From the IMG/VR virus record IMGVR_UViG_3300017721_001543, positions 1 through 28,224 of that record: a DNA stretch of 28,224 nt; one strand, given 5' to 3'. A program made the translations under genes and the position numbers. Of this stretch, positions 1-28,224 are shown in pieces. The stretch is from a virus (lineage: Duplodnaviria > Caudoviricetes). The notes beneath the pieces are model-generated. The model was not told the origin of the DNA. It searched no databases and worked only from the letters and a program-made list of their open reading frames with translations. Every line of letters begins with the position of its first letter. The first letter of the stretch is position 1.

Positions 1-363
1 ACTCAATTAGATGATGAAAGCATAAGTGCTCTTATTAAAGCACACAATGCACTTGAAAGTGATAATGTAATTGTTTCAATTGATAGAGATTTAGATGGTC
101 AAGATATTTTAGTAATGTCTTTTGGTGATGATCTTAAACATACTAATAAGATTGATTATCAAATGCCTTTTACTACTTTAACAGATATTAAATATGGAAC
201 TAGGATTCCATTTGATTCTAAAATGATTAAAAATATATTAAATAATAATAAAGATGCTACACAAGCAACTATGAAAATTAGCTCTGAAGGTTTAATGAAA
301 TTTACATTTGAAGGTGAGAATTGGAATAGTTTTTATTATGTTGTGCGGAAAGCAAATATTTAA
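1..363 (+). CDS. Sliding clamp, T4 gp45-like (C-terminal part, 5' truncated by window edge)
   Basis: Frame 1 is open from base 1 (TQLDDESISALIKAHNAL...). The C-terminus ISSEGLMKFTFEGENWNSFYYVV resembles the gp45 C-terminus (AKFEGEHANYVV). Clamp-loader genes lie nearby. Confidence 0.65.
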   Translation, partial: TQLDDESISALIKAHNALESDNVIVSIDRDLDGQDILVMSFGDDLKHTNKIDYQMPFTTLTDIKYGTRIPFDSKMIKNILNNNKDATQATMKISSEGLMKFTFEGENWNSFYYVVRKANI

Positions 364-373
364 TATACGTATA
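364..373. promoter_or_regulatory. Palindromic motif TATACGTATA upstream of hsp20 (phage promoter or operator)
   Basis: Perfect 10-bp palindrome. An identical copy lies at 12963-12972 in another intergenic gap. Confidence 0.5.
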
Positions 374-380
374 CATGAAT

Positions 381-407
381 ATAAAATTGCAAGTAGCTAG
401 GGCACGC
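381..407 (+). repeat. 5' arm of long-range inverted repeat flanking hsp20
   Basis: ATAAAATTGC (381-390) and GCTAGGGCACGC (396-407) are complementary to 905-914 and 893-904, with one G-T pair and an AAGTA bulge. Confidence 0.8.
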
Positions 408-429
408 GCAGTTTTTGTTTACATTAATC

Positions 430-444
430 GAGAGCTTCGGCCTC
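430..444 (+). promoter_or_regulatory. cUUCGg tetraloop hairpin in hsp20 leader
   Basis: GAG-A-GC-TTCG-GC-CTC: 5-bp stem with a bulged A, closed by the extra-stable C(UUCG)G loop, ending 15 nt before the ATG at 460. Confidence 0.55.
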
Positions 445-459
445 ACAAATTTAAATGAT

Positions 460-876
460 ATGAGTACATTATTCAATGAACGTACACCGTTCGATTTATT
501 ATTTCGCAATCTGTTCAATACAGATTCAGGGTTTCAACCAACAACGTTTGAAACTAAACAACCCCACCCACTAGATATTTTTTATGATGACAAAGGACTT
601 CATTTTGAAGTTGCCTGTACTGGTCTGACTAAAAAAGATATTCAACTTGAAATTGATGGAGATCTTTTACAGATTATCTATAATAAACCAAGTGAAGAGG
701 AAGATTATAGTGGCTATATCTATAAAGGATTAGCCAAAAGATCTTTTAATTTAGGTTATAAAGTAGCAGCTAAATTCGAACTTGAGAAATTAGAAGCAGA
801 AATGAAAGATGGTTTACTTCATTTATTTATTCCAATTGTGGAATCTAAAAAACCAAAAACAATCAAAATTAAATAA
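460..876 (+). CDS. hsp20: Small heat shock protein (Hsp20/alpha-crystallin, IbpA-like)
   Basis: PLDIFYD..LHFEVACTG, YIYKGLAKRSF, AEMKDGLLHL, and C-terminal I-x-I motif (KTIKIK). ATG at 460 is preferred over TTG at 415 because it gives a typical 138-aa size and leaves the hairpin in the UTR. Confidence 0.92.
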   Translation: MSTLFNERTPFDLLFRNLFNTDSGFQPTTFETKQPHPLDIFYDDKGLHFEVACTGLTKKDIQLEIDGDLLQIIYNKPSEEEDYSGYIYKGLAKRSFNLGYKVAAKFELEKLEAEMKDGLLHLFIPIVESKKPKTIKIK

Positions 877-892
877 AAGTTATATAAAATAA

Positions 893-914
893 GCGTGTCC
901 TAGCGCAATTTTAT
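893..914 (+). repeat. 3' arm of long-range inverted repeat flanking hsp20
   Basis: GCGTGTCCTAGC-GCAATTTTAT; its reverse complement matches 381-407. Confidence 0.8.
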
Positions 915-926
915 TTGTATATTTAC
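914..926 (+). promoter_or_regulatory. Bacteroidota-type -7 promoter element upstream of the groES-groEL unit
   Basis: TTTGTATATTTAC matches the TTCGTATATTTAC copies near 4070 and 11982. The -33 position is degenerate (CGTG). Confidence 0.5.
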
Positions 927-949
927 CGAAACAAAATATATATAAAGTT

Positions 950-1228
950 ATGGCTAAACCTAGCAAATCAAATTTAAGATTTATCAAAGATCCACAGTTA
1001 GATCCTTATTACATTCAATTAGATGATTATTGTTATATTGCTCAAAAATCCACATTTTCGGATGCTGGGCATGAATACCAAAACACTTTAGGACATTACT
1101 CTACATTAGGGGGTTGCCTTGAATGTATTGCTCGTGATGATGCCAAATCTAAGAGTTACGACTCATTAAGAAGCTTTGTAGAACGTTTCGAAGCAAAAAC
1201 ACGTGAACTAAAAACCCTTATTAAATAA
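950..1228 (+). CDS. Hypothetical phage protein (92 aa)
   Basis: Intact ORF between the promoter motif and groES; no recognised motif. Confidence 0.75.
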   Translation: MAKPSKSNLRFIKDPQLDPYYIQLDDYCYIAQKSTFSDAGHEYQNTLGHYSTLGGCLECIARDDAKSKSYDSLRSFVERFEAKTRELKTLIK

Positions 1229-1234
1229 TTAATT

Positions 1235-3149
<1,915 letters not shown>

Positions 3150-3150
<1 letters not shown>

Positions 3151-3401
3151 TGAAAGAACAACAAGAATTCCTAGAATTAATAGCAACTAGAGTTCCCCCT
3201 GGTGATCGTTGGTCACTAGAGGGGGACAAAGTTGTCCATAAGTCTCTTACTGAAGCTTTAGAAGCATGGTTTGCTAAAACTGGTCAAAAAGCTCAATTTA
3301 GACTTGCTCCTTTAGAAGGAAAACTTTATGTTATACGTACTGAAGAGGTAGAAGTTAAAGTTGAACCTCCTAAGAAATTTAACATATACGGAGATTATTA
3401 A
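3150..3401 (+). CDS. Hypothetical protein (83 aa)
   Basis: TAATG overlap with groEL; no recognised motif. Confidence 0.75.
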
Positions 3402-4049
3402 ATGAATTGGTCTCATCTCCCAGAAGATAAAGATAGGGCTTTAGTAGAATATGCTATAAATAATCCTATAGAAGGAAAATGTACTTGGCAAGCTGATACT
3501 TTAGATTATCTTTTATCTTTTTATAATAAAAACACATTTCGTAGATGTATTGATGCAGGAGCTAATTATGGGTTTTTATCTGTAGGATTTTCTAAATATT
3601 TTAAAAATGTAGAAGCATTTGAACTTTCTTCTAATATTAGACATCATTTAGGTATTAATGTAAAAAATATTCCTAATATTAGAGTCCACCAAAAAGGACT
3701 TTATGATACTACCACATCAGTTAATTTTGAACTTAGAGAACAATCAGGTGCTAGTAGTATTATAGGACATGGAGGGGTAACAGAACAAGTTACTACTTTA
3801 GATTCTTTTAATTTTGATGATGTAGATTTATTAAAAATTGATGTAGAAGGTGCTGAGGAACATTTAATAAGAGGAGCTGAAAATACCATAAAAAAATGTT
3901 TACCCATTATTTGTTGTGAAATTCATTGTAATAGAGGTGAATTTGGTCCTGGGTCATTAACAAGTAGACAGTATATTTTTAAATTTTTAGATAGTTTAGG
4001 GTATAAGTTAGTTGATATTAGACATGCTGATTTATTATTTATTGTTTAA
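3402..4049 (+). CDS. FkbM-family SAM-dependent methyltransferase
   Basis: CIDAGANYG, VEAFE, TTLDSF, LLKIDVEGAE, PIICCE. Confidence 0.9.
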   Translation: MNWSHLPEDKDRALVEYAINNPIEGKCTWQADTLDYLLSFYNKNTFRRCIDAGANYGFLSVGFSKYFKNVEAFELSSNIRHHLGINVKNIPNIRVHQKGLYDTTTSVNFELREQSGASSIIGHGGVTEQVTTLDSFNFDDVDLLKIDVEGAEEHLIRGAENTIKKCLPIICCEIHCNRGEFGPGSLTSRQYIFKFLDSLGYKLVDIRHADLLFIV

Positions 4050-4082
4050 TTTGGAAATATAAATGCAAATTCGTATATTTAC
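4050..4082 (+). promoter_or_regulatory. Bacteroidota-type sigma70 promoter (-33 TTTG, 20-nt spacer, -7 TATATTTA)
   Basis: TTTG at 4050-4053 and TATATTTA at 4074-4081; same geometry at 11962-11993. Resembles the TTTG/TAnnTTTG consensus. Confidence 0.65.
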
Positions 4083-4085
4083 GCT

Positions 4086-5000
4086 ATGGTAAGAAATGAT
4101 CATACATTATTAGTTGAAAAATATCGTTCTAAAACATTAGATGATTATGTTGGGAATGAGCATATTAAAAAAACTATTAATCAATATATTTCCCAAAATG
4201 ATATTCAAAATCTTATTTTCTATGGCCCCGCTGGTACAGGTAAGACGACTTTGGCTAAACTTATTGTTAATAACCTTAATTGTGATCACCTTTATATCAA
4301 CGCAAGTGATGAAAGAGGTATCGAAACTATTAGAGATAAAGTATCCGGGTTTGCTAGCAGTGCTTCATTCAAACCACTTAAAGTGGTTATCTTGGACGAG
4401 GCGGATTTTCTTACGATACAGGCACAAGCTTCACTTCGAAATGTAATTGAAACATTTTCTCGTAGTACACGTTTTATTATGACGTGTAATTATGTTGAAC
4501 GCATTATTGATCCACTGCAATCGCGTTGTCAAGTACTTAAGGTTATCCCACCTAGTAAAGGTGATGTTGCTAAACACATTGCTTGGATTTTAGAAGAAGA
4601 AAATACTAGTTTTGAATTACAAGATATCAAAACAATTACCAACCAATTTTACCCAGATTTACGTAAATGTCTTAATACTGCTCAACTATCAACTCAGGAT
4701 AATAAATTAGTTATAGATAAATCAGTATTAGTGTCATCTAATTATATGACATCAATACTTAAAGAATTAAGTAATGCTAAACCTAAATGGCGTGAAATAC
4801 GTCAAATTATTGCTAATGCAAACGTTAGTGATTTTGAAGAGCTTTATCGTTATCTTTATGATAACGCTCATGTATATGCAAGTGGTCGTGAAGGAATGGT
4901 TGCAATTTATATTAATGAATATAGTTACCAATCCAACTTCCGCATTGATAAAGAAATAAACTGTATGGCACTTATACAGAAGTTAATTGAGTTAAAATAA
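4086..5000 (+). CDS. Clamp loader AAA+ ATPase subunit (T4 gp44/RFC small-subunit-like)
   Basis: VEKYR, Walker A GPAGTGKT, NASDERGI, Walker B ILDEAD, SRC motif LQSRC. Confidence 0.95.
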   Translation: MVRNDHTLLVEKYRSKTLDDYVGNEHIKKTINQYISQNDIQNLIFYGPAGTGKTTLAKLIVNNLNCDHLYINASDERGIETIRDKVSGFASSASFKPLKVVILDEADFLTIQAQASLRNVIETFSRSTRFIMTCNYVERIIDPLQSRCQVLKVIPPSKGDVAKHIAWILEEENTSFELQDIKTITNQFYPDLRKCLNTAQLSTQDNKLVIDKSVLVSSNYMTSILKELSNAKPKWREIRQIIANANVSDFEELYRYLYDNAHVYASGREGMVAIYINEYSYQSNFRIDKEINCMALIQKLIELK

Positions 5001-5001
5001 C

Positions 5002-5193
5002 ATGAATTACCAAATTTTAATTTTTGGAGATAGACATTTTAAATTAATTCGCACCCTACCTGAAACACCTAAATTTACAAAGGGTATTTCTGATCTTAAA
5101 TTACTTTGGAATTGCGATACAGTTTTAAAGAAAAATGGAATGCTTTATTTTTGTAGAGCAATAGAAAATATAGAATATGAAGAACTTCCTTAA
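5002..5193 (+). CDS. Hypothetical protein (63 aa)
   Basis: Tightly packed ORF in the operon. Confidence 0.65.
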   Translation: MNYQILIFGDRHFKLIRTLPETPKFTKGISDLKLLWNCDTVLKKNGMLYFCRAIENIEYEELP

Positions 5194-5365
5194 ATTTACT
5201 ATTATTTGGATTAGCCAAAACTTAGCCGTACCTTTTTGGATGGTTGGTCATATTCATTTGATGACAACAATTTATGAAGACATACATGAGATCTTAGCCA
5301 GCTTAGGTATGAATATAATAGTATTAATTGGCTTTATTTTAGATTATAAACAAAACAAAAATTAG
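5177..5365 (+). CDS. Small membrane protein (two hydrophobic segments)
   Basis: Hydrophobic stretches FTIIWISQNLAVPFWMVG and ILASLGMNIIVLIGFIL. Confidence 0.65.
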   Translation: MKNFLKFTIIWISQNLAVPFWMVGHIHLMTTIYEDIHEILASLGMNIIVLIGFILDYKQNKN

Positions 5366-5369
5366 AAAG

Positions 5370-5618
5370 ATGGCAAAACAACCTCAAATGAACATTGACT
5401 TGAATAATACCGAGTCTGTAGAACACAAAAATGGCAAAATCTGGACTCAAGGATTCCTTATTAGAAAAATTTCTAAATTTGTAGCTGGAACAGATGAAGA
5501 CGCTATGATGCCTATTCCCATTTTTTATGATTCTGTTAGTGGAGAGATTTTACAAGCAACCCTACCAAAAGAATTAAGAGATGACCAGCCCGAAAAACCT
5601 CTTCGAGTGGTTGACTGA
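5370..5618 (+). CDS. Hypothetical phage protein (82 aa)
   Basis: Intact ORF immediately upstream of the gp62-like gene. Confidence 0.7.
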   Translation: MAKQPQMNIDLNNTESVEHKNGKIWTQGFLIRKISKFVAGTDEDAMMPIPIFYDSVSGEILQATLPKELRDDQPEKPLRVVD

Positions 5619-6012
5619 GATAACAGTCAATAAAACTCCTATTACAGAAATTTCGGAAGAATCATGGGATAAGTTTAATTCTTACATGATACATAGATAT
5701 GTATCTATGAATATAGATTACATTGATATTGCAAATTATATTCAAAAAATTAATCCACAAAGTAAGAAACAAATTTATTCCATATATAAAGAAATGATTC
5801 CAAAGAAAAAAGTCTGGTTAAAGTATACTAAAAACGAAAAGAAAAAAAATTATCAAGAATTAGCTGAATATGTTGCTGATTATTATGAATGCTCCTTAGG
5901 TGAAGCTGATCATTATATTGATATTTTAGGTGTTAGTGTTAGAAGTATCCTTTGGGAATTAGGAGTTGAAGAAGAAGAAGTTGATAAATTAATTCAAAAA
6001 GCCCAATTATGA
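5581..6012 (+). CDS. Clamp loader small subunit (T4 gp62-like)
   Basis: LFEWLTEI start, FNSYMIHRYVSMNIDYIDIAN (gp62-type F/Y..FMINR.LS), IPKKKVWLKY, and VADYYECS..EA..Y. Confidence 0.75.
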   Translation: MTSPKNLFEWLTEITVNKTPITEISEESWDKFNSYMIHRYVSMNIDYIDIANYIQKINPQSKKQIYSIYKEMIPKKKVWLKYTKNEKKKNYQELAEYVADYYECSLGEADHYIDILGVSVRSILWELGVEEEEVDKLIQKAQL

Positions 6013-6227
6013 GTACTTTAGTAAAAATGCTTAAATCTGCAGCAGAAGCTGATAAAGCAAAAGCATTATTAACTCTAGACTTACTAGAAAACCACCCAGC
6101 AGGTATTGGAGATCATTCAACAGATGATTTTTATAAAAATGCAAATGAAGCTCTTGAAATGTTAGCTGATGCTGATGATAGATTAGATGCAATTGAAAAA
6201 TATTTAGTTAAAAAACAAGTTATTTAA
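6009..6227 (+). CDS. Small helical phage protein (xPxGIG(D/E)H type)
   Basis: HPAGIGDHS turn between two predicted helices; a motif I recall from T4-like phage hypotheticals. Confidence 0.7.
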   Translation: MSTLVKMLKSAAEADKAKALLTLDLLENHPAGIGDHSTDDFYKNANEALEMLADADDRLDAIEKYLVKKQVI

Positions 6228-6228
6228 A

Positions 6229-6585
6229 ATGGAAAAAAAATTAAGTTCTAATATTAAAGCAAGTGAAATTATTAAAAAAGAATATCCTCATATTTACAAT
6301 GGCTATATGGCTGTCGTGGAAGAGCAATTGGAGTTATTCAGTAAAAAACATCTGGACTATGGCATGGCTAATATTAGTGCTGGGACTTTACTTGCTACTA
6401 AAGAAGAAAGGGCTTTTGCTCTTACAGGACTTTGGTATAGAATAAGTGATAAAATTAGTAGGTGGAAAAATCTATTAATTAATAATAAAGTTATTAATAA
6501 CGAACCTTTAACAGATACTTATCAAGATATTGTAAATTATGGTATTATTGCTCAATTAGTAGAGCGTGGTTTATGGAAAAAATAA
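6229..6585 (+). CDS. Nucleotide modification-associated domain 1 (DUF1599/Nmad1) protein
   Basis: KKHLDYG..NI, GLWYRISDKISR, EPLTDTYQDIVNYGII match the KxxDYG / RxxDKxxR / ExxxDTxxDxxNY pattern. Confidence 0.8.
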   Translation: MEKKLSSNIKASEIIKKEYPHIYNGYMAVVEEQLELFSKKHLDYGMANISAGTLLATKEERAFALTGLWYRISDKISRWKNLLINNKVINNEPLTDTYQDIVNYGIIAQLVERGLWKK

Positions 6586-6588
6586 ACT

Positions 6589-7584
6589 GTGAAAGACTTA
6601 ATTTGCATAACAGCACATTGTCCTAATACTGAAAAAAGAAAAATATTACTTGATTTAGTTTTAGGGTTACAACCAATTAGAGATGACTTTGATATTATGG
6701 TTGTAAGTCATACCCCTATTACATCGGATGTGCAAGAAAAAGTAGATTGGGCAATCTATGATAAAGATAATGAATTATTAACTGAATGGAAGTATCAAAA
6801 CTCTCCATGGTTTCACCCTGAAAATAAACATATTCAATCTATCTTTTTTGGAGCCGGGAACACCTATCTCCCAGTACATAAACAATTAATTACTGGATAT
6901 TCCTTAGCTAAAACTTTTGGTTACGAAAAAATCCATATGACTGAATATGATGCTTATTATAAGGATTTTACTGAATTTTATGATAATTCTAAGGTTTTAG
7001 ATGATTATGATGCTGTATTATATAAAAAACCTGATGGTTATGGGGAAATTAATATTGAATGGGGATTAGGATGTTTCCATGCTGCTAAAATTTCTTCCTT
7101 AGATGAAAGAGCATTTAATTATATTAGTGATTCTATGAAAAAAGAATTAGAAAATGCTTCTATCAAAACTACTGAAAAAAGAACCGAAGATATATATACA
7201 GCAAATAATAATAAAGTTTTATTTAAGGACCATAAACTTCTTACTCAGAATGGCAATCAAATAAGGTTAGTTAATTTTCATGCTTTAGATCTAGATATGC
7301 AATGGGCTGTTCCTGTTTATGATTCAAAAATAAATCAAATTGTATTTGTAGGGTGGAATGAATCATCAAACAAACCTTGCAATGTAACTGTTATTATTAA
7401 TAATTCTCGAGTTTTAAATTTCCCAAATCTTAAAAAATTACGTTGGTTTATAGAACCTCTTGGGACCCCAGAAGAAATATCAGATATTACTATTCTAATA
7501 AATAATAAATTAAGCCGACATATTCATCTCCACCCAGATAATATAGAAGATTTTAAATATTATAACTTTATCAAAGATGACTAA
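6589..7584 (+). CDS. Putative glycosyltransferase-like protein (GT-A-like N-terminus)
   Basis: GTG start; ICITAH first strand, IMVVSH, HMTEYDAY (ExD variant); located in a glycan cluster. Confidence 0.5.
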   Translation: MKDLICITAHCPNTEKRKILLDLVLGLQPIRDDFDIMVVSHTPITSDVQEKVDWAIYDKDNELLTEWKYQNSPWFHPENKHIQSIFFGAGNTYLPVHKQLITGYSLAKTFGYEKIHMTEYDAYYKDFTEFYDNSKVLDDYDAVLYKKPDGYGEINIEWGLGCFHAAKISSLDERAFNYISDSMKKELENASIKTTEKRTEDIYTANNNKVLFKDHKLLTQNGNQIRLVNFHALDLDMQWAVPVYDSKINQIVFVGWNESSNKPCNVTVIINNSRVLNFPNLKKLRWFIEPLGTPEEISDITILINNKLSRHIHLHPDNIEDFKYYNFIKDD

Positions 7585-8722
7585 AAAAATAGATTTATTT
7601 AAAGTTTTTATGGCACCTACAGCTGCTGAAGAAGTATCAAAAGTTCTTAATAGCGGTTATATTGGCCAAGGACCTAAAGTTAATGAGTTTGAAAATCAAT
7701 TAAAAAATCATTTTAACCATGATTATATTCAGACTGTAAATGCAGGCACATCAGCACTTCATTTAGCCTTACATTTATTAAAATCTCCTGATTTTCAATG
7801 GCCTGGATTAACTTCAGATGATGAAGTTTTAACTACTGCTATGACTTGTACAGCTTCAAATTGGCCTGTATTAGCTAATGGGTTAAAATTAAAATGGGTT
7901 GATATTGATCCAAAAACATTAAATATGGATCTTGATGATTTAGCTCGTAAAATTACTCCTAAAACTAAAGTTATTATTTTAGTTCATTGGGGTGGGTATC
8001 CTATTGATTTAGATCGAATAAAACAAATTCAAGATAAAACATACCAAATGTATGGTTTCAAACCTGCTATAATTGAAGATGGAGCTCATTCATTTGGTTC
8101 AAGTTACAAAGGTAAACCTATTGGTACTCATGGTAATTTAACTATGTTTTCATTACAAGCAATTAAACATATTACTTCAATTGATGGTGGTTTATTACTT
8201 TCACCTCATAAGAAATTACATGATAGAGGTAAATTAGCTCGTTGGTATGGGATAGATCGTGATGGAGATAGAAAAGATTTTCGTTGTGAAGCTGATATTG
8301 AAGAATGGGGATTTAAATTTCATATGAATGATGTTTGTGCTACTGTTGGAATTGAAAACTTTAAACATTTAGACGAAATAGTTTCTAAACATAAAGCAAA
8401 TGCTGCTTATTATGATAAAGAATTGCAAAATACTCCGGGTGTAACCCTTCTAGAACGCAAAACAGGTCATGATTCTGCATCTTGGATTTATTCTATGTTA
8501 GTAGAAAATCGTCCTGGTTTTTATAAGTGGATGGATGAGTGTAATATTACAGTATCTCAAGTTCATGAACGAAATGATAAACATACTTGTGTAACTGAAT
8601 ATCGTTCTCATCTTCCAACATTAGATAAAATTATTAGAAGTATAGTTTCAATCCCTGTTGGTTGGTGGGTAAGCCAAGAAGAAAGAGAATATATTGTAGA
8701 CTGTATTAAAAAAGGATGGTAG
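7577..8722 (+). CDS. DegT/DnrJ/EryC1/StrS PLP-dependent sugar aminotransferase
   Basis: SGYIGQGPKV, NAGTSALHLAL, VHWGG, IEDGAHSFG, FSLQAIKHITSIDGG (PLP lysine). Confidence 0.95.
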   Translation: MTKKIDLFKVFMAPTAAEEVSKVLNSGYIGQGPKVNEFENQLKNHFNHDYIQTVNAGTSALHLALHLLKSPDFQWPGLTSDDEVLTTAMTCTASNWPVLANGLKLKWVDIDPKTLNMDLDDLARKITPKTKVIILVHWGGYPIDLDRIKQIQDKTYQMYGFKPAIIEDGAHSFGSSYKGKPIGTHGNLTMFSLQAIKHITSIDGGLLLSPHKKLHDRGKLARWYGIDRDGDRKDFRCEADIEEWGFKFHMNDVCATVGIENFKHLDEIVSKHKANAAYYDKELQNTPGVTLLERKTGHDSASWIYSMLVENRPGFYKWMDECNITVSQVHERNDKHTCVTEYRSHLPTLDKIIRSIVSIPVGWWVSQEEREYIVDCIKKGW

Positions 8723-9633
8723 AATTTATTAAATTTTATAATAATCATAAAGGATTAGTATTCCGTTCTCTACTCCCAGATCCTACTAATTTAATAGTTA
8801 CAGTTAGTGATGGGTATACAGGATTAAATTTATGGAGAAGTAATCTTACAGTTACCCAAAATACAGAATATTGGTTTTATGCTGATATAGATTCTTTAGA
8901 AAGAGAATTTACCATTTACAGTGAAGATTATCAAACACTTTTAAAACTTTATATAAGTGTAGATGGATGCCCCTCAATAAAACAAATTGATAAATTTGGT
9001 ATTCTTGAATCATATCAATATGATCAAAAAGATGAAAGAGGAGTATCTTTACCAATATATGAAATCTTCTTAAATAAAGTTTATGAAAATGAAAATTGTT
9101 ATATTAAAGATAATGATATAGTATTTGATATAGGGGGTAATATAGGAATTTTTTCTTACTATGCTATTTGTAAAAATGCTAAACAAATCCATACTTTTGA
9201 ACCTGGATTACAACAATTTAATTCTATAAAAGATAATATTATTTCAAATTTTCCTAATGTAATAGGTAATAATTGTGCCGTTAGTAAAACAGATAAACCA
9301 ATTACATTTTACTTAGACCCAGAATCATCAGTAAAAAATAGTACAACAAACCCATCAAATAAATTCTACCAAGTTAATTCTATAAATTTAGAAAAATATA
9401 CTAAAGATAAAAATCTTAAAACTATTGATTTTTTAAAAATAGATTGTGAAGGAGGAGAGTATGATATAATAGATTCTTTAAGTAATGAATTTCTATTAAA
9501 TGTAGTTAAAAAAATAGTTATTGAGTTACATAAAGATTTAGAATCTAAAGAAACAAATTTATTAATAAATAAATTAAGACAAAATAATTTTATAACGAAT
9601 ATTGAAGATGATATTCTTTTTGCATGGAAATGA
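8716..9633 (+). CDS. FkbM-family methyltransferase with N-terminal extension
   Basis: VFDIGGNIGIFS, TFEP, FLKIDCEGGEY, IVIELH in the C-terminal ~190 aa. Confidence 0.9.
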   Translation: MVEFIKFYNNHKGLVFRSLLPDPTNLIVTVSDGYTGLNLWRSNLTVTQNTEYWFYADIDSLEREFTIYSEDYQTLLKLYISVDGCPSIKQIDKFGILESYQYDQKDERGVSLPIYEIFLNKVYENENCYIKDNDIVFDIGGNIGIFSYYAICKNAKQIHTFEPGLQQFNSIKDNIISNFPNVIGNNCAVSKTDKPITFYLDPESSVKNSTTNPSNKFYQVNSINLEKYTKDKNLKTIDFLKIDCEGGEYDIIDSLSNEFLLNVVKKIVIELHKDLESKETNLLINKLRQNNFITNIEDDILFAWK

Positions 9634-10598
9634 TTGAAATTACTCAAGCTACATATGGAGGAAGAATTCATTATACTGCTAAACAAGAGGTAAACACTCC
9701 ACTTCAAGTAATTCTTAAAGATAAGAATTTAGAAGGAGAAATTTACATAATGTCTCATAATAATTTATCTTTTACTGATTATTCATTCTTAGTATCTTCA
9801 GTAGTTTTACCTTTTTTAAAATCCCCTTATTTAGAAATTACTTTAGGTTCTCAAACCACATCTTATCCTTTTAATTTTGATAAAGGACCTTTAAATAATT
9901 TTTCTATAATATCAAATTCGTGTTTAGGTTGGAGAACTTATGAAAAATTTAATTCTTCTTATAATTCTCCTACTATTGGTAATTTAATTTTAGATGATTT
10001 AGAATATTTAAGGTTTTGTGAACACAATGAAACTTATTTAAATACTGAAATGGTATTTGGAGAAAGTAAAGGCAACATAAATTTTAAAAATAGTTGTGGA
10101 AATGTTAGGGTTATTAATGATAAAGCTGATATACCTGATAATTATCCTATTAGTCATCATTTAGATTTAGAAATTCATTGGATACATACCCACCCAAGAT
10201 CTAAACTTACTTTTAAAGATAATATCTACCATTACGTAGAATTTAAAGACCAAATAATTCCTTTATCAACATTTAAAGAAAAATGGATTAGAAGAGTAAA
10301 TAGAGTTAAATCAACAGAAAAAATATTTATTTGGTCTTCTTCTGAATTATTTAATGCTCATGGTAATTGGGAAAGAAAACAAATTATTGATAGATTTAAA
10401 TCACTCCCAGATAGAAGTATTTTTCTTACTGAACGAAAAGAAGAAGCATTTGAAGATGATTTACACATAGTTAAATATATTCCTAAATGGAAGGGAAATT
10501 CTCAATATGAAAGAGATTCATCTGGAGGCATGTTATGGAATGATCAATTAGATAATGCACAAATCATCCACGATATAATTATTTCAAAATTTATATAA
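9624..10598 (+). CDS. DUF1919-like polysaccharide biosynthesis protein with N-terminal extension
   Basis: FSIISNSCLG...YNSPTIG, YLRFCE, YPI...DLEIHWIH, KWIRRVNR. Confidence 0.7.
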   Translation: MEMIEITQATYGGRIHYTAKQEVNTPLQVILKDKNLEGEIYIMSHNNLSFTDYSFLVSSVVLPFLKSPYLEITLGSQTTSYPFNFDKGPLNNFSIISNSCLGWRTYEKFNSSYNSPTIGNLILDDLEYLRFCEHNETYLNTEMVFGESKGNINFKNSCGNVRVINDKADIPDNYPISHHLDLEIHWIHTHPRSKLTFKDNIYHYVEFKDQIIPLSTFKEKWIRRVNRVKSTEKIFIWSSSELFNAHGNWERKQIIDRFKSLPDRSIFLTERKEEAFEDDLHIVKYIPKWKGNSQYERDSSGGMLWNDQLDNAQIIHDIIISKFI

Positions 10599-11032
10599 TG
10601 AATTTAGTACCTTTAACTGAAAATAATTTACCTTTTTTACTAGAAATTAGAAATGATGATTCTACAAGAAATAACTTAGAGAACGATTCAACATTTACCC
10701 TTCCAGAGTGTAGAATTTGGTTTGAATGTACTAAACCTAAATGGTATATTATAGAGACACGTATGGATGCTGTAGGCTATTTTAGAACTAATGGTGATGA
10801 AGTTGGTTGTGATATACACCCTAATTATAGAAGATTTGGTTATGCAAAACAGGCTTATGAGACTTATCTTGAAGACAAAGAATATGCTTCATTATGGGTT
10901 TTTGAAGATAACTTTGCAAAAGAATTATATAAAAAATTAGGTTTTTACTATACCCAAAAAAGTAAAATAGTTAGAGAAAGAAAATATTTACAAATGGAAT
11001 GGATATCAACTAAATCAATGACTTATGGATAA
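10598..11032 (+). CDS. GNAT-family N-acetyltransferase (PseH-like)
   Basis: LLEIRNDD..R, IHPNYRRFGYAK (acetyl-CoA motif A), LWVFEDNFAKELYKKLGF. Confidence 0.88.
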   Translation: MNLVPLTENNLPFLLEIRNDDSTRNNLENDSTFTLPECRIWFECTKPKWYIIETRMDAVGYFRTNGDEVGCDIHPNYRRFGYAKQAYETYLEDKEYASLWVFEDNFAKELYKKLGFYYTQKSKIVRERKYLQMEWISTKSMTYG

Positions 11033-11957
11033 TAAAGTTTGTTTTATTACTAGTTTTTGGTTAGGAGAAAGACGTATGGAATCTCCTGCATATAAAGAAG
11101 ATAGATTGTACTTTTTAAAAAAACAAATTGAACTTCTTCAAACAAAAAAACATACCCTATCCAAGATTATATTTAATTTCAATCTAATCCCAGAACACTA
11201 CTCTTATTTATCTGAAATAATTTCTATAACTCCTAAACAAATTCAAGGTACAGAAGTAGAAATTAATATTAGAGAAAATATAGGTATTAGCTATGGAGCT
11301 TGGTCTGATTGTTTTTCTAAACATAAAAGTGATTATGATTACTATGTTTTTAATGAAGATGATTATTTCTTTGTTCAAGACAATTGGGATACTTATTTAG
11401 TTAATAAACATAATTCATATAATGATTGCGGTTATCTTTGTATGTTTGTTAGAGAACCCCATGAATGGAATAATTACAGAAAAATTGCTGGAAGTAGTGT
11501 AGGTATTGCTTCAAGTAAAACTTTAATGAAAATTTACTCTAAATATGGTAAACTCCCTAGCTTAGATAAAAAAGTAGATCATGCTTTAGAAGAATATAAA
11601 GTAGGTCAAGACATACAAAACCAGTTTGGGTTTGCTTTTCTAGAAGTAGGTTTAAATTTATATGATGTAAGAGATGATTATGCTATTTTATTTGAAAAAG
11701 GATCACCTTTAGATCCAAATTGTAATCAATGGAAAATGTTTGATTGGAATCCTGAGTATCTATCTGTATGTAGTATTTATTTTTCTAATTCTTTTGGATG
11801 GTTTGTTTCTCATGATTTAGAATTTTTACAACATCATCAAATAACTACTTACGAAGAAGCTATATACTATTATAATAATAGATTAACGTATTTTAAAGAT
11901 AAGTATGAAGGAGATAGTACTAGAATTGAATGGATAAAAAGAGAAATAAATGTGTAA
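11025..11957 (+). CDS. Putative GT-A fold glycosyltransferase
   Basis: RENIGISYGAW, YDYYVFNEDDY. Confidence 0.6.
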   Translation: MDNKVCFITSFWLGERRMESPAYKEDRLYFLKKQIELLQTKKHTLSKIIFNFNLIPEHYSYLSEIISITPKQIQGTEVEINIRENIGISYGAWSDCFSKHKSDYDYYVFNEDDYFFVQDNWDTYLVNKHNSYNDCGYLCMFVREPHEWNNYRKIAGSSVGIASSKTLMKIYSKYGKLPSLDKKVDHALEEYKVGQDIQNQFGFAFLEVGLNLYDVRDDYAILFEKGSPLDPNCNQWKMFDWNPEYLSVCSIYFSNSFGWFVSHDLEFLQHHQITTYEEAIYYYNNRLTYFKDKYEGDSTRIEWIKREINV

Positions 11958-11961
11958 CTTA

Positions 11962-11994
11962 TTTGGTTACCGTAAAAAAATTTCGTATATTTAC
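11962..11994 (+). promoter_or_regulatory. Bacteroidota-type sigma70 promoter (-33 TTTG, 20-nt spacer, -7 TATATTTA)
   Basis: TTTGG at 11962 and TTCGTATATTTACG at 11982-11995, identical to the copy at 4070-4083. Confidence 0.65.
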
Positions 11995-12011
11995 GACTTA
12001 AATAATTAGAT

Positions 12012-12959
12012 TTGGCTAAGAAGAAAAAACTGCCCAAAATAGTTACAGAGATAAGAAATAACCCTCCTGAACCAGTTAATTTTGCGTTTGAGAAGAATAT
12101 TTCTTATTCACAATTATCTATGTATACTCAATGTCCTAAAAAATGGGCATTACAATATAGAGATGGTCATAAAGTTCGTGAACAAAGTATTCATATGACA
12201 TTTGGTACTGCATTACACGAAACACTTCAAATGTATCTTGATGTAATGTATGAAAAAAGTGCTGCTGAAGCTGATAGAATTAATTTAGTAGATGATTTTG
12301 AAGAGCGTTTAAGAAATTGTTATGCTGAGGCTTATCAAACAAATAATAAAGAACATTTTTCATCTCCAGAACAACTTAGAGAATTTTTTGATGATGGTGT
12401 TGCTATTATAGAATATATTAAAAAAAATAGAGGTAAATATTTTTCTAAACGGGGATGGTCATTAGTAGGTTGTGAAGTTCCTATTGTAATAGCCCCAAAT
12501 CCGCGTTTATCACGCGTTAAATACATGGGTTATTTAGATGTTGTGTTATACCATGAAGATACAGAAAAATTCGTTATAATCGATATAAAAACTTCAACTA
12601 AAGGTTGGGGTCCTAGAGAAAGAAAAGATAAATCTAAACAATATCAGTTAGTTTTATATAAAAAATTCTTTGCTCAACAATATAATATTCCTATTAGTAA
12701 TATTGATATTGAATTCTTTATTGTAAGACGTAAATTATGGGAATCTCAAGATTTTGCTATTAAACGCGTCCAACAATTCAGACCTCCCTCAGGGAAAACT
12801 TCAATAAATAGAGCAACTGAAAGTCTAAATAAATTTTTAGATAATTGTTTCACCCAAGAAGGCTATAATCAAAAACCAATGCCTTATAAAATAAATAATA
12901 ATTGTAAATGGTGTCCTTATTACAAAACTCACTTATGTAGTGCGACTTTTGAAGGATAA
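12012..12959 (+). CDS. PD-(D/E)XK Cas4/RecB-like exonuclease with probable Fe-S cluster
   Basis: ISYSQ...QCP, FGTALHETL, GYLDVV, IIDIKT, QLVLY, C-terminal CKWCPYYKTHLC; TTG start. Confidence 0.88.
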   Translation: MAKKKKLPKIVTEIRNNPPEPVNFAFEKNISYSQLSMYTQCPKKWALQYRDGHKVREQSIHMTFGTALHETLQMYLDVMYEKSAAEADRINLVDDFEERLRNCYAEAYQTNNKEHFSSPEQLREFFDDGVAIIEYIKKNRGKYFSKRGWSLVGCEVPIVIAPNPRLSRVKYMGYLDVVLYHEDTEKFVIIDIKTSTKGWGPRERKDKSKQYQLVLYKKFFAQQYNIPISNIDIEFFIVRRKLWESQDFAIKRVQQFRPPSGKTSINRATESLNKFLDNCFTQEGYNQKPMPYKINNNCKWCPYYKTHLCSATFEG

Positions 12960-12961
12960 TT

Positions 12962-12973
12962 ATATACGTATAT
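12962..12973. promoter_or_regulatory. Palindrome ATATACGTATAT upstream of the RHH gene
   Basis: 12-bp perfect palindrome; core identical to 364-373. Confidence 0.5.
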
Positions 12974-12995
12974 TCAAATATAAATTAAATATGTT

Positions 12996-13181
12996 ATGGC
13001 TAATAAAGATATGACACTAACAAGTGTTAAAATCAAAAAGGATTTGTTTGAATCTTTTAAAATCGAGTGTGTTCGAAGAAAATTTTCGTTCCAAAAACTT
13101 GCTGATCGAGCTATTCATTTGTATCTTACAGATGAAGATTTTAGAAAACAACTTACAAACCACAACGATTTAGAACTTTAA
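12996..13181 (+). CDS. Small ribbon-helix-helix-like DNA-binding protein
   Basis: Alternating strand LTSVKI, helix KDLFESFKIECVRR, turn, helix SFQKLADRAIHLYL; 61 aa. Confidence 0.65.
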   Translation: MANKDMTLTSVKIKKDLFESFKIECVRRKFSFQKLADRAIHLYLTDEDFRKQLTNHNDLEL

Positions 13182-13184
13182 AAA

Positions 13185-14615
13185 ATGAAAGAAGGTTATT
13201 TACCAAAGGATCAACGGAAAAATATTTTGTTGATCACAGACGATATTCGTCTCCCATCAGGTGTAGGGCATATAGGAAAAGAAATTGTAATCCAAACTGC
13301 ACACCATTATAATTGGGTAAATTTAGGCTCAGCAATCAACCATCCTGATGTAGGTAAAAAGTTTGATTTAAGTCAAGAAACTAATAAAGAAATAGGTATT
13401 GAAGATGCTTCCTGTTTTATAATTCCATTTAATGGGTATGGTAATCCTGATGTTTTAAGACACGTAATTAAAGAAGAAAAAATAGATGCTGTTTTTATAA
13501 TTACAGATCCACGTTATTTTGATTGGTTATTTGCAATTGAGAATGAAATTAGAAAAAAAACTCCTATTATTTATTTAAATATTTGGGATGATCTACCTGC
13601 ACCAATGTATAATAAAGCATTTTATGAATCTTGTGATGCATTATTAGGGATTTCAAAACAAACAGTTAATATCAATAAAATGGTATTAGGGGAAAAAGCA
13701 AAAAATAAAATTATTGATTATGTCCCTCATGGTTTAAATCCTAAAATGTTCTTTCCTTTAGATAAAACTTCTGAAGAATTTATAAAGTTTAGAAATGAAG
13801 CTACTAAAGGTAAAGAAAAAGATTTTATTTTATTTTTCAATTCAAGAAATATTCGCCGCAAATCAATTCCAGACGCTTTATTAGCTTGGAAATATTTCCT
13901 TGATACTTTACCTAAAGAAAAAGCAGATAAATGTTTATTTATTCTTCATACTGAACTTATTAGTGAACATGGAACAGATCTACAAGCGGTTCATAATTAT
14001 ATTTTTGGGCAAGATAATGCTACTGTTCAATTTTCTACTCAAAAATTGTCTACTCAACAAATGAATTCTTTATATAATTTAGCTGATGCTCAAATTTTAT
14101 TATCATCTGCTGAAGGTTGGGGATTATCATTAACAGAAGCTTTATTAACTGGTACCCCAATTATTGCTAATGTTACTGGTGGGATGCAAGATCAAATGAG
14201 ATTTGAAGATGAGGATGGAAATTGGATTGATTTTGATTCTGATTTCCCATCTAACCATACAGGTAAATATACAAAATGTGGTAATTGGGCATTTCCCGTA
14301 TACCCAAGTAATCTTTCCTTAGTAGGTTCACCTCAAACTCCATATATTTGGGATGATAGATGTAATCCCTTAGATGCTGTAACTCATATTACTTCATTAT
14401 ATAATATGACTCGTGAAGAAAGAGAAAAAATAGGAAAAGAAGGTTATGATTGGGCTCATAGTGAAGAAGCTGGATTTACTTCTCCTAAAATGGCAAAAAG
14501 AGTAATGGATAGCGTTGATAAGTTATTTAAAAGTTGGAAACCTCGTCCAAATTATGAATTTATTAATACTAATGAAGTTAAAGAAGATAGAGTACCCCAT
14601 AAATTGTTATATTAA
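13185..14615 (+). CDS. GT-B (GT4-like) glycosyltransferase
   Basis: SGVG, YVPHG, NSRNIRRK, LSSAEGWGLSLTEALLTGTPIIANVTGG. Confidence 0.9.
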   Translation: MKEGYLPKDQRKNILLITDDIRLPSGVGHIGKEIVIQTAHHYNWVNLGSAINHPDVGKKFDLSQETNKEIGIEDASCFIIPFNGYGNPDVLRHVIKEEKIDAVFIITDPRYFDWLFAIENEIRKKTPIIYLNIWDDLPAPMYNKAFYESCDALLGISKQTVNINKMVLGEKAKNKIIDYVPHGLNPKMFFPLDKTSEEFIKFRNEATKGKEKDFILFFNSRNIRRKSIPDALLAWKYFLDTLPKEKADKCLFILHTELISEHGTDLQAVHNYIFGQDNATVQFSTQKLSTQQMNSLYNLADAQILLSSAEGWGLSLTEALLTGTPIIANVTGGMQDQMRFEDEDGNWIDFDSDFPSNHTGKYTKCGNWAFPVYPSNLSLVGSPQTPYIWDDRCNPLDAVTHITSLYNMTREEREKIGKEGYDWAHSEEAGFTSPKMAKRVMDSVDKLFKSWKPRPNYEFINTNEVKEDRVPHKLLY

Positions 14616-14636
14616 ATTAAAGAATACATATTAAGA

Positions 14637-15968
14637 ATGAAAAAACCACTATTCATTATATCCTCCCCTTTTGACACATACTCTGGTTATGGAGCTCGTA
14701 GTCGTGATTTAATTAAATCTATTATTAAGAGTGATAAATATGATGTTAAATTACTTTCTCAAAGATGGGGTACTACTCCTTTTGGATTTTGTGAAGATCA
14801 TTCACAATGGAAATTTTTATTAGATTATATTGCACCTTTAGAATGGCAGCAAGGTAAAATGCCTAAACCTGATGTTTGGTCTCAAATTACAGTACCTAAT
14901 GAATTCCAACCTGTTGGAAGATTTAATATAGGTTTTACTGCTGGGATGGAAACTACAGCGGTAGATCCTACTTGGGTTGAAGGTATGGAAAGAATGGATT
15001 TAAATTTTGTATCCTCAGAGCACTCTAAAAAAGTATTTTTAGATTCTCAATTTGATAAAATCCATGAAAAAACTAAACAAAAAGTAGGTATAGTTAAAAT
15101 AACAAGACCACTTGAAGTGTTATTTGAAGGAGCTGATTTATCTACTTATTTCCCATTAACAGATAAACAAATTTATACTAAGCAAGCTACCCCCCTAATT
15201 TCAGATATAAATGAAATTCCAGAATCTTATGCCTATCTTTCAGTAGGACATTGGATGCAAGGTAATATGGGTGAAGATAGAAAAAATATAGGGTTATTAA
15301 TTAAAGCTTTTTATGAAACTTTTAAAAATAAAAAAAATAAACCTGCATTAATTTTAAAAACTTCAAGTGCGGGAGCATCTTATGTAGATAGAGATCAAAT
15401 CCTTAAAAAAATTACCCAATTGAAAAGTTCAGTTGCATCTAAAAACCTTCCTAATATATATTTGTTACATGGTGAACTTTCAGATGTTGAAATGAATTTA
15501 CTTTATAATCATCCTAAAGTAAAAACTATGGTTAGTTTAACTAAAGGTGAAGGTTTTGGACGCCCTCTACTTGAGTTTAGTTTAAGTAAAAAACCAATTA
15601 TTGTAAGTGGGTATAGTGGCCATATGGATTTTTTAAATCCTGAATTTAATGTTATGTTAAAAGGATCATTAACTAATGTCCATAAAAGTGCAGCTGTACC
15701 AAAAATGATTCTTGAAGATTCTAAATGGTTCTCACCTGCTCATCCCGAAGTTGGTAAAGCATTTGTTGACACATTTGAAAATTATAAAAAATATCAAGAA
15801 CTAGGTAAACGTCAAGCTCATTTAAGTAAAACAAAATTTAGTTGGGAAGCAATGCATACTAAGTTTGATGGGCTATTAAGTGAATATCTTGATAAATTAC
15901 CTAAAGAAGTTCCTTTAAATATGCCTAAGATGAACTTACCAAAATTAAAATTACCTAAAAAGAAGTAA
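14637..15968 (+). CDS. GT-B (GT4-like) glycosyltransferase
   Basis: SGYGARSRD, DRKNIG, TKGEGFGRPLLEFSLSKKPII. Confidence 0.9.
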   Translation: MKKPLFIISSPFDTYSGYGARSRDLIKSIIKSDKYDVKLLSQRWGTTPFGFCEDHSQWKFLLDYIAPLEWQQGKMPKPDVWSQITVPNEFQPVGRFNIGFTAGMETTAVDPTWVEGMERMDLNFVSSEHSKKVFLDSQFDKIHEKTKQKVGIVKITRPLEVLFEGADLSTYFPLTDKQIYTKQATPLISDINEIPESYAYLSVGHWMQGNMGEDRKNIGLLIKAFYETFKNKKNKPALILKTSSAGASYVDRDQILKKITQLKSSVASKNLPNIYLLHGELSDVEMNLLYNHPKVKTMVSLTKGEGFGRPLLEFSLSKKPIIVSGYSGHMDFLNPEFNVMLKGSLTNVHKSAAVPKMILEDSKWFSPAHPEVGKAFVDTFENYKKYQELGKRQAHLSKTKFSWEAMHTKFDGLLSEYLDKLPKEVPLNMPKMNLPKLKLPKKK

Positions 15969-15970
15969 CT

Positions 15971-16429
15971 ATGAATTATGATCAAATAATAGATTGCCCT
16001 AAATCAGGAGGGGATTTATGTTATAAAACTGAAATTAACGATAAAATTACAAATTATTTAAGCTTGTCTTGTGGATTTTGGACTAATAGTCTAATGAAAA
16101 AAGATTCAGAATTCCATAAAGAACAACTAGTCACACTCCCAGAATTATATAAAGATATTTCTTGGGAAGATCCAGAAACAGGATTAATTTGGATACCTAA
16201 TACTATTAATATTAAAGAAAAAGGAATGGTATTTGCTGATGGTCCAAATGGAGAAAATTGGAGATGGGCAGCTGTAAAAGCTACTTTAATGGATAAAGAA
16301 GAATCAGAAAAATTTAAAGCTAAAGGTAAAGATTTTAAGTGGAAAATGAATATGAAAACCATTAAACACTTTGAAGAAACTGATTTTATAGAAGCTATGG
16401 ATTATATTGGAGTATTTGAAAAATCATGA
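15971..16429 (+). CDS. Hypothetical protein (152 aa)
   Basis: Intact ORF with N-terminal Cys residues (CPKSGGDLC, SCGF), possibly a zinc-ribbon remnant. Confidence 0.7.
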   Translation: MNYDQIIDCPKSGGDLCYKTEINDKITNYLSLSCGFWTNSLMKKDSEFHKEQLVTLPELYKDISWEDPETGLIWIPNTINIKEKGMVFADGPNGENWRWAAVKATLMDKEESEKFKAKGKDFKWKMNMKTIKHFEETDFIEAMDYIGVFEKS

Positions 16430-17052
16430 AAATTTCCTTTGCAATTACAGTTTGTAATGAATCAAATGAGATTCAAAAACTACTTCCTTTTTTAATTGAA
16501 AATAAAAGAGAAGAAGATGAAATTGTAATATTATATGATTCTAAAAACGGATCTAAAGCAGTAGAAGATTATTTAAGAGCCCACTCAGTAGTTACATATC
16601 CCGATTTTATTTGGCATCCTTATAAATTTGATGGGCATTTTGCCAATATGAAAAATCATCTTACAAGTCTATGTAATGGTGATTACATTTATCAGATTGA
16701 TGCTGATGAAATGGTAAATGAGTATATTTTGGCTGCTATACCTCAACTTTTAGAAGCTAATGATGTAGATGTACTTAGGGTACCTAGAATCAACACAGTT
16801 TCAGGTTTAACTCAAGAACATATTAATAAATGGGGTTGGATGGTTAATAATAAGGGTTGGGTAAATTTCCCGGATTATCAATGGAGAATATACAGAAATA
16901 ACGCAGAAATAAAATGGGTAAACAAAGTACATGAAATATTAACTGGATATAAAACTCATGCGGATTTACCTCCAATCCAAGAATGGTGTTTATTACATCC
17001 TAAAGATATAAAACGACAAGAAAAACAAAATTCTTACTACGAAACACTCTAA
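16426..17052 (+). CDS. GT2-family glycosyltransferase
   Basis: ISFAITVCNE, FANMKN, YQIDADE, PDYQWRIY, VHE. Confidence 0.9.
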   Translation: MKISFAITVCNESNEIQKLLPFLIENKREEDEIVILYDSKNGSKAVEDYLRAHSVVTYPDFIWHPYKFDGHFANMKNHLTSLCNGDYIYQIDADEMVNEYILAAIPQLLEANDVDVLRVPRINTVSGLTQEHINKWGWMVNNKGWVNFPDYQWRIYRNNAEIKWVNKVHEILTGYKTHADLPPIQEWCLLHPKDIKRQEKQNSYYETL

Positions 17053-17345
17053 TGAAACTAAAAGACTATTATAAGATGTACCTTACATTACATCAAAACA
17101 AAAATTGTATTAGAATACATTTTTTAGGTCAATGGGTAACTTTAATAATTACCTTTTTAATATTTTATCATTGGTTATGGTATTTAATTCCTATAATCCC
17201 ATTTATAATTTACCCATTTGCTTGGACTGGCCATTATTTATTTGAAAAAAATGAACCAGCAGCATTTAAAGATCCTGTTAAAGCTAAACTTTCAGATTGG
17301 ATGATGTTTTGGGATATATTAAGAGGTAAAATTAAAATATTATGA
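17052..17345 (+). CDS. DUF962/Mpo1-like membrane protein
   Basis: YLTLHQN..CIRIHFLG, YPFAWTGHYLFEKNEPAAF..P, SDWMM. Confidence 0.85.
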   Translation: MKLKDYYKMYLTLHQNKNCIRIHFLGQWVTLIITFLIFYHWLWYLIPIIPFIIYPFAWTGHYLFEKNEPAAFKDPVKAKLSDWMMFWDILRGKIKIL

Positions 17346-18205
17346 GAATATTAGTTACAGGAGGGGCTGGTTTTATTGGGGCTAACTTAATAAAAAGGTT
17401 ACTAGAGGAAGGACATAAAGTACATTCTTTAGATGATTATTCTACTGGAAGTAAAAAAAATCATCAAAAAGGATGTAAATATATTGTAGGTAAAGTTGAA
17501 GAAAAAAGATCCCAATCAAATTTACCTCAAAATTATGATTTAATTTACCACCTTGCTGGGTTATCTAGAATACAACCATCATTTAATAATCCTTCAGCTA
17601 CATTTTCAGCTAATACAATAGGTACACAAGAAATGTGTGAATTTGCAAGAACTACTAATGCGAAATTAGTGTATGCTGGTTCTTCATCTAAACATCATGA
17701 CCCATATCAATCTCCTTACGCAGCATATAAATATCTTGGTGAAGAAGTTTGTAAAATGTATAGAAAAACATATGGAATGAATATTGAAATTGTAAGATTT
17801 TATAATGTTTATGGTCCTAAAGAGGTAATTGATGGTGACTGGGCTGCAGTTATTGGAATTTGGAGAAGACAAATAAGAGATAATGAACCTATTACAATTG
17901 TAGGTGATGGGGAACAACGAAGAGATTTTACTCATGTAGATGATATTGTAGATGGTTTATGGAGAGTAGGAATGAAATCAATTAAACATGAAGATGCTTG
18001 GGAATTAGGTACAGGTTGTAATTATTCTCTTAATGAGGTATATCAAATGTTTAAAGACAAATTTAACACTACTTGTACTTACCTCCCAGATCAATCAGGT
18101 AACTACAGAAAAACACTTAGAGAAAACAATGATGCTATTGAAAGATTAGATTGGCAACCCCAAGATAGATTATTAAATTACATTAACAATTTAGAAAAGT
18201 TATGA
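17342..18205 (+). CDS. NAD-dependent nucleotide-sugar epimerase/dehydratase
   Basis: VTGGAGFIG, HLAG, YAGSSS, YAAYK (YxxxK), RFYNVYGP, RDFTHVDD. Confidence 0.93.
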   Translation: MRILVTGGAGFIGANLIKRLLEEGHKVHSLDDYSTGSKKNHQKGCKYIVGKVEEKRSQSNLPQNYDLIYHLAGLSRIQPSFNNPSATFSANTIGTQEMCEFARTTNAKLVYAGSSSKHHDPYQSPYAAYKYLGEEVCKMYRKTYGMNIEIVRFYNVYGPKEVIDGDWAAVIGIWRRQIRDNEPITIVGDGEQRRDFTHVDDIVDGLWRVGMKSIKHEDAWELGTGCNYSLNEVYQMFKDKFNTTCTYLPDQSGNYRKTLRENNDAIERLDWQPQDRLLNYINNLEKL

Positions 18206-19053
18206 GAGATATAATTGAAAGAAGAAGAAAACCAATGAAAAAGGTTGGAGTATTAGGTAATGGGTTTGTAGGTGAATCACAAGCATTTGCTTTTGGCCCT
18301 ACAGCTGAAGTTAGAATATTTGATGTTGATCCTTTAAAAAGCATGCATACTTTAGAGGAGGTACATGATTGTGATTTTATTTTTGTTTGTGTTCCTACAC
18401 CAATGAAGAAAGATGGTTCACAGGATAGTTATTATATTGAAAATGTATTTAATCATGCTAAAAAAGGTCCTATTTATATAATTAAATCTACTGTTTTACC
18501 TGGCACAACAGTAAAATTACAAGAACAGTATCCACATCTTAATATTATATTTTGCCCTGAGTTTTTAACTCAAAGAACTGCTAAATTGGATACATTAACT
18601 CAAGCTCGAATTATTTTTGGAGGAGAAGAAAATTTAACTCAAAAAGTAGAAAAGTTATTTGCTGAACGTTTTATGAATCGTCATTATATTCATACAGATG
18701 CTACTACTGCTGAATTAACTAAATACATGAATAATTCTTTCTTTGCTACTAAAGTATCTATTATGAATGAATTTAAACGTATAAGTGATGCTTTAGGTAC
18801 TAATTGGGATGATGCTTTATATGGTTTTGTTTGTGATAGTAGAATTGGAGACAGTCATTTACACGTTCCAGGACCTGATGGTAAATTAGGATATGGTGGT
18901 GTGTGTTTTCCTAAAGATGTAAATGCTTTAATTACATTAGGTAAAGAATTAGGTACACCAATGCATACTTTAGAAGCAGGTTGGAAAACTAATCTTGAAG
19001 TTAGACCTGAACGTGATTGGGAAAAAATGAAAGGTAAAGCTGTAAGTGAATGA
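18202..19053 (+). CDS. UDP-glucose/GDP-mannose 6-dehydrogenase family, short form
   Basis: GNGFVG, CVPTP, IKSTV, PEFL, KYMNNSFFATK, GYGGVCFPKD (catalytic Cys). Confidence 0.92.
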   Translation: MRDIIERRRKPMKKVGVLGNGFVGESQAFAFGPTAEVRIFDVDPLKSMHTLEEVHDCDFIFVCVPTPMKKDGSQDSYYIENVFNHAKKGPIYIIKSTVLPGTTVKLQEQYPHLNIIFCPEFLTQRTAKLDTLTQARIIFGGEENLTQKVEKLFAERFMNRHYIHTDATTAELTKYMNNSFFATKVSIMNEFKRISDALGTNWDDALYGFVCDSRIGDSHLHVPGPDGKLGYGGVCFPKDVNALITLGKELGTPMHTLEAGWKTNLEVRPERDWEKMKGKAVSE

Positions 19054-19745
19054 AAATAGGAGTTTTTGCATATAATTTTCCCCATTGGAAAACTCAAGAA
19101 GGAATACATAATTTAGTAGTTAATGGTTTTACACCTGATGTAATTTTAGCTGCTGATCCTGTTCCATTAAATTTTCCTAAATCTAAAATTAGAATATCTC
19201 CAAAAGATTTATATTTAACCCATCCTGAAAAAATTGCTGAATCTTATTCAATAGATTATCACGTAGTACCTCATAATTCTCAAGAAGCTTTAGACTTAAT
19301 TAAGCAATATGATTTAGATTTAGGAATTATTTTAGGTGCTAGGATATTAAAACCTATAATAATTAATGGGTTTAAAACTGGGGTTCTTAACATGCATCCT
19401 GGAATATTACCTCAAAATAGAGGTCTAGATAATATAAAATGGGCTATTATAGATGATATCCCACAAGGAGTAACAACTCACTTAATAGATGGAAAAATAG
19501 ATAGAGGATTATTTATAGAAAAATCTATTATTAAAATATACCAAGATGATACTTTATTGGATATTCATTTACGTATTCAGAATACAGAACAACAACTTAT
19601 GATAAGTGCATTAAACACTATTAAAAATGTAGGAACTAATTTTGTAGAATTATCTGAGGGAAATTACTATAAAGCTGTTCCTTATGAAGTTGAACAACAT
19701 CTAATGAAAACATTTGAAAGTTATAAACAAAAGCATTCATCATGA
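19050..19745 (+). CDS. Formyltransferase (probable sugar N-formyltransferase)
   Basis: LNMHPGILPQNRG, GVTTHLID..IDRG: N10-formyl-THF-dependent fold. Confidence 0.85.
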   Translation: MKIGVFAYNFPHWKTQEGIHNLVVNGFTPDVILAADPVPLNFPKSKIRISPKDLYLTHPEKIAESYSIDYHVVPHNSQEALDLIKQYDLDLGIILGARILKPIIINGFKTGVLNMHPGILPQNRGLDNIKWAIIDDIPQGVTTHLIDGKIDRGLFIEKSIIKIYQDDTLLDIHLRIQNTEQQLMISALNTIKNVGTNFVELSEGNYYKAVPYEVEQHLMKTFESYKQKHSS

Positions 19746-20746
19746 AGATAAGTTTTTTAGCAGAAATAGATTATGCTAATGTTCTTACTGAATATTCTAA
19801 TTTATTGAACCAATCATCAGATATAGAATGTAAATCTATATGTTTAAAAAAACATATATTTAATTACTATCTTCAACATGATTATGATGTATTAAGTTGT
19901 AACCCAACTCAAATTAAAGAAATTATTGACTATATTAAAGATAGTGATTATATAATTTTTGGAGAGGAAAATAGCCATTTAGGAACTACTTATTGGATGT
20001 TAGATCAATTTAAAACATTAACTGGTTTAGATATTATTGAACTAGATTCTAAAATACTAGTTTGGCATGCAGGTTCTAATTATAGAAACAATGCAAGTTA
20101 TTATAATTCACATCCTCAAAAACATAGACTCCATAAATCTTTATATGGAATAGATTTATTTAGATTATCAAATAAAGAAGAGAATGATACCCCTATTCAT
20201 ATTTATCAAAATTTTAATTTTAATTATGACCAATTCATCTCAGATTTTAAAATTAAATTAAATAAAAAACCTTGGACTATATTACACATTCCTTCAAATG
20301 TTAATACTAAGGGCACACAGCAAATTAATGAATCGGTAGCAGCTTTAGATTTAGATCCTAATGAATTTCAATTTAAAGTGCTTCAAAATTTATCTCACTC
20401 TCAAGTTATTAAAGAAAAGAAAAAATCTATATTTTATATAGATCAATTTAATCCTAATGTAGGGGGATATGGTGTATCTACTTTAGAAAGTGTAGTTGCT
20501 GGTAACCTTACATTTAGCACAGTAAATAATATAAGTGACTCAATCCAATATTTAACTGGAAAACCTGAAATACCTTTAGTTTCCCTTGGAGTTACACAAC
20601 GAGAATTGTATAATGATCTATCAACTTATATAAAAGGTCTAACTCCGGATTTACTTTTAGAATATATAATGGGTATAGGACAGTGGATGGAAGAATTTTA
20701 TTCCCCAAAAGCCATAACAAATCAATTTATAGATATTATATGTTAA
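19742..20746 (+). CDS. Putative GT-B glycosyltransferase
   Basis: ILHIPSN...KGT, IFYIDQF, GYGVSTLESVVAG. Confidence 0.7.
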   Translation: MKISFLAEIDYANVLTEYSNLLNQSSDIECKSICLKKHIFNYYLQHDYDVLSCNPTQIKEIIDYIKDSDYIIFGEENSHLGTTYWMLDQFKTLTGLDIIELDSKILVWHAGSNYRNNASYYNSHPQKHRLHKSLYGIDLFRLSNKEENDTPIHIYQNFNFNYDQFISDFKIKLNKKPWTILHIPSNVNTKGTQQINESVAALDLDPNEFQFKVLQNLSHSQVIKEKKKSIFYIDQFNPNVGGYGVSTLESVVAGNLTFSTVNNISDSIQYLTGKPEIPLVSLGVTQRELYNDLSTYIKGLTPDLLLEYIMGIGQWMEEFYSPKAITNQFIDIIC

Positions 20747-21837
20747 GACTCATCAAACCATATATTCGTTATAGAGATGTTAGGCGACAATTTAAAGAAG
20801 TCTTTAGAACTGGAATGTTTACCAAAGGAAAATATGTAGACCAGTTTAAAAATGATTTAAGAGAGTATTTAAAATGTAATAATGTTTCTCTTACTACATC
20901 AGCTACAACAGCACTAGCTTTATGTTTAGAAATACTTAAGATAAAATCAGATGATGAAGTTATAGTTTCAGATTTTTCTTTTCCTGCTACAGCTAATGTA
21001 GTTGAAAATATTGGGGCAATTCCAATTTTTGCTGATGTAGATTTAAAAACTTACAATATGTTACCTGAAGATTTAGAGAAAAAAATATCTTCTAAAACAA
21101 AAGCTGTTATATTTGTAGATGCTTTAGGTAATCCCTCAAATATTCATGAAATTAGTGCTATCTGTAAAAAACATAACATCCCTCTTATTGAAGATGCTGC
21201 CTGTGCCTTAGGTAGTAGTGAATATGGAAATAAAAATGGAAACATAGCAGATTTAACTTGCTTCAGTTTTCATCCTCGTAAATTACTTACAACAGGTGAA
21301 GGTGGAGCTATTACTACTAATAATCCTTCATATGCTGATGAAATTGAAGTTAAACTTAATCACGGAGCTATCTTTAAAGAAAATAGATTTCAATTTATTA
21401 CCTCTGGGTTTAATTATAGAATGAATGAAATGCAAGCTATAATGGGTATTGAAGGTTTAAAAAAATTAGATAAAAATATTCAAATAAGAAGTAAAATTAA
21501 ACACAAATACACAGAAGCTTTATCTGAATTAGGTTTTATCCCTCACTTAACTACTTACCCAGCATTTCATAATGTACAATCAGTTGTATTTACAGTTCCT
21601 TCAAAAATAAATCGTGATGGGTTAATTCAATACTTAAAAACTAAGGGTGTAGAATCTACTATAGGTACTTATTGTTTAAGTAATACCTCTTATTATAAAG
21701 CAAAATATAATAATGTTCAACCTAATTCTAAATTCTTAGAAGAAAATACTATAACTTTACCTTGTTATAAAGGAGTTAATACTAGAAAAATCATAAAAAC
21801 TATTTCTAAATATGTCTTTACTGAAACTTATTTTTAA
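20740..21837 (+). CDS. DegT/DnrJ/EryC1/StrS sugar aminotransferase
   Basis: TSATTAL, FSFPATAN, IEDAACALG, FSFHPRKLLTTGEGG, GFNYRM. Start placed at ATG 20740. Confidence 0.95.
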   Translation: MLRLIKPYIRYRDVRRQFKEVFRTGMFTKGKYVDQFKNDLREYLKCNNVSLTTSATTALALCLEILKIKSDDEVIVSDFSFPATANVVENIGAIPIFADVDLKTYNMLPEDLEKKISSKTKAVIFVDALGNPSNIHEISAICKKHNIPLIEDAACALGSSEYGNKNGNIADLTCFSFHPRKLLTTGEGGAITTNNPSYADEIEVKLNHGAIFKENRFQFITSGFNYRMNEMQAIMGIEGLKKLDKNIQIRSKIKHKYTEALSELGFIPHLTTYPAFHNVQSVVFTVPSKINRDGLIQYLKTKGVESTIGTYCLSNTSYYKAKYNNVQPNSKFLEENTITLPCYKGVNTRKIIKTISKYVFTETYF

Positions 21838-22306
21838 AAAATTCTATAATAAACTTTACTATGATAAAAAAATAAATCATAATAGAAGTTTATCTTTAGG
21901 GGATTATATGAATGACAGATGGGAACGAGCTGAAAAAGAAGGTTTTGGTGAAGGTACTTCTGTATATGATAATGTATTAATTTTAGGTGATGTAAAAGTA
22001 GGAAAACATTGTTGGATAGGTCCTAATGTTGTATTAGATGGAAGTGGTGGTTTAGAAATAGGAGACCATGTCCATGTTTCAGCTGGTGCTCAAATTTATA
22101 CTCATCATACAGTAAAATTTGCTACTTCATTAGGTAAAAAACCAATCCAAAGAAAATCAACAAAAATAGGTAATGGAGTTTATATAGGTCCTAATAGTAT
22201 AATACAAATGGGCTGCACTATAGGCAATAAAGCAATAATTGGAGCTTTAACATTTGTTAATAAAAACATAAGACCAGGTGTTAAATATATTAATAAAAGA
22301 AAATGA
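21812..22306 (+). CDS. Hexapeptide-repeat (left-handed beta-helix) acyltransferase
   Basis: VKVGKHCWIGPNVVLDGSGGLEIGDHVHVSAGAQIYTH, KIGNGVYIGPNSII. Confidence 0.9.
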   Translation: MSLLKLIFKKFYNKLYYDKKINHNRSLSLGDYMNDRWERAEKEGFGEGTSVYDNVLILGDVKVGKHCWIGPNVVLDGSGGLEIGDHVHVSAGAQIYTHHTVKFATSLGKKPIQRKSTKIGNGVYIGPNSIIQMGCTIGNKAIIGALTFVNKNIRPGVKYINKRK

Positions 22307-23280
22307 AAAATAGACCTAAAATAAAAAATAGTACAATCTTAGTTACAGGTGGAGCTGGATTTATAGGTAGTCATTTAGTTGATAGATTACTTACAGAACA
22401 AGCAAAACAGGTAATTGTAATAGATAATATGTTTCTTGGAGATGAAGATAATTTAAAAGATGCTTTTAAAAAAGGAGTTATCCTTTATAAGGATGATTGT
22501 GAAATCTATACTTCTTTAGAATATATATTTAATAAACACGACATTGATATAGTTTTTAATTGTGCCACAAAACCAATTAATTATACATTTATGAATCCTT
22601 CTAATGGGTTTCATTGTAATACAAATATTATTGTTAATCTTTTAGAATTGCAACGTAAAAATCAATTTAAAACATTAGTCCATTTCTCTACCTCAGAGGT
22701 ATTTGGTAGTGCTGTTTATGAACCTATGGATGAAGATCATCCTTTAAATCCAAAAACAACATATGCTGCTGGAAAAGTAGGTGCTGACAAGGCATTAGAA
22801 TCTTGGGTTGATAGTTTTGGGTTAGATGCTTTTATAGTTAGACCATTTAATAATTATGGTCCTAGACAAAATTCAAAACCACCCTTGGCTGCTGTAATTC
22901 CTGTTACTATGTTTAACTTAATTAATGGTCAATCACCAGAAATTTGGGGTGATGGATTGCAAAGTAGGGATTTTATTTATGTACATGATACTGTAGATGC
23001 TATTATAAAAGTTTATGATAAATTATCTCCTAAAGAATCAGTAAATATATCTACAGATGGTCAAATTACTATTAAAGAAGTTGTAGAAGATATTTGTACT
23101 ATTATGAAAGGAATGGACTATAAAGTAAAAGATATAATCTACAAGCCAGCTAGAAAAGCTGATGTAGAATGTCATATAGCTAGCAATAAAAAAATTAAAT
23201 CACTTATTAATTATCAACTTACTGACTATATACGTGGTTTAGGAGAAACTATTAGTTGGTACCAAAAAACATTAAAATAA
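22303..23280 (+). CDS. NAD-dependent nucleotide-sugar dehydratase/epimerase (4,6-dehydratase-like)
   Basis: VTGGAGFIGSH, FSTSEVFG, YAAGK, RPFNNYGPRQ, RDFIYV. Confidence 0.93.
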   Translation: MKNRPKIKNSTILVTGGAGFIGSHLVDRLLTEQAKQVIVIDNMFLGDEDNLKDAFKKGVILYKDDCEIYTSLEYIFNKHDIDIVFNCATKPINYTFMNPSNGFHCNTNIIVNLLELQRKNQFKTLVHFSTSEVFGSAVYEPMDEDHPLNPKTTYAAGKVGADKALESWVDSFGLDAFIVRPFNNYGPRQNSKPPLAAVIPVTMFNLINGQSPEIWGDGLQSRDFIYVHDTVDAIIKVYDKLSPKESVNISTDGQITIKEVVEDICTIMKGMDYKVKDIIYKPARKADVECHIASNKKIKSLINYQLTDYIRGLGETISWYQKTLK

Positions 23281-24098
23281 TGCCTGTAGTAATTAGAAAT
23301 ATTTTTGAAGATTATGTTAAAGATCGCTTTGACTTAGAAGACTGTATTGCAGTTAATAATGGAAGTAGTGCTATAATAGCGGCTTTATGGTCTATGGATT
23401 TAAAAGCTGATGATGAAGTTATAACAACTCCATTTACATTTATTTCTACTGTAACGTCTATTATTGTAGCAGGTGCAAAACCTGTATTTGTAGATATTAA
23501 TGAAGAAGATTATTTAATTAATGCTGATTTAATTGAAGCAGCTATTACATCTAAAACAAAAGCTATTATGCCTGTCCATTTATATGGTCAAGTATGTGAA
23601 ATGGATAAAATTAACCAAATTGCTAAAAAACATAATTTAGTAGTAATTGAAGATACATCACAATCATTTGGAGCAGAACAAAATGGTAAATTAGCAGGAA
23701 TGCTTTCAGATGTAGGTACTTTTTCATTCCAAAAAACAAAAAATATAAATACTTTTGAAGGTGGAATGATTTGTGTTCCCAAAAATTCTAAATTAGATGC
23801 TTCTAAAATTAGAGCAATTTGTAATCAAGGTCAAACTAGTAAATATTATCATGAATACTTAGGTTTTAATTTTAGATTAGCAGAACCTCTTTGCTTAATG
23901 GCTTACAGTCAAATGAAACTTCATATGACAGGAATTAAATCAGAACTAGGGCTTAGAGGTCCTAAAGATGGTCATTATCCTTATGTAGTTTATGATCAGC
24001 CAGCAATTAAAAGATTAGGAATAACTGGAGATTGTCCTATAGCAGAAGCTAAAGCTAAATTTATCAATGAAAATTATTTTAAACCCAAAAAAGTATGA
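23280..24098 (+). CDS. Shortened DegT-family (WbpE-like) aminotransferase
   Basis: AVNNGSSA, TPFTFIST, PVHLYGQ, IEDTSQSFGA, FSFQKTKNINTFEGG; 272 aa from the ATG overlapping the upstream TAA. Confidence 0.85.
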   Translation: MPVVIRNIFEDYVKDRFDLEDCIAVNNGSSAIIAALWSMDLKADDEVITTPFTFISTVTSIIVAGAKPVFVDINEEDYLINADLIEAAITSKTKAIMPVHLYGQVCEMDKINQIAKKHNLVVIEDTSQSFGAEQNGKLAGMLSDVGTFSFQKTKNINTFEGGMICVPKNSKLDASKIRAICNQGQTSKYYHEYLGFNFRLAEPLCLMAYSQMKLHMTGIKSELGLRGPKDGHYPYVVYDQPAIKRLGITGDCPIAEAKAKFINENYFKPKKV

Positions 24099-24286
24099 AC
24101 AAAAAGAGAGAACTAATGGAAGATATTCTGGCTGTTAATACAGTAATAGAAGAAGTTTGGAATTATCACCCATCGAATCCTAATAGATTAGATATTGAAG
24201 AAGAATATGATAAACTTATGGAAATTAAATCTGACCTTCAAAAAGAATTAGTTGAATTAGAAAAATCACAAACAGATGAAGTATAA
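24095..24286 (+). CDS. Small acidic helical hypothetical protein
   Basis: Overlaps both neighbours; helix-YHPSNP-helix. Confidence 0.65.
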   Translation: MNKKRELMEDILAVNTVIEEVWNYHPSNPNRLDIEEEYDKLMEIKSDLQKELVELEKSQTDEV

Positions 24287-25286
24287 AGTAGGAATTATTG
24301 GTTGCGGAGGTATATTTCCAAGACATATAGAAGCAATAGAAGCTAATGAAGAATTTGAACTAATCTCAGTTTGTGATATACAACCTACATTAGCTAAAAG
24401 TTTAGGTAAAAGGTATAATGTATCACATTATACTGATTATCAAAAAATGATTAAAAACGAGGATGTTAATTTTATTGTTATTGCTACCCCAAATGTTTTA
24501 CATAAAGAACAGGCTAAATTTGCGTTATCTAATAAATGTGATGTATTAATTGAAAAACCTGTAGCATTTAATATTAAAGATGTAAAGGATATTCAAAAAC
24601 ATGCTGAAAAAAATAAACAAACTGCTTATTGTGTATTACAAGTTAGATTAAACCCAACAGTACATTTATTAAAAGAAGTACTTGAAAATAAATTATTAGG
24701 GGAAATTAGAGGTTTTAGTTTTACCCAAAGATGGCAACGCCCACTTGAATACTTCTCAGGATGGAGAGGTGAACCAGAAGTAGGTGGAGGTATTTTATAT
24801 GAAACTGGGATTCATTATTTAGATATATTACAACATTTACTTGGAGCCCCTAAAGAAGTACTTGCTACTAAATTATATACTACTAAACATAAAGATGGAG
24901 TAATTGAAGATACAGTATATTCCTTAGTTGATTATGGTGAATTTGGTGGTACTATTGAATCTACAATAGCTACAGAACCACATAATATTGAAAGTTCTAT
25001 TTCATTGTTAGGATCAAATGGTTATATAAAAATAGGAGGTAAAGCTTTAAATATAATTGAGTCTGCTAATTTTTTAAGTCATGGATTTAAACAAGAATAT
25101 GATAGAATTAGTAAAAAATATGACCAAGTAAATCAACCTAATTCATATGGTTCTTATCAAGGTTCGTGTCCTAACCATCCTGATGTTTATAAAAATTTAA
25201 AAGATTTTAATTTGGCTCAAACATATAATGTTATTACCTTAATTGAAGGCATTTATAATAAAGCCGGAGTAGTATATGGAAAATAA
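24276..25286 (+). CDS. Gfo/Idh/MocA oxidoreductase (WbpB/WlbA-like sugar 3-dehydrogenase)
   Basis: GIIGCGGI, IATPNVLH, LIEKP, VLQVRLNP, WQRPLEYF, GIHYLD. Confidence 0.88.
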   Translation: MKYKVGIIGCGGIFPRHIEAIEANEEFELISVCDIQPTLAKSLGKRYNVSHYTDYQKMIKNEDVNFIVIATPNVLHKEQAKFALSNKCDVLIEKPVAFNIKDVKDIQKHAEKNKQTAYCVLQVRLNPTVHLLKEVLENKLLGEIRGFSFTQRWQRPLEYFSGWRGEPEVGGGILYETGIHYLDILQHLLGAPKEVLATKLYTTKHKDGVIEDTVYSLVDYGEFGGTIESTIATEPHNIESSISLLGSNGYIKIGGKALNIIESANFLSHGFKQEYDRISKKYDQVNQPNSYGSYQGSCPNHPDVYKNLKDFNLAQTYNVITLIEGIYNKAGVVYGK

Positions 25287-26076
25287 ATTATTAATTTTTA
25301 TAGTTGCATATCAAAGGCAATCTTATACACAAGGTACTATTGAACTACTTAATAAAGTAAGACCTGAAGGTAGTACTGTTATAGTTTGTGATAATGGTTC
25401 TACTGATGGAACTAGAGAATGGTTAGAAGAAAACCAAGAAAAATATGATTTAGGCCTTATCTTCCCAGAAGAAAATCTAAGAGTAGGTGGAGCTTGGATG
25501 TTGCTTACAGAATATTTCCAACCAGAAGATTTTACTCATATTTTATTATTAGATAATGATGGTTGGTTTTCTCCATCAAAACCTGATTGGTTTGATCAAT
25601 GTCTAGAAATATTTGATACAGATCCTAAAATTGCATCATTAGGTTTACAACGTGAAAGAAAACCTGGATTTTTTTCAATGGAAAAAACATTTGACCCATA
25701 TTTTGACTCTAGAGAATCATTTAATGATTTAGAAATTTATGATACAATTTTCTTTGCTGCTTTTAGATTAGATAAATTTGATTTATGGCATGAAGCATTT
25801 TCTAATTGGCCTCATACTTTTGTTGGAGATAAACTAAACACCCATTATATATCTTCAGGTTATCGTTCAGTTAAAATAACTCCTGGATTTGTAGTAGACA
25901 TATCTGAATATAATTTTAATAACCCAGACCATGCAGAGTATAATAAATGGTTTTATGAAAGAGAAAGGGATGCAGATGAGTTTAAACGAAGAACTGATAT
26001 GCATTCTACCACAGGAGAAGATGAACAATTCGTTATTGACAATTTTGGACAAGAATATATTAAATTTTTATCATGA
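25276..26076 (+). CDS. GT2-family glycosyltransferase
   Basis: IVCDNGSTDGT, ENLRVGGA, LLLDND. Confidence 0.88.
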   Translation: MENKLLIFIVAYQRQSYTQGTIELLNKVRPEGSTVIVCDNGSTDGTREWLEENQEKYDLGLIFPEENLRVGGAWMLLTEYFQPEDFTHILLLDNDGWFSPSKPDWFDQCLEIFDTDPKIASLGLQRERKPGFFSMEKTFDPYFDSRESFNDLEIYDTIFFAAFRLDKFDLWHEAFSNWPHTFVGDKLNTHYISSGYRSVKITPGFVVDISEYNFNNPDHAEYNKWFYERERDADEFKRRTDMHSTTGEDEQFVIDNFGQEYIKFLS

Positions 26077-26777
26077 TACACATTTATCAAAGACATTGTA
26101 ATTTTTCCTCCAATTCAGTAGGAAAAAGTAGACCAGAATGGTTTTCACGTGAAAAATGTTTTCAAAATTTAATTAAAACCCTAAGTAAACATAAAAAAGA
26201 TGTAAAACTTACTATTATGTTTGATGGTGAACCTGATGAGGATCATTTTATTAACAAATATAATAATAGATATAATGATATAGTTAAATTAAAAGGAGGT
26301 GATGACGCTAAAAGTTTTCTTAATGTAGTTAATCACGTAGCAAAACAAGATATCCCAGAAGATGATATTATATATTTTTTAGAAGATGATTATATACATA
26401 CTTCTAATTGGGTAAAAATAATGTTAGAAGGGTTTGATCAAATGAATGTTGATTATCTTACATTATATGATCATTCTGATAAGTATTTTCTACCTATGTA
26501 TGAAAATCTTCAAAGTACAATTTTAGTAACTAAAAGTACTCACTGGAGAACTACTCCATCAACTACAAATACTTATGCTTGTAAATTTAATACATTTAAG
26601 AAACATTTAAATATCCATAAAGCATATTGTGATTTAGATCGTGGTTTTACAGATGATCATAATAAATTTACTCGTTTATGGCAGGAAGGTAGTAATTTAG
26701 TTTCTAGTATTCCTGGTTGTTTAACTCACGTAGAAACCGAATATTTAAGTCCGGTGGTTGATTGGAGCAAGGTATGA
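26073..26777 (+). CDS. Putative GT-A glycosyltransferase
   Basis: IYFLEDDYIH, YLTLYDHSDKY, HWRTTPSTT. Confidence 0.7.
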   Translation: MIHIYQRHCNFSSNSVGKSRPEWFSREKCFQNLIKTLSKHKKDVKLTIMFDGEPDEDHFINKYNNRYNDIVKLKGGDDAKSFLNVVNHVAKQDIPEDDIIYFLEDDYIHTSNWVKIMLEGFDQMNVDYLTLYDHSDKYFLPMYENLQSTILVTKSTHWRTTPSTTNTYACKFNTFKKHLNIHKAYCDLDRGFTDDHNKFTRLWQEGSNLVSSIPGCLTHVETEYLSPVVDWSKV

Positions 26778-27547
26778 GTTTTAGTGTAATTATTCCTACT
26801 TATAAGGAACCGGAATATCTAGATTTATGTCTTAAATCAGCATTTGAAGGTCAAGTCAATGATAATGAAATTATTGTTGTTGTAGATGGTTTTTTAGAAC
26901 TAAACCAACCAGTTTTAGATAAATATCCTAATGTTGTAGTATTAGATTTGGGTGATAATCAAGGTTTGCCTATAGCAACGAATTGGGGTGTTTACAACGC
27001 AACACATGACTTTATTTTAGTAGTTAATGATGACAACGTATTCCCGCGTAATTGGGACGAGAAATTAACACCATTTAAACAACAAGGCGTTGTAGTATCA
27101 GCGAACCAAATTGAACCCAACCCTTCAATGTTCCCTCAATTTATAATTAAAGATTTGGGTAAATCACCTGAAGAATTTGATTTAGAGCAATATTGGGAAT
27201 TTGAAGATACACAATATAAACAAGCAGAATTAAATGGTTCAACTTTACCATTTATGATGAATAAATACGATTATTTAGCAGTTGGTGGTTGGGATGTTAT
27301 GTACCCTTCTCCACACGTTGTAGATTGGGATTTCTTTCTTAAATGTGAATACGCGGGGTATCTTATGAAGCGTGCGTATGTTAATTTTTATCATTTTGCT
27401 GGCGCAGCCACGCGTAAAACCCCAGAACAAAGCGCAGAATCAACACGTAAAGAACAATTAGCTCATCAATTTTTCTCTACTAAATGGGATAATATAGCAG
27501 AACATAACCCTCAAAACAATTCTAAGTTATTATCTAAATTTAAATGA
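26774..27547 (+). CDS. GT2-family glycosyltransferase
   Basis: SVIIPTY, IIVVVDG, NQGL..ATN.G, VNDDNV, VGGWD, DWDF. Start at the ATGA overlap at 26774. Confidence 0.9.
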   Translation: MSFSVIIPTYKEPEYLDLCLKSAFEGQVNDNEIIVVVDGFLELNQPVLDKYPNVVVLDLGDNQGLPIATNWGVYNATHDFILVVNDDNVFPRNWDEKLTPFKQQGVVVSANQIEPNPSMFPQFIIKDLGKSPEEFDLEQYWEFEDTQYKQAELNGSTLPFMMNKYDYLAVGGWDVMYPSPHVVDWDFFLKCEYAGYLMKRAYVNFYHFAGAATRKTPEQSAESTRKEQLAHQFFSTKWDNIAEHNPQNNSKLLSKFK

Positions 27548-27912
27548 AAGAACTTCTACAAAAGAAATATGGCGAGGGTTTAGATATAAAAGAATCACCT
27601 AAAACTGAAGCTGAACGTGAATTAGCTTTATTTGTTGATACTGTAGAGACTCTAGAACACATTTGGCATGCCGAACATGAGTTATATGAAGATTATGGAG
27701 TAGATTTACTAGGTTTTAGTAAATATTATTACCACGCCATAGAGAATTTAGTTGTAGCTAAATATGGATACGATACAGCTGATGTAATTTGGTGGTGGGT
27801 TTTAGATAGATTTGATGCTAATGGTGAATTATTAGGTGTTGAAATGGAGGATGGGAAAGTGTATATGTTAGAAACTCCAACAGATTTATGGAAATTTTTA
27901 CAAAGTTTGTAA
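27544..27912 (+). CDS. Hypothetical acidic phage protein (122 aa)
   Basis: Intact ORF; no recognised family. Confidence 0.7.
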   Translation: MKELLQKKYGEGLDIKESPKTEAERELALFVDTVETLEHIWHAEHELYEDYGVDLLGFSKYYYHAIENLVVAKYGYDTADVIWWWVLDRFDANGELLGVEMEDGKVYMLETPTDLWKFLQSL

Positions 27913-27944
27913 TATGTATAGGGAAAACTTAAACATATTAACAC

Positions 27945-28127
27945 ATGAACAATATAACTTACATAGATTGTATAGTATGTAATCAACCAATGCCCGAATT
28001 AAGGTTAACTAAATTTGGTTATAAAAGTTGTGTAAACTGCTCAACAACAAAACCTAAACAAGCAGTAAACGCTCAATTTGGAGAAGGTGATCATACATTT
28101 AACGAAATAGTTTTTATAGAAGATTAA
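27945..28127 (+). CDS. TraR/DksA-type C4 zinc-finger protein
   Basis: CIVCNQPMPELRL...CVNC matches CxxCxxxIPxxRL-x8-CxxC. Confidence 0.7.
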   Translation: MNNITYIDCIVCNQPMPELRLTKFGYKSCVNCSTTKPKQAVNAQFGEGDHTFNEIVFIED

Positions 28128-28224
28128 TGCCAAGCGCTAAACCACTTGCTAAAGAACGAATATTAGCAGCTATGTCTCAAACATTGAGTAATAAAGCTGC
28201 TGCTCGCTATTTGCATGTGTCTTA
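28127..28224 (+). CDS. Helix-turn-helix protein (partial, runs off window)
   Basis: TAATG overlap; MPSAKPLAKERILAAMSQTLSNKAAARYLHVS has a Fis-like AAxxLxVS HTH. Confidence 0.55.
   Translation, partial: MPSAKPLAKERILAAMSQTLSNKAAARYLHVS

Follow-up and report, generated by a model that had tools for sequence, protein, structure and literature searches.

Comparative evidence for a long-range RNA clamp joining the 5' and 3' flanks of phage hsp20 genes

Functional pairing between the 5' untranslated region (UTR) and the 3' UTR of a bacterial mRNA has so far been described in a few single-gene cases. In type I toxin mRNAs of the hok/aapA kind, the 3' end of the message displaces an early 5' structure, giving the RNA two states. 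In Bacillus subtilis hbs, a short single-gene message of one species with a strong Shine-Dalgarno (SD) sequence and its own terminator, a 14-bp 5'/3' pairing forms a GC-containing helix away from the ribosome-binding site and limits RNase Y cleavage, which affects the stability of the message (Braun, Durand, Condon 2017, PMC5737220). S. aureus icaR also pairs its 5' and 3' UTRs within one mRNA, and there the helix covers the SD sequence, blocks initiation, and generates an RNase III substrate (PMC3868564). RNase III likewise cuts long-range duplexes in other mRNAs (10.1101/2023.03.12.532304). The leaders of small heat shock protein (sHsp) genes can carry ROSE elements, local structures in which the motif U(U/C)GCU, with a bulged G, pairs with the SD sequence (PMC4152365). 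The sHsp IbpA represses itself in a manner that depends on leader stem-loops (10.1101/2020.04.20.050740), and for this it needs R93, R97, and K98, all three, with Lys being no substitute for R93 (PMC10474464).

We analyzed a 28,224-nt stretch of DNA (the window) from a 28 kb virus record with a GC content of 29.4%, which we take to come from an uncultured marine phage; the features mapped below from 366 to 3150 lie on its + strand. The hsp20 gene at 460 to 876 encodes a small heat shock protein of 138 amino acids (PF00011, E value of 1.7e-11; phrog_432) and has no SD sequence, and SD-like text was present in just 8 of 63 unique hsp20 start regions. Two complementary arms enclose this gene, and we call the helix that they form the clamp. 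The GC-rich 12-nt 5' core (396 to 407, GCTAGGGCACGC) pairs with the 3' core (893 to 904, GCGTGTCCTAGC) over 12 bp with a single wobble, G402-U898, and an AU-rich outer helix joins 381 to 390 with 905 to 914 over 10 bp, leaving the AAGTA at 391 to 395 bulged in the closed clamp. An earlier note on this DNA had claimed these pairings and the bulge, and its coordinates proved right. The helix was present in both the minimum free energy and the centroid folds of 360 to 930 (z of -4.58; 0/100 shuffles). The flank duplex had an energy of -37.4 kcal/mol versus -16.8 ± 3.5 for shuffled flanks, with 0 of 2,000 shuffles reaching it. In a flank pairing scan of the window's + strand, hsp20 scored -32.2, whereas 40 other open reading frames (ORFs) averaged -11.8 and none of them scored better than -17.5. 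An Rfam scan of the window returned 0 matches. An additional pairing of 371 to 375 with 916 to 920 is feasible on paper, but it is probably outside the transcript, because 371 to 373 fall within the promoter-like phage motif TACGTATA (366 to 373) at which that transcript would start. The arms had further been said to sit just inside a motif at 364 to 373 and the next promoter at 918 to 925; the 3' arm in fact overlaps the next promoter-like element.

We gathered homologous loci by protein scans and pattern scans. The first set held 80 loci plus the window, with both flanks available in 67, 58 of them unique, and in these 58 the cognate arms scored -33.5 versus -30.6 ± 0.35 for permuted arms (0/10,000). 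Once the set had grown to 114 loci, the 99th null percentile was exceeded by 89 of 90 distinct pairs of arms. The clamp was kept in 13 of 13 more distant loci, a count of correctly parsed loci only (seven loci, L130 to L136, were dropped because they had been parsed on an upstream ORF), and in all 39 further unique loci with 42 to 87% protein identity, which were left from 86 examined after the removal of 42 duplicates, 4 short loci, and 1 without a start. Some loci kept the clamp with arm sequences unrelated to those of the others (L226, L236, and L201). Across 165 loci, reaching down to 42% protein identity, there were 69 unique 12-bp cores, with 57 distinct sequences on the 5' side and 58 on the 3' side. 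The median clamp had 24 pairs, and the uninterrupted run was mostly 11 to 13.

Since the arms are too divergent for alignment by sequence, we used register-anchored counts; RNAalifold applied to a MAFFT alignment of the 69 full loci gave no structure. With strand-neutral scoring, the 69 unique cores contained 729 Watson-Crick, 63 G-U, 17 A-C, and 19 other pairs, in a table whose cells are not independent and in which at least three cores (L010, L087, and L128) fell on an AU-rich stretch. Parsimony on the protein tree gave about 10 shared changes per paired column versus 5.8 for non-partner columns, and 38 G-U changes versus 13 A-C changes, with 66 of the 69 cores anchored, 3 lacking an anchor, and some registers off. 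The compensatory changes at the clamp are natural ones, and the arms diverge among homologous loci yet stay paired. Pairing was better on the sense strand than on the antisense strand in 54 of the 58 unique loci, which upholds the suggestion, first made from the one G-U in the window, of an RNA helix over a DNA inverted repeat. This covariation and the excess of G-U over A-C favor an RNA helix at the hsp20 flanks that is under selection and forms on the sense strand. The same data bear on a DNA-level explanation, in which the arms would be inverted operators, one after the hsp20 promoter and one in the next promoter, or the ends of a mobile cassette. Both sites would suit a repressor, the 3' arm lying over a promoter-like element, but besides the preference for the sense strand and for G-U, whole arm sequences are exchanged from one subgroup to another, and separate RNA-type constraints act on the 5' arm; we regard this explanation as largely refuted and give it almost no weight.

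Testing 12 T4-like hsp20 genes, from cyanophages and pelagiphages, revealed no clamp, with z no lower than -2.1; for two of these (L153 and L155), the annotated start is upstream of the likely one, and their leaders were partly tested. It was also not found in 24 parsed Flavobacteriaceae hsp20 genes, with 0 at -20 or below; these came from 30 loci, of which parsing failed for 6, and some of the starts used probably lie too far upstream. A single Flavobacteriaceae locus, L261, had a z of -6.4, yet its pairing came to only -18.8 kcal/mol.

Among four roles offered in the earlier note was a long-range thermosensor independent of the SD sequence, which would have to melt on heat shock, a reading that the gene class and the ROSE-like hairpins in the leader would suit. 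Folding at several temperatures speaks against it. In silico, the core pairing probability was at least 0.97 from 4 to 75°C, and 93 of 93 loci kept at least 10 long-range pairs at 15, 37, and 55°C with the ORF held open. The accessibility of the start region at 37°C was 0.63 in the closed form and 0.65 in the open form (93 loci, in silico), with a shift of more than 0.1 in only 9/93, in both directions; at 55°C, 14 of 93 were less accessible when closed. The 5' arm itself is located 53 to 79 nt upstream of the hsp20 start. Because the modeled clamp stays closed from 15 to 55°C and start accessibility is unchanged, a melting thermometer or a direct block of the start site appears unlikely, and we consider the long-range thermosensor very improbable. 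We also rejected an RNA thermometer that melts over the start region in the physiological range, since the in silico folds showed none, and an arrangement of the icaR type, in which the pairing blocks initiation at the SD sequence; the phage gene has no SD sequence, and its arm is distant from a start region whose accessibility does not change.

The leader holds two local hairpins, P1 and P2, that were absent from the earlier reading. In P1, 383 to 390 pair with 408 to 415, so that the outer strand of the 5' arm (381 to 390) also serves as the 5' strand of this hairpin in the predicted folds. The 5' core lies in the P1 apex when the clamp is open (GU A GC UAGG GC AC, where the bulged A is A395 from the clamp bulge), and the P1 3' strand (408 to 415) is freed on clamp closure. 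P2 (430 to 444) has the sequence GAG A GC UUCG GC CUC, with a bulged A, 2 bp, and a YNNG loop. The P1 apex and P2 therefore have a motif in common, consisting of a stem, a bulged A, 2 bp, and a YNNG-type loop, and these bulged-A hairpins may resemble the MS2 coat operator. Because the clamp and P1 use identical bases, they are predicted to be mutually exclusive, with P1 opened by the 3' arm. In 83 of 93 unique leaders the core lay within P1, whose two strands covary (-6.5 versus -4.3 ± 0.2 permuted). Variants of the 5' arm keep the P1 pairs (U-A to C-G) while remaining G-U compatible with an unchanged 3' arm. Among the 97 unique leaders that came from protein searches alone, a set without the 49 loci of a P2-pattern search, the bulged-A motif was over the core (P1) in 69, downstream (P2) in 86, and at both places in 66, and shuffles had both in 2.9%; these figures are for a strict version of the motif, a looser version having had a null of 39%. 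When the P2 variant was used as a DNA pattern, 49 of 49 matches were upstream of hsp20.

Two subgroups depart from this layout. In L140 to L143, L175 to L178, L202, L206, and L207, P2 is found 17 to 20 nt upstream of the start, with AGGAG as its 3' strand in an SD-like position; this subgroup keeps the clamp and may represent an ancestral state or a different host. In L201, L204, L236, and L238, the clamp arm is apart from the bulged-A hairpin, which is of the GACUC A CC GAAU GG GAGUC type, and it is the arm that is unrelated in sequence.

The hairpins could point to an anti-operator switch, the main rival of the reading that we prefer, which we consider possible but on the whole unlikely. P1 and P2 would be tandem protein sites, likely for free Hsp20, and bound protein would hold P1 and repress; when unfolded proteins titrate Hsp20, the 3' arm would take P1 apart and fix the message in its expressed form. 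The presence of the motif in both hairpins far above the null, the enclosure of the core by a covarying P1, and 5'-arm variants that preserve P1 are consistent with this switch, as are the self-repression of IbpA through leader stem-loops and the occurrence of two such hairpins in all 12 T4-like leaders and in Salmonella ibpA (see below). The window Hsp20 also has Arg at the position of IbpA R93. However, this position is Arg in 73/93 and Lys in 20/93 of the phage proteins and the equivalents of R97 and K98 are absent, and we rejected the phage Hsp20 as a carrier of the IbpA-type residue set of Arg93 plus Arg97/Lys98. The closed form is also favored over P1 by a median of 21 kcal/mol at 37°C, a figure in which the loop cost is probably underestimated, and because the clamp is so much more stable, protein binding could win only kinetically. 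Moreover, P1 formed at only 0.01 to 0.20 in the unconstrained fold of 378 to 892, and the strict motif was absent from 8 of 39 distant loci that keep the clamp. The anti-operator switch can be combined with a role of the clamp in mRNA lifetime. A broader proposal, which we regard as rather improbable, is that the phage clade rewired ROSE-like tandem hairpins for SD-less hosts by acquiring an anti-operator in the 3' UTR. Binding of free Hsp20, or of some protein of the host, to the nascent bulged-A hairpins would block closure, titration by clients would let the tail of the message invade P1 from about 490 nt away to form a stable expressed loop, and the time taken to transcribe the ORF would be the decision window.

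Like ROSE and IbpA leaders, the phage leader has several local hairpins in front of an sHsp gene, with a bulged purine 2 bp below the loop. It differs in that the bulged base is A and not G, mostly no SD sequence is sequestered, and a 3'-UTR arm removes one hairpin, making a long-range structure where ROSE elements are local. A ROSE thermometer was rejected for the window, whose P1 and P2 have a bulged A, no SD sequence, and no Rfam match. A close ROSE variant (CUCGCU...AGGAG) is present in the T4-like leaders L153 to L164, which in 12 of 12 cases contain exactly two bulged-purine, 2-bp hairpins (expected, 0.26 to 0.56). Nearly all of these have a bulged G, and the second is CUC G CU...AG GAG over the SD sequence. 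The Salmonella ibpA leader likewise has two such hairpins, with the same version over its SD sequence. Full-text literature searches found no description of the T4-like hairpin pairs. Fremin et al. 2023 reported 19 unnamed structured-RNA candidates within 25 nt of HSP20 genes (PMC10690425), and P1 and P2 may be among these; as its pipeline is described, it folds single intergenic regions, and pairing across an ORF is beyond its reach.

The motif to which TACGTATA belongs, TAYKTAT(A/C), preceded the 5' core in 143 of the 165 loci, with a median of 17 nt between the two, and has intergenic copies at 12965 and 27913 in the window. Its strand bias exceeded that of the control in 2 of 4 relative records. 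From this distribution we infer that it is a phage promoter and that the hsp20 transcript starts a few nucleotides downstream. In L124, a tRNA-like sequence adjoins the leader upstream and replaces the usual promoter context. The partial ORF upstream of hsp20 (1 to 363) matched, weakly, only a family of unknown function; it presumably resembles a DNA sliding clamp, and clamp-loader genes are located at 4086 and 5581. At the hsp20 start, ATG ATA TGA (455 to 463) forms a Met-Ile-stop mini-ORF that overlaps the start codon, and 81 of 121 unique start regions share the ATG at -5. Downstream of hsp20 are an ORF of 92 amino acids, groES, and groEL (950 to 3150; groEL was named from its translation). 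The 92-amino-acid ORF (950 to 1228) had no Pfam or PHROG match and lies between hsp20 and groES in many, not all, relatives. A long run of ORFs from 6697 to 27547 resembles glycosyltransferases, sugar epimerases, and aminotransferases, judged from the N termini. The promoter-like element for the genes after hsp20 (895 to 925), which overlaps the 3' arm, is of the Bacteroidota type, GTG-N20-TATATTTA, with GTG at 895 to 897, 20 nt, and TATATTTA at 918 to 925, a spacing that matches TTG-N20-TATATT at 4070 and 11982. We take the upstream TTG box and its spacing to be part of promoters of this type. The -7 box of such promoters has been described as TAnnTTTG (PMC9723704).

We found no terminator-like site between hsp20 and the 92-amino-acid ORF, groES, and groEL. 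In the 90 nt after the stop codon, 2 of 130 clade loci had a terminator-like hairpin, compared with 15 of 24 genes from hosts and 4 of 12 from T4-like phages. The clamp might accordingly be imagined as a long-loop intrinsic terminator or attenuator that forms while the polymerase is passing the 3' arm and stops it ahead of the next promoter region and groES-groEL, an idea that fits the 128 of 130 loci with no local terminator and a GC-rich core followed by U-rich sequence. The number of U residues after the core ranges from 2 to 8; of 69 cores, 39 are followed by at least 5 U within 9 nt and the other 30 by 4 or fewer, and the window has GCAA directly 3' of its core. That U-rich stretch is taken up by pairing in the outer helix, and RNA contigs run across the site, although these may be DNA; we find a terminator improbable.

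The RNA data consisted of assembled contigs with patchy cover from four oligo-dT runs of one study. No RNA run contained more than 0.25 of the words, and depth in these runs does not rank the genes. Contigs crossed both arms into the neighboring genes (X2, 303 to 514 and 839 to 1269; X8, 856 to 1006) and are read-through or DNA rather than a discrete RNA. Two runs, X1 and X8, had loose poly-A ends (9 and 13 A) behind 889, before the 3' arm. The linker at this place has up to 8 A, with A-runs of 6 to 8 in 60 of 165 loci, and internal oligo-dT priming on such a run is sufficient to explain these ends; if real, they would mean RNAs without the 3' arm. The proposal that the helix is a circularization signal, keeping the two ends together so that they could be cut and ligated to give a circular mRNA, has the right geometry, but no back-joint was seen in the four patchy contig sets and no PF09414 (Rnl2-type) ligase was found in 4 relative records, 2 of them near complete. 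In these thin data the proposal gains no support, and we judge it highly improbable.

Our preferred reading, which we put forward tentatively, is that the clamp of about 22 to 24 bp unfolds P1 and likely sets the ends and the lifetime of the hsp20 mRNA via host ribonucleases. Transcription would begin a few nucleotides past TACGTATA, and P1 and P2, as predicted and covarying hairpins, would fold in the nascent leader. Past the stop codon, the 3' arm is predicted to invade the P1 apex and to zip through the P1 5' strand. The closed form would hide the 5' end and give this terminator-less message a 3' barrier and a duplex of RNase III size, the clamp standing in for the missing terminator as the sole strong structure on the 3' side. 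The hsp20 mRNA would then be cut or trimmed, as a discrete RNA with protected ends, from read-through RNA that extends into groES-groEL. Host RNase III would be needed, because no phage RNase III was found in the 4 relative records (2 near complete). Since the start region is equally accessible in both forms, control would be on the amount of RNA and not on ribosome entry. The pairing and its exclusivity with P1 come from comparison and prediction, and we infer all later steps.

A stability clamp and an RNase III stem appear, on this modeling, to be the most likely of the four roles offered earlier. They have precedents in hbs (RNase Y) and in the long-range targets of RNase III, and the pairing is kept across a clade in which local terminators are so rare. 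However, a bulge interrupts most clamps, an unbroken run of at least 18 bp being present in only 4 of 138; a pure stability clamp leaves the specific motif of P1 unexplained; and the contigs cross both arms while the poly-A ends stop before the 3' arm.

The phage locus compares with hbs as another short single-gene message with complementary, GC-containing UTR segments that pair outside the ribosome-binding site, and by analogy with hbs the clamp may act on cleavage and stability. Unlike hbs, as that message has been described, it forms about 22 to 24 bp, is mostly without an SD sequence, has no terminator, and shows a complete exchange of arm sequences within a phage clade; its 5' arm doubles as part of a competing motif hairpin. 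It resembles the long-range RNase III targets in having a predicted duplex that spans hundreds of nucleotides, and its median of 24 pairs would come to about two helical turns, although a bulge usually splits them; unlike in the targets described, the phage 5' end seems to be promoter-derived and not cut, and cleavage in the phage is a prediction. The analogy drawn earlier with hok extends to a 3' end that displaces a 5' structure and no further, because the arm stops short of the start region. We accordingly rejected a toxin mRNA of the hok/aapA type, the gene being hsp20 and not a toxin and no start-region block being predicted.

No isolated phage with a close hsp20 was found, and the best clamp-loader matches were about 41% identical. 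Four of six GTDB hits were in Bacteroidota metagenome-assembled genomes, probably as co-binned phage contigs, and the host is presumably a member of the Bacteroidota. No bS21 was found in the 4 relatives. The earlier note knew of no such structure for phage sHsp genes, and our full-text literature searches, whose coverage takes in few subscription papers, found no account of the hsp20 clamp either; the main text of the Minerva preprint does not mention hsp.

By these comparisons, the hsp20 clamp is a variant form of the known 5'/3'-UTR pairing of hbs and icaR, one that appears real and selected. It offers a clade-wide and naturally compensated example of UTR pairing in a DNA phage, and its dozens of natural arm sequences are ready swap controls. 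The clamp bears on sHsp message control in Bacteroidota, which cannot use classical thermometers because their ribosomes do not use SD pairing. Through their common hairpin motif, the phage hsp20 leaders are tied to ROSE elements, and the motif points to a candidate RNA ligand.
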